A DNA stretch of 64,000 nt from assembly GCA_963711215.1 (NCBI GenBank), contig CAVQDH010000014.1:178628-242627 (forward strand), written 5' to 3'. A program made the translations under genes and the position numbers. Positions 1-64,000 of the stretch are shown in pieces. Source of the stretch: an uncultured Alphaproteobacteria bacterium (GTDB taxonomy: Bacteria > Pseudomonadota > Alphaproteobacteria > UBA8366). The notes under the pieces were generated by a model that saw nothing but the letters and a program-made list of their open reading frames with translations, had not been told where the DNA came from and made no database searches. Position 1 is the stretch's first letter, and the number at the start of each line of letters is the position of its first letter.

Positions 1-342
1 GCGGTCGACGAGGCCGAGGCGCGCTTTATCGAGCTGCAGCCCGGCGAGATATCGCTGCATCACGTGCGTACCGTGCATGCGTCGGCGCCGAACGAATCCG
101 CCGGCCGGCGCATCGGCGTCGCGGTGCGCTACATCGCGCCGCATGTCCGCCAGGTAAACGGCGGGCAGGACAGCGCCTGGCTGGTGCGCGGCGAGGATCG
201 CTGCGGCAACTTCGTGCACGAGACGCCGCCGGCGCGCGACATGGACCCGGCGGCCAGGGCGGAGCATGCGCGGATCATGAAGCTGCGTCAGGACGTGCTG
301 TACAAGGGCGTGGCCGGCACGCCCGGGCGCGAATTGCGCTGA
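1..342 (+). CDS. Phytanoyl-CoA dioxygenase (PhyH)-family Fe(II)/2-oxoglutarate enzyme, 5'-truncated by window edge
   Basis: Frame open from base 1: ...IELQPGEISLHHVRTVHASAPNES..RRIGVAVRY..., the typical PhyH C-terminal His/Arg motif. Confidence 0.8.
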   Translation, partial: AVDEAEARFIELQPGEISLHHVRTVHASAPNESAGRRIGVAVRYIAPHVRQVNGGQDSAWLVRGEDRCGNFVHETPPARDMDPAARAEHARIMKLRQDVLYKGVAGTPGRELR

Positions 343-734
343 TGCGGCCGCTCCGGCTCGCAGCGATGGTCCTCGCGGTCGCGGCGCTCGGCGCGTGGCA
401 GCCGGCGCGGGCGAGCGCGGCCGGCTCGCACGGCGTCGCCCAGCTGGACGCCGCCTCCATCCCGGCCAAGGAGCTGCAATCCTTCGCCAACGCCGCCCGC
501 GCGGTCTTCCGCATCCGCCAGGCCTACGCGCCCAAGGTGCAGGCGGCGCACAGCGAGATGGACGCCCGCGATTTCATCGTCGCCGCCCAGAAAGAGATGG
601 AGGACGCGATCCGGCGGGAAGGCATGTCGGTCGCGCGCTACAACGACATCCTCAAGCTCGCCCAGCGCGATGCCGCCCTGGCCGGCCGCATCCAGGAGCT
701 GGTTGACAAGGCGGCGCGGAAAGGAAAGCGGTGA
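342..734 (+). CDS. Secreted helical protein, DUF4168-like
   Basis: Signal peptide; ELQSFANA...I...Y and AIRREGMSVARYNDIL..AQRD..L pattern; start overlaps upstream stop. Confidence 0.65.
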   Translation: MRPLRLAAMVLAVAALGAWQPARASAAGSHGVAQLDAASIPAKELQSFANAARAVFRIRQAYAPKVQAAHSEMDARDFIVAAQKEMEDAIRREGMSVARYNDILKLAQRDAALAGRIQELVDKAARKGKR

Positions 735-2419
735 CGTCGCCTGCCGCCGACCTGATCTTGCGCGGCGGCAAGGTCGTCACCGTCGATTCGCGCTTTCGCC
801 TGGCGAGCGCCTTCGCGGTCAAGGACGGCCGCTTCATTGCGGTCGGCGACGACGCCGCGATTTCCGCGCTGGCCGGCGAGGGGACCCGGGTCGTCGAAGC
901 GGCAGGCCGAGCGGTGGTCCCCGGGCTGATCGACGGCCATGCGCACATGGACCGCGAAGGTCTCAAGGCGCTGATCTATCCCTCGCTTGCCGGATGCGCC
1001 TCGATCGCCGACATCCAGGACCGCATCCGTGCGCTGGCGCAGGCCGCGCGGCCCGGCGAATGGATCGTCACCATGCCGGTGGGCGATCCGCCGAACTTCT
1101 TCGGCGTGCCCGACGGCCTCGCCGAGAAGCGCTATCCCAACCGCTGGGATCTCGACCGGGTCGCGCCCGACAATCCCGTCTACATCAAGGCGATCTGGGG
1201 ACCGTGGCGGCACATCCTGCCGCTGGTGTCGATCGCGAACTCGAAGGCGCTCGAAGCCGCCGGCATCACCGCGGCGACACGGCCGCCCTGTCCGTCGGTG
1301 GAAATCGAGAAGGCGCCGGGCAACGGCGAGCCGACCGGCGTCTTCATCGAGAACACGTTCTATCCGATCGTCGAGCTGACCTTGATGCGGGCCGCGGGCG
1401 GCTTTTCGGCGGCCGACCGGGTGCGCGGCCTGCGCGAAAGCATGCGGCTTTACAATGCCGCCGGCACGACCAGCGTGTTCGAAGGGCATGGCGTCGCGGG
1501 CGAAGTGCTCGGCGCCTATCAGGCGCTGCGCGACGCGGGCGAGGCGAGCGTCCGCGGCAATCTGATGTTCAGCCCGTCCTGGTCGGCGGTCGGGCCGGCG
1601 GACCGCCTCGACATGCTGCGGAGCTGGACGCGCTGGCTCGCCGGGCGCGGGCTGGGTGATGCCATGCTGCGGGTCGCCGGGCTGTTCGCGGAGCTCGACG
1701 GCGGGCCCGAGCACGCGCTGCGCGCGCAGGCCAATCCCTATACCGGCTGGGCGGGCTTCCATTTCGATGCCGGGCTGCCGCGGGAGGATCTGAAGACGGT
1801 GCTGGTCGAGGCGGCGCGGCTGGGCATTCGCGTGTCCGGCATCGTGCCGGCGATGCTGGATCTGTTCGCCGAGGTCGACCGCGCGGCGCCGATCGGCGAT
1901 CAGCGCTGGATCCTGGGCCACGTCAATGTCCTGAGCGAGGATGACGTGAGTCGCATCCGCGACCTCGGCCTGGTCGTGACGACGCATACCAACCGCTATG
2001 TCCACAAGGAGGGCCACTTGCTGAAGCAGCGGCTGGGCGCGGCGCGCGAGGACGACATCGTGCCGCTGCGCCGCCTGCTCGACGCGGGCGTGCACGTATC
2101 CTTCGCGACCGACAACGTGCCGATCTCGCTCTGGCATCCGGTCTCGCAGGCGGTCGCGCGCCGGAGCCTCTATACCGGCGAGGCGATCGCCCCGGGGCAG
2201 CGGCTGACCCGGGAGGAGGCGCTCCGCTGCGCGACGGCGGAGGGCGCCTGGCTGTCCTTCGAGGAAAACGAGAAAGGCTCGATCGAGGCGGGCAAGCTTG
2301 CCGACTTCGCCGTTCTGTCCGATGATCCGCTCGCCTGTCCCGAGGCGGCTCTCCCCGACATCACGTCCGTGCTCACCGTGGTCGGCGGCCGGGTCGTCCA
2401 CGACGTCGCAGCATCCTGA
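731..2419 (+). CDS. Amidohydrolase (YtcJ/Amidohydro_3 type)
   Basis: ADLILRGGKVVT; PGLIDGHAH metal motif; C-terminal GSIEAGKLADFAVL and TVVGGRVV. Confidence 0.9.
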   Translation: MTSPAADLILRGGKVVTVDSRFRLASAFAVKDGRFIAVGDDAAISALAGEGTRVVEAAGRAVVPGLIDGHAHMDREGLKALIYPSLAGCASIADIQDRIRALAQAARPGEWIVTMPVGDPPNFFGVPDGLAEKRYPNRWDLDRVAPDNPVYIKAIWGPWRHILPLVSIANSKALEAAGITAATRPPCPSVEIEKAPGNGEPTGVFIENTFYPIVELTLMRAAGGFSAADRVRGLRESMRLYNAAGTTSVFEGHGVAGEVLGAYQALRDAGEASVRGNLMFSPSWSAVGPADRLDMLRSWTRWLAGRGLGDAMLRVAGLFAELDGGPEHALRAQANPYTGWAGFHFDAGLPREDLKTVLVEAARLGIRVSGIVPAMLDLFAEVDRAAPIGDQRWILGHVNVLSEDDVSRIRDLGLVVTTHTNRYVHKEGHLLKQRLGAAREDDIVPLRRLLDAGVHVSFATDNVPISLWHPVSQAVARRSLYTGEAIAPGQRLTREEALRCATAEGAWLSFEENEKGSIEAGKLADFAVLSDDPLACPEAALPDITSVLTVVGGRVVHDVAAS

Positions 2420-2480
2420 GCCTGTCGCCGGGCGAGCCACGTATCGCCCGCCTGTTTCCGCATCGCCCAAGAGGAAATCC

Positions 2481-3368
2481 ATGACCCCATCATTCGCGTT
2501 CATCGGCTTCGGCGAGGCCGGGTCGACCGTGTCGGAGACGCTCCGCGCCGCCGGCGTCGAGCGCATCGCCACCTATGACATTCTGTTCGACGACGCCGAG
2601 AAGGGCCGGCCGCTGAAGCAACGGGCCGCGGCGCTCGGCGTCGAGGCCTGCGGCACCGCCGCAGACGCCATCGCCGGCGCGGACATCGTTTTTTCGACCG
2701 TCGTCTGCAAGTCGTCGCTGCCCGCCGCCGAGGCCGCGGCGAAGCATCTCCGGCCGGCGCAGTTTTATGTCGACTTCAACTCGATCTCGCCGGGCCTGAA
2801 GCGCCAGGTCGCCCAGGCCATCGAGCCCTCGGGCGCGCGCTTCGTCGAAGCGTCGGTGATGTCGAACGTGCCGGGTCACGGCCATCGCGTGCCGATGCTG
2901 CTGGGCGGCAAGGGCGCGCGCGATTTCATGGCTTTGATCGCGCCGCTCGATTTCAACGTGAAATTCGTGCAGGAGGAGATCGGCCTCGCCTCGGCGACCA
3001 AGATGGTGCGCAGCATCATGATGAAAGGGATGGAGGCGCTCTATCTCGAATGCATGCGCGCCGCCGAGCATTTCGGCATCGAGCAGGAGGTGCTCGATTC
3101 GGTCGACGAGTTGATCGCGGGGCGGAACTGGACCCAGAACTGCAATCGCGTGATGGCGCGCACCGTGATTCACGCCAAGCGGCGGGCGGACGAGATGGCC
3201 CAGGTGGCGGAGACGCTGCGCGAGATCGACATCGACCCGACGATGGCCGAGGCGACGGAGCGCTGTCTGCGCTGGTGCTCGACGCTGGGCTTGAAGGAGG
3301 TCTATGCCGGCGGCCTGGCGAAGGACTATCACGACGTGCTGGAGAAGATCAGGCAGGCCGGCGGCTGA
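2481..3368 (+). CDS. NAD(P)-dependent oxidoreductase (6PGD/3-hydroxyisobutyrate dehydrogenase-like, DUF1932 C-terminus)
   Basis: RBS GAGGA then ATG 2481; FIGFGEAG Rossmann motif; ASATKMVRS..MKG; HAKRRADEM. Confidence 0.85.
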   Translation: MTPSFAFIGFGEAGSTVSETLRAAGVERIATYDILFDDAEKGRPLKQRAAALGVEACGTAADAIAGADIVFSTVVCKSSLPAAEAAAKHLRPAQFYVDFNSISPGLKRQVAQAIEPSGARFVEASVMSNVPGHGHRVPMLLGGKGARDFMALIAPLDFNVKFVQEEIGLASATKMVRSIMMKGMEALYLECMRAAEHFGIEQEVLDSVDELIAGRNWTQNCNRVMARTVIHAKRRADEMAQVAETLREIDIDPTMAEATERCLRWCSTLGLKEVYAGGLAKDYHDVLEKIRQAGG

Positions 3369-3378
3369 CGGGACGCCG

Positions 3379-3727
3379 TCAGCTGGCTCGGGAACTTGAA
3401 CGGAGATCGCTTCTCGAGCAGGACGCCCGCATTACCACTTTCGATCGCGCCCTTGATCTCGCTGTCGAGCGGGCTGAGCTGGCCCTCTTCGAACAGTTTT
3501 TCGAGCCCGAGCCGCGGGCGCGCCGCCGTCCTGGAAATACGGTACTTGCGTTGTGGGGGGCGCCGATGATGCCGGGGAAATACGCGTCATCAGGGTACGC
3601 GAGGGGGTGCGGCTTGGCGGTTCATATCGCGTCGACCTGGACCCTAGTATTTCGCGCTGTCGGCGGCATTTGCGGGCAATGCGAGCGCGCCGGCGGCGAT
3701 GGCGGCGGCGAATACAAGGGACTTCAT
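3379..3727 (-). pseudogene. Degraded secreted Spondin_N-like protein
   Basis: AGGAG RBS, signal peptide MKSLVFAAAIAAGALALPANAA, then fragments across three frames with in-frame TAG/TGA: VQVDAI*TAKPHPLAYPDDAYFPGIIGAPHNA / FQDGG / GLEKLFEEGQLSPLDSEIKGAIESGNAG; 3' end approximate. Confidence 0.55.
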
Positions 3728-3968
3728 TTTGTTCTCTCCTGAGTTCGTTTATGCGGTATTGCGCATGGCCCGGATCCTCGGAGGGTCGGCGCGCCGGTTC
3801 TAATATCGATCGCCCATCGAATCGATACGCGGCTGCTATGCCGGGGCGGGCATCGCCCGACAGGCCGGCCCAATAGGGGGTACTCATTAAGCAGGAAGAT
3901 ACGTCTAGCGCGTAGTTGCCTGCGTCCGTGATCCCTGCCATGTAAAAGCCGCAATTAGGCTCGGATCA

Positions 3969-4767
3969 ATGATGCAAAGAACAAGATCTGGCCTGGCGGC
4001 GGCCGCTGCGCGAATGCAGCTCACCGATCCGCTCGAGGGGAAGTCCAGCCTGCAAACGCGGCTCGAAGAAGCTGAAAAGCGGGCGCAAGAGGCAGAGGTG
4101 TCTGTGCAGGATGCGCAGGCAACGCTGGCTCGGACTTTACTCGAAGCGGCACGTGTGGAAGCCGCCGTTACGGCCCGCATAAAGGCTCAGAGCGAAGCCG
4201 AGATCGAGGCTTTGCGCACGGAGCTCGACGCGTTGAAACATGCCGCGCCGGACGCGTGACGCATCGTCCGACGCCGCGCGCTCCGCGCCGGCCGACGATG
4301 CGGTCGCCGCGGCGCCCAAGGGCGAGCCTGCGCCGGAGGGCCGGAGCTACCGCCCGATCACGTTGAAGGAATGGGATTTGCCGGTCGCGGACGAGGATGC
4401 GGCAGAGGACGAGAGGGATGCGGAAACCGTTCCCGCGCCGCTCTGGAGCATTTCCGCGCCTATCACCTCGATGTCTTTCCGCGCGGCGCTGTTCGCCGTC
4501 GCCATCGTCGGCGCCGTCGTCTCCTACGCGACGACGGCCTCCCTGATGAGCAAGCCCGGCGCGCCATCGGTTGCGGCGGGCATGGCGGGCGTGGCCTCCG
4601 GACTGGCCCAGCCCGACAGCCGTTCCGAGAGTGTCGTGACCGGCGACTGGACGGCCTCCGCGTCCGGCGGCAACTGGCTGCTCTACATGCCGGTCGAACG
4701 GACGTCGCTCGTGCGGTATCTCGCCGGGAACGCCTGGTCGAAGATCCAACTCGCCGAGAAGCAGTAA
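3969..4767 (+). CDS. Hypothetical coiled-coil plus single-TM protein (ORFs 3969-4259 and 4240-4767 probably one gene with a +1 error near 4250)
   Basis: Heptad-like E/A/Q/R-rich N-part, acidic linker, hydrophobic AALFAVAIVGAVVSYA segment; joint length 799 = 3n+1. Confidence 0.5.
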
Positions 4768-4965
4768 GCGGCCCGCCCGCCGCCTTTCGGTCGCTACCCG
4801 ACTCCATACTGATTGAACGATGCCGATTCGGCGCGCGCCCGGCGCGTATTTCGACGCCGCATGCACGGCGCCGTCATTCGCGTTTGCACTGCTTTCGCCG
4901 CGCCGCCTATACTTGGCATTCTGAAAAAGATCAAAACAAATAACAAATTCAACAGGGAGTGCGTT

Positions 4966-5293
4966 ATGTCCAGATCGTTCGCGGCATCGATCCTATTGCT
5001 ATTGGGGCTGGCCTTCGCGGCGGCGCCGGCGGTCGCCGCAGGCTACAAGCGATTCCGCAGCGCCAGCGAGCGCGTCCACCTTCTCGAAATACGCATGGCT
5101 GTGGTCCGACAAGTCCGCGGACAAGGGCGCCGCGACATCGCAGCAGCGCGCCACGCCGGTCGCGGCCTGCGCGATGGATTGTTGCTGCCAGATGGTCGTC
5201 GGCGGCAGCACGAAGAACGAATGCAAGTCGCGCGACGACTGCATCAATGCGGGCGGCATATGCCGCAACAAGTCGGATGCGCGGTGCAATTGA
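4966..5293 (+). CDS. Small secreted Cys-rich peptide, ~108 aa, reconstructed across a +1 frameshift near 5036
   Basis: A-rich leader, GGGAG RBS, signal peptide; shifted frame ends CAMDCCCQMVVGGSTKNECKSRDDCINAGGICRNKSDARCN*; length 328 = 3n+1. Confidence 0.65.
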
Positions 5294-5318
5294 CCGTGCG
5301 GGGCGACACGAAGCGAGG

Positions 5319-6413
5319 CTAGGCGGTCTTCTCGCCGTAGTCACGGAGCACGTCCGGGTCGGGGTCGCGCCCGAGGCCCGGGCCGTCCGGCACCCGAAAC
5401 GCGCCGTTCCTGACGTCGATCAGGTCGCCCACGATGCTCGCTTCCGGCGTGCAGTAGAAGCGCTCGACCATGCTCGGCTGCGGCATGGCGGCCAGCAGCT
5501 GCAAGGTGGCGAGGAAGCCCGGCCCGAAATACGGCGAGTGGGGTATCAGGGTAATCGCGGATGTCTCGGCAAGCGTGATGATCTTGCGGAACTCCGTGAT
5601 GCCGCCGACCTTGGTGACGCTCGGCTGGGCGTAGGTGACCGCCTTGGCGTCGAACATGCGCTTGAACTCGAAGGCGGTGCAGGCGTTCTCGCCCGCCGCG
5701 AGCGGAATGCCCGACTGCGCCTGCAGCGCGGCGAGCGCGGCGAAATCCTCCGGCGGAAAAATCGGCTCCTCCAGCCAATGCGGATTGAAGGGGCGGAACT
5801 TTGCCGCCATCGCCGCCGCCTGGTTGGGCGTCCAGGGGCAGTTGGTGTCGATCATGATGGCGACGTCGGGCCCGGCCGCCTCGCGCGCCGCGCGCACGGC
5901 CGGGACCGTGGTCTCGTGCAGCTTGATGTATGTGTAGCCCTCGGCCACGGCGGCGGCGGTGCGCTCGCCGCAGATCTCGGGCTCCGGCGTCTTCATCAGG
6001 CTGGCATAGGCCGGCAGCGAGTCGCGCACCTTGCCGCCGAGCAGCCGGTGCAGCGGCAGGCCGGCGGCCTTGCCGGCGATGTCCCACAGCGCGATGTCGA
6101 TGCCGGAGATGGCGAACATGGTGACGCCGTAACGGCCCCAGATATGGTTCGACTGCTGCAGCCGGTAGGAGATGCCGGCGATATCGCGCGCGTCCTGGCC
6201 GATCAGGGCCGGCGCGATCATATGGTCGACCGCGGCCTTGGTGGCGCGCAACGCCCCGTAGCCGAAGGCGTCGCCCCAGCCGGAGATGCCGGCGTCCGTG
6301 TCGATTCGCAGAAGGACGTAATCCAGCGTTCTTCCGCCGCGCCATTCCTTGGCCTTGTCGCCGGTGTCGAAGGGCAGGCGGACGATGAAAGATTCGATGT
6401 TTTCGATACGCAT
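5319..6413 (-). CDS. Mandelate racemase/muconate lactonizing enzyme family (enolase superfamily)
   Basis: AISGIDIALWDIAGK, IMIDTN, WLEEP, AAGEN, IPHS motifs. Confidence 0.9.
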   Translation of the reverse strand: MRIENIESFIVRLPFDTGDKAKEWRGGRTLDYVLLRIDTDAGISGWGDAFGYGALRATKAAVDHMIAPALIGQDARDIAGISYRLQQSNHIWGRYGVTMFAISGIDIALWDIAGKAAGLPLHRLLGGKVRDSLPAYASLMKTPEPEICGERTAAAVAEGYTYIKLHETTVPAVRAAREAAGPDVAIMIDTNCPWTPNQAAAMAAKFRPFNPHWLEEPIFPPEDFAALAALQAQSGIPLAAGENACTAFEFKRMFDAKAVTYAQPSVTKVGGITEFRKIITLAETSAITLIPHSPYFGPGFLATLQLLAAMPQPSMVERFYCTPEASIVGDLIDVRNGAFRVPDGPGLGRDPDPDVLRDYGEKTA

Positions 6414-6626
6414 GGGGTCCTCCGGTCCAAGTATTCATTGGGTTCTTTGGAGTTCTTGGGGCCGACCATGGCCCACCGCCGCTTTGGCTTCTTTGCAACA
6501 CTACTCTATCAACTGCACTGCAAAACGACCACCGCGTGCGCCGCCGCTTGCGGACGCGGCGGCGCCGTGTCAGAGATTTCCTTAGCGCGGGGGTCAGGGA
6601 ACTGCCGCCTGGGCGAAACGTTGGTA

Positions 6627-6647
6627 TGGTTAATTATTTCGTAACCA
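6627..6647. promoter_or_regulatory. CtrA-like box / palindrome
   Basis: TGGTTAAttatttcGTAACCA: TTAA-N7-GTAA, one mismatch to TTAA-N7-TTAA, in a divergent intergenic region. Confidence 0.45.
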
Positions 6648-6734
6648 CAGGGAGTTAAGAGGGTGTGTCTGTCGTCACAGACAGGGGTGGGCAGGGGCTG
6701 TAGCCTTGGCTCATTAATGAGTGGGAGCGGGGCT

Positions 6735-7103
6735 ATGTTGACCATCCGATACGCGACTTCGGACTATCTTTGTCACGATCCGAACTGTGCATTGTGCAGT
6801 GCGGACGCCGACTATGGCGAGCCGCTCGGGCATTATCGCTGCCAGTGCTGCGGCGACGAGGATCCCGAGCTGTTCATGCTGCGCGACGATATCTGGCGCC
6901 GCATCACCGGGAACCATCCGGAGCTGCTGCTGTGCTGGCGCTGCGCCGAATCGGCGCTCGGCCGGCCGATCCTTCCGGCGGACCTGACCAAGTGCCCGCT
7001 CAATTGCCAGCTTTATCCGTCGATGATGCTGGAAGCGGGGCATGACCTCGACAAGATCACCCGCCGCTACCGGGCGCATCGCCACGCCGCGATGGCGGCC
7101 TGA
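6735..7103 (+). CDS. Small Cys-rich, putative Zn-binding hypothetical protein
   Basis: GGGAG RBS; CxxxxCxxC, CxCC and LCWRCAE..LGR.I...DL..CPLN motifs. Confidence 0.65.
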   Translation: MLTIRYATSDYLCHDPNCALCSADADYGEPLGHYRCQCCGDEDPELFMLRDDIWRRITGNHPELLLCWRCAESALGRPILPADLTKCPLNCQLYPSMMLEAGHDLDKITRRYRAHRHAAMAA

Positions 7104-7292
7104 CCGCCGGGCGCGCCGACGCGCGCCTGGGCTCGGTCCCTTCCCGGATCTTTCCCGAATAACGTGAGTCGTCTCGAGCCGCCGGCGGGCCCCCGGCGGC
7201 GCCGATGCCTGTTCCCGGCGGCCCCGATTTGAGCCGCGCCGGCATTTGTGATTTGTCTGAAGGGAGACGCGATTTTCGGGGGAGCCCATCCA

Positions 7293-8488
7293 GTGAAGGT
7301 CTTGCAAGGCATCGTCGTCGCCGATTTCAGCCGCGTGCTGGCGGGTCCGTTCTGCGCCCAGCAGCTTGCCGACATGGGCGCGGACGTGATCAAGGTGGAG
7401 AGCCCCGACGGCGACGAGAACCGCGGCTGGCAGCCCCAGCTCCCCAACGGCAGCAGCAGCAACTACGCCAGCGTGAACCGCGGCAAGCGCGCCATGACGC
7501 TCGATCTCAAGTCCGCGGCGCGGCGCCTGGAATCCTGCGCCGGCTGATCGAGCGGTCGGACGTGCTGCTGCACAATTTCCTGCCCGACACCGCCGCCCGG
7601 CTCGGTCTGACCTACGACGCCGTGCGCGCGATCAACCCGCGCCTCGTCTACTGCACGATCAACGGCTATGGCGAGAAGGGTGCGCTGCGCAACAAGCCGG
7701 GCTATGACCTGATGGTGCAGGCCTTCTCCGGCACGATGTCGACGACCGGCTTCGAGGGCGGCCCGCCGGTGCGCTCGGGCGTGTCCTTCATCGACATGGC
7801 GACCGGCATCGCCGCCTATGGCGCGATCGTCAGCGCGCTGTTCGCGCGCGAGCGCACGGGCCAAGGCGCCTGGGTGCACGGCTCGCTGCTCGAGACCGCG
7901 GTCTCCCTGCTGGGCTATCACGCGATCTCCTGGCTTCAGGCCGGCAAGCTGCCGGTGAAGCAGGGCTCCGGCAGCGCGAGCTCGGTGCCCTACCAGGCTT
8001 TCCAGTGCAGCGACGGCTACCTGCTGATGGGCGCGCCCAACGACGCGGCGTGGCAGCGCTTCTGCGCGGCGCTGGAGGACCCGGCGCTCGCCGCCGATGC
8101 GCGCTTCGCCACCATCCCGCTGCGCGTCGCCAACCGGGACGTCCTGATCCCGATGCTGGAGAAGCGTTTCCTCGAGAACACCGTCGCCCATTGGGTCGAC
8201 CGGCTCGAAAAGAAGGGCGTGGCCGTCTCGCCGTTGCATTCGCTCGATCAGGTCTTCACCCATCCGCAGGTGCTGGCGAACGACATGCTGACCCATGTCA
8301 CCGACGTCGACGGCACGCGCCTGCCGCTCGTCGGGATGCCCTTCAAGATGGAGGCGGCGGACGGGCCGGTGCGTCCGGCGGAACGCCCGGTGCCCCGCCT
8401 CGGCGCGCATACCGACGAGATCCTCGGCGACGTGCTGGGCTATTCCGCCGACGAGATCCGCGCGCTGCGCGACGCCGGCGCTGTCTGA
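7293..8488 (+). CDS. CoA transferase family III (CaiB/BaiF), one frameshift near 7520
   Basis: GTG start; DFSRVLAGPFC..LADMGADVIKVE, NRGKR in the first frame; DVLLHNF.P and GYDLMVQA in the second. Confidence 0.9.
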
Positions 8489-8658
8489 CTGCTTCGCCGC
8501 TGGGCGGGCTAATTTGCGCGCGTTCGGATGTCGCCGTAAGGTCGAAGGAATACCCCGGCTGCCCGATCGGTTCCCCCACATCGTCACACGCATGAACCGC
8601 TCGGCGGCAAATCACCAACGCGGGCCGGCCGCGGAGCCGCCGCCGATGGAGGACCCTC

Positions 8659-9459
8659 ATGACGGAACCGAATCTCGAAGGCCTGGTCGAATACGAGCGC
8701 GCGGGCAACATCGTCACGCTCAGGCTCAACCGGCCCGAAAAGCTGAATGCTTTCAGCGACGAGCTCGTCGCGGCGCTGATGGCCGCCCTGCGGCGGTTCG
8801 ACAATGACGAAGACGCGCATCTGGCGATCCTGTGCGGCAACGGGCGCGCGTTTTCCAGCGGCGCGGACGTCCATCAGCGCCAGCTTCGCTCGCGCGAGGA
8901 GTTCAAGAAATACGGCGGGCCGCAGGCCACCGGCGCGCACTCGTCCGATCTCTTCACCAAGGCGGTGAACTGGAAGCCGGTGATCGCCGCCCCGCACGGC
9001 TATGTGCTCGGGCTGGCGAACGCGGTCGTCTTCGAATGCGATCTCGTGGTTGCCGAGGAAGGCACGCGGTTCCAGATCACCGAGACGCCGCGCGGCCTCG
9101 GCGCCTCGAAATACTGGGGCCTGCTCAACTACCGCAGCGGCGGCGCGTTCGGCACCGAGGTCGCGCTGACCGGCCGCTGGTTCACCGCCGAGGAATGCCT
9201 CGAGCACAACCTGATCAACCGCGTCGCGCCGAAGGGCAAGCTGATGGACGTGGCGAAGGAGCTTGCCGAGCAGGTCTGCGCCAACCCGCCGCTCAGCGTC
9301 CGCGCCACGGTGCGTACGCGGCGCTGGTACATGGAGAAGATGACGCGCGAGATCATGATGCAGACGGCGCCGCTCCAGCTCTATCTCAGCGAGGATTTCA
9401 AGGAGGCGGCCCGCGCCTTCGCGGAGAAGCGCAAGCCGGGCCCGTTCAAGGGACGATAG
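8659..9459 (+). CDS. Enoyl-CoA hydratase/isomerase family protein
   Basis: LNRPEKLNAF, RAFSSGAD, KPVIAAPHGYVLG, EKRKP C-terminus; GGAGG RBS. Confidence 0.9.
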   Translation: MTEPNLEGLVEYERAGNIVTLRLNRPEKLNAFSDELVAALMAALRRFDNDEDAHLAILCGNGRAFSSGADVHQRQLRSREEFKKYGGPQATGAHSSDLFTKAVNWKPVIAAPHGYVLGLANAVVFECDLVVAEEGTRFQITETPRGLGASKYWGLLNYRSGGAFGTEVALTGRWFTAEECLEHNLINRVAPKGKLMDVAKELAEQVCANPPLSVRATVRTRRWYMEKMTREIMMQTAPLQLYLSEDFKEAARAFAEKRKPGPFKGR

Positions 9460-9477
9460 GGAGGCGCCGGCCTTCGC

Positions 9478-10540
9478 TCACGGGTCCATGGCCCCGTCGA
9501 TGCGGTCGGGGTCGGGTTCGATTTCGCGCTCGCTCTCCGTTTCGGGCTGCGCCGCCGGGGCCGGCTTCTTTTCCTCTGGCTTGGCGGCGTCGCCCTTCGA
9601 GGAGGCGAAGACGCTGAGGAACCATTCTTCGAGCGGCGTATGGCGGACCGGGTGGAAATCCGCCGGCGGCGGGCCGCCGTTGGCGCCCGAGATCTTGCGC
9701 CATGCTTCCTCGACCTCTTGTGCGCTGAGGGGCTCGATGTCGGCGAACATGTTTTCCATGGGACTGCCGTATACCTCCGGGCGACGCTCCGGCGCTTTCG
9801 GATCGACCGAGCCGGGGATCGGGCTGTGGTCGGCAAATAGATCGTCGAAGACCGAATTCCGCGTAGTATTTCGGATCGTCCATCGGCCCGTTCGGACCGA
9901 CCGAGCCGGGGATGGGGCCCTGGTCGGCGAATACGTTGTCGAAAACCGTTTCCCCGTAATATTTCCGATCGTCCATCGGCCCGTCCGGACCGACGATGCC
10001 GTTGCCCCAGCGCGGATCGTTGGCGAAGTATTTCTTCAGCGCCGCGGCTTTTTCCAGAGGCGTCCAATGCCTTTTTGCCGGCGGCGGCGCTGCGGCGGCA
10101 GGCGGCGCGGTGGTTTTCGCTGCGGGCGCTTGTGTCGTTTCGAGTTGCGGCGTCCTTGCCGACCTCGGCACGGGCGGCGCCGGCTTCCGGTGCGGCACCG
10201 GCACGGCTGCGATTTCCGGGAGCTCGAGCTGTTTCAGGTCCAGTGGTCGCGGCTCGGGAACCGGCTCCGGCGGCTTGGGCTTTTCCTCGGGCTTCGGCAG
10301 GGCGACGGTCGGCAGCATGGGCGCAAGCGCGGGTTTCGGCATGGCAACCGACGGCAGCGGCTGCCGCGCTTGCGGCGGCGGCGCGGGCGGCGGCATGCGC
10401 ACCACGATGGGCCGGGGCGGCGGCAGGTGCGGCGCCGGGACCGGCTGCAGCAGCGACAGATAGAGGCCGGCGCTCACCGCATGGATCGTTGCGGCGACGA
10501 GGATTGCAAGGCCGATATGCCATTCGCGGATGTCGTCCAT
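9478..10540 (-). CDS. TonB/TolA-like membrane-anchored Pro-rich protein with novel C-terminal repeats, ~353 aa; +1 frameshift near 9856
   Basis: N-terminal TM with His (AATIHA), long Pro-rich linker, last gene of exbB-exbD-exbD operon; repeat register fixes the frameshift and joins ORF 9478-9759; length 1063 = 3n+1. Confidence 0.75.
9735..10000 (-). repeat. Intragenic ~93-bp (31-aa) tandem repeat: two clear copies and one degenerate
   Basis: VGPDGPMDDRKYYGETVFDNVFADQGPIPGS / VGPNGPMDDPKYYAESVFDDLFADHSPIPGS / VDPKAPERRPEVYGSPMENMFADIEPL; DNA repeats such as GATCGTCCATCGGCCCGT and GACCGAGCCGGGGAT. Confidence 0.85.
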
Positions 10541-10545
10541 CGCGT

Positions 10546-10942
10546 CTATCGGCTCGTAATCAGCCGCACCTCCGTTATGCCGGCCGCCCGAAGCCGCTCC
10601 ATCAGCGCGATCACGCGGTCGGAGTCCGCGTTACGGTCCGCCTTCAGCCAGACCGGTAGTGGGGATTGCGCGCCGCGCCGCATCAAGCGCGATCTGCGAC
10701 GCCAAACCGGCGTCGTCGACTTCCTGTCCGTTGAGCGCGAGGCGGCCGTCGGCGGACAGGGCGATGGTCAGGCCCGCCCGCTCCGCTGCCGCGGTCGCCG
10801 CGTCCGGCGGCGCCACGGGGAAGGGGATATAGACGCTGACGTTGGCCAGCAGCATGAAGAAGATCAGCAGCAGAAAGACCACGTTGATCAGCGGCAGCAG
10901 GGTCTCCGGCGCCTCGCGCCGCCGGCTTCGGCGAAGGTTCAT
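10546..10942 (-). CDS. exbD: ExbD/TolR biopolymer transporter; +1 frameshift near 10665
   Basis: LLPLINVVFLLLIFFML TM; shifted frame gives VWLKADRNADSDRVIALMERLRAAGITEVRL*; length 397 = 3n+1. Confidence 0.85.
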
Positions 10943-11385
10943 GGCTTGGTCTCCTCCGGCGCCCGCATCAGGGAGACGCTCTTCACGGGGATAGCCGAAA
11001 GATCATCGAGCAGGGTGACGATGCGCTGCAGCGGCACGCCGCGCGCGGGCCGGACGACGACCGGCCGGTCCGCGGCGGCCTGCAGCGCCGTCCGCAGCAG
11101 GCCCGGCAGCGCCGCGGCCGTCGCCGGCTTCTGATCCAGCATCACGCCGCCATCCTTCTGGATATCCACCAGCAGGGCCGGCGGGCCGGTATTCTGGTCG
11201 CTGGCGCGGACCGGCGCCCCGAGCAGGATCGCGTCCCAGCTCGACGCGGTGGCGCTCAGCATGAAGAAGACCAGCAGGATGAATACCATGTCGATCAGCG
11301 GCGTCAGATCGATCAGCCGCCGCCGGCCGGCGCCGCTTTCAATCCGAATGGCCGCTCCGGGCCGGCTGGACAGTCGCGTTCTCAT
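10939..11385 (-). CDS. exbD: ExbD/TolR biopolymer transporter
   Basis: DLTPLIDMVFILLVFFML with conserved Asp. Confidence 0.9.
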   Translation of the reverse strand: MRTRLSSRPGAAIRIESGAGRRRLIDLTPLIDMVFILLVFFMLSATASSWDAILLGAPVRASDQNTGPPALLVDIQKDGGVMLDQKPATAAALPGLLRTALQAAADRPVVVRPARGVPLQRIVTLLDDLSAIPVKSVSLMRAPEETKP

Positions 11386-12079
11386 GCTCTTCCGGGCTCC
11401 TCGACAAAGCCGCCGTGAATACTTTCGTCGCCGCGTCCTCCATGTCGTGCGCCAGCCGATCCACCCGGCGCTCCAGCCAGGTGGCGGCGGCCACGGTGGG
11501 GATGGCGATCGTCAGCCCGACCGCGGTCGTCAGCAGCGCTTCCCAAATGCCACGGGACAGGAGGCTGGCGTTTACTTGGTTGCCGGCGGTCTCGAGCTGC
11601 TGGAAGGCGGCGATCATGCCCAGCACCGTTCCGAACAGCCCGAGCAGCGGGCTCAGCGTGCCGATGACCTCGAGTCCGCGCAGATAGGAGCGAAGCCGCT
11701 CGAGATAAAGATTCGCGACCCGGACGACTTCCTCGCGCACGATGTCATCAGGCACCCGCGGCCGCGCCTGGGCGCGTATCGCGGTCTCCAGCACGCGGGC
11801 GATCGGATTCCGCGCCGGGGCCAGCGCCGCCAGCGCCTTTTGCGGCTCGCCCTGCCGGTGCGCCGCGAGCGCCGGCTCGATGAAGCGCCGGTCGCCGATC
11901 CGCAGCGTCCAGAACTGGTACAGCTTGACCAGGATGATCGCCATGGCGACGACGGACATGGCCATCAGGACCGCCACGACCGGGCCGCCCTCGGCGACCA
12001 GCCAGTCGATCCGCGCCAGCAATGCGTTGAGCAGAGGCGCCGGCAGCCCAGCCATGCCAGTGGAAGCGTGCGACTCCAT
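11339..12079 (-). CDS. exbB: MotA/TolQ/ExbB proton channel protein
   Basis: SPLLGLFGTVLGMI and GIWEALLTTAVGLTIAIP motifs. Confidence 0.92.
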   Translation of the reverse strand: MESHASTGMAGLPAPLLNALLARIDWLVAEGGPVVAVLMAMSVVAMAIILVKLYQFWTLRIGDRRFIEPALAAHRQGEPQKALAALAPARNPIARVLETAIRAQARPRVPDDIVREEVVRVANLYLERLRSYLRGLEVIGTLSPLLGLFGTVLGMIAAFQQLETAGNQVNASLLSRGIWEALLTTAVGLTIAIPTVAAATWLERRVDRLAHDMEDAATKVFTAALSRSPEEHENATVQPARSGHSD

Positions 12080-12133
12080 GTCTTCGCTCCGACCTTGAGG
12101 CGTCCGAGTGCGGCCGACAGTCGGCCGACTGGA

Positions 12134-12150
12134 TTTAGGTTGATCCTAAA
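12134..12150. promoter_or_regulatory. 17-bp palindrome upstream of exbB, resembling the Irr iron control element
   Basis: TTTAGG-TTGAT-CCTAAA; ICE consensus TTTAGAA-N3-TTCTAAA, 3 mismatches. Confidence 0.4.
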
Positions 12151-12488
12151 ATGCAGGAGACGAAATCTTATCCGAGTATGCCACTCTACCGCTACTCGAA
12201 TTTTCGAGGCGCGGAAACAAGGGGATGGGGCGCCGGCTACCGCTGACCCGCATGCGCCAGATGGCGCCGGTCGGCGGCGCGACGCGGTGCGCCGGCAATC
12301 TGTCCGTCAGACAACCGTCAGGGGATTGCATTAGGCTGTTATTACACGGAATGCGGAAAGGGCTCTTAATTCCGCAAAATTATCGCACGAGAACGTGATG
12401 GTACGGTTGCGTGGTACTGTGCGATGTGGCAAGGATTCAAGATTACTAGCGGCATTGTAACAAAAAAATGGGGAATCTCGTGATAGAC

Positions 12489-12656
12489 ATGCCGGACCGG
12501 CAACTGCAGGTCCTCGTGCGTGCTCATTTGGACAAATATGGCGAAGCAGCGACAGCAAACGCCCTTGAACGCGCCAACGCGCTCTCCGAGTTGGGGGACG
12601 ACGCAGGCGCGAAAATGTGGCAGCGCATCGCCGAGATGTTGGCCAGGGTCGAATAG
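12489..12656 (+). CDS. Small helical hypothetical protein, ~55 aa
   Basis: H..KYGEAA..NALERA..L..LGD..GAKMWQRIA pattern, of the kind seen in small alphaproteobacterial proteins; start could be 12468. Confidence 0.6.
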   Translation: MPDRQLQVLVRAHLDKYGEAATANALERANALSELGDDAGAKMWQRIAEMLARVE

Positions 12657-12854
12657 CAAAAAAGCCTCCGTGTGGGGCGCAAAAGACGCGCATTTCGACG
12701 CGCTGAGTTCATAACCGAGGATTGGTTACCACTTCCCTCGGGGTTCAAATCAAACTTGAACGGGATCGAACGATCGGCTCCGGAGGGGTGTTTTTGCGCC
12801 GGCAGCAGCTGGCGTACCGCGGTCCGCGTGGCCCCCGCGTCAGCCGCATGGCCG

Positions 12855-12882
12855 TTAACGATAAAGATTAATGGAACGTTAA
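12855..12882. promoter_or_regulatory. CtrA-type box TTAA-N7-TTAA plus extra half-site
   Basis: TTAAcgataaagaTTAAtggaacgTTAA; perfect TTAA-N7-TTAA at 12868-12882. Confidence 0.55.
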
Positions 12883-13036
12883 GATGTCCTGCGATAGGTT
12901 GCGCCCGCCAGATTTCCGGCGGGCCGTGGTCCTGTTTCAGGACGCGCGTGTCCTAACCCAAAGAACACGTTGATTTCCCGCTTCCTTCCAGGGGCGCGGA
13001 ACGTCAACGCTCACGCCCAAGCTGAGGGAGATATCC

Positions 13037-13210
13037 GTGGACGAGACCAGCAACATGGTGCTGTACCGCCAACTGCAGGCCACTAAATCGGCGGCCTTGC
13101 GCATCGGCCCGCTCAACCCCAACCGGCGCGATTCCGCCTTCATCCGTTACCAGCTTTTCGCGCAGCGATGGAGCCGCGTGGCCGGCGGGGAAGCGAACGC
13201 GGCCGACTAG
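13037..13210 (+). CDS. 57-aa hypothetical small protein, not in the ORF track
   Basis: GAGGGAG RBS 6 nt before GTG; (M)DETSNMVLYRQLQATKSAALRIGPLNPNRRDSAFIRYQLFAQRWSRVAGGEANAAD*. Confidence 0.5.
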   Translation: MDETSNMVLYRQLQATKSAALRIGPLNPNRRDSAFIRYQLFAQRWSRVAGGEANAAD

Positions 13211-13233
13211 AGGGGCAGGGCGAGGGGGCAGAA

Positions 13234-13309
<76 letters not shown>

Positions 13310-13415
13310 ACGGGCGCGACCCTATGGGAAGTGCCGCGCCTCTGCAATATGGCGCGCGGGCGGCCGGCGGAGAAGCCCGCCTGAAGCAAAGTCTTGGGAT
13401 CAGCGTGGCCGCTCG

Positions 13416-13883
13416 TCAGCTGCGTACGACCCGTGCTGCGTAGCAGCCCGGCGCGGCAAAGTGGATGTGCAGGTAGCGCGCTCGGAAATCGGCGAAAAGC
13501 CGCTCGATCGCCCGTTCCAGCTCTTGCCCGTCGATGAGTTCCGAACCGATCAACATGGCGTCGCGGTCGAAGGCTCTTACGGCCAGGGTGCGAAGGCGTA
13601 ACTGTTCCGGCACCTGGTCCACCGTGTCAAACGTCTCTTCGCCTTCGCGTACGAAGATGGCAAAGCGCATGCGGTAGGGCGAGTCGACGGCATGATGTTC
13701 ATAGCTGACGAGCAGGAGCGTGTCGCCCGGCTGGGCGTCTGTAAGGCTGATGCGGCAGGGATAGCCCGGCGTCCGCTCGTCGGCGATGCGCCGGACCACG
13801 CCCTGCGCTTTCAGCTCTTCGTCCGACAGGGCAAACAGATGCGAGAAGCGTTCCGCCGGCAGGCCTGTGATGCGAAAGGTCAC
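13416..13883 (-). CDS. DUF1203-family protein
   Basis: GGAG RBS, GTG start; PGYPCRISLTDA.PG, SPY...AIFV and YLHIHFAAPGCYAARV motifs. Confidence 0.85.
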   Translation of the reverse strand: MTFRITGLPAERFSHLFALSDEELKAQGVVRRIADERTPGYPCRISLTDAQPGDTLLLVSYEHHAVDSPYRMRFAIFVREGEETFDTVDQVPEQLRLRTLAVRAFDRDAMLIGSELIDGQELERAIERLFADFRARYLHIHFAAPGCYAARVVRS

Positions 13884-14005
13884 GATCTTTCTCCGAGATT
13901 CGTTGGCACGAGGCGCCATTTATGTGTGACGCGCCGTGGCATTCCACCCGCTTCTTGCGGCCGGAGGCGAAGATCCCGGATATGCGGCGACGCCGCGGCG
14001 ACCCG

Positions 14006-15307
14006 CTATAAGGCCCTGTAATCGATCGGGGCGAAGCGGTCGAGGCGGCGGTCGACCGGCGGCATCTCGGATTTGAGCCCGCTGGCGCAGTTGAACAGCA
14101 CGACCCGGTCGCGCGGGCCGACCCGGCCGCGCGCGAGCTCCTGGCGGTAGGCGGTGAAGCAGGCGGCGCCCTCGGGGCCGAGATGGACGCCGTCCGCGCG
14201 CGCGACCTCGGCCCGTGCCGCCTCCGCCTCGTCGTCGTCCACCGCCGAGCCGAAGCCGCCGCTTTCCCGCATCGCCCGGAGGCAGAGGAAATCCGCGAAG
14301 GGCTTCGGCACGCGGACGCCGTGCAAGGTGGTGGTGACCGGTTCCCAGGGCGTCTCGACCACGTCCTTGCCCTCGTCGAAGGCCTTGACCAGCGGGCCGC
14401 AGCGGGTCGACTGCACGGCGACCATGCGCGGCAGGGGGCCTTCGAGCCAGCCGAGCGCGCGCAACTCCTGAAATCCCTTCCACATGCCGATCAGGCCGGT
14501 GCCGCCGCCGGTCGGGTAGAAGATCACGTCCGGCGCCCGCCATCCGAGCTGCTCGGCGATCTCCAGCGCCATCGTCTTCTTGCCCTCGATGCGGTAGGGC
14601 TCCTTGAGCGTCGAGACGTCGTACCAGCCCATAGCCTCGCGCCCGGCCGCGACGATCTCGCCGCAATGGTTGATCAGCCCGTTGACCCGCCAGACCTTGG
14701 CGCCGTAGAGCGCGACCTCGCGCAAGGTCACCTCGGGCGCGTCGTCGGGCAGGAAGACGTAAGCCTCGATCCCGGCGCGGGCGCAATAGGCGGCGAGCGC
14801 GGCCCCGGCGTTGCCCGCGGTCGGCATGGCGGCGCGCGTGACGCCGAACGCCTTCAGCATCGCGACGGCGACGGCCAGCCCGCGCGCCTTGAAGCTGCCG
14901 GTCGGCATGCGGCTCTCGTCCTTGACCAGGATCTCGCCGCCGCCGAGCGTCTGGCGGAGCGCGGGTAGCGGCAGGAGCGGCGTCATCGGCTCGCCCAGGC
15001 TGACGATGTCCGCGGCGCGGCGGAGCGGCAGCAGCTCGCGGTAGCGCCACATCTCGGCCGGCCGGCGGGCGATGTCGTCCCGCGTCACGCGGCGGCCGAC
15101 GGCATCCAGGTCGTAGCGCACGAGCAGCGGCTTGCCCGCGCGCGAGACGTTATGCAGGCGGTCGGGATCGTGCCGCTCGCCGGTGGCGCTGCATTCGAGA
15201 TGGCTGACGCAGCAGGCGTCGTCATGAAGGTCGGGAAGGCGTGTCGGGCATGGCGGGGTCCGGTTCTCGGAAAGCGCCACGCTATCACGTTTCGCCGGCG
15301 CCGGCAT
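14006..15307 (-). CDS. thrC: Threonine synthase (PLP fold II); start uncertain
   Basis: HLECSATG, MWRYRELLP, PTGSFKARG (PLP Lys), TAGNAG, YPTGGGTG. Confidence 0.85.
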   Translation of the reverse strand: MPAPAKRDSVALSENRTPPCPTRLPDLHDDACCVSHLECSATGERHDPDRLHNVSRAGKPLLVRYDLDAVGRRVTRDDIARRPAEMWRYRELLPLRRAADIVSLGEPMTPLLPLPALRQTLGGGEILVKDESRMPTGSFKARGLAVAVAMLKAFGVTRAAMPTAGNAGAALAAYCARAGIEAYVFLPDDAPEVTLREVALYGAKVWRVNGLINHCGEIVAAGREAMGWYDVSTLKEPYRIEGKKTMALEIAEQLGWRAPDVIFYPTGGGTGLIGMWKGFQELRALGWLEGPLPRMVAVQSTRCGPLVKAFDEGKDVVETPWEPVTTTLHGVRVPKPFADFLCLRAMRESGGFGSAVDDDEAEAARAEVARADGVHLGPEGAACFTAYRQELARGRVGPRDRVVLFNCASGLKSEMPPVDRRLDRFAPIDYRAL

Positions 15308-15418
15308 GAAGACCGCTGCCCGGTCTGATCCGGCGCCCGTTTCGGATTGGCACCATGTTTCGACCTGTAAAGAGTGCGCGCCGCGGCAAATCCGGGCCAT
15401 GTTCGAGGGGAGAAGACG

Positions 15419-16342
15419 ATGCTTCGTTTGAAAATATTCTTGTCCGTCGCCGGCCTGTTGCTGCTGGTCTGCCCTCCCTTGCAGGCGGCGCAGCCCATTC
15501 TCGACGGCACGCCCCGCACCGTGGTGATGTCGGCCTTCGCCCCGGAATGGGAGGTCCTGCTGAAGGGCACGGCCGGGCAGAAGGAATACAGGCTCAACGG
15601 CAAGCGCTTCGTGACCGGCAAGCTGGCGGGCAAGGACGTTGTCCTGGTCCTGAGCGGCATCAGCATGATCAATGCGGCCATGACGGCGCAGCAAGCGATC
15701 GACCGCTTCACCGTCTCGGCCATCGTCTTTTCCGGCATCGCGGGCGGCGTGGATCCGTCCTTGACGATCGGCGACGTGGTCGTGCCCGACCAGTGGGCGG
15801 AATACCTCAATTCCGTGTTCGCGCGAGAGGTCGACGGCCGTTTCGTGCCGCAGTCCTTCTACAGCGCGAAGGATCTCTACCCCAACTTCGGCATGATCTT
15901 TCCGAGCAAGACGGAAGTGATGCGCGCCGGGCTGAACAAGCCCGAGCATCGCTTCTGGTTCCCGGTCGACGCCCGGCTTCTCGCGGTCGCGCGGCGCGTT
16001 GCCGGGGATGTCACGCTCGCCAATTGCGACCCTAAGGGCCACTGCTCCACGCACAAGCCGAAGGTCTTGGTGGGCGGCAACGGGGTTTCCGGCCAGAGCT
16101 TCGTCGATAACGCGAAATTCCGGGCCTACGTGTTCGATACTTTCAAGGCCCGGGCGCTGGACATGGAAAGTGCTGCGGTGGCGCACGTCGCCTATGCCAA
16201 CGGCGTTCCGTACATCGTCTTCCGCAGCCTGTCCGATCTTGCCGGCGGCGGCGAGGGTGCGAACGAAATTCACGTGTTCCTCGCGCTGGCTTCGGCGAAC
16301 GCCGCCAAGGTGGTCACCGCCTTCCTGACGGCAATGCCGTAG
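15419..16342 (+). CDS. 5'-methylthioadenosine/S-adenosylhomocysteine nucleosidase family protein with signal peptide
   Basis: VMSAFAPE, SGISMINAA, FSGIAGG, LDMESAAVA, FRSLSDLAG; N-terminal signal ending LQA-AQ. Confidence 0.85.
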   Translation: MLRLKIFLSVAGLLLLVCPPLQAAQPILDGTPRTVVMSAFAPEWEVLLKGTAGQKEYRLNGKRFVTGKLAGKDVVLVLSGISMINAAMTAQQAIDRFTVSAIVFSGIAGGVDPSLTIGDVVVPDQWAEYLNSVFAREVDGRFVPQSFYSAKDLYPNFGMIFPSKTEVMRAGLNKPEHRFWFPVDARLLAVARRVAGDVTLANCDPKGHCSTHKPKVLVGGNGVSGQSFVDNAKFRAYVFDTFKARALDMESAAVAHVAYANGVPYIVFRSLSDLAGGGEGANEIHVFLALASANAAKVVTAFLTAMP

Positions 16343-16654
16343 GCTCCGGCCGCGATGGCGGACGCAGAGGTGTCGCTTGGCGTCGTTCGCGATGTCGGGA
16401 CGGGCATCGGACAGGGCGTGTTTCGATCGTTCGAAAGCGCCGCGACATCATGTTTCGCCGGCGCGAGCAGGACGGCGTCCGCCAATGGGTCGCGCGATTA
16501 TTCCCTTCGCACCTGCACACAAATGTTCACGGCGCGGTGCGGTTCCGGAATAGTGCCGGCGCGGCGGAAAAGTGCCGAATCGCCACCGTGAGGGCCGCCG
16601 CTCGAGACCGCTGATCACGGAACGATCAAGCGCGGTAACTGAAATATCACCGTT

Positions 16655-16836
16655 ATTTCAAAATCTTAGCGTTGAAGGTTGTGCCTGAGCTGACCATCTC
16701 TCGGACAGGCCGGCACTCGGCCGGCGGAAACCGACACGGGATCCGTGCAAGTTTTTTAAAATGAAGGTTGTGGCTGGGCCGACCATCTCTCGGACAGGCC
16801 GGTGATCGGCCGGCGGAAACCCCCGACACGGGATCC
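16655..16836 (+). repeat. Tandem ~89-bp duplication of a promoter plus leader element
   Basis: TGAAGGTTGTG.CTG.GC.GACCATCTCTCGGACAGGCCGG....CGGCCGGCGGAAACC(CCC)GACACGGGATCC at 16673-16744 and 16762-16836. Confidence 0.9.
16672..16699 (+). promoter_or_regulatory. Putative promoter TTGAA-N17-CCATCT (RpoH-like); further copies at 16761-16788 and 17518-17545
   Basis: Boxes and 17-bp spacing conserved in three copies while the spacer sequence varies. Confidence 0.6.
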
Positions 16837-16882
16837 CCCCGTCGCCAAGGTTTCTCTTCACCAAACACTAGGAGTGGCAGAA

Positions 16883-17185
16883 ATGAAGAAATTGATGGTT
16901 CCTTTGGCTCTCGCATTCGCCCTGTCGGCGACCGGAGCGGCCTTTGCTGCAACGTCCAGCGATCCGGACGCGTATCTCTACGCACAGCCGAGCCCGTTCG
17001 CGCAGCCGACGGATTCGGTCGGGTCGCAGACCGTCGCGCAGACGCCGGACCCGCGGCTCGATCCCGAGTCTCAGGAGGCCAACCTGTCGCAGCAGACCTA
17101 CGCGGCCATGCCGCAACATCAGCACCAGGCTTCTTCCGATCCGTGGACCCAGGACGGCATCTTCGGGCCCTATGGGCCGGAATAA
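16883..17185 (+). CDS. Secreted small protein A, 100 aa, with DAYLYAxPSPFA and PWTQDGIFGPYGPE motifs
   Basis: AGGAG RBS, Sec signal ending AFA-A; paralog at 17641. Confidence 0.85.
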   Translation: MKKLMVPLALAFALSATGAAFAATSSDPDAYLYAQPSPFAQPTDSVGSQTVAQTPDPRLDPESQEANLSQQTYAAMPQHQHQASSDPWTQDGIFGPYGPE

Positions 17186-17210
17186 GCCTGCGCGCGATTG
17201 CAGCAGACTG

Positions 17211-17253
17211 GAAGGGGCAAGACGGCCGGGGGAAGTCACTCCCGGCCGCCTTC
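17211..17253 (+). terminator. Conserved 3' hairpin after peptide A
   Basis: CGGCCGGGG-GAAGTCA-CTCCCGGCCG stem with outer GAAGG/CCTTC pairing; weak U-tract. Confidence 0.6.
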
Positions 17254-17500
17254 CATTGTGCGCGCCGTTACGTCGGCGCCGAACCTTCGCAAGCATCTGA
17301 GACGCGCGATGAAGGCCCGGATGCCGAAGCATTTTCCCGAGATCACGCGCGAACCTGCCGGCCACACGCCCGATCACGGCGCGGTGTGGGCTCGGCCCGG
17401 CGAAGAAGGCCGGGAAACCGCGGCTGCGGTCATCTTTTCCCGCCGTTTGGCGGCCACGGCTCACGCAGCCGTCACGGGGGTTGGCCGGAGAATCACCATC

Positions 17501-17576
17501 ATTTCAAAATCTTAGCGTTGAAGGCGGCGGTCTGGCTCGCCATCTCTCGGGCAGGCGGGGACCGCCCCGCAGAAAT
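17501..17576 (+). repeat. Third copy of the promoter/leader element
   Basis: 24-mer ATTTCAAAATCTTAGCGTTGAAGG identical to 16655-16678, then CCATCTCTCGG.CAGG and a GGCGG/CCGCC hairpin. Confidence 0.85.
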
Positions 17577-17640
17577 TCAGGACGGCGTTCCGCCAGCAAC
17601 ACGTTCCCTTTCACCCATAGCCCTATCAAGGAGTGGCACA

Positions 17641-17928
17641 ATGCAAAAACGTATGCTTTCGATGATGGCCGTGCTTGCCATGGCGGTAAGCGGCGCCAGC
17701 TTCCTCGCGTCGGCCGCAAATGCGAGCGACGCCTATCTCTATGCCGAGCCGAGCCCGTTTGCGGTTCCGCATAAGACGGCCGGCTCCGAACAACTCGCGG
17801 CCCTGCCCACGCAGACCGCGGCTGTCGGGTCCGGGAATGTCAACACGATCAAGATGGTCAAGACGCACCATCGGCATCAGGCTCCGTGGACCCAGGACGG
17901 CATCTTCGGTCCCTATGGGCCGGAATAA
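17641..17928 (+). CDS. Secreted small protein B, 95 aa, paralog of 16883-17185
   Basis: AAGGAG RBS, signal ending ANA-S; DAYLYAEPSPFA and HRHQAPWTQDGIFGPYGPE*. Confidence 0.85.
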   Translation: MQKRMLSMMAVLAMAVSGASFLASAANASDAYLYAEPSPFAVPHKTAGSEQLAALPTQTAAVGSGNVNTIKMVKTHHRHQAPWTQDGIFGPYGPE

Positions 17929-17952
17929 GCCGCTGATCGTTCCGGCGGACAC

Positions 17953-17998
17953 GAAGGGCCAAGACGGCCGGGAGAAGCCACTCCCGGCCGCCTTCGTT
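17953..17998 (+). terminator. Conserved 3' hairpin after peptide B, possibly bidirectional with rlmB
   Basis: CGGCCGGGAG-AAGCCA-CTCCCGGCCG; near copy of 17211-17253. Confidence 0.6.
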
Positions 17999-18031
17999 CG
18001 GACTCTTCTTCTCTCTATATCTGCCGGTGCG

Positions 18032-18886
18032 CTATTTCGTGGCCGCCGCTTGATCCTGCCGGCCGCACGACAGGGCGTAGAGCGCGACCGCGGCCGCGTT
18101 CGAGACGTTCAGCGTCGCGATCGGGCCCTGGGTCGGCAGCCGGACCAGGATGTCGCAGCGTTCGGCGGTGAGCCGGCGGAGGCCCGAGCCTTCTGCCCCC
18201 ATGACGAGGGCCAGGCGGCCGTCGAGCCGCGCTTCGGCGACGGTGCGCTCCGCCGCCGCGTCCAGGCCGAGGCACCAGAAGCCGGCCTGCTTGATCTGCT
18301 GCAGGGCGCGCTCCAGGTTGCCGACCTCGATCAGGGGCACGTGCTCGAGCGCGCCGCTCGCGGCCTTGGCGAGCGCGCCTGTGACCGGCGGGGCGTGGCG
18401 GCGCGGCACGATGACCGCCCGGGCGCCGAAGGCGGCGCTGCTGCGGAGGATCGCGCCGACATTCTGCGGATCGGTGACCTGGTCCAGCACGACCAGGAGC
18501 GCGTCCCCGGGACTGTCGGCGAGCAGGTCTTCCAGGCTCGGCGCGGCGGGCGGCGGCGCGAGCAGCGCCAGCCCCTGATGCACCGCGCCCGGCGGCAGGA
18601 CGGCGTCGATCGCCGGCCGCTCGACGATATCCGGCCGGGCCTTGGGGCAGTCGCGTTTCAGCCGCTCTGCGGCATTGGCGGTCGCCAGCAGGCGACCCGG
18701 CCGGCGCGCGGGGTTGTTGAGCGCGGCGGCGACGGCGTGATGGCCGTAAAGCCAGCGGTCGGCCGGATTCCGGCCCTCTCGGGCGCGGCTTTCCGGCGGC
18801 TGGCCGTCCGGCCGCTTGCCCGGCGGCTTGTCGCGCCGTCGGCGGCCGGCGCGGTGACCGTCTCGGGGTAACTTGATTTTTACCAT
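18032..18886 (-). CDS. rlmB: 23S rRNA (Gm2251) methyltransferase, SpoU/TrmH family
   Basis: WLYGHHAV, VHQG, LDQVTDPQNVGAILRS, MGAEGSGLRRL, LNVSNAAAV. Confidence 0.92.
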   Translation of the reverse strand: MVKIKLPRDGHRAGRRRRDKPPGKRPDGQPPESRAREGRNPADRWLYGHHAVAAALNNPARRPGRLLATANAAERLKRDCPKARPDIVERPAIDAVLPPGAVHQGLALLAPPPAAPSLEDLLADSPGDALLVVLDQVTDPQNVGAILRSSAAFGARAVIVPRRHAPPVTGALAKAASGALEHVPLIEVGNLERALQQIKQAGFWCLGLDAAAERTVAEARLDGRLALVMGAEGSGLRRLTAERCDILVRLPTQGPIATLNVSNAAAVALYALSCGRQDQAAATK

Positions 18887-18996
18887 AACCGACCTTACTA
18901 TTAGCTAGCTCGCAATTACGCAACTCGCGCATCCGGCGGATTTGAAAACGGCTGCGCGGGCGGCGTGTTTTGCGCATCTGGGTAGCGGTTTGGGCG

Positions 18997-19024
18997 TTGA
19001 CAATCAGCGGTAAATCACCATAGT
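18997..19024 (+). promoter_or_regulatory. Sigma70 promoter of tRNA-Tyr/tRNA-Gly/tuf
   Basis: TTGACA-N16-CATAGT followed by a GC-rich discriminator. Confidence 0.6.
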
Positions 19025-19060
19025 GCGGCACTCCGCCGGGACGGCGGCGTTGCACCTGTC

Positions 19061-19145
19061 GGAGGGGTGCCTGAGCGGTTAAAAGGGACGGACTGTAAAT
19101 CCGTTGGCTAAGCCTACGTTGGTTCGAATCCAACCCCCTCCACCA
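19061..19145 (+). tRNA. tRNA-Tyr(GTA)
   Basis: GGAGGGG...ACGGA CT GTA AA TCCGT, variable arm, GTTCGAATC, CCA end. Confidence 0.96.
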
Positions 19146-19231
19146 TTCGTCTGGCGGTTGAATTGTTCGGGTTGGATGGGAACAGCAGATTCGGCGGCGA
19201 GGCAGTGAGGTAACGAGGCCGTAGAGGACAA

Positions 19232-19306
19232 GCGGGCGTCGTATAATGGCCATTACCCCAGCCTTCCAAGCTGGAGACGCGGGTTCGATTCCCGCCGCCC
19301 GCTCCA
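19232..19306 (+). tRNA. tRNA-Gly(TCC)
   Basis: GCGGGCG...CCAGC CT TCC AA GCTGG...GTTCGATTC...CCA. Confidence 0.95.
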
Positions 19307-19443
19307 AGCGGCACGATGGCGCAGGGCGGCGCGATGGCGAAGGGAAGGTATCGTGGGTTGTCCCGCAGACGCAGTCGATGCCCGGAAATCGGCCTCGCGG
19401 TCGGCGATGATCGGCAAGTTAACCAGCAGGAAGATATAGACCA

Positions 19444-20635
<1,192 letters not shown>

Positions 20636-20663
20636 CCGAAGCGCATTGGGCGGCCGGCTCGTT

Positions 20664-20739
20664 AGGAGTGTAGCTCAATTGGTAGAGCGCCGGTCTCCAA
20701 AACCGGAGGTTGGGGGTTCGAGACCCTCCACTCCTGCCA
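20664..20739 (+). tRNA. tRNA-Trp(CCA)
   Basis: AGGAGTGTAGCTCAATTGGTAGAGCGCCGGTCTCCAAAACCGG...GCCA; canonical position before secE. Confidence 0.96.
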
Positions 20740-20818
20740 CGGCGCCCAGGCCACGGATCAGGCGGCGGACGAACGAAACGAGCGCGGAAGCGGAAATCAA
20801 AGGACGTTAGCGGCGAAA

Positions 20819-21016
20819 ATGGCGAAGACAAGTCCAGCACAGTTCATCCGGGAGGTTCGCCAGGAGGCCAACAAGGTCACTTGGCCGACGCGCAAGGAGA
20901 CGGGTATCACCACGGCCATGGTATTCATGATGGTCGTGCTGGCGGCGCTGTTCTTCTTCTTCGTCGACACGATCGTCGCGAAGGCCATTCAGCTGCTGCT
21001 CGGCCTGGGGGGCTGA
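20819..21016 (+). CDS. secE: Preprotein translocase SecE
   Basis: [19 protein letters not shown] plus TM; synteny. Confidence 0.95.
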
Positions 21017-21017
21017 C

Positions 21018-21548
21018 ATGGCGCATCGCTGGTACGTCATCCACGTCTACTCGGGCTTCGAGCGCAAGGTGGCGCAGTCGATTCAGGAGCAGACCGTTCT
21101 GAAAGGGCTGCAGGACGAGATCCTCGAGGTGATGGTGCCGACCGAAGAAGTGGTCGAGATGCGCCGCGGCTCGAAGATCAGCACGGAGCGCAAGTTCTTT
21201 CCGGGCTACGTGCTGGTGAAGATGAACATGACCGACGAGACCTGGCATCTGGTCAAGGACACCGCCAAGGTCACGGGTTTCCTCGGCAGCCGCGGCAAGC
21301 CGTCGCCGATCAGCGACTCGGAAGCCGAGCGGTTGCTGCATCAGATCAAGGAAGGCGTCGAGCGTCCGAAGCCGTCCATCACTTTCGAGATCGGCGAGCA
21401 GGTGCGCGTCTGTGACGGTCCATTCGCCTCCTTCAACGGCAACGTGGAAGAGGTCGACGAGGAGAAGGCGCGGCTCAAGGTTTCGGTGTCGATCTTCGGC
21501 CGGTCGACCCCGGTCGAGCTGGAATACGGGCAGGTCGAGAAGGTTTGA
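21018..21548 (+). CDS. nusG: Transcription factor NusG
   Basis: [23 protein letters not shown] domain, [10 protein letters not shown]. Confidence 0.97.
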
Positions 21549-21649
21549 TCGCGGGGCCGGCGCCGCCGGCTTCCGCAACTTGCGGGAGGTCATCCTCCGA
21601 AGGCCAGGAGGGACCGTACCGCGCAGTCCGAAGAAAGGGACTTAAGTCT

Positions 21650-22078
21650 ATGGCGAAAAAGATCGAAGGGTACATCAAGCTGGAGATTCCAGCAGGCAAG
21701 GCGAACCCGTCACCGCCGGTTGGGCCGGCGCTGGGTCAGCGCGGCCTCAACATCATGGAGTTCTGCAAGGCTTTCAACGCGGCGACGCAGCAGATGGAGC
21801 CGGGTATGCCGGTGCCGGTGATCATCACCGCCTATGGCGACCGCACCTTCTCCTTCGTGACCAAGACGCCGCCGGCGAGCTATTTCCTGCGCAAGGCGGC
21901 GCGGATCGAAAAGGGATCGAAAGCGCCGGGGCGCGATAGGGCGGGCAGCGTGACCAGGGCGCAGGTGCGCGAGATCGCAGAGACGAAGATGGTGGACCTG
22001 AATGCGAACGATATCGAGGCGGCGATGAAGATCATCGAGGGCTCGGCGCGGTCCATGGGTCTTGAGGTCGTGGGGTAA
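21650..22078 (+). CDS. rplK: 50S ribosomal protein L11
   Basis: [18 protein letters not shown]. Confidence 0.97.
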
Positions 22079-22083
22079 GCGAT

Positions 22084-22785
22084 ATGACAAAGATCGGAAA
22101 GCGGCTTCGCAAGGCAAGCGAGACAGTTGATCGGGACACGGCCTATTCGGTCGTCGACGCGGTAAAGGCCCTGAAGCAGGGCGCGACCGCCAAGTTCGAC
22201 GAGACGATCGAGATCGCGATGAATCTCGGCATCGACACGCGCCATGCCGACCAGCAGGTGCGCGGCGTCGTGCAGCTGCCGCACGGCACCGGCAAGACGA
22301 TGCGTGTCGCAGTCTTCGCCAAGGGCAATAAGGCCGAGGAGGCGAAGGCCGCGGGCGCCGACCTAGTGGGCGCCGAGGACCTGGCCGAGAAGGTGCAGGC
22401 CGGCGAGATGAATTTCGACCGCGTGGTCGCGACGCCGGACATGATGGCGGTCGTCGGCCGGCTGGGTAAGATCCTCGGTCCGCGCGGTCTGATGCCGAAC
22501 CCGAAGCTGGGAACGGTAACGCCGAACGTGGCCGAGGCGGTGAAGGCGGCGAAGGGCGGCGAGGTGCAGTTCCGCGCGCAGAAGGAAGGTATCGTCCATG
22601 CCGGCATCGGCAAGGCGAGCTTCGGCGAGGATGCGCTGGTCGCGAACGTCCGCGCCTTCGTGGTTGCGATCAACCGGGCCAAGCCGAGTGGCGCGAAGGG
22701 GACCTTTATCAAGAAGGTCGCCATCAGCTCCACCATGGGTCCGGGGATCAAACTGGATATTGCCGACGCCACTAGCGTCGGTTGA
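22084..22785 (+). CDS. rplA: 50S ribosomal protein L1
   Basis: [26 protein letters not shown]. Confidence 0.97.
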
Positions 22786-22847
22786 GTTTCCGTCTCCCGG
22801 CAGGCGCCGGGGGGCGGTTGGGCGAAGGGCGGCATGCCGCGCTTCGC

Positions 22848-22950
22848 CACCTGTCCGAGACTGCGGGTGCCTCCGTTCCGGCCCAAGACTTTGACGATGG
22901 GTCGCGATCGGGAGCTTAAACGGGAAACCGGCCGGCAATAGACAGGGGTA
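22848..22950 (+). ncRNA. L10 (rplJ) leader, autoregulatory cis-element; bounds approximate
   Basis: CCTGTCCGAGACTGCGGGTG...CTTAAA...CCGGCAATAGACAGGGG between rplA and rplJ. Confidence 0.6.
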
Positions 22951-23119
22951 CAGGACATGTTGGGCGAGACCCGTAGTGGCTTGAACCTCTGGGGCAGGAT
23001 CCGTCGAACGCCGTAGAAGCGTAGGCGAGAGCCCATGCGGACCCGGCGTTCAGGTGCAACCGGTCGCGTTTCGTCAGCGGTTTCGTTGCGGGACGCGGTC
23101 ACAGGCATCGGAGAAATCA

Positions 23120-23632
23120 GTGGACCGTGCAAAAAAACAGGCGATGGTCGCTGAACTGCAAGAGACCTTCGAGTCCAACAACCTCGTGGTCCTGACCCAC
23201 CAGTCGGGACTTACGGTGACCGAGGTGTCGGAGCTCCGGAAGCAACTGCGCGAGGTTGGTGGTTCGTTCAAGGTGACGAAGAACCGGCTCGCGAAGATCG
23301 CGCTGAAGGGGACCAAGTTCGAGGGCCTGACCGACAGATTTACCGGACCGACGGCGATTGCCGTATCGACGGATCCGGTTGCTGCGGCCAAGGTCGCTGT
23401 CGAGTTCGCGAACAAGAACGAGAAGCTGCAGATCATCTGCGGCTCGCTCGAAGCGGATGCATTGGATGCGGACGCCGTCAAGGCGCTCGCGAAGCTGCCC
23501 TCGCTCGATCAACTTCGCGGCATGATCATCGGACTGATCCAGGCTCCCGCCACCAAGATCGCCTGCGTGTTGCAGGCGCCGGGCGGCCAGCTCGCCCGCG
23601 TCTTTAGCGCGTATGGAAAATCGGAGGCCTGA
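23120..23632 (+). CDS. rplJ: 50S ribosomal protein L10
   Basis: GTG start after GGAG; KVTKNRLAKIA, GPTAIA, LAKLPS. Confidence 0.96.
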   Translation: MDRAKKQAMVAELQETFESNNLVVLTHQSGLTVTEVSELRKQLREVGGSFKVTKNRLAKIALKGTKFEGLTDRFTGPTAIAVSTDPVAAAKVAVEFANKNEKLQIICGSLEADALDADAVKALAKLPSLDQLRGMIIGLIQAPATKIACVLQAPGGQLARVFSAYGKSEA

Positions 23633-23683
23633 GCAGGCTCATCGACCAGAACCTGAGAGTTCAAGCCTAGGAGATTGAAGAGA

Positions 23684-24058
23684 ATGGCTAATCTACAGCA
23701 AATCGTTGAGGATCTTTCGGCCCTGACCGTCCTTGAGGCGGCGGAGCTTTCCAAGATGCTCGAAGAGAAATGGGGCGTTTCGGCCGCCGCGCCGGTCGCC
23801 ATCGCGGCCGTCGCCGGAGCCGGCGACGCCGCTGCCGCCGAGGTCAAGGATACCTTCGACGTTATCCTGGCCAAGACCGGCGAGAAGAAGATCAACGTCA
23901 TCAAGGAGGTCCGGGCGATTACCGGTCTCGGCCTCAAGGAGGCGAAGGATCTCGTCGAAGGCGCGCCCAAGCCGGTCAAGGAAGGCGTCAGCAAGGACGA
24001 GGCCGAAACCCTCAAGAAGAAACTCGAAGACGCAGGTGCATCCGTCGAGCTCAAATAA
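23684..24058 (+). CDS. rplL: 50S ribosomal protein L7/L12
   Basis: [29 protein letters not shown]. Confidence 0.97.
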
Positions 24059-24187
24059 TGCGGCGACGCATCGCTAGTTACGGACAGGGGCGCGCCATCC
24101 GGCGCCGCCCCTGGCCGTGTTTGACGTGATTTAGAGATTTAGAAGTGTGTAACCGGGATTTTCCCGGTTCATAGTCGGGGATCAAAA

Positions 24188-28363
<4,176 letters not shown>

Positions 28364-28417
28364 TCATCGCGTGATCTATCTTTGACACGAGTTCGCGCCG
28401 GTCGCGGCGCGATCTGA

Positions 28418-32776
<4,359 letters not shown>

Positions 32777-32897
32777 AAAAACCGGTCAGCCCCTGTCGGA
32801 TTTGGCGGCGATCCACCCTATATAAGAGTGCGATCGCCGCCTGCCGGCAGCGGCAAGGCCGGTGGGTTGAAGAGGCAGGGAAAGTGCGAACTTGTTC

Positions 32898-32926
32898 TTG
32901 ACGGTGCATAAGGCCGTCACTAGTAT
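32898..32926 (+). promoter_or_regulatory. Sigma70 promoter of str operon
   Basis: TTGACG-N17-TAGTAT then GCGC. Confidence 0.6.
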
Positions 32927-33202
32927 GCGCGCTTTCTCGGGGGGCTAGGTGGTAGAGGCCGGTTCGGGAGGTTAGGCCGGTCTTCTAGACACAGCCCTGG
33001 GAACTCTAGAGCAGGACATAAGCCGGAACGCCGGCTGCTTTCCCGGTCCATGCGGCCCGCAGTGGAGCATATCTGGCTTTGCTGTCGGACGCATTTTACG
33101 CGCCGGAACAAGGATTAAGCGGGGGCCGTGAGGCCCTCAACAATGGTCGGGCGGCGGTTCGAACGACCGCAAAGCCGACATGATGGAGAGCTGAGACAGG
33201 AT

Positions 33203-33574
33203 ATGCCGACGATCAATCAGTTGATCCGGAAAGGACGCCACGACAAGCCGTCGCGGAACAAGGTTCCCGCGCTGAACGCTTGTCCGCAGAAGCGCGGCGT
33301 ATGCACGCGCGTCTATACGACCACGCCGAAGAAGCCGAACTCGGCGCTGCGCAAGGTGGCGCGCGTCCGGCTGACCAACGGCTACGAGGTCACCAGCTAT
33401 ATTCCGGGCGAAGGTCATAACCTTCAGGAGCACTCGGTGGTCATGATCCGCGGCGGCCGCGTGAAGGACCTTCCGGGCGTGCGGTATCACATCATCCGCG
33501 GAACGCTCGACACCCAGGGTGTCGACGATCGCCGTCAGCGCCGGTCGAAATACGGCGCCAAGCGGCCGAAATAG
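33203..33574 (+). CDS. rpsL: 30S ribosomal protein S12
   Basis: [25 protein letters not shown]. Confidence 0.98.
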
Positions 33575-33592
33575 AGCGGCGGGGAACAGACC

Positions 33593-34063
33593 ATGTCGAG
33601 ACGTCGTCGCGCCGAAAAGCGCACAATTCTTCCGGATGCCAAATACGGCGATCTGATCGTCAGCAAGTTCATGAACAACGTCATGCTGGACGGTAAGAAG
33701 TCGGTCGCCGAGCGCATCGTCTACGGGGCGCTTGAGCTCATGGAGAAGCGCGCGGGCGGCGACCCGGTGAAGGCGTTCCACGACGCGATCGAGAATGTCC
33801 GGCCGCACCTCGAGGTGCGGTCGCGCCGTGTCGGCGGCGCAACCTACCAGGTGCCGATGGAAGTCCGGTCGGAGCGCGCGCAGGCGCTCGCTTTCCGCTG
33901 GATCATCCAGATGGCGCGCGGACGCAACGAAAACACGATGACCGAGCGGCTGTCCGCGGAGCTTCTAGACGCGGCGAACAACCGCGGCGCAGCGGTCAAG
34001 AAACGGGAAGACACGCACCGGATGGCGGAAGCAAACCGCGCTTTCTCGCATTACCGCTGGTAA
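33593..34063 (+). CDS. rpsG: 30S ribosomal protein S7
   Basis: [24 protein letters not shown]. Confidence 0.98.
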
Positions 34064-34088
34064 CAACCCGCTACTGGATCGGATAGCT

Positions 34089-36162
<2,074 letters not shown>

Positions 36163-36194
36163 CAAAATGAGCGGGAAATAGGGATTCTGAGCCA

Positions 36195-37386
<1,192 letters not shown>

Positions 37387-37443
37387 GAATTTGCCGGATA
37401 GGAGCGCCCAATTGTTGGGCGCTTTCTCTTAGAGGGCGTTGGA

Positions 37444-37752
37444 ATGGACAATCAGAATATACGGATCCGGCTGAAAGCCTTCGATCACCGCGTGCTCGAC
37501 CAGTCGACGCAGGAGATCGTGAACACGGCCAAGCGCACGGGCGCGCAGGTGCGCGGGCCGATCCCGATGCCGACGCGGATCGAGCGGGTGACCGTGCTGC
37601 GGTCGCCGCACATCGACAAGAAGAGCCGCGAGCAGTTCGAGATCCGCACGCATAAGCGGCTGCTCGACATCGTGGATCCGACGCCCCAGACGGTCGACGC
37701 CCTGATGAAGCTCGATCTTGCTTCGGGCGTGGACGTCGAGATCAAGCTGTAA
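37444..37752 (+). CDS. rpsJ: 30S ribosomal protein S10
   Basis: [24 protein letters not shown]. Confidence 0.98.
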
Positions 37753-37782
37753 CGCCATCGAAGCCGAGGGAATATAAGCGTC

Positions 37783-38547
37783 ATGCGCAGCGGACTGATC
37801 GCACGGAAGGAAGGAATGACCCGCGTCTTCACGGATGACGGGCGTCATGTTCCCGTGACCGTGCTCACCGTCTCGGACTGTCAGGTGGTTGCCGTACGGA
37901 CCGAGGAAAAGGATGGCTATACCGCGGTTCAGCTCGGCGCCGGCCGCGCCAAGGCGAAGAACACGACGCAGCCGATGCGCGGCCATTTCGCGGCCGCGAA
38001 GGTCGAGCCGAAGCAGTATGTCGTGGAATTCCGGGTCAGCCCCGACGCCTTGATCGACGTCGGCGCGGAGCTGTCGGCCGAGCATTTCGTCGCGGGTCAG
38101 TATGTCGATGTGACCGGTACCAGCATCGGCAAGGGCTTCGCCGGCGTCATGAAGCGCCACAATTTCCGGGGCCTCCGGGCGACGCACGGCGTCTCGATCT
38201 CGCATCGCTCGCACGGTTCGACGGGTAATCGCCAGGATCCGGGCCGCGTGTTCAAGGGCAAGAAGATGGCCGGGCACATGGGCGCCCGGCGCGTCACCGG
38301 CCAGAACCTGGAGATCGTCGCGGTCGATGGCGAGAGGGGCCGCATCATGATCAAGGGCGCGGTCCCGGGCGCGAGCCAGGGCTGGGTGCTCATTCGCGAT
38401 GCCGTCAAGCGTCCCGCGCCCAAGGACCTGCCGTTCCCGGCTGCCGTCAAGGGCGGCGCGGCGGCAGTGGACAATGCAGCGGCGGCGGTGCCCGCCACCG
38501 ATCAGGCGGCCGGAAATCCGGCCGGGGAAGCGAAGAATGAAGAGTAA
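37783..38547 (+). CDS. rplC: 50S ribosomal protein L3
   Basis: [28 protein letters not shown]. Confidence 0.97.
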
Positions 38548-39157
38548 GGTCGTCACGCTCGACAACAAGGCGGCCGGCGACATCGAGCTCGATGACGCGG
38601 TGTTCGGCGCCGAGGTCCGCAAGGACATCCTGGCCCGCATGGTCAACTACCAGCTGGCCAAGCGCCGCGCCGGCACGCACAAGGCGAAGACGCGCAGCGA
38701 GGTCTCCGGAACGACGCGCAAGCCCTTCCGCCAGAAGGGCACCGGCCGCGCCCGCCAGGGATCGATCCGCGCGACGCAGTTCCGCGGCGGCGGCATCATC
38801 TTCGGGCCGGTAGTTCGCGACCACGGCCACGACCTGCCCAAGAAGGTCCGCAAACTCGCGCTCAAGTCGGCGCTGTCGGCGAAGCAGGCCGACGGCAAGC
38901 TGGTCATCCTGGAAGAGGTCACGCTGGCGGACGGCAAGACGAAGGGGCTGGTCGAGAAGCTCGGCAAGCTCGGCCTATCGAACGCGCTGATCGTCGGCGG
39001 CCAGCAGATCGACAGCAATTTCGCCCGCGCGGCAAAGAATATCGCGCTGATCGACGTGCTGCCGACCCAGGGCGCGAATGTCTACGACATCCTGCGGCGC
39101 GACATGCTCGTGCTGACCCGGGAAGCGGTCCAGACGCTGGAGGCGCGGCTGAAATGA
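38537..39157 (+). CDS. rplD: 50S ribosomal protein L4
   Basis: [11 protein letters not shown] motif. Confidence 0.97.
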
Positions 39158-39477
39158 GCTGGAAATATTTCCGTAAAACGACGGTGAGCAAGGAACGGCA
39201 GTATGAGCTGCTGCGCACGCCGGTCATTACCGAAAAGGCGACGCTCGGCTCGGAGCACAACCAGGTCACCTTCCGCGTGCCCCTGGATGCGACGAAGCCC
39301 GAGATCAAGCTCGCGGTCGAACAGGTCTTCGAGGTGAAGGTCCTTTCGGTCAACACGCTGCGTCAGCAGGGCAAGCGGAAGGTCTTCCGCGGCCGCCGCG
39401 GCCAGCGCAGCGACTACAAGAAAGCGATCGTCCGGCTTGCCGAGGGCCAGTCGATCGACGTGACGACAGGGATCTAA
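39154..39477 (+). CDS. rplW: 50S ribosomal protein L23
   Basis: [22 protein letters not shown]. Confidence 0.96.
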
Positions 39478-39480
39478 CCG

Positions 39481-40314
39481 ATGGCGCTCAAGCAATACAA
39501 TCCGAAGACCCCCGGGATGCGCCAGCTCGTCCTGGTCGACCGTTCCGATCTTTACAAGGGCCGGCCGGTGAAGAAGCTGACGCACGGCCTGACCAAATCC
39601 GGCGGGCGCAACAATAACGGGCGCATCACCATGCGCTGGCGGGGCGGCGGGCATAAGCGGCTCTACCGCATCATCGACTTCAAGCGCCGCAAGTTCGACG
39701 TCGAAGCCACGGTGGAGCGGCTGGAATACGATCCGAACCGCACCGGCTTCATCGCGCTGATCAAGTATGACGACGGCGAGGTCGCCTACATCCTGGCGCC
39801 GCAGCGTCTGCGCCCTGGGGACAAGGTGGTGTCGGGCAAGCGCGTCGACGTGAAGCCGGGCAATGCCATGCCGCTCAGCAGCATCCCGGTCGGCACCATC
39901 GTCCACAATGTGGAGATGAAGCCCGGCCGCGGCGGACAGATGGCGCGCTCGGCCGGCACCTATGTCCAGCTTGTCGGCCGCGACCAGGGTTACGCCCAGC
40001 TCAAGCTGTCATCCGGCGAGCTGCGCATGGTCCACGGCGACTGCATGGCTACGATCGGTGCGGTGTCGAACCCCGATCAGGCGAATATCGTGATCGGCAA
40101 GGCCGGTCGGAACCGCTGGCTCGGCAGGATGCCGTCCGTCCGCGGCGTTGCGATGAACCCGGTCGACCATCCGCATGGCGGCGGCGAGGGCCGCACCTCG
40201 GGCGGCCGTCATCCGGTCACGCCGTGGGGCAAGCCCACGAAGGGCAAGCGGACCCGGTCGCGCAAGAAGCCGAGCGGCAAGCTGATCATCCGGCGACGCC
40301 GGTCGAGCAAGTAG
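39481..40314 (+). CDS. rplB: 50S ribosomal protein L2
   Basis: [19 protein letters not shown]. Confidence 0.98.
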
Positions 40315-40331
40315 GAAGAGGAGTTGCACAG

Positions 40332-40610
40332 GTGTCGCGTTCCGTATGGAAAGGCCCGTTCGTCGACGGCTATCTGCTGAAGAAGGCAGAGAAGGCCCGC
40401 AGCTCAGGCCGCAACGACGTGATCAAGATCTGGTCGCGGCGGTCGACCATCCTGCCCCAGTTCGTCGGGATCACTTTCGGCGTGCATAACGGCCAGAAGT
40501 TCATCCCGGTCCTGGTGACGGAAAACATGGTCGGGCACAAGTTCGGCGAGTTCGCGCCGACCCGGACATTCTACGGCCACGCCGCCGACAAGAAGGCGAA
40601 GAGGGCTTAA
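40332..40610 (+). CDS. rpsS: 30S ribosomal protein S19
   Basis: GTG start; [21 protein letters not shown]. Confidence 0.97.
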
Positions 40611-40613
40611 GGC

Positions 40614-40993
40614 ATGGGTAAACCGAAAGCAGAACGCAGCTTGGGCGAGGACGAGGCGCGCGCCGTGTCGGGCTTCATCCGCACCAGCCCGCGCAAGCTG
40701 AACCTGGTCGCGCAATCGATCCGCGGCAAGGCGGCGGATGCGGCTTTGGCGCAGCTCACCTTCGAGAAGCGGCGCGTCTCCAACGACGTCAAGAAAGTCC
40801 TGGAGGCCGCGATCGCCAATGCCGAGAACAATCACCAGCTCGATGTCGACCGGCTGTTCGTGAAGGAAGCCTTTGTCGGCAAGACGCTGGTCATGAAGCG
40901 GTTCCGCCCGCGGGCGCGCGGCCGCGTCGGGCGCATTCAGAAGCCGTTCAGCAATATCACCGTTGTGGTGAAGGAACGCGAGGAGACCGAGTA

Positions 40994-40994
<1 letters not shown>
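40614..40994 (+). CDS. rplV: 50S ribosomal protein L22
   Basis: [22 protein letters not shown]. Confidence 0.97.
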
Positions 40995-41668
<674 letters not shown>

Positions 41669-41709
41669 GGCGCAGGCCGGCATAGTGAAGAAGTTGGGAA
41701 CAGGATCCG

Positions 41710-42123
41710 ATGCTTAGTCCAAAAAGAACCAAGTACCGCAAGCAGCACAAAGGCCGCGTCCACGGCATGGCCAAGGGCGGTACGGATATCAACTTCGGCA
41801 GCTACGGCCTCAAGGCGGTGACGCCGGGCCGGGTCACGGCGCGCCAGATCGAGGCCGCCCGCCGCGCCATCACGCGCCATATCAAGCGCGCCGGCCGCGT
41901 CTGGATCCGCGTCTTCCCGGACGTCCCGGTCAGCAGGAAGCCGGCCGAGGTGCGCATGGGCAAGGGTAAGGGCACGCCGGAATACTGGATGTGCCGCATC
42001 AAGCCGGGCCGGATCATGTTCGAGCTCGATGGCGTCGACCACGATGTCGCGCACCGCGCGTTCGAGCTGGCGGCGGCGAAGCTGTCGGTCAGGACGCGCT
42101 TCGTCGCGCGGCTTGGGAATTAG
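41710..42123 (+). CDS. rplP: 50S ribosomal protein L16
   Basis: [17 protein letters not shown]. Confidence 0.98.
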
Positions 42124-42132
42124 GAGCACGCG

Positions 42133-42327
42133 ATGAAGGCGGCGGACATTCGGCAGAAGACGGACGACGAGCTGGGCGCGATGTTGATCGACCTCCGCAA
42201 GGAAGCGTTCAACCTGCGCTTCCAGAGGGCGAGCGGGCAGCTCGAGAATACCGCGCGCGTGCGCGAGGTGCGGCGTGACATCGCCCGCATCAAGACGACG
42301 CTGCACGGCCGGCAGACAGTATCGTAA
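42133..42327 (+). CDS. rpmC: 50S ribosomal protein L29
   Basis: [21 protein letters not shown]. Confidence 0.96.
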
Positions 42328-42340
42328 GGGAACCGGGCAC

Positions 42341-42580
42341 ATGCCGAAACGCGTATTCCAGGGCAGGGTAGTGAAGGACGCCAAGGACAAGACCGTGGTG
42401 GTCTATGTCGAGCGCCGCGTCATGCACCCCGTCTACAAGAAGTTCATTCGCCGTTCGAAGAAGTACATGGCGCATGACGAGAACAACCGCTGCAAAGCGG
42501 GCGACGTTGTTCGCATCATCGAATCCCGGCCGCTGTCCAAGCGCAAGCGGTGGGAAGTCGTGAGCGACCAGGCCAACTAG
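42341..42580 (+). CDS. rpsQ: 30S ribosomal protein S17
   Basis: [20 protein letters not shown]. Confidence 0.97.
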
Positions 42581-42603
42581 CGCGACCGCAGGGAAAATAA
42601 GCC

Positions 42604-42972
42604 ATGATCCAGATGCAGACCAATCTCGACGTCGCCGATAATTCGGGTGCGCGTCGCGTCCAATGCATCAAGGTGCTTGGCGGCTCCAAGCGCAAGACGG
42701 CGGGTATCGGCGACATCATCGTCGTCTCGGTGAAGGAGGCGATCCCGCGCGGCCGCGTGAAGAAGGGCGATGTCCACAAGGCGGTCATCGTCCGCACCGC
42801 GAAGGAAGTGCGCCGCGACGACGGCACGGTGATCCGCTTCGACCGCAACGCGGCGGTGCTGATCAACGCGCAGAAGGAGCCGATCGGCACCCGCATTTTC
42901 GGCCCGGTGACGCGCGAGCTCAGACAGAAGAATTTCATGAAGATCATTTCATTGGCGCCCGAGGTGCTGTGA
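42604..42972 (+). CDS. rplN: 50S ribosomal protein L14
   Basis: [23 protein letters not shown]. Confidence 0.98.
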
Positions 42973-43289
42973 TGGCTGCAAAAATCAAGAAGGGCGACCG
43001 GGTGGTCGTCCTGGCGGGTAAGGACAAGGGCAAGGCGGGCGAGGTGATTCAGGTCGAGCGCAAGCGGTCGCGGGTCATCGTGTCCGGCGTGAACATGATC
43101 AAGCGCCACACCGCGCCCTCGCAGACGAACGCGGGCGGCATTGTCGAGAAGGAAGCGTCCCTGCACGTGTCGAACGTGGCCCATGCCGACCCCAAGGACG
43201 GCAAGCCGACACGAGTCGGGTTCAAGGTTCTCGAAGGCGACCGGAAGGTGCGTTTTGCGAAGCGCTCCGGTGAAGTCATCGACAGTTGA
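42972..43289 (+). CDS. rplX: 50S ribosomal protein L24
   Basis: KIKKGD.V.V.AGKDKGK, HVSNV. Confidence 0.97.
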
Positions 43290-43307
43290 GACAGGTAAAT
43301 CGGTCCC

Positions 43308-43868
43308 ATGGCTGAGAAGAGCGAATACACACCGAGACTGAAGTCCCACTACCGGAACGTGGTGCGGCAGTCGCTGATCGACGTGTTTAAATACGACAAC
43401 CCGATGGCGGTTCCGCGTCTCGAGAAGGTCGTGATCAACGTCGGCATCGGCGAAGCCGTCGGCGATTCCAAGAAGGTCGCCCTGGTGTGCGAAGAGCTTG
43501 CCGCGATCACCGGCCAGAAGCCGGTGGTGACCCGGGCGAAGAAATCGATCGCGAACTTCAAGCTGCGCGAAGGCATGCCGATCGGTGCGAAGGTGACGTT
43601 GCGCCGCGACCGCATGTACGAGTTCCTTGACCGGCTGGTCATGGTGGCGCTGCCGCGGGTTCGCGACTTCCGCGGCCTGTCGCCGAAGAGCTTCGACGGC
43701 CGGGGCAACTACGCGATGGGTCTCAAGGAGCAGATCGTGTTCCCTGAGATCGACTATGACAAGGTGGATGCCATTCGCGGCATGGACGTTGTGATCTGCA
43801 CCACGGCACGAACCGACGAGGAGGCGCGTCTCCTCCTCAAAGGGTTCGATTTCCCGTTCCAGAATTGA
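43308..43868 (+). CDS. rplE: 50S ribosomal protein L5
   Basis: [22 protein letters not shown]. Confidence 0.97.
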
Positions 43869-43894
43869 TTGTCTGGCGGAGGAGCATTCAGACT

Positions 43895-44200
43895 ATGGCC
43901 AAGACAAGCGCTGTCGAAAAGAACAAGCATCGCCGCAAGCTGGCGAAGAAATTCGCGGGGAAGCGCGCGCGCCTGAAGGCGCTCGCGAACGACCGCGAGC
44001 TGCCCGCGGAAGATCGTTTCGCGGCGCGCCTCAAGCTTGCCGCCTTGCCACGTAATTCCGCGCCGAGCCGTATCCGCAACCGTTGCGTCATATCGGGCCG
44101 GCCGCGGGCTTACTATCGCAAGTTTCAACTGTCGCGCATCGCGCTGCGTGATCTGGCGTCGTCGGGACAGATTCCCGGCATGGTGAAGGCCAGCTGGTAG
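43895..44200 (+). CDS. rpsN: 30S ribosomal protein S14, long Zn-free type
   Basis: [25 protein letters not shown]. Confidence 0.97.
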
Positions 44201-44213
44201 GAGTATTGCCGTA

Positions 44214-44612
44214 ATGTCGATGAGCGATCCTTTGGGCGATATGCTCACGCGCATCCGGAACGGACAGCGGGTCGGTAAGAGTACCGTGTGCTGCCCGGCA
44301 TCCAAGTTCCGCGCGAACGTGCTCGGTGTTCTGGAGCGCGAAGGGTTTATCCGTGGTTTCAGCTGGGCCGAGCTGGCGACTGGTCTCCAGGAGCTGACGA
44401 TCGAGCTTAAATATGCCGACGGCGAGCCCGTCATCCGCGAGATCAATCGGGTCTCGCGGCCGGGCCGGCGGGTCTATTCGGGGATCAAGGATCTGCAGCG
44501 CGTTTACAACGGGCTGGGGATCTCGATCCTCTCGACGCCGCGCGGCGTCATGTCGGACGCGGAGGCGCGCGAAGCCAATGTCGGCGGCGAAGTCCTCTGC
44601 CGCGTGTTCTAG
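44214..44612 (+). CDS. rpsH: 30S ribosomal protein S8
   Basis: [27 protein letters not shown]. Confidence 0.97.
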
Positions 44613-44621
44613 GAGCAGGTC

Positions 44622-45161
44622 ATGTCGCGTGTTGGCAAATATCCCGTACCGATCCCCGCCGGCGTCAACGTGTCGCTCGCCGACAACGTGCTGACGGCGA
44701 AAGGGAAGCTCGGCGAGCTTACCGTCCCCTTCACCGACGACGTCACCGTCGAGATGAAGGAGGGCAAGGTATGGGTGAACCCGACCGGCGCGAGCAAGCG
44801 CGCCCGCTCGATGTGGGGCACGGTTCGCGCGCTGGTCAAGAACGCCGTCGTCGGCGTGTCGGAGGGCTTCACCCGCCGGCTCGAGATCAACGGCGTCGGC
44901 TATCGCGCCCAACTCCAGGGCAAGCGGCTGAACCTCCAGCTCGGCTACAGCCATGACATTCCCTTCCCGATTCCGGAAGGCATCACGGTGAAGCTCGAAG
45001 GGGACCGCCAGTCGGTCATCGCGATCAGCGGCGCCGACCGCCAGCAGGTCGGTCAGGTGGCCAGCGTGATCCGCAGCTACCGGGGACCGGAGCCGTACAA
45101 GGGCAAGGGCATCAAATACCAGGATGAGATCATCCTGCGTAAAGAAGGCAAGAAGAAGTAA
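44622..45161 (+). CDS. rplF: 50S ribosomal protein L6
   Basis: [21 protein letters not shown]. Confidence 0.97.
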
Positions 45162-45172
45162 GGACCGCGGCG

Positions 45173-45532
45173 ATGAATTCGAAAAAGCTGTTTGCGCGTC
45201 GCAAGATACGCACCCGCTTCAACGTGAAGCGGCTGAGCAAGGGCAAGCCGAGGCTTTCCATTTTCCGGTCGGGTAAGCATGTCTATGCCCAGATCATCGA
45301 CGATCTCGCCGGGCGCACGCTGGTCGCCGCGTCGAGCGTCGACAAGGAGCTGCGCGGCAAGCTGAAGACGGGCGCCGACAAGGAGGCCGCGGCCGCCGTC
45401 GGGCGCGCCGTTGCCGAACGCGCGGTGAAGGCGGGCGTGTCGCAGGTTATCTTCGACCGCGGCGGTTATCGTTATCATGGCCGGGTCAAGGCCCTGGCCG
45501 ATGGTGCCCGCGAAGGCGGGCTGAAATTCTAG
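45173..45532 (+). CDS. rplR: 50S ribosomal protein L18
   Basis: [22 protein letters not shown]. Confidence 0.97.
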
Positions 45533-45548
45533 AAGGGGATCGCGGGTA

Positions 45549-46136
45549 ATGGCACAGTCACCGCAGGGTCGCGGACGGCAGCGTGGACCGCGGGAAGATC
45601 GCGGCGAGCAGCAGGAATTCGTCGAAAAGCTCGTCGGCATCAACCGCGTCGCCAAGGTCGTCAAGGGCGGCCGGCGCTTCGGATTTTCCGCCATCGTCGT
45701 GGTCGGTGACGGCAAGGGACGGGTCGGCCACGGCCTCGGCAAGGCGCGCGAGGTGCCCGAGGCGATCCGCAAGGCGACCGACCGTGCGCGCAAGGCGCTG
45801 ATCCGCGTTCCGCTGCGCGAAGGCCGGACGCTGCATCACGACGTTACCGGCCGTTTCGGCGCCGGCCGGGTCGTGCTGCGCAACGCGCCGTCGGGCACCG
45901 GCATCATCGCGGGCGGCCCGATGCGCGCCGTGTTCGAGGCGCTGGGCGTGCAGGACATCGTCGCCAAGTCGGTCGGTACCTCCAACTCGCACAACATGAT
46001 CAAGGCCACCTTCGACGCGCTCAAGAACTGCAATTCGCCCCGGCAGGTTGCGGGCCGGCGCGGCAAGAAGGTCGGCGAGATCGTTGGCCGGCGCGAGGAA
46101 GGCGCGGCGAACGGTCGGGAGCAGGCAAATGGCTGA
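45549..46136 (+). CDS. rpsE: 30S ribosomal protein S5
   Basis: [20 protein letters not shown]. Confidence 0.97.
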
Positions 46137-46324
46137 TGGCAAGAAGACGCTGCGCGTGACCCAGATCGGCAGCCCGATCCGGCGCCCGGACGATCAGCGC
46201 GCGGACGCTGATCGGTCTCGGCCTCAACAAGATGCACCGCACGCGCGAGCTCGTGGATACCCCGTCGGTGCGCGGGATGATCGACAAGGTGAAGCATCTG
46301 GTTCGCGTCGAAGAGGCGGACTGA
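46129..46324 (+). CDS. rpmD: 50S ribosomal protein L30; +1 frameshift near 46204
   Basis: [16 protein letters not shown] / [32 protein letters not shown]; length 196 = 3n+1. Confidence 0.92.
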
Positions 46325-46356
46325 GATCCGGGCTGGCCGCATTAAGGATTCGTCAC

Positions 46357-46858
46357 ATGAGACTGAATGAGATTTCCGACAACGAGGGCGCCACGCATCG
46401 CGCGCAAGCGCATCGGCCGCGGCACGGGCTCGGGAACCGGCAAGACGGCAGGCAAGGGCCACAAGGGCCAGAAGGCCCGTTCCGGCGGCCATATCGGCGG
46501 GTTCGAGGGCGGCCAGATGCCGCTCTACCGGCGGTTGCCCAAGCGCGGCTTCACCAACATCTTCCGCAAGCGCTACGTCGAGCTCAATATCGGCCGGCTG
46601 CAGCAAGCGATCGATGACGGCCGCGTCGACGCCAAGAAGACGATAACCGGGCAGTCCCTGGTCGAGGCCGGGCTGCTGCGCCGGGTTCACGACGGTGTGC
46701 GGCTTCTTGCAAAGGGCGCGATCAGTGCCAATGTCACCATAGAGGTTGCTGGCGCGTCGAAGGCTGCCGTCCAGGCTGTGGAAAAGGCGGGCGGCAAAGT
46801 TGTGCTGCCGCCGAAGGACGATACGCCGCGCGGCAAGTCGCAGAAGAAGGCGAAATAA
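46357..46858 (+). CDS. rplO: 50S ribosomal protein L15; +1 frameshift near 46399
   Basis: [12 protein letters not shown] / [39 protein letters not shown]; length 502 = 3n+1. Confidence 0.94.
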
Positions 46859-46930
46859 CTCAGTCCGGCGAAAGACCCGGCTGAGACACGTCGCGTTTCC
46901 AGCCCTTAGCGGCGCACAGGACACGAGAGC

Positions 46931-48274
46931 ATGGCATCAGCAGCCGAACAGTTAGCCGCCAATTTCAATCTCGGCGCCTTCAAGAAGGCGACGGAGCTGA
47001 AAAAGCGCATCTGGTTCACGCTGGCCGCGCTCGTGATCTATCGCTGCGGCACCTACATACCGTTGCCCGGGATCGATTCGTCGATCCTCAGCGAGCTGTT
47101 CGCCCATCAGAAGGGCGGCATCGTCGGCATGTTCGACGTCTTCGCCGGCGGCGCGCTCAGCCGCATGTCGATCTTCGCGCTCAACATCATGCCCTACATC
47201 TCCGCCTCCATCATCATGCAGCTGATGCAGGCCGTCTCGCCCTCGCTCGAGGCGCTGAAGAAGGAAGGGGAAGCGGGGCGCAAGAAGATGAACCAGTATA
47301 CCCGCTACGGCACCGTGTTCCTGGCGGCGTTCCAAGCGTACGGCCTGGCCGTCGGCATGGAAGGCATGCAGGGCAGCTCCGGCAGCGCGGTGATGGATCC
47401 GGGCCTGTTCTTCCGCTTGACCACGGTGATCACGCTGGTCGGCGGCACGGTCTTCCTGATGTGGCTGGGCGAGCAGGTGACCCAGCGGGGCGTCGGCAAC
47501 GGCATCTCGCTCATCATCTTCTCCGGCATCGTGGCGGCGCTGCCGCGCGCGCTGGCCGGAACGCTGGAGCTCGGCCGCACCGGCGCGCTGTCGACGGTCG
47601 TCATCGTCGGCTTCCTGCTGCTGGCTGCGGTGGTGATCACGGTCATCGTCTTCATCGAGCGGGCGCAGCGGCGGATCATCGTGCAATATCCCAAGCGCCA
47701 GGTCGGCAACCGCATGTTCGGCGGCGAATCCTCGCATCTGCCGCTCAAGCTCAATACCTCCGGCGTCATTCCGCCGATTTTCGCCAGCTCGCTGCTGCTG
47801 CTGCCGTTGACGATCGCCAATTTCAGCGGCGGGCAGGGACCGGAGTGGCTGACCACGATTACCGCGATGCTCGGCCGGGGGCAGCCCTTGTTCCTGGTCA
47901 TCTACGTGTCGCTGATCGTGTTCTTCGCCTTCTTCTACACGGCGATCGTCTTCAATCCGCAGGAGACGGCCGACAACCTCCGGCAATACGGCGGCTTCAT
48001 CCCGGGCATCCGGCCCGGCAAGAACACCGCGGACTACCTGGACTACGTGCTGACGCGGCTGACCGTGCTGGGCGCGATGTACCTGTCGGTCATCTGTATC
48101 ATCCCGGAATGGCTGATCGCGCAGTTCGCCGTGCCCTTCTATTTCGGTGGCACCAGCCTGCTGATCGTCGTGACCGTGACCATGGATACGGTGGCGCAGG
48201 TTCATGCGCATCTGCTGGCGCACCAGTATGAGGGGCTGATCAAGAAGTCCAAGTTGCGCGGGAGGCGTGGATGA
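46931..48274 (+). CDS. secY: Preprotein translocase SecY
   Basis: IFALNIMPYISASII, GVGNGISL, FIPGIRPG, GGTSLLIVV. Confidence 0.98.
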   Translation: MASAAEQLAANFNLGAFKKATELKKRIWFTLAALVIYRCGTYIPLPGIDSSILSELFAHQKGGIVGMFDVFAGGALSRMSIFALNIMPYISASIIMQLMQAVSPSLEALKKEGEAGRKKMNQYTRYGTVFLAAFQAYGLAVGMEGMQGSSGSAVMDPGLFFRLTTVITLVGGTVFLMWLGEQVTQRGVGNGISLIIFSGIVAALPRALAGTLELGRTGALSTVVIVGFLLLAAVVITVIVFIERAQRRIIVQYPKRQVGNRMFGGESSHLPLKLNTSGVIPPIFASSLLLLPLTIANFSGGQGPEWLTTITAMLGRGQPLFLVIYVSLIVFFAFFYTAIVFNPQETADNLRQYGGFIPGIRPGKNTADYLDYVLTRLTVLGAMYLSVICIIPEWLIAQFAVPFYFGGTSLLIVVTVTMDTVAQVHAHLLAHQYEGLIKKSKLRGRRG

Positions 48275-48858
48275 ATGTCATCCTCCTGGGCCCCCCGGGA
48301 GCAGGCAAAGGGACCCAGGCGCAGCGGCTTGTGGAGAAATACGGCATCGTTCAGCTCTCTACCGGTGAAATTCTGCGGGACGCCGCGGCCTCGGGCAGCG
48401 CGATCGGCCAGCAGGCCAAGAAGGTCATGGAGGCCGGCCAGCTGATGCCCGACGACCTGATGATCCGCATCATCTCGGAGCGGATCGACCAGCCCGATTG
48501 CGCCAAAGGCTTCATCCTGGACGGCTTTCCGCGGACCGTCCCCCAGGCCGAAGCGCTGGACAAGCTGCTGGCCCAGAAGGGGTTGAAGCTGGACCACGTG
48601 ATCGAGCTCAGGGTCGACGACTCGGTGCTGGTTTCGCGGATCACCGCCCGGGCGAGCGAGCTCAGCGCCGAGGGCAAGGCCCGGGCCGACGACAATGTGG
48701 AGACCTTGAAGAAGCGGCTTGCCGTCTACCATGGGCAGACGGTGCCCATCCTTCCGTATTACCGCGATAGGGGAAGGCTTGAGGTCGTGGACGGCATGGC
48801 GGACATCGCCGGCGTTGCGCGTCAGATCGATGCGCTGTTGGGCGCCCGGGAGAATTGA
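48271..48858 (+). CDS. adk: Adenylate kinase, short type without long LID
   Basis: GPPGAGKGTQ, LSTG, GFILDGFPR, RADDN. Confidence 0.96.
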   Translation: MNVILLGPPGAGKGTQAQRLVEKYGIVQLSTGEILRDAAASGSAIGQQAKKVMEAGQLMPDDLMIRIISERIDQPDCAKGFILDGFPRTVPQAEALDKLLAQKGLKLDHVIELRVDDSVLVSRITARASELSAEGKARADDNVETLKKRLAVYHGQTVPILPYYRDRGRLEVVDGMADIAGVARQIDALLGAREN

Positions 48859-48882
48859 CAGCATGGGCTTTTCCCCTATAAT
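48855..48882 (+). promoter_or_regulatory. Consensus sigma70 promoter of alpha operon
   Basis: TTGACA-N16-TATAAT overlapping the adk stop. Confidence 0.8.
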
Positions 48883-49045
48883 CCGCCATCCCGGAGCCGA
48901 ACAGTCGGCTTCCGGCGCGGACGTTTTTCCGGCGGCGCGTAGACGGCGGTGCAACATGAAATCCGGAACACGGGCAGGCGGCCAGCCAGGTCACTGGGGC
49001 TGGGCGCTGAGTTCGTATCAAGACGATTGATGAGGAGAATGTAGC

Positions 49046-49420
49046 GTGGCACGCATAGCGGGCGTGAATATTCCGACCCAGAAGCGCGTGGAGATCGGCC
49101 TGACCTATATCCATGGGATCGGCCGGACCAAGGCGAAGGATATCTGCAAGGCTTGCGGAATTCCCGCCGAGCGCCGGGTCAGCGAGCTCAGCGAGCAGGA
49201 AGTCATCGGCATTCGCGAGTCCATCGACCGCGACTATACGGTCGAAGGCGATCTGCGTCGCGAAGTCGCCATGAACATCAAGCGCTTGATGGATCTTGGA
49301 TGCTATCGCGGGCTGCGTCATCGCAAGGGGCTGCCGGTTCGCGGCCAGCGGACGCACACCAATGCCCGCACGCGCAAGGGGCCGGCCCGCCCGATCGCCG
49401 GTAAGAAGAAGGCGGTATAA
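49046..49420 (+). CDS. rpsM: 30S ribosomal protein S13
   Basis: [24 protein letters not shown]. Confidence 0.98.
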
Positions 49421-49431
49421 GGAGCAATCAG

Positions 49432-49839
49432 ATGGCCAAGGCACCAGCAGCAACCGCCACCGCCACGCGGACGCGTCGGCGCGAGCGTAAAAACATCACG
49501 TCCGGCGTGGCCCATGTCTGTGCATCGTTCAACAACACGATGATCACGATCACCGACGCGCAGGGCAACACGATCGCCTGGTCGTCGGCCGGCGGCATGG
49601 GTTTCAAAGGCAGCCGCAAGTCGACGCCCTATGCCGCGCAGGTTGCGGCCGAGGATGCCGGCCGTAAAGCCATGGAACATGGCATGCGGACACTGGAAGT
49701 GTTCGTCAAGGGGCCGGGGTCGGGGCGTGAGTCCGCCTTGCGCGCCTTGCAATCGGTCGGCTTCACGGTCACGTCGATCAAGGACGTGACGCCGATCCCG
49801 CATAACGGATGCCGTCCGCCGAAACGGCGGCGCGTGTGA
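49432..49839 (+). CDS. rpsK: 30S ribosomal protein S11
   Basis: [25 protein letters not shown]. Confidence 0.98.
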
Positions 49840-49925
49840 TTGGATTTACTCGGACAGGGTTGAATTTCAAGATTAAGGCGCAGGCCTAAGGTGCTGCGAT
49901 GATTGGAAAGAGCGAGGTCGCTACG

Positions 49926-50942
<1,017 letters not shown>

Positions 50943-50976
50943 GACAGCGACGATCTGAAAGTTAGGAGCAGGCGAG

Positions 50977-51402
50977 ATGCGCCATAAAATGAGCGGCCGG
51001 AAACTGGGCCGGAGAAGCCAGCATCGCAAGGCCATGTTCTCGAATATGGCGGCATCGCTGATCAAGCACGAGCAGATCAAGACGACGCTGCCGAAGGCGA
51101 AGGAAATGCGCGGCGTGGTCGAGAAGCTGATCACGCTCGGCAAGAGCGGAACGCTGCACGACCGCCGCCGGGCCTATGCCTTCCTGCGCGACGACGCCAT
51201 GGTCACCAAGCTGTTCGACACGCTGGGCCCGCGCTACAAGGCGCGCAACGGCGGCTATACCCGCGTGCTGAAAGCCGGCTTCCGTTACGGCGATGCGGCC
51301 GCGATGGCGGTCATCGAGCTGGTCGACCGCGACGTCGATGCAAAGGGGCTGGACTCCGGCCCGCTGCAGACCGACGACGAGACGGAGAGCGCGGCGGCGT
51401 AA
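50977..51402 (+). CDS. rplQ: 50S ribosomal protein L17
   Basis: MRH...[20 protein letters not shown]. Confidence 0.97.
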
Positions 51403-51430
51403 GGCTGGTGCTGTTTCGGAACGAGATAGC

Positions 51431-51460
51431 GAAGGGTCGGCCGCATGGCCGGCCCTTCTT
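51431..51460 (+). terminator. Intrinsic terminator after rplQ
   Basis: GAAGGGTCGGCC-GCAT-GGCCGGCCCTTC-TT. Confidence 0.7.
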
Positions 51461-51537
51461 GCGTCAGGGCCGTTGGCGCATGCGCCGCGCGGGCGTAAGG
51501 TGCGGCCATGCATAGATCGGCCACGCACAGATCGGCC

Positions 51538-52947
51538 ATGTACAGATCAGTAAGCGCGTCGATCCTGGCCGCCTTGGTCCTGGCCGCCGCCGTGCCGGCG
51601 GCGGCGCAGCAGCGCCAGGTGCCTGACAACCGCCAGCAGATCCAGTTTTCCTTCGCGCCGATCGTGCGTAAGGTGGCGCCGGCGGTCGTCAACATCTACA
51701 CCAAGCGCGTGGTGCAGGAACGCAGCGCCTCGCCCTTCTTCGACGATCCGATTTTCCGCCGCTTCTTCGGCGATTCCACGCCCTTCGGCGGCTCGCGCAA
51801 GCGGCTGGAGAATTCGCTCGGGTCCGGCGTGATCGTCCGCAGCGACGGCATCATCGTGACCAACCACCACGTGATCAAGGACGCGGACAAGATCACCGTC
51901 GTCCTGTCCGACCGGCGCGAGTTCGACGCGCAGATCCTGGTCAACGATGAGCGCACGGACATTGCGGTCCTGCGCATCCATGTGAAGGGCGAGCGACTGC
52001 CCTATCTCGAATTCGGCGACGCGGACAAGATCGAGGTCGGCGACATGGTGCTGGCGATCGGCGATCCCTTCGGCATCGGCCAGACCGTCAGCTCGGGCAT
52101 CGTCTCCGGCCTCGCGCGGACCGAGGTCGGCATAACCGACTTCCGCTCCTTCATCCAGACCGACGCTGCGATCAACCCCGGCAACTCGGGCGGCGCGCTG
52201 GTCTCGATGGACGGTAAGCTGATTGGCATCAACACGGCGATCTTCTCGCAAAGCGGCGGATCGGTCGGCATCGGCTTCGCCATTCCCAGCAACATGGTCA
52301 GCACCATCGTGCACAGCGCGGTGACCGGCAAGCCTTTGATTCGCCCATGGCTTTCGCTTCGAGCCACGGAAGTGACGGCCGAGGTCGCCTCCGCCATGGG
52401 GTTGAACCGGCCGGGCGGCGTCCTGGTGGAAGCGGTGCAGCCGAGCGGTCCTGCCGAACGCGCCGGGATCCGGCGCGGCGATATCATCCTCGACGTCGAC
52501 CACAAGGCGGTCGACGACCTGCAGGGGCTCCGGTTCCGCCTGGCGACGCGGGAGATCGGCAAGAATGTCGTCATGTCGGTACGCCGGCACGGCAAGGTGA
52601 TCGACCTACCCTTCGACCTGCAGGCGCCGCCGGAGATCCCGCCGCGCGATACCACGATCCTGCAGAACGAGAGCCCGCTCTCCGGCGCCAAGGTCGTCAA
52701 CCTGTCGCCGGCGGTAGCGGCCGAGCTCGGCGTCGAGGAGTCGGCGGTCGGCGTGATCGTCGTCGACATCGAGCGCGGCTCCTGGGCCTCGCGGATCGGG
52801 CTCCGTCCCGGTGACGTCGTCCTGACCGTGAACGGCCAGAAGATCGGCGTGGTCGACGATCTGAAGCAGGCGACGCGCCAGCCGCAGGACCGCTGGATGG
52901 TTGAAATCCGCCGCGGCAATAAGACATTACGCGTGGAAGTCGGGTAA
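51538..52947 (+). CDS. Do/DegP/DegQ-family serine protease with two PDZ domains
   Basis: SLGSGVI, TNHHV, TDIAVL, QTDAAINPGNSGGAL; alternative start 51508. Confidence 0.93.
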   Translation: MYRSVSASILAALVLAAAVPAAAQQRQVPDNRQQIQFSFAPIVRKVAPAVVNIYTKRVVQERSASPFFDDPIFRRFFGDSTPFGGSRKRLENSLGSGVIVRSDGIIVTNHHVIKDADKITVVLSDRREFDAQILVNDERTDIAVLRIHVKGERLPYLEFGDADKIEVGDMVLAIGDPFGIGQTVSSGIVSGLARTEVGITDFRSFIQTDAAINPGNSGGALVSMDGKLIGINTAIFSQSGGSVGIGFAIPSNMVSTIVHSAVTGKPLIRPWLSLRATEVTAEVASAMGLNRPGGVLVEAVQPSGPAERAGIRRGDIILDVDHKAVDDLQGLRFRLATREIGKNVVMSVRRHGKVIDLPFDLQAPPEIPPRDTTILQNESPLSGAKVVNLSPAVAAELGVEESAVGVIVVDIERGSWASRIGLRPGDVVLTVNGQKIGVVDDLKQATRQPQDRWMVEIRRGNKTLRVEVG

Positions 52948-52972
52948 CAAGCAATCACGGCGGAGGTGCCGA

Positions 52973-54295
52973 TTGAGCGGTCCGTCACAGCCGGGTCTCT
53001 TCGAAAAGTCCGCGCCGCGCCCTTTGGCCGACCGCCTCAGGCCGCGTTCGCTCGATGAGATCGTCGGACAGGATCATGTGCTGGGGCCGGATGGGCCGAT
53101 CCGGCGCATGCTCGCTTCCGGCAGCCTCGCCTCGATGGTCTTCTGGGGACCGCCGGGCTGCGGCAAGACGACCATAGCGCGCCTGCTGGCCGACGAGATC
53201 GCCTTGGCGTTCGAGCCGCTGTCGGCCGTCTTCTCCGGCGTGGCGGATCTGCGCAAGGTGTTCGAGCGCGCCAAGGCGCGGCGCCTGGCGGGCAGCGGGA
53301 CGCTGCTCTTCGTCGACGAGATCCACCGCTTCAACCGCGCGCAGCAGGACGGCTTCCTGCCCTATGTCGAGGACGGCACCGTCATCCTCGTCGGCGCCAC
53401 GACGGAAAACCCGAGCTTCGAGCTGAACGCCGCGCTGCTGTCGCGCTGCCAGGTCTTCGTCCTGAATCGCCTCGACCACGCCGCGCTGGATACCCTGCTG
53501 CGGCGCGCCGAGCAGGCCGAGGGCCGCGCGCTGCCGCTCGAGGACGAGGCGCGCGACAGCCTGATCGCGATGGCGGACGGCGACGGCCGCTTCATCCTCA
53601 ATCTCTGCGAGGAATTGTTCCGCCTGCCGGCCGCGACGCGGCTGGACCGCAAGGCGCTGGCCGAGGCGGTGCAGCGGCGCGCGCCGGTCTACGACAAGGG
53701 GCAGGACAGCCACTACAACCTGATCAGCGCGCTGCACAAGTCGCTGCGCGGCTCCGACACGGACGCGGCGCTCTACTGGCTCGCGCGCATGCTGGCCGGC
53801 GGCGAGGACCCGCGCTACATCGCCCGGCGGCTGCTGCGCTTCGCCTACGAGGATATCGGCCTCGCCGACCCGAACGCGGCGCTGCAGGCGCTGGCGGCGT
53901 GGGAGACCTACGAGCGGATCGGCTCGCCCGAGGGCGAGCTGGCGCTGACCCATCTGGTGATCTATCTCGGCACCGCGCCCAAGTCGAACGCCGCCTACAA
54001 GGCGCATGGCGCCGCGTCGCGGGCGGCGAAGGAGACCGGCTCGCTCAGCCCGCCCAAGCACATCCTGAACGCGCCGACGCGGCTGATGCAGGACCTCGGC
54101 TACGGCGCGGGCTATGAATACGATCACAAGGCCGAGGACGCCTTCTCCGGCCAGAATTACTTCCCCGACGGCATCGCGCGCGAGCGCTTTTACAGCCCGG
54201 CCGACCGCGGCTTCGAGCGCGAGATCGCCAAGCGCCTGGCCTATTGGGAGAAGCTCCGCGCCGAGCGGCGCAAGCCCGGCGGCGGCGAGTCGTGA
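52973..54295 (+). CDS. rarA: Replication-associated recombination protein A
   Basis: PLADRLRP, GPPGCGKTT, DEIHRFNRAQQD, GATTENPSF; TTG start after GGAGG. Confidence 0.95.
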   Translation: MSGPSQPGLFEKSAPRPLADRLRPRSLDEIVGQDHVLGPDGPIRRMLASGSLASMVFWGPPGCGKTTIARLLADEIALAFEPLSAVFSGVADLRKVFERAKARRLAGSGTLLFVDEIHRFNRAQQDGFLPYVEDGTVILVGATTENPSFELNAALLSRCQVFVLNRLDHAALDTLLRRAEQAEGRALPLEDEARDSLIAMADGDGRFILNLCEELFRLPAATRLDRKALAEAVQRRAPVYDKGQDSHYNLISALHKSLRGSDTDAALYWLARMLAGGEDPRYIARRLLRFAYEDIGLADPNAALQALAAWETYERIGSPEGELALTHLVIYLGTAPKSNAAYKAHGAASRAAKETGSLSPPKHILNAPTRLMQDLGYGAGYEYDHKAEDAFSGQNYFPDGIARERFYSPADRGFEREIAKRLAYWEKLRAERRKPGGGES

Positions 54296-54512
54296 TAGCG
54301 GGCGCCGGACCGGTCGTCGTCCGATCTGCCGCAAGGTGACCGGGGGCAAGGACAGCGGCTATACTCTCGCGACGGCCATCTTCGAAATTTCCCAAGACGG
54401 CGTGACGTGGCGGATCTACGGCGATCCCGACGCGGCGCCCGTGTTCGACAGCCGGACCGCGCGCCCGTCGTCCTGACCCGGCGCAGACAGAAGATCAACA
54501 GGAGGAGGCAAG

Positions 54513-55394
54513 ATGTTCGAAGGATTCGAGACACGAGACCTGGATACCAGCGGCGCGCGGATTCATTTCGTGCATGGCGGCGAGGGGCCGCCGCTCCTGC
54601 TGCTGCACGGCAACCCGCTGACGCATGTCTCCTGGCACAAGATCGCCAACCAGCTTGCCGAGCGCTTCCATGTGGTGGCGCCCGACCTGCGCGGCTATGG
54701 CGACAGCTCGGCGCCGGACGCCGGACCCGACAACATCAACTTCTCCTTCCGGGCGATGGCGCAGGACCAGGTCGAGGTCATGGCGTCGCTCGGCTATGAC
54801 AAGTTCTTCGTCGCCGGCCACGACCGCGGCGCGCGCACCGCGCACCGCATGGCGCAGGACCATCCGGACAAGATCCTGAAGGCGGCCTTCATCGACGTCG
54901 CGCCGAGCTACCATGTCTGGACGCACACGACGAAGGGCTGGGCCAACAGCTCCTGGCACTGGACCTTCATGATCCAGGAGCCGGGTTTCCCGGAGCGCAT
55001 GATGGGCGCCGTGCCGGCCGACTGGTACATGGAGAAGAAGATCGGCAAGGCCGGGATCGGCCTGAAGCCCTTCACCAAGGAAGCCTTCGCCGAATACGTC
55101 CGCTGCTTCAACGAGAAGACGATCCGCGGCTCCTGCTGCGATTATCGGGCTTGCGCCACCTGCGACTTCGAGATGGACAAGGCCGACTTCGGCAAGGTCA
55201 AGGTGCAGTGTCCGGCGCTCGTGCTGTGGGGCGCGCAGAGCCACACCGGCAAGAATTACAGCGACCTGCTGCCGATCTGGAAGGATTACTGCGCCGGCAG
55301 CCTGACCGGCGGACCGCTCCAATCCGGCCATTACGTGCCCGAGCACGCGCCGGAGGAGACGCTGCGCTGGCTGCTCGATTTCTTCTCCGCCTGA
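54513..55394 (+). CDS. Alpha/beta hydrolase, fluoroacetate (haloacetate) dehalogenase-like
   Basis: GHDRGAR nucleophile elbow, FIDVAP, WHW, DYRA, SGHYVPE. Confidence 0.85.
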   Translation: MFEGFETRDLDTSGARIHFVHGGEGPPLLLLHGNPLTHVSWHKIANQLAERFHVVAPDLRGYGDSSAPDAGPDNINFSFRAMAQDQVEVMASLGYDKFFVAGHDRGARTAHRMAQDHPDKILKAAFIDVAPSYHVWTHTTKGWANSSWHWTFMIQEPGFPERMMGAVPADWYMEKKIGKAGIGLKPFTKEAFAEYVRCFNEKTIRGSCCDYRACATCDFEMDKADFGKVKVQCPALVLWGAQSHTGKNYSDLLPIWKDYCAGSLTGGPLQSGHYVPEHAPEETLRWLLDFFSA

Positions 55395-55459
55395 TCGTCC
55401 CCTGATCGCCGCGGCCCTGCCTGCCATTGTGGCAATGTGCTGGCAGGGCCGTTAATATA

Positions 55460-55476
55460 TGCCCAATCCTAAGGCA
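55460..55476. promoter_or_regulatory. NtrC-like palindrome upstream of amtB
   Basis: TGCC-CAATCCTAA-GGCA, 17 bp (TGC-N11-GCA), before nitrogen-regulated genes. Confidence 0.5.
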
Positions 55477-55582
55477 GTTCCTTAAAATCTGCCGGATCCG
55501 GACGCCTGCTATTTGATCATTCAAAGAAGCGGGCTGCCGGATTTTTGTTCTGAGCGATCAAGAAACGAGGGAAGGGGCTGTT

Positions 55583-57269
<1,687 letters not shown>

Positions 57270-57321
57270 GCGGTCGCGATCGCGCGGGCGGGCTTGACGG
57301 TGAGGATCGGGTGACGCGGCG

Positions 57322-57702
57322 ATGAAGCTGATCCTTGCCATCGCCGCGGGCGGCGCCGTCGGCGCCGTCGGACGGCACCTGGTGAACGTCCTGGTGCTGT
57401 CCTGGTTCGGCCCCAACTTCCCATGGGGCACCTTGACGGTGAATTTCGTCGGCTGCTTCCTGATGGGCGTGCTGGTGGAAACGTCCGCGCTCGTCTGGTC
57501 GCCACCCCCGGCGCTGCGGGCGATGATCGCCATCGGCTTTCTCGGCGCGCTGACGACCTTCTCGAGCTTCTCGCTCGACGTCGCGACCCTCTACGAGCGC
57601 GGCCAGCCGCTTATCGCCGCCGGCTATGTCCTGGCGTCGGTCGTGCTCTCGATCGGCGGCATCTTCTCGGCGCTCGCCCTGGTGCGCGCCCTTGTCACAT
57701 GA
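57322..57702 (+). CDS. crcB: Fluoride efflux channel Fluc/CrcB
   Basis: GGAVGAVGR, FPWGTLTVN, GFLGALTTFSSF. Confidence 0.95.
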   Translation: MKLILAIAAGGAVGAVGRHLVNVLVLSWFGPNFPWGTLTVNFVGCFLMGVLVETSALVWSPPPALRAMIAIGFLGALTTFSSFSLDVATLYERGQPLIAAGYVLASVVLSIGGIFSALALVRALVT

Positions 57703-57712
57703 GCGGCCGGCG

Positions 57713-58723
57713 ATGAGCGGCGTCGAGACGCGGGTGGTTGCACCCGGCGAGGCGGACATGCGTCTCGACCGCTGGTTTCGCCTGCATTTCCCGGATCTCG
57801 GCCATGGCCATCTGCAGAAGCTGCTGCGCACGGGGCAGGTGCGGGTCGACGGGCGCCGCGCCAAGGCCGGCGCGCGGCTCACGGCCGGCGCGGAGATCCG
57901 CGTGCCGCCCTTGAGCGCGCCTGCGGGGGAAGGCAAAGGCGAGCGCGGGCCGCCGGCAGGGCCCAGGCCGAAGGCGGCGCCGAGCGAGGCGGACACCGCC
58001 TTCATCCGCTCCCTCGTGCTGTACAAGGATGACGACGTCATCGCGATCGACAAGCCGCCCGGCCTCGCGGTCCAGGGCGGAACCGGGACGCGCCGCCATG
58101 TCGACGGCATGCTCGAAGGGCTGCGCTTCGACGCGCCCGAGGCGCCGCGCCTGGTGCATCGCCTCGACCGGGACACCAGCGGCGTCCTGCTGCTCGGCCG
58201 CAGCCGGGCGGCGGCTGCCGCGCTCGGCAAGGCCTTCAAGGGCCGCGACGTGCGCAAGCTCTACTGGGCGATCGTCGTCGGCGTGCCCGAGCCCCGGCAG
58301 GGCCGGATCGACCTGCCGGTCGCCAAGCTGCCGGGCAAGGCGGGCGAGAAGATGGCGGTCGACGAGGAGGACGGGCAGCGCGCGATCACCTACTACCGGG
58401 TCCTGGAGGTCGCGGGGCGGCGGCTGGCCTGGGTGGCGCTCTGGCCGCAGACCGGCCGGACGCACCAGCTCCGGGTGCATTGCGCGGCGCTCGGCTGGCC
58501 CATCCTGGGCGACGGCAAATACGGCGGGCAGGCGGCCTTCATCGCCGGGCACGGCCTCTCCCGCAAGCTGCACCTGCATGCCCGCGCGCTCAGCCTGCCG
58601 CACCCGGTAACCGGTGCGCCGCTTATTGTTCGCGCCCCCTTGCCGGACCATATGAGGGAGACGTGGAAGTTCTTCGGGTTCGATCCGGAGAATGCGGAAG
58701 ACCCCTTCGCCGAGCTACCCTGA
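57713..58723 (+). CDS. RluA-family pseudouridine synthase with S4 domain (RluC-like)
   Basis: RLDRW, KPPGLAVQGG, LVHRLDRDTSG, TGRTHQLRVH. Confidence 0.92.
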   Translation: MSGVETRVVAPGEADMRLDRWFRLHFPDLGHGHLQKLLRTGQVRVDGRRAKAGARLTAGAEIRVPPLSAPAGEGKGERGPPAGPRPKAAPSEADTAFIRSLVLYKDDDVIAIDKPPGLAVQGGTGTRRHVDGMLEGLRFDAPEAPRLVHRLDRDTSGVLLLGRSRAAAAALGKAFKGRDVRKLYWAIVVGVPEPRQGRIDLPVAKLPGKAGEKMAVDEEDGQRAITYYRVLEVAGRRLAWVALWPQTGRTHQLRVHCAALGWPILGDGKYGGQAAFIAGHGLSRKLHLHARALSLPHPVTGAPLIVRAPLPDHMRETWKFFGFDPENAEDPFAELP

Positions 58724-58782
58724 CGGCAGGACGGTCGTCTGTGGTATTGTGGCAGGCGCAATGAGGATTCCCGGGTGTGGTG

Positions 58783-59463
58783 ATGGTTGACGGTGCGAAC
58801 CGGCTCGCGGTGTTCGATTGCGACGGGACGCTGGTCGACAGCCAGCACATCATCGTGGCGTCGATGCAGCGCGCCTTCGCCGAGCACGGCCTTTCCGAGC
58901 CCGACCCCGCCGCGGTGCGCCGGCAAGTGGGGCTGCATGTCGTTGATGCGGTCTCGAACCTGCTGCCGGACGCGTCGCAAAAGATCATCGCGGCGATCGG
59001 CGACAGTTTCATCGATTTCGGCCGCGTCATCCGGGACGCGCAGGAACATGACGAGCTGCTGTTCCCCGGCGTGGTCGAGGTGCTGGAACAGCTTGCCGCG
59101 CGGGACGTTTTGCTTGCCGTTGCGACCGGCAAGTCGCGGCGCGGCCTCGATCGCACCCTGAAGGAGCACGGCCTGGGCGGGCATTTCATGATTCTGAAGA
59201 CGGCCGATGACGGACCGAGCAAGCCCAACCCCGGCATCCTGCTCGATGCCATCGTAGAGGCGGGGGCGTCGCCGCTGACCACCGTCATGATCGGCGACAC
59301 GGTCTTCGACGTCTCGATGGCGCGCAGCGCCGGCGCCTATGCGGTCGGGGTCGGCTGGGGCTATCACGAGCCGCGCGAGCTCGACGCCGCGGGCGCGCAC
59401 GCCATCCTCGATCATTTCAGCGATCTGCCGCCGACCCTCGACAAGTTATGGAGAGTGCCCTGA
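58783..59463 (+). CDS. HAD-IA family hydrolase (phosphoglycolate phosphatase-like)
   Basis: FDCDGTLVDS, ATGK, SKPNP, MIGDT. Confidence 0.92.
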   Translation: MVDGANRLAVFDCDGTLVDSQHIIVASMQRAFAEHGLSEPDPAAVRRQVGLHVVDAVSNLLPDASQKIIAAIGDSFIDFGRVIRDAQEHDELLFPGVVEVLEQLAARDVLLAVATGKSRRGLDRTLKEHGLGGHFMILKTADDGPSKPNPGILLDAIVEAGASPLTTVMIGDTVFDVSMARSAGAYAVGVGWGYHEPRELDAAGAHAILDHFSDLPPTLDKLWRVP

Positions 59464-61574
59464 TGCGTATTGGCAAGATACTGATCATCGTCGGCATCGC
59501 CGTCGTTGTCCTCATCGCGGGCGCGGTCGTCGTCCTGATGAGCATGGATTTCGACAAATACAAGCCGCAGATCGTCGCCGAGGTGAAGAAGGCGACCGGC
59601 CGCGACATGAAGATCGACGGCAAGCTCCATCTCAACCTCCTGACGCTGAGTCCGGGCCTGGCGGTCGACGGCGTCCATTTCGCCAACGCGTCCTGGGGCT
59701 CGCGGCCCGACATGGCGGTGATCAAGCGCTTTGAGGTCAAGGTCAGCCTGCTGCCGCTGATCCACGGCACGCTCGACGTCGACCGGGTGGTCATCGAGGG
59801 CGCGGACATCCTGATCGAGCGCAACGCCCAGGGGCAGGGCAACTACGAGTTCTCGACCGCCGCTGCGCCGGCGGCGCCCGCGTCCGCGCCCGCCAAGCCG
59901 GCGGAGGCCGCGAAGAGCGGCGCGAGCGGCGGCGGGATGCCCGCGCTCGCCGTGCGCGAGATCACGATCAAGGACTCGCGGCTGACCTACAAGGACGACA
60001 AGTCGAAACAGACGCTGGTGCTGGGCGTCGACAGCCTGGCGGTCGCGGCCGGCGCCGGCGATCCGCTGAAGATCGACCTGAAGGGCAGTTACAACGGCGA
60101 GCCCGTCACGGTGAAGGGCAGCATGGGCGCGCTCGCGGAGCTGATGCGGCCGACCAAGCCTTGGCCGGTGAAGATCGCGGTCGAGGCCGGCGGCGCCACC
60201 GTCGACGTCAACGGCACGATCGCCAATCCGGCGGCGGCCTCCGGCATCGACATCGCGCTCGCCGTGCAGGGCAAGGACCTGTCGAAGATGAGCAAGCTGG
60301 CGGGCGCCCCTGTGCCGCCGCTCGGCCCCTATTCGCTCAAGACCCGGGTGGTGGGCTCGGTCGACAAGACGATCGAGCTGCGCGATCTCGCGGCCCAGAT
60401 GGGCAAGAGCGCGCTCGCGGGCAAGGCTTCGGTGCAGCTCAAGAACCGGCCGGCGCTCACCGCGACGCTGACCTCGGACCTGATCAACACGGCCGATTTC
60501 AGCAAGCCGGGCGAAGGCGGTCAGAAGGCGGGCGGCGGCGGCAGCGCTCCCGCTGCCGGCGGAAAGGCCGGCGGCGCGCCGTCCGGCGGCGGCAAGCGGC
60601 TGTTCCCCGATGACCCGCTGCCCCTGGACGGGCTGAAGGCGGCGGACGCCACGGTCGACCTGACCGTGAAAAAGCTACTAGTAGATAAGCTGGCAGCCGA
60701 CAACCTCCACACCGTCGTCACGCTTCGCAACGGCGACCTTGCCGTCGCACCGCTCGACATGGACGTGGCGAAGGGCAAGATCAGCGGCACCGTGAAGCTC
60801 AATGCGTCGCAGGCGACGCCGGCGCTCGACCTGAAGCTGTCCGGCAAGAAGATCGACATCGGCACCTTGCTCGCCGACATGTCGATCACCGACCTGGTCT
60901 ACGGCGTGATCAACACCGATCTCGACGTGGCGGGGCACGGCAAGTCGGTGCATCAGATCATGGCGGGACTGAACGGCAAGACCAGCGTCCTGATGGGCCA
61001 GGGACGGATGAAGAGCAACGCCCTCGACCTCTATGTCGGCGGCGCGGCGACCGTGCTGACCCAGGCCGTCTTCGGCAAGAAAAGCGAGTACACCGTCATC
61101 AACTGCTTCGTGAACCAGTTCGACATCAAGAACGGCCTCGCGACCAGCAAGGCGATGCTGTTCGATACCGAATATGCGCAGATCACCGGTAAGGGCACGA
61201 TCGACCTCGGCACCGAGAAGATCAACTACACGGTCGATCCGAAGCCGAAGTCGGTGACCGTCAACACCGCCGTGCCGGTCGAGATCGGCGGCACGCTGGC
61301 GGATCCGAGCTTCCGGCTCAATCCCTTGGCGACGGCGGCCAAGGTCGGCGGGCTGATCGGCACCGTGCTCTTTCCGCCCGCCGCCGTCGTCGGCCTGGGC
61401 GAGCTTGGGGTCAGCGACAAGAGCTCCTGCGTACAGACGGGCAAGGGCGCTGCGCAGCCAAAGCAGGCGGCGCCGAAGAATCCGGTTGGCGCGGCCGAGA
61501 ACCTCGGCAAGCAGCTCGGCACGGACGTCAAGAAAAAGCTCGACAACACGCTCAAGGGACTGTTCGGTAAGTAA
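59463..61574 (+). CDS. AsmA-family protein
   Basis: N-terminal TM, YKPQI..V..ATGR, LLPLI.G; G.GTIDLGTE C-terminal beta repeats. Confidence 0.88.
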   Translation: MRIGKILIIVGIAVVVLIAGAVVVLMSMDFDKYKPQIVAEVKKATGRDMKIDGKLHLNLLTLSPGLAVDGVHFANASWGSRPDMAVIKRFEVKVSLLPLIHGTLDVDRVVIEGADILIERNAQGQGNYEFSTAAAPAAPASAPAKPAEAAKSGASGGGMPALAVREITIKDSRLTYKDDKSKQTLVLGVDSLAVAAGAGDPLKIDLKGSYNGEPVTVKGSMGALAELMRPTKPWPVKIAVEAGGATVDVNGTIANPAAASGIDIALAVQGKDLSKMSKLAGAPVPPLGPYSLKTRVVGSVDKTIELRDLAAQMGKSALAGKASVQLKNRPALTATLTSDLINTADFSKPGEGGQKAGGGGSAPAAGGKAGGAPSGGGKRLFPDDPLPLDGLKAADATVDLTVKKLLVDKLAADNLHTVVTLRNGDLAVAPLDMDVAKGKISGTVKLNASQATPALDLKLSGKKIDIGTLLADMSITDLVYGVINTDLDVAGHGKSVHQIMAGLNGKTSVLMGQGRMKSNALDLYVGGAATVLTQAVFGKKSEYTVINCFVNQFDIKNGLATSKAMLFDTEYAQITGKGTIDLGTEKINYTVDPKPKSVTVNTAVPVEIGGTLADPSFRLNPLATAAKVGGLIGTVLFPPAAVVGLGELGVSDKSSCVQTGKGAAQPKQAAPKNPVGAAENLGKQLGTDVKKKLDNTLKGLFGK

Positions 61575-62276
61575 TGGCAATCAAGCGATTTTACCGCCAG
61601 GTGGCGGTCGAGAGCGGCGAGGCGGGACATAGCGTCAGCCTGGACGGACGCTCCGTCCGCACGCCGGCCAAGGCGCCCTTGCTGCTGCCCACCCGCGCGC
61701 TGGCGGAGGCCATCGCCGCCGAATGGGACGCCCAGCAGGACGAGGTCCAGCCGCACACGATGCCGCATGATGCAGCTCGCCAGCACGGCGATCGACCGTG
61801 TCCTGCCGCGGCGGGACGCGGTGATCGCCGAGATCGCGAGCTACGCGGAGACCGACCTCCTGTGCTACCGCGCCGACGGGCCGACCCCCCTGGTGGCGCG
61901 CCAGGCGACGCAATGGCAGCCGGTGCTGGACTGGGCCGCCGATACCTTCGACGCGCCGCTGTCGGTGACGGAAGGCGTGATGCCGGTACCGCAGCCGCCG
62001 GCCGCGATCGCCGCCCTGCGCGCGGCCGTCGCCGACTGCGACGCTTTCGCGCTCGCCGCCGTCTACACGCTGACCGTGGTCAGCGGCTCGCTGGTCCTGG
62101 CGCTCGCCGTCCGGGACGGCGAGATGGACGCCAACCTGGCGTGCGACGTCAGCCATATCGACGAAGAGTGGCAGGCCTCGGAATGGGGCCGCGACCCCGT
62201 CGCGGAAAGCCGGCGCGACCGGGCGCGCGCCGAGATCCTGTCGGCGGCGGGTTTTCTGGCTCTCTTGCAGGGGTGA
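61574..62276 (+). CDS. ATP12 F1-ATPase chaperone family; +1 frameshift near 61766
   Basis: [20 protein letters not shown] / [31 protein letters not shown]; length 703 = 3n+1. Confidence 0.9.
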
Positions 62277-62319
62277 AGCCCGGGTGCTATGCGGGGCTGC
62301 GGCAGGCGGAGGCGCGGCG

Positions 62320-63853
<1,534 letters not shown>

Positions 63854-63868
63854 CAGTCGTCCGGCAGG

Positions 63869-64000
63869 ATGGCCCGGTCCATGCATGACAGCAGCCGGCG
63901 GGATGCGGATCGGGCCGCGGCGCGGGTGCGGGGACTGAAACGCCACCTGCTTGCCTATTTCGCGGTCATGGTCGTGCTGGTCCTGGTCAATCTGCTGGCC
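63869..64000 (+). CDS. 2TM-domain membrane protein, 3'-truncated by window edge
   Basis: ARVRGLKRHLLAYFAVMVVLVLVNLLA pattern. Confidence 0.6.
   Translation, partial: MARSMHDSSRRDADRAAARVRGLKRHLLAYFAVMVVLVLVNLLA

Follow-up and report, generated by a model that had tools for sequence, protein, structure and literature searches.

The locus described here raises the question of what a motor built from ExbB and ExbD might pull on when the protein encoded beside it resembles TonB at one end only. To our knowledge, 5:2 motors of the ExbB/ExbD type were long believed to serve TonB and TolA only. In the stretch of DNA analyzed here (the window, 64 kb), four tightly spaced minus-strand genes follow one another in the order exbB, exbD1, exbD2 and a fourth gene (Table 1), with a 47-nt overlap between exbB and exbD1, a 4-nt overlap between exbD1 and exbD2, and a gap of 5 nt between the exbD2 stop and the ATG of the fourth gene. 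Our results make it reasonably probable that these genes form an envelope motor with a TonB-like transducer, in which a head built from a small module stands in place of TonB_C, and that the genes are intact. The operon is flanked by an enoyl-CoA hydratase gene on one side and a small DUF6961-like ORF on the other. An Rfam and promoter scan found neither a riboswitch nor a promoter upstream of exbB, terminator-like sites at the operon were no more frequent than in shuffled sequences, and PADLOC returned just sub-threshold ZorA noise for ExbB.

Table 1. Coordinates of the operon and of the parts of its fourth protein, in window positions.
Feature	Position	Strand	Basis
exbB/tolQ-like proton-channel subunit	11339..12079	-	246 aa; PF01618, E 2.2e-30
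exbD1/tolR-like subunit, LIDMVF	10939..11385	-	148 aa; PF02472, E 2.1e-20
exbD2/tolR-like subunit, LINVVF, frame-broken between 10691 and 10686	10546..10942	-	two ORFs, PF02472
Putative TonB-like force-transducer gene	9478..10540	-	~353 aa read through +1 break near 9856; three-frame translation
N-terminal transmembrane helix, residues 9-31, His20	10448..10516	-	family alignment, AF2 model of P0010
D-box-like strand PRPIVVRMPPP, residues 42-52	10385..10417	-	pattern match
Proline-rich linker, residues 32-155	10076..10447	-	42 Pro in 124 residues (34%)
Module N-terminal half RHWTPLEKAAALKKYFANDPRWGNGIVGP	9971..10072	-	module HMM, residues 163-192, E 1.3e-7
Tandem 93-nt (31-residue) repeats, module loop	9790..9994	-	2.2 copies, Tandem Repeats Finder
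Module C-terminal half EPLSAQEVEEAWRKI	9691..9735	-	module HMM, C-terminal-piece residues 16-56, E 1.5e-4
Amphipathic helix RHTPLEEWFLSVFASS	9598..9645	-	conserved with P0002
Acidic low-complexity tail, terminal MDP	9481..9597	-	last 39 residues: 12 D+E vs 6 K+R

The initial annotation, made from the letters of the DNA, had placed an exbB gene, two exbD genes and the fourth gene at these positions, and the Pfam matches bear out both the layout and the assignment of the motor genes to the ExbB/ExbD family. ExbB scores 105.4 bits against PF01618, above the gathering score of 22.9, and its C-terminus agrees with the intact orthologues of two related loci (L017, in genome G012, and L018). Its best NCBIfam matches are tolQ (88.5 bits) and exbB (60.8 bits), both far under their cut-offs. 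ExbD1 reaches 73.5 bits against PF02472 (cut-off 25.4) and, in the alignment of the three loci, all three orthologues carry the transmembrane Asp of the LIDMVF motif. At the same position ExbD2 has Asn in all three loci (LINVVF or LINIVF), and the proton-carrying Asp of this family is thus found in ExbD1 alone. The N-terminal piece of ExbD2 matches PF02472 with 46.3 bits, and the C-terminal piece, with 22.4 bits, stays just below the cut-off of 25.4 because of a frame break; in L017, where ExbD2 is intact, the score is 87.6 bits.

That break, near 10688, had escaped the initial annotation, which had repaired a single frameshift; the one it did repair, near 9856 in the fourth gene, was found again, at a place where one repeat copy is a base longer than the other. 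The two ORFs of ExbD2 cover profile positions 8-81 and 92-126 of PF02472, and a tblastn search with the ExbD2 proteins of L017 and L018 likewise gave an alignment over two frames. Two breaks within 2.6 kb exceed the average of the window, which has at least seven in 64 kb, and such a density would favor a reading in which both frameshifts are real and the genes a decaying pseudogene cluster, leaving the system dead in this genome. The distribution of the operon points in the same direction, as the family occurs patchily (in 2 of 91 genomes of the order) and as in the sister genome G001 226 unrelated bases, which match the operon by chance only, lie in place of window positions 9559-12473, where the fourth gene survives only as a remnant of its final ~80 nt. 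No match to the operon was found in G002. The operon, lost in one sister species and unmatched in G002, is therefore dispensable. Breaks of this kind, however, also affect essential genes of the same window, as rpoB is split over four frames (three breaks) and fusA over two (one break), and for this reason we regard both breaks as most likely assembly indel errors and the genes, therefore, as probably intact in the organism. A CoA-transferase gene, and the canonical TonB_C of this genome, are also spread over two frames. At the exbD2 break, a contig of a different metagenome (run X3), ~98% identical, is one base shorter, as derived by hand, and its frame consequently runs through. Among the contigs from other runs none bridges 9856 and none covers 9712-9815; past the 9856 break the second repeat copy parallels the first codon by codon, the repeat period of 94 exceeds the 93-nt consensus unit, and the GC3 of the gene pieces stays steady at 0.84-0.89. 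The only indels in related contigs are in-frame changes of 3 nt, at 9591 and 10371, the former a deletion in a contig of run X1 in which four of the five listed substitutions fall at third codon positions. Taken together, this makes a decaying cluster an unlikely explanation.

The fourth protein begins as a TonB would. The His-containing membrane anchor and the Pro-rich linker of about 120 residues claimed for it were both recovered, with the His at residue 20 and common to all 20 N-terminally complete rows of the family alignment, and in the AF2 model of homologue P0010 the helix spans residues 6-31 with pLDDT 86-92, while the region equivalent to the linker is modeled with low confidence. 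Residues 10-152 give a weak match to the NCBIfam TonB model (E 0.0015) and the TonB chain 9ddo_F in the PDB an even weaker one (E 0.31), both limited to the helix and linker. The SHLS motif consists of S16, H20, L27 and S31 in E. coli TonB numbering; the window protein has A16, H20, Y27 and L31 at these positions, and only the His is thus retained. The motif is named as such in the paper by Williams-Jones et al. (PMC12204202). About 20 residues past the His, a proline-flanked hydrophobic run is found in 19 of the 20 rows, as a match to a pattern of our own design, at a position like that of the E. coli D-box, which PMC10907165 places at residues 43-54.

Beyond the linker the likeness ends. No Pfam family was matched by the fourth protein, and the absence of a TonB_C- or TolA-type C-terminal domain, proposed initially from the translation, was upheld by profile searches, in which TonB_C (PF03544), TonB_2 (PF13103) and TolA gave no match at E<=10 in the six-frame ORFs of the region and none at E<=1 in any of the 27 rows of the family alignment. 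The same profile library does detect both TonB_C and TonB_2 elsewhere in the genome. Sub-threshold Pfam matches to RHH_ERCC6L2 (17 of 27 rows) and DNA_ligase_A_N (16 of 27) all fell under the cut-offs and were judged to be noise. What the C-termini of this family share, over 25 database clusters that are all without a Pfam assignment, is a conserved module of ~75 residues, present in one to three copies, with a mini-sheet of two strands between two helices. The window protein has a single module, which about 2.2 tandem 31-residue repeats split and after which come an amphipathic helix and the acidic tail. The initial annotation had seen these repeats, the motifs RHWTPLEK and RHTPLEE that bracket them, and the tail, and all are present, but the conserved unit is the module, formed by two flanks joined (RHWTPLEK...GIVGP and EPLSAQEVEEAWRKI), and the repeats sit inside it as an insertion. 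An HMM built from module 2 of 19 proteins, with the window sequence left out, recovered three modules from every one of these proteins and, in the window, the two halves, of which the C-terminal one aligns to the family motif PLTVQEVEE. Modules are predicted by AF2 with pLDDT 85-94. In the model of homologue P0002, whose alignment to the fourth gene runs across both frames, the helices equivalent to the N-terminal and C-terminal halves have pLDDT 82-91 and 80-90, respectively, and helices 137-160, in the region of the amphipathic helix, 63-74, while the 31-residue repeats and the tail reach only 40-59, a low-confidence prediction on account of which the repeats may be disordered.

Tandem Repeats Finder gave the array a score of 289, with 84% matches, a period of 94 and a consensus unit of 93 nt, that is, 31 codons. 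Given that the assembly is error-prone and that De Bruijn contigs of other runs end at 9862, within the array, one might ask whether the repeats were collapsed or duplicated during assembly and the real gene has none. Contigs of runs X1 and X2, however, cover 9862-9984 free of gaps, the copies diverge from each other at 16% of positions, and repeat copies occur in homologues as well, three in frame in P0002, two in P0016 and one in each of P0006-P0009, so that an artefact of this kind appears highly improbable. The repeat region alone (residues 155-229), searched against 5.8 billion proteins, returned nothing useful, and the ESM Atlas gave no usable match.

Searches with the predicted modules returned nothing at E<=0.001 in Foldseek and best Z scores of 4.6 and 3.4 in VIA-align, and hence no solved fold that matches; TonB and TolA chains were not among the rows of either search, although the lack of a weak match is no proof of a different fold. 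It could be argued, then, that the fourth protein serves ExbB/ExbD as an accessory or scaffold in the inner membrane, or is a headless, degenerate TonB, with a C-terminus that is largely disordered in the window version, as the low pLDDT of its repeats and tail, the retention of the His alone from SHLS, and the lack of a conserved partner gene beside the operon (0 of 3 loci, see below) would lead one to expect. What speaks against this possibility is that constraint on the protein is strongest in the modules: between the orthologues of L017 and L018 their dN/dS is 0.11, the lowest value, compared to 0.27 in the linker and 0.47 in the helix region. The modules are also kept over the 25 clusters, and their G, P, D, T and Q columns hardly vary. 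The linker, furthermore, is TonB-like in length (124 residues, 34% Pro), and the D-box-like strand is present. We therefore consider an accessory or degenerate role improbable, albeit a little less so than a dead gene cluster. The fourth protein is, judging from its sequence, probably a force transducer of the TonB/TolA type, with a small domain that is rare and had not been described before. Because this domain occupies the position at which TonB binds its receptors, the protein probably pulls on a different partner.

With regard to that partner, the gene neighborhood offers little. Members of the family came only from MAGs of Alphaproteobacteria and from metagenomes of soil and wetland, and in two samples of 401 genomes the window's own genome was the sole carrier; P0003 and P0004, repetitive proteins with low-complexity matches, were dropped from the family. 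The search for related loci found, among genomes, only the one in G012, plus three metagenome loci, two of which are too short to include neighboring genes. Genomic context comes from three loci in total, two of them close relatives. L017 and L018, the two other loci that include sequence upstream, both show the order exbB, exbD1 (Asp), exbD2 (Asn), transducer intact, and a gene for an outer-membrane or periplasmic partner conserved beside the operon was found in 0 of 3. Upstream of exbB, L017 and L018 carry a gene for a BTAD-domain membrane protein, which we did not count as part of the system since the window operon is without one and the nearest relative in its genome, at 35% identity over the N-terminal part only, is on another contig. 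As noted initially, no TonB-dependent receptor, tolB or pal lies within the window: the sole PF00593 match of the genome and its TonB_C matches are on contig C8, and its Tol-Pal locus is at C2:784-794 kb. Besides Tol-Pal, the genome encodes a flagellar stator and, at a locus of its own, canonical TonB, and the operon is thus not redundant with these housekeeping systems.

Compared to TonB, the protein shares its place next to exbB and exbD, a helix with the His at the position of the essential His of TonB, a proline-flanked strand ~20 residues after it, like the D-box (PMC10907165), and a similarly long Pro-rich linker. It differs in that TonB_C is missing by sequence, as are the S, L and S of SHLS, in that two unlike ExbD genes accompany it, one without the Asp, and in that no receptor gene is nearby, the canonical TonB locus lying elsewhere. 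With TolA it shares the three-part plan, and its motor genes reach marginally higher scores with the tolQ/tolR models than with those of exbB/exbD, all far below cut-offs; it differs from TolA in the lack of a TolA C-terminal or TonB_2 match, in the absence of tolB, pal and cpoB beside the operon, and in lying outside the tolQ-tolR-tolA-tolB-pal locus of the genome. A third point of comparison comes from a single 2025 paper (Williams-Jones et al., PMC12204202), which adds force transducers with a vWA head to TonB and TolA. As in the systems described there, the transducer gene follows a tolQ-like and two unlike tolR-like genes, here in 3 of 3 loci. Those systems differ from ours in the head, which here is made up of small helical modules, one to three in number and unmatched in Pfam and the PDB, in the TPR gene upstream, which is absent here, and in frequency, the module family being far rarer. 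VWA families were not among the Pfam matches of the 27 rows.

If the four proteins work together as their families suggest, ExbB would make up the ring of the proton channel, and ExbD1, with its proton-carrying Asp, would pair with ExbD2, with its Asn, as a mixed dimer within it. The His-bearing helix is predicted to dock on ExbB, the proline-flanked strand would be placed where the ExbD dimer captures the D-box of TonB, and the proline-rich rod is predicted to span the periplasm. The motor, driven by the proton gradient, would then transmit its pull along the linker to a partner bound to the modules, and this partner would be neither a TonB-box receptor nor TolB, nor a protein encoded beside the operon. 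We infer, in other words, that the motor acts on a partner of its own. A bolder proposal, which we advance tentatively and to which we would give slightly less than an even chance, is that these proteins represent a third kind of periplasmic force transducer besides TonB/TolA and the vWA-headed one, with a new head made of an array of ~75-residue modules and driven by an ExbD dimer that always combines ExbD1(Asp) with ExbD2(Asn), and that in soil Alphaproteobacteria they energize an envelope process other than TonB-dependent uptake and Tol-Pal. An obligately mixed dimer, in the reading proposed here, would mean one proton-carrying stator site instead of two.

Practical limits to further work are that the family is rare, that it comes from uncultured bacteria only, and that the window copy lies in an error-prone assembly. 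On the other hand, the module is small and well conserved, and hence tractable for structure determination and partner fishing, and the Asp/Asn pair of ExbD paralogues is a natural test of whether the motor needs two protonatable sites. If our proposal is true, this would be a second unrelated head on the chassis of helix His, D-box and proline rod, and the chassis would be a general adaptor that brings proton-motive energy to varied targets in the periplasm and outer membrane.

Four closely packed genes occupy positions 9478-12079 on the minus strand of the window, with exbB and exbD1 overlapping by 47 nt, exbD1 and exbD2 by 4 nt, and five bases lying between the exbD2 stop and the ATG of the fourth gene. 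The initial annotation described this operon correctly and omitted only a frame break in exbD2, which lies in two ORFs matching positions 8-81 and 92-126 of the ExbD profile; intact orthologues match the window in two different frames and place the join between 10691 and 10686. Between the operon and a tRNA-Thr gene (13234-13309) sits a 62-residue ORF (12468-12656), kept in the sister genome G001, with a weak match to DUF6961 (E 8e-4, under the cut-off).

Genes of the proposed motor-transducer operon, in window positions
Gene	Position	Strand	Features
exbB	12079-11339	-	PF01618, E 2e-30
exbD1	11385-10939	-	PF02472, E 2e-20; helix motif LIDMVF
exbD2	start 10942	-	helix motif LINVVF
fourth gene	10540-9478	-	putative TonB-like transducer

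The fourth protein opens with a membrane helix containing His20, followed by a stretch of 124 residues, 42 of them prolines, and, past this linker, by RHWTPLEK...GIVGP and then tandem repeats of 31 residues; beyond a frame break come the remaining repeat, EPLSAQEVEEAWRKI, RHTPLEEWFLSVFASS and an acidic tail. As initially proposed, it carries no TonB_C- or TolA-type domain by sequence: at E<=10, no Pfam family was matched by ORFs taken from the region's six frames, and the same library detected TonB_C and TonB_2 elsewhere in the genome. When 1.84 billion representatives were searched exhaustively with HMMER, the C-terminal 126 residues drew five matches, namely the window's own ORF, a database protein (P0002), a 48-residue remnant and two repetitive proteins, which were discarded. 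P0002, the closest database homologue, is a 194-residue fragment with 56% identity, and when the family's genomes were searched with it, an intact 407-residue homologue emerged in G012, a MAG labelled Alphaproteobacteria bacterium. Word-index searches seeded from the latter and from the homologue P0010 gave a family of 24 clusters (25 including P0002), in none of which was a Pfam domain found and whose source names, if any, are "hypothetical protein". In the family alignment, the N-terminus is conserved as DDIRxWH...AATIH...YL, the helix His is present in 20/20 N-terminally complete rows, and a proline-flanked hydrophobic run, identified by a pattern of our own, follows about 20 residues past the His in 19 of these 20. 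The proline-rich linker is variable; a second linker motif, LDLxQ(F/L)E.LP...VPVPxxKPAPP, is conserved in the window and in most three-module members.

At the C-terminus, the same alignment reveals a repeated module of about 75 residues, with motifs LTPxEK/ER..LL..YY..DPRW..GI.DP and PLTVQE.EE.L.K. A profile built from module 2 of 19 proteins, the window being excluded, finds three modules in 19/19 source proteins and two in P0006-P0009, and in the window its first half matches residues 163-192 (E 1.3e-7), its second half the sequence past the repeats (E 1.5e-4). The window therefore encodes a single module, into which the 31-residue repeats are inserted. For these, Tandem Repeats Finder gives 2.2 copies (9790-9994, 84% matches, score 289), with a period of 94 and a consensus unit of 93 nt, exactly 31 codons; elsewhere, P0006-P0009 have one copy of the unit each and P0016 has two. 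The initial annotation had raised the possibility that the repeats are a misassembly, for which we found no evidence, as contigs from two public metagenome runs (X1 and X2) span 9862-9984 gap-free and P0002 carries three copies in frame.

AlphaFold2 predicts for P0010 a confident membrane helix (6-31), a low-confidence linker and three similar units, in each of which a two-residue strand pair sits between two helices (block pLDDT 85-94), with an overall mean pLDDT of 68.7 and pTM of 0.34; for P0002, the flanking helices are confident and the repeats reach a pLDDT of only 40-59. Foldseek found nothing in the PDB at E<=0.001, the best Z-scores of VIA-align against 48,161 chains (4.6 and 3.4) are noise by the tool's own guide, and a PDB-sequence profile search gave TonB at E 0.31 only, across helix and linker. 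Between the orthologues of L017, the G012 locus, and L018, a locus on a 2.26-Mb metagenome contig, dN/dS was 0.11 for the modules, 0.27 for the linker and 0.47 for the helix and D-box part, rough values given that dS is near saturation; on these estimates, the head is the protein's most constrained part.

The breaks in exbD2 and in the fourth gene, whose frame shifts near 9856, where the second repeat copy is one base longer than the first, are probably not real. At least seven frame breaks fall within 64 kb, four of them in the essential rpoB and fusA, which points to indel errors in the assembly (14 contigs, 90% marker completeness). The rpoB gene (24143-28363) occupies four reading frames (Rpb2 domains 1 / 2, 3, 45 / 6 / 6 and 7) and fusA (33969-36162) two, and a family III CoA-transferase gene (7163-8485), intact in G001, is broken at ~7525-7544, with profile positions 1-74 and 77-366 in different frames. 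The genome's only TonB_C match (G000:C8:36175-36412) is likewise split between two frames, and the TonB-dependent receptor match beside it (L024:6797-7996), a 400-aa open frame covering profile positions 102-436, is probably broken as well. At 61575-63850, an ATP12 ORF covers only profile positions 61-123 and a carboxyl-transferase ORF only 102-493; their N-terminal parts may be in other frames, and these would count as further breaks.

Parts of the stretch are present in nine public metagenome runs from five studies of soil and wetland, and contigs from four of these runs were compared with the window. A contig from run X3 aligns to 10689-11066 gap-free with 7 differences. A manual comparison of its last 22 letters shows three substitutions and, at the exbD2 break, one base fewer than in the window, so that the ExbD2 frame is uninterrupted in the X3 relative. 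Indels in related contigs are of 3 nt and in frame, at 9591 and 10371, and 4/5 of the tail substitutions listed are at third codon positions. No compared contig spans 9856, the site of the fourth-gene break.

In L017 and L018, the two other loci with upstream sequence, exbB, exbD1 (Asp), exbD2 (Asn) and the transducer gene follow one another, all intact and overlapping. Beyond these four genes, the two loci share nothing with the window. About 480 bp upstream of exbB, both encode a protein of 726-774 residues (L017:5860-8040, L018:5699-8023), absent from the window, with a BTAD transcriptional-activator domain at the N-terminus and duplicated units at the C-terminus, as well as a membrane segment and a stretch resembling a coiled coil. 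Elsewhere, the window's genome encodes Tol-Pal (ruvB-tolQ-tolR-tolA-tolB...cpoB) and a flagellar motA, and its single TonB-dependent receptor match lies in a TonB locus; the operon is thus a motor additional to these. That sister genome G001 lacks it shows that it is dispensable too: G001 is collinear on both sides, has 226 unrelated bases (L010 6098-6323) in place of 9559-12473, and retains ~80 nt from the end of the fourth gene (87% identity), in what looks like a lineage-specific deletion. The transducer family occurs in 2/91 genomes of the order, and the window's genome is alone in class and phylum samples (n=401 each, up to four candidates scored per genome).

The fourth protein has N-terminal features in common with TonB and TolA, but lacks the defining C-terminal domain of each and, for TolA, the gene context as well. 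The closest published concept is that of vWA-headed transducers, whose genes adjoin one tolQ-like and two dissimilar tolR-like genes (PMC12204202, section 8); the operons follow the same logic, but the head is unrelated. A full-text literature search brought up no description of the ~75-residue module. The sequences show that the motor genes belong to their families, that TonB_C is absent, that the His, strand and linker are conserved, and that the family has a new, conserved module. According to PMC12204202, an SHLS/His motif mediates docking of the TonB and TolA helices to the motor, and PMC10907165 describes the D-box as a proline-flanked strand (E. coli TonB residues 43-54) held by an ExbD dimer at 2:1; the window has His at residue 20 and PRPIVVRMPPP at 42-52, with the same spacing. 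We propose that ExbD1 and ExbD2 would form a dimer within the ExbB ring, with the proton-binding Asp in ExbD1 alone, and that this dimer would grip the proline-flanked strand and pull the proline rod, while the modules would bind a putative periplasmic or outer-membrane partner.

What the first reader, a model, noticed from the sequence alone, without database searches (positions are those of the whole stretch)
16646..17998. Duplicated cassette encoding secreted peptides with fixed ends and a variable core
Seen: two complete units, each with promoter element, leader hairpin, AGGAGTGGCA RBS, Sec signal, DAYLYA[QE]PSPFA, a poorly alignable 35-40-aa middle, HxHQA, PWTQDGIFGPYGPE-stop and a conserved 3' hairpin. 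Signal peptides and cores have diverged strongly while both terminal motifs are almost invariant. I recognise no family. Inference: a new family of exported peptides. Options include leader/follower-flanked precursors processed by an enzyme encoded elsewhere, self-assembling or surface-sorted proteins with a C-terminal tag, or stress-induced periplasmic ligands.
Basis: partly seen in the sequence, partly recalled or inferred. Interest (0 to 1): 0.85.

Follow-up and report, generated by a model that had tools for sequence, protein, structure and literature searches.

The report
Duplicated small secreted stress-protein genes
Two neighbouring copies of a gene for a small, exported, probably unfolded protein of an undescribed and very rare family sit behind what looks like a heat-shock promoter; the genes are real and unnamed, but their job is still unknown.

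Summary
Two tandem units (about 16608-17254 and 17454-17996) each carry a conserved upstream block, a promoter, a GC hairpin, a GGAG ribosome site, a CDS (16883-17185, 100 aa; 17641-17928, 95 aa) and a 3' stem-loop. The two proteins are 44% identical, with near-identical N- and C-terminal motifs.

They belong to a real but very rare family. Pfam, NCBIfam and PDB give no match. A profile search of 1.84 billion proteins found 26 representatives, all 77-116 aa. Among genomes, only the window's own genus has convincing matches.

Family-wide features:
- A Sec-type signal peptide.
- An LYxxPxPF motif.
- An SQ[QR]AS motif in the "variable" core.
- A terminus ending in Pro-Glu in 28 of 30 sequences.

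AlphaFold2 predicts no fold.

The invariant upstream blocks GTTGAA-N16-xCCATCT match the RpoH (sigma-32) promoter type. The lon, hsp20, clpB and dnaK genes of this genome carry the same type.

The 3' stem-loop occurs only at the three family genes of this genome and shows compensatory changes. Metatranscriptome contigs cover unit 2.

My reading is stress-induced, exported, disordered proteins that act through terminal docking motifs. I found no support for a modified-peptide precursor or a sorting tag. Interest is modest.

The parts
16608..16670 (+). Unit 1 conserved upstream block: TCACG 16615-16619, ATCAA 16625-16629, TCACC 16647-16651, A/T-rich ATTTCAAAA 16655-16663 directly upstream of the -35
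   Evidence: Invariant columns in the alignment of 7 upstream regions from 5 lineages; repeat D2. Its role (UP-element-like or regulator site) is inferred.
16671..16699 (+). Unit 1 promoter a: GTTGAA (16671-16676), N16, ACCATCT (16693-16699), RpoH (sigma-32) type
   Evidence: TTGA and CCAT-T are invariant, with a fixed spacer length and variable spacer sequence. Same architecture as lon, hsp20, dnaK, clpB and htpG of this genome. Published S. meliloti RpoH consensus as quoted in PMC4843759.
16700..16757 (+). Leader copy a: GC hairpin 16708-16725, then hairpin CACGGGATCCGTG plus T6 (16735-16757), terminator-like
   Evidence: Whether it ends a short RNA or attenuates is not known.
16760..16788 (+). 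Promoter copy b from the 89-nt tandem duplication: -35 degraded to AATGAA, -10 ACCATCT intact (16782-16788)
16789..16882 (+). Leader copy b with GC hairpin 16797-16814 and AGGAG 16870-16874
16883..17185 (+). CDS 1, 100 aa (P0001): signal peptide ending AFA|A, DAYLYAQPSPFA, SQEAN, HQHQA, PWTQDGIFGPYGPE-stop
   Evidence: GC at codon positions 1/2/3 = 0.64/0.51/0.77
17210..17254 (+). Family-specific 3' stem-loop of unit 1 (core CGGCCGGGGG 17223-17232 with CTCCCGGCCG 17239-17248)
17454..17516 (+). Unit 2 conserved upstream block
17517..17545 (+). Unit 2 promoter: GTTGAA (17517-17522), N16, GCCATCT (17539-17545)
17546..17640 (+). Unit 2 leader with GC hairpin 17555-17571 and GGAG 17630-17633
17641..17928 (+). 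CDS 2, 95 aa (P0002)
   Evidence: Metatranscriptome contigs cover 17614-17960 and 17783-17933.
17952..17996 (+). Family-specific 3' stem-loop of unit 2 (core 17965-17974 with 17981-17990)

Best explanation
These are two tandem, separately transcribed paralogues of an undescribed, lineage-restricted gene family. Each encodes a precursor of about 100 aa. A Sec-type signal peptide is removed, and a mature protein of about 70-78 aa that has no stable fold of its own is released into the periplasm or beyond.

Each gene is read from a promoter of the RpoH (sigma-32, heat-shock) type, GTTGAA-N16-xCCATCT, with a conserved A/T-rich and TCAC-repeat block upstream. Each is closed by a 3' stem-loop found only at genes of this family. 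This stem-loop probably ends or protects the transcript.

The protein most likely acts in the cell envelope under heat or protein-folding stress. It would do so through short docking motifs: LYxxPxPF near the mature N-terminus, and an aromatic residue followed by a free ...Pro-Glu carboxyl end. These would bind a partner that has not been identified.

Shown: the genes, the family, the motifs, the promoter-like blocks, the stem-loop, and the presence in RNA libraries. Inferred: export, disorder, sigma-32 dependence, docking.
For: Real genes and a real family:
- The two proteins are 44% identical, E 1e-26.
- A third, distant paralogue lies elsewhere in the genome.
- There are 26 representatives of 77-116 aa among 1,835,955,588 proteins.
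- Synonymous differences occur within the conserved C-terminal codons, and third-position GC is 0.71-0.81.

Export: 28 of 30 sequences have a K/R n-region plus AxA. Only 1 of 30 has a Cys, so there is no lipobox.

No fold: AlphaFold2 with 30 sequences gives mean pLDDT 56.4 and pTM 0.16, with no element beyond the signal helix and one 4-residue helix. The mature proteins have only 8-13 large hydrophobic residues out of 70-88.

Terminal motif: 28 of 30 end in PE.

Promoter:
- In 7 upstream regions from 5 lineages, TTGA and CCAT-T are invariant. They are 17 nt apart while the spacer sequence varies.
- The same layout stands before lon (CTTGAT-N16-GCCATCT) and hsp20 (GTTGAT-N16-CCCATCT).
- It also stands before dnaK, clpB, both groES copies, a second hsp20 (read by eye) and htpG.
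- The S. meliloti RpoH1/RpoH2 consensus is CTTGAA or CTTGCC, N15-16, CCTATAT or CCTATCT (passage in PMC4843759). For R. etli it is cTTGaa-N16-CgATaT (passage in PMC4167512).
- The strict pattern occurs 4 times in the genome, and 2 of these are here. Five shuffles gave 0-1.
- The looser pattern has 17 non-coding-looking sites with a gene downstream. The 15 other than the two units include clpB, hsp20, a thioredoxin-TPR protein, an S41-PDZ protease, BolA, DsbB and rubrerythrin.
- rpoH is present in the genome.

Stem-loop:
- It occurs only at the 3 family genes of this genome.
- 94.9% of cells pair, against at most 57.3% when the partner is slid. Four pairs change on both sides. 0 of 500 shuffles reach the covariation score.
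- The covariance model scores 43.5-59.4 bits at family genes. The best forward-strand match elsewhere in 91 genomes of the order scores 34.1 bits.

Transcript: a 347-nt metatranscriptome contig covers 17614-17960, and a 151-nt contig in two other runs covers 17783-17933.
Against: - No experiment exists, and no transcription start was seen. RNA contigs cannot show starts, and DNA can be present in RNA libraries.
- Alphaproteobacterial sigma-70 and sigma-32 consensus sequences overlap. My weight matrix, built from 8 heat-shock promoters, ranked unit 1 only 43rd in the genome. It also scored sites before genes that look like rpoZ and dksA by eye. The loose pattern is near chance genome-wide: 111 observed against 88-103 in shuffles.
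- The conserved TCAC blocks upstream could mean an activator-dependent promoter of another kind.
- The third paralogue has a different upstream region. Its RpoH-like match is not kept in the sister genome.
- Low pLDDT can also come from a shallow alignment.
- No dedicated signal-peptide predictor was available.
- A C-terminal Pro-Glu does not fit the usual hydrophobic ends bound by PDZ domains (recalled knowledge).
- No partner was identified.
Confidence: 0.5

Rival explanations
1. Same exported proteins, but the promoter is not RpoH-dependent. It would be a housekeeping sigma-70 promoter, or one that depends on a regulator bound to the conserved TCACG / ATCAA / TCACC blocks (for example a response regulator). 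The genes would then answer to another signal.
For: Three TCAC-like blocks about 10 and 21 nt apart are invariant upstream of the -35. In two metagenome loci TCACGG and CCGTGA form an inverted repeat. The heat-shock weight matrix also scores sigma-70-like sites. The R. etli paper reports overlap of RpoH and SigA predictions (passage).
Against: With A of CCAT as -11, the -10 has no T at the position equivalent to -7 in any of the 7 promoters (CCATCTC or CCATGTG). Its invariant letters CCAT-T are those shared with lon, hsp20 and clpB of this genome.
Confidence: 0.25
2. The proteins are pro-peptides. After export they are cut to release a small active end (such as the C-terminal DGIFGPYGPE) as a signal, or they are modified by an enzyme encoded elsewhere (leader/follower-type precursor).
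For: The conserved extreme C-terminus and the Sec export resemble Phr-type pro-peptides (recalled). The two paralogues differ most in the middle.
Against: No modifying enzyme, receptor or transporter gene lies beside any copy; the neighbours are PNP_UDP_1, PALP and SpoU_methylase. The same rlmB-like neighbour is seen in G026 and in two metagenome loci. The paralogues share the same end rather than diverging in it. There are no Cys and no Ser/Thr/Cys-rich core. The middle holds a conserved SQ[QR]AS motif in 25 of 30.
Confidence: 0.1
3. They are periplasmic metal sponges of the PcoE/SilE kind: disordered proteins that bind copper, nickel or zinc through a Met/His cluster.
For: HH or HxH within the last 30 residues, often with Met nearby (MPQHQHQ, MVKTHHRHQ), in 6 of 30 sequences, all six among the 11 that end GxxGxxGPE. 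A PcoE cluster is among the nearest named Atlas clusters, at 0.84, which is a lead only.
Against: 24 of 30 lack the His cluster, including unit 1 orthologues (P0004, P0006, P0008). There is no Pfam match at E up to 10. No metal-resistance genes lie nearby. An Atlas score under 0.9 is often chance, by the tool's own account.
Confidence: 0.08
4. They are self-assembling or surface-attached proteins whose C-terminal (Gly-X-Y)3 end drives assembly or sorting.
For: The end GIF-GPY-GPE is three Gly-X-Y triplets, present in 11 of 30.
Against: Three triplets are too few for a collagen-type helix (recalled). 19 of 30 lack them while keeping PE. No membrane helix or basic tail follows the motif, as known sorting signals require.
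Confidence: 0.04
5. The open frames are not translated, and the conserved pieces act as RNA or DNA.
For: The last 49 nt of the two CDS are 98% identical, much more than the rest. Conserved non-coding elements flank the frames.
Against: Homologues keep length, frame, start and stop. There are synonymous changes in the conserved codons across genomes, and third-position GC is high. In the X12 contig, 6 of the 13 listed differences fall on third codon positions, and none falls in the terminal motif codons (my count).
Confidence: 0.02

Closest known systems
RpoH (sigma-32) heat-shock promoters of Alphaproteobacteria (S. meliloti RpoH1 CTTGAA-N15-16-CCTATAT, RpoH2 CTTGCC-N15-16-CCTATCT; passage in PMC4843759)
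   Same: -35 matches in 5 of 6 letters, the spacer is 16, and the -10 matches in 5 of 7. The architecture is the same as lon, hsp20, dnaK, clpB and htpG of this genome.
   Different: The first letter is G rather than C, and the -10 has CCAT rather than CTAT. A long conserved upstream block is present that heat-shock genes here do not show. The products are exported proteins rather than cytoplasmic chaperones or proteases.
PcoE / SilE periplasmic disordered metal-binding proteins (PF27346)
   Same: Small size, a signal peptide, a prediction of no fold, and Met/His clusters in some members.
   Different: No sequence match. The His cluster is present in only 6 of 30. No metal-resistance context. 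Conserved LYxxPxPF and terminal PE are not PcoE features as far as I recall.
DUF680 (PF05079) and other small secreted proteins of unknown function in Alphaproteobacteria
   Same: A secreted protein of about 80-100 aa with a narrow taxonomic range. Nearest named Atlas cluster, at 0.85.
   Different: No Pfam match at E up to 10. The score is below the tool's own level for a lead.
Phr/PapR-type Sec-exported signalling pro-peptides of Firmicutes
   Same: A small Sec-exported precursor with a functionally important C-terminal end (recalled).
   Different: No adjacent receptor gene. It is twice as long. The paralogues share the same end. The host is a Gram-negative lineage.
PEP-CTERM and similar C-terminal sorting signals
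   Same: A conserved Pro-Glu-containing motif near the C-terminus of a secreted protein.
   Different: The chain ends at PE. The membrane helix and basic tail that define those signals are absent.

Membership tests
Any Pfam / NCBIfam family | Score above the curated cut-off of a family model | tested here: not met
   Pfam: P0001 has one hit at 12.2 bits against a cut-off of 28.5; P0002 has none; the third paralogue has none. NCBIfam: two sub-threshold hits on residues 1-25 only for P0001; none for P0002.
Any solved structure (PDB) | Significant profile match to a PDB chain | tested here: not met
   Best E 0.057. The hits are signal-peptide-like stretches.
RpoH (sigma-32)-type promoter | -35 CTTGAA-like, spacer 15-16, -10 CCTATNT / CCCCATNT-like | tested here: met
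   GTTGAA-N16-ACCATCT and GTTGAA-N16-GCCATCT. The published consensus was seen as a passage. The E. coli consensus is recalled only.
RpoH (sigma-32)-type promoter | Conserved hexamers with a fixed spacer length across orthologues | tested here: met
   7 of 7 upstream regions keep TTGA, N17, CCAT-T with differing spacers.
RpoH (sigma-32)-type promoter | Transcription depends on RpoH and rises on heat shock | not testable with these tools
   Only assembled RNA contigs were available.
RpoH (sigma-32)-type promoter | Sequence distinguishes it from sigma-70 promoters | tested here: inconclusive
   The weight matrix ranks unit 1 43rd and also picks sigma-70-like sites.
Sec (SPase I) signal peptide | Basic n-region, hydrophobic core, AxA cleavage site, no lipobox Cys, no twin-Arg | tested here: met
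   28 of 30 by pattern; Cys in 1 of 30. No dedicated predictor was run.
Modified-peptide (RiPP) precursor | A modifying enzyme or transporter gene beside the precursor | tested here: not met
   The neighbours are PNP_UDP_1, PALP and SpoU_methylase. An enzyme encoded elsewhere is not excluded.
PcoE/SilE | Match to PF27346 and repeated Met/His motifs | tested here: not met
   No Pfam hit. HH or HxH in 6 of 30.
PEP-CTERM-type sorting signal | Motif followed by a membrane helix and a basic tail | tested here: not met
   The chain ends at PE.
ROSE or other Rfam leader / small RNA families | Match at the family's gathering score | tested here: not met
   Only tRNAs reach gathering scores in the window. 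In 16400-18100 the best hit is 23.8 bits against a gathering score of 50.

The most novel reading that the evidence does not exclude
The family is a heat-shock-induced set of disordered periplasmic ligands. Their invariant free ...Pro-Glu carboxyl end and LYxxPxPF motif would dock onto, and modulate, an envelope quality-control enzyme. One candidate is the PDZ-bearing S41 C-terminal-processing protease of this genome, which carries the same promoter type. The family-private 3' stem-loop would be a specific RNA element in its own right, either a binding site for an RNA-binding protein or the source of a small RNA from the 3' untranslated region, rather than a plain terminator.
Probability: 0.1. 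Interest if true: 0.6.

Novelty: new variant of a known kind. Interest (0 to 1): 0.3.

Why it matters
If the reading is right, an uncultured soil and sediment alphaproteobacterial lineage sends a private class of unfolded proteins into its envelope under the control of the cytoplasmic heat-shock sigma factor. That would be a small addition to how envelope stress is handled in bacteria that lack the enterobacterial sigma-E circuit.

The cassette is also a tidy example of a complete expression unit kept together through duplication: upstream block, promoter, 5' hairpin, CDS and a private 3' stem-loop.

Against that, the family is tiny, has no known partner or phenotype, and comes from organisms that are not in culture. 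The practical weight is therefore low for now.

Tried and rejected
- Rfam search of the window and of the region: nothing for the leader or the 3' element.
- The search for related loci with the 10-row and 9-row alignments was not accepted because no stretch was conserved enough. Smaller alignments were used instead.
- The first metagenome scan found no relative among 596 pattern matches. The second found 2 true loci and 1 false one, L020, a lipoprotein-like ORF.
- The genome-contig scan returned only the G027 contig.
- Class-level sample: no match in 400 other genomes. This is a sample, not proof of absence.
- A consensus fold of the 5' leaders across all 8 copies gave no pairs. Within the genus it gave a weak consensus of -6.65 kcal/mol, 11 pairs, 4 with double changes. 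I therefore do not claim a conserved leader RNA structure beyond 'a GC hairpin right after the -10 in each within-genus copy'.
- Single-sequence leader folds were not better than shuffles (z -1.62, +0.94, -0.37).
- The general-stress (EcfG) promoter idea, GGAAC-N16-17-CGTT, was rejected by eye: the spacing is 27 nt in unit 1 and the letters are not conserved.
- The RpoH-like match upstream of the third paralogue was rejected because it is not conserved in G027.
- Complex prediction with three copies of the mature part gave no verdict.
- Atlas look-alikes were all unnamed clusters at 0.90, or named ones at 0.84-0.85. These are leads only.
- Paper search for four motif strings found 0 papers.
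- Earlier findings of this scan: nothing by place or by sequence.
- The three weak order-level protein hits outside the genus (E 1.4e-4 to 7.3e-4, N-terminal part only) were not examined and are not counted as members.
Full report
WHAT IS THERE

Reading the region and listing ORFs confirms two units on the + strand.
- Unit 1 has its CDS at 16883-17185 (100 aa, P0001).
- Unit 2 has its CDS at 17641-17928 (95 aa, P0002).
- Each CDS is preceded by GGAG 7-8 nt before the ATG.
- The proteins share 44 of 101 aligned positions, E 1e-26.
- DAYLYA[QE]PSPFA differs at one position, HxHQA is present in both, and PWTQDGIFGPYGPE is identical.

The repeat finder shows that the duplication covers about 16516/16608-17254 and 17363/17454-17996. 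Local identities are:
- 63-71% for the promoter and leader;
- 73% for the N-terminal motif region;
- 98% for the last 49 nt of the CDS;
- 86% for the 3' hairpin region.

In unit 1 the promoter and leader are themselves duplicated in tandem, with an 89-nt period and 90% identity. Copy a ends in a hairpin followed by six T (16735-16757). Copy b has a damaged -35 (AATGAA) and runs into the CDS.

ARE THE FRAMES GENES, AND IS THERE A FAMILY?

Curated libraries give nothing.
- Pfam and NCBIfam have no hit above any cut-off.
- A profile search of PDB sequences gives only signal-peptide-like noise, best E 0.057.

Homologues do exist, but they are few.
- The word-index search found 5 proteins.
- The own genome holds a third, distant paralogue at C13:10511-10816.
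- A profile search that reads all 1,835,955,588 representative proteins found 26 at E up to 1e-3. Of these, 12 are at E up to 1e-10. All are 77-116 aa, so there are no fused or longer forms at that threshold.
- Ten of their clusters were looked up. Each has 1-2 members, all from metagenome sources, and where named they are 'hypothetical protein'.

Among genomes the family is narrow.
- 3 of 28 genomes of the taxonomic family match, namely all three species of the window's genus.
- In the order, 6 of 91 genomes match at E up to 1e-3. Only those three are strong; the other three (E 1.4e-4 to 7.3e-4) cover the N-terminal part only and were not examined.
- In a sample of 400 other genomes of the class there is no match.

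Coding is supported by three lines of evidence.
- Start, stop and length are kept across homologues.
- GC at codon position 3 is 0.71-0.81, against about 0.5-0.56 at position 2.
- The conserved C-terminal codons differ synonymously between genomes.

WHAT THE FAMILY LOOKS LIKE

Counts on the 30-sequence alignment:
- 28 of 30 have a basic n-region plus an AxA site.
- Only 1 of 30 has a Cys.
- 16 of 30 have strict LY..P.PF, and 21 of 30 a looser form.
- 25 of 30 have an SQ[QR]AS-like motif in the middle.
- 28 of 30 end in Pro-Glu.
- 11 of 30 end in three Gly-X-Y triplets (GxxGxxGPE), including both window proteins.
- 6 of 30 have HH or HxH in the last 30 residues.

So 'fixed ends and variable core' is true of the two window paralogues only. 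Family-wide the middle has its own motif, which unit 2 has lost. The N-terminal motif can also be lost, as in both G027 orthologues.

AlphaFold2 with this alignment gives mean pLDDT 56.4 and pTM 0.16. The only elements are the signal-peptide helix and one 4-residue helix. The mature chains have 8-13 large hydrophobic residues in 70-88 residues, and a net charge of -9 to +1. I read them as disordered, with the caveat that the alignment is shallow.

REGULATION

Upstream regions were aligned first for five gene copies from three genomes. They were then aligned for seven copies, including two metagenome loci whose proteins are only about 33-46% identical to those already in hand.

The invariant blocks are TCACG, TCA, TCAC, TTCAA, TTGA, CCAT-T and the ribosome site. 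TTGA and CCAT-T are always 17 nt apart, while the letters between them differ in every copy. That combination is the signature of -35 and -10 boxes.

Written out, the promoters are GTTGAA-N16-ACCATCT (16671-16699) and GTTGAA-N16-GCCATCT (17517-17545).

I located heat-shock genes of the same genome with Pfam models and read their upstream DNA.
- lon has CTTGAT-N16-GCCATCT.
- One hsp20 has GTTGAT-N16-CCCATCT.
- dnaK has CTTGCA-N16-CCTATAT.
- clpB has CTTGCG-N15-CCCATAT.
- htpG has CTTGCA-N16-CACATAT.
- A second hsp20 and both groES genes have similar sites. The groES sites are followed by an inverted repeat that I recognise as CIRCE from memory.
- These were read by eye apart from the sites that the scripts flagged.
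- grpE and a third hsp20 showed none.

Published consensus sequences agree.
- For S. meliloti RpoH1 and RpoH2: CTTGAA or CTTGCC, N15-16, CCTATAT or CCTATCT (passage read in PMC4843759).
- For R. etli: cTTGaa-N16-CgATaT (passage read in PMC4167512).
- The supplements of those papers were not seen.

Counts in this genome:
- The strict pattern [CG]TTGAA-N16-NCCAT[AC]T occurs 4 times, and 2 of these are here. Five block shuffles gave 0-1.
- A looser pattern gives 73 sites.
- 17 of the 73 lie in DNA without codon periodicity and have a plausible gene downstream.
- Apart from the two units, these include clpB, hsp20, a thioredoxin-TPR protein, an S41 peptidase with PDZ domains, BolA, DsbB, rubrerythrin, a metallo-beta-lactamase-fold protein, PhyH, DUF4168 and an ABC ATPase.
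- Four of the 17 were not checked against Pfam.
- rpoH itself is present (368 bits).

Several results weaken the sigma-32 reading.
- The loosest pattern is at chance level genome-wide: 111 observed against 88-103 in shuffles.
- A weight matrix built from the eight heat-shock promoters ranks unit 1 only 43rd. It also scores sites before genes that look like rpoZ and dksA (by eye). Sequence alone therefore does not separate sigma-32 from sigma-70 here.
- The conserved TCAC blocks suggest an additional, or alternative, regulator.
- The third paralogue has an unrelated upstream region. Its conserved feature is a palindrome, GTGCGAAATCGCAC, not the RpoH-like match.

I put sigma-32 dependence at about 0.6.

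RNA ELEMENTS

The 5' hairpin follows the -10 by 8-10 nt in each of the six within-genus leader copies. Its stems differ (GGCCGG/CCGGCC against GGCGGG/CCCGCC). A consensus fold is weak within the genus and absent across all eight copies. Single-sequence folds do not beat shuffles. I treat it as a likely 5'-terminal stem of the mRNA, not as a defined RNA family. Rfam has nothing for it.

The 3' element is better supported.
- The motif C[AG]GCCGGG[AG]G...C[CT]CCCGGC[CT]G occurs in 5.4 Mb only at the three family genes.
- It is present after all 7 family genes of the three genomes and after both metagenome genes.
- This includes paralogues whose proteins are about 30% identical.
- On nine sequences, 94.9% of cells pair, against 35.0-57.3% when the partner is slid.
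- Four pairs change on both sides.
- 0 of 500 shuffles reach the covariation score. The nine sequences are related, so this is not a probability.
- A covariance model built from them scores 43.5-59.4 bits at the family genes, which is expected by construction. No forward-strand site elsewhere in 91 genomes of the order scores above 34.1 bits.
- A clear T-run follows it only in some copies.

It may be a terminator or a 3' protector kept by descent, or something more specific.

EXPRESSION

Three metatranscriptome runs hold part of the stretch. When laid:
- One run gives a 347-nt contig, depth 15.2, with 15 differences, covering 17614-17960. That is unit 2 from 27 nt before the ATG to 32 nt past the stop.
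- Two other runs give a 151-nt contig covering 17783-17933 with one difference.
- Of the 13 differences listed for the first contig, 6 are at third codon positions. None lies in the codons of the terminal motif (my count).

Contigs cannot show starts, ends or strand, and DNA can be present in RNA libraries. This is only a weak sign of transcription.

CONTEXT

The neighbours are a secreted PNP_UDP_1-family protein and a PALP enzyme upstream, and a SpoU-type rRNA methylase downstream on the other strand. tRNA genes and an elongation-factor-like ORF follow. The position next to the methylase is kept in G026 and, judging by the flanking DNA, in both metagenome loci. G026 and the metagenome loci show one copy. 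G000 has two, and G027 has one orthologue of each unit on separate small contigs. The tandem duplication is therefore recent, within the genus. No enzyme, transporter or receptor gene travels with the cassette.

VERDICT

The thing is a tandem pair of genes of an undescribed, very rare family of Sec-exported, probably disordered small proteins. Each gene carries a conserved promoter of the heat-shock (RpoH) type and a family-private 3' stem-loop.

The most likely mode of action is as a stress-induced envelope protein that works through short terminal docking motifs, including a free ...Pro-Glu end. This is inferred, and the partner is unknown.

Readings as a modified-peptide precursor, a sorting-tagged protein or a metal sponge are not supported, but not all of them are excluded.

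It is a new sequence family of a familiar general kind. Its interest is modest until a partner or a phenotype is found.

Noticed in passing
window 16673-16821: An 89-nt tandem duplication of promoter plus leader inside unit 1. Copy a ends in a hairpin plus T6 (16735-16757), so it could give a short RNA of about 50 nt or act as an attenuator. Copy b has a degraded -35. The G027 orthologue (L006) has a single copy.
   Followed up: partly
G000 C13:10511-10816 (L003 1486-1791): A third, distant paralogue (102 aa) with the same 3' stem-loop but a different upstream region. That region holds a conserved palindrome, GTGCGAAATCGCAC. By eye the neighbouring ORFs look like OsmC (C13:9805-10251, - strand) and catalase-peroxidase (C13:14024-16216). 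These were not checked against Pfam.
   Followed up: partly
G000 C2:685271-686647 (L021): A lipoprotein-like S41 C-terminal-processing peptidase with PDZ domains carries the same promoter type (GTTGCC-N16-CCCCATAT). It is a candidate reader of conserved C-termini, but no link to the family was tested.
   Followed up: no
window 17188-17269 and 17889-17929 (run X1): A DNA contig of a soil metagenome joins the end of a unit-2-like CDS (up to 17929) directly to the unit-1-type 3' flank (from 17188). This points to a relative with a single or recombined unit. The 98% identity of the last 49 nt of the two CDS may likewise reflect gene conversion.
   Followed up: no
G000 C4:99361-100162: A second RpoH-like gene matches the rpoH model in two adjoining pieces (positions 5-235 and 232-269). 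It scores below the family cut-off and is possibly frameshifted or misassembled.
   Followed up: no
G000 C6:29676-29700: A partial copy of the upstream block (CACCATTATTTCAAAGGCTTAAG) with no TTGAA...CCATCT after it. Meaning unknown.
   Followed up: no
L018 260-290 and L019 1325-1350 (metagenome loci): In the distant relatives, the far-upstream conserved letters form an inverted repeat, TCACGG-N11-12-CCGTGA. This could be a regulator site. It is degenerate in the window's two units.
   Followed up: no
G027 C226:6313-6453 (L017): A match to the first half of the family profile only (positions 2-48, E 1.1e-6). It may be a further, truncated or divergent copy in the sister genome.
   Followed up: no
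window 13237-13309, 19061-19142, 19232-19303, 20664-20736: Four tRNA genes flank the region. An elongation-factor-Tu-like ORF lies at 19316-20635.
   Followed up: no
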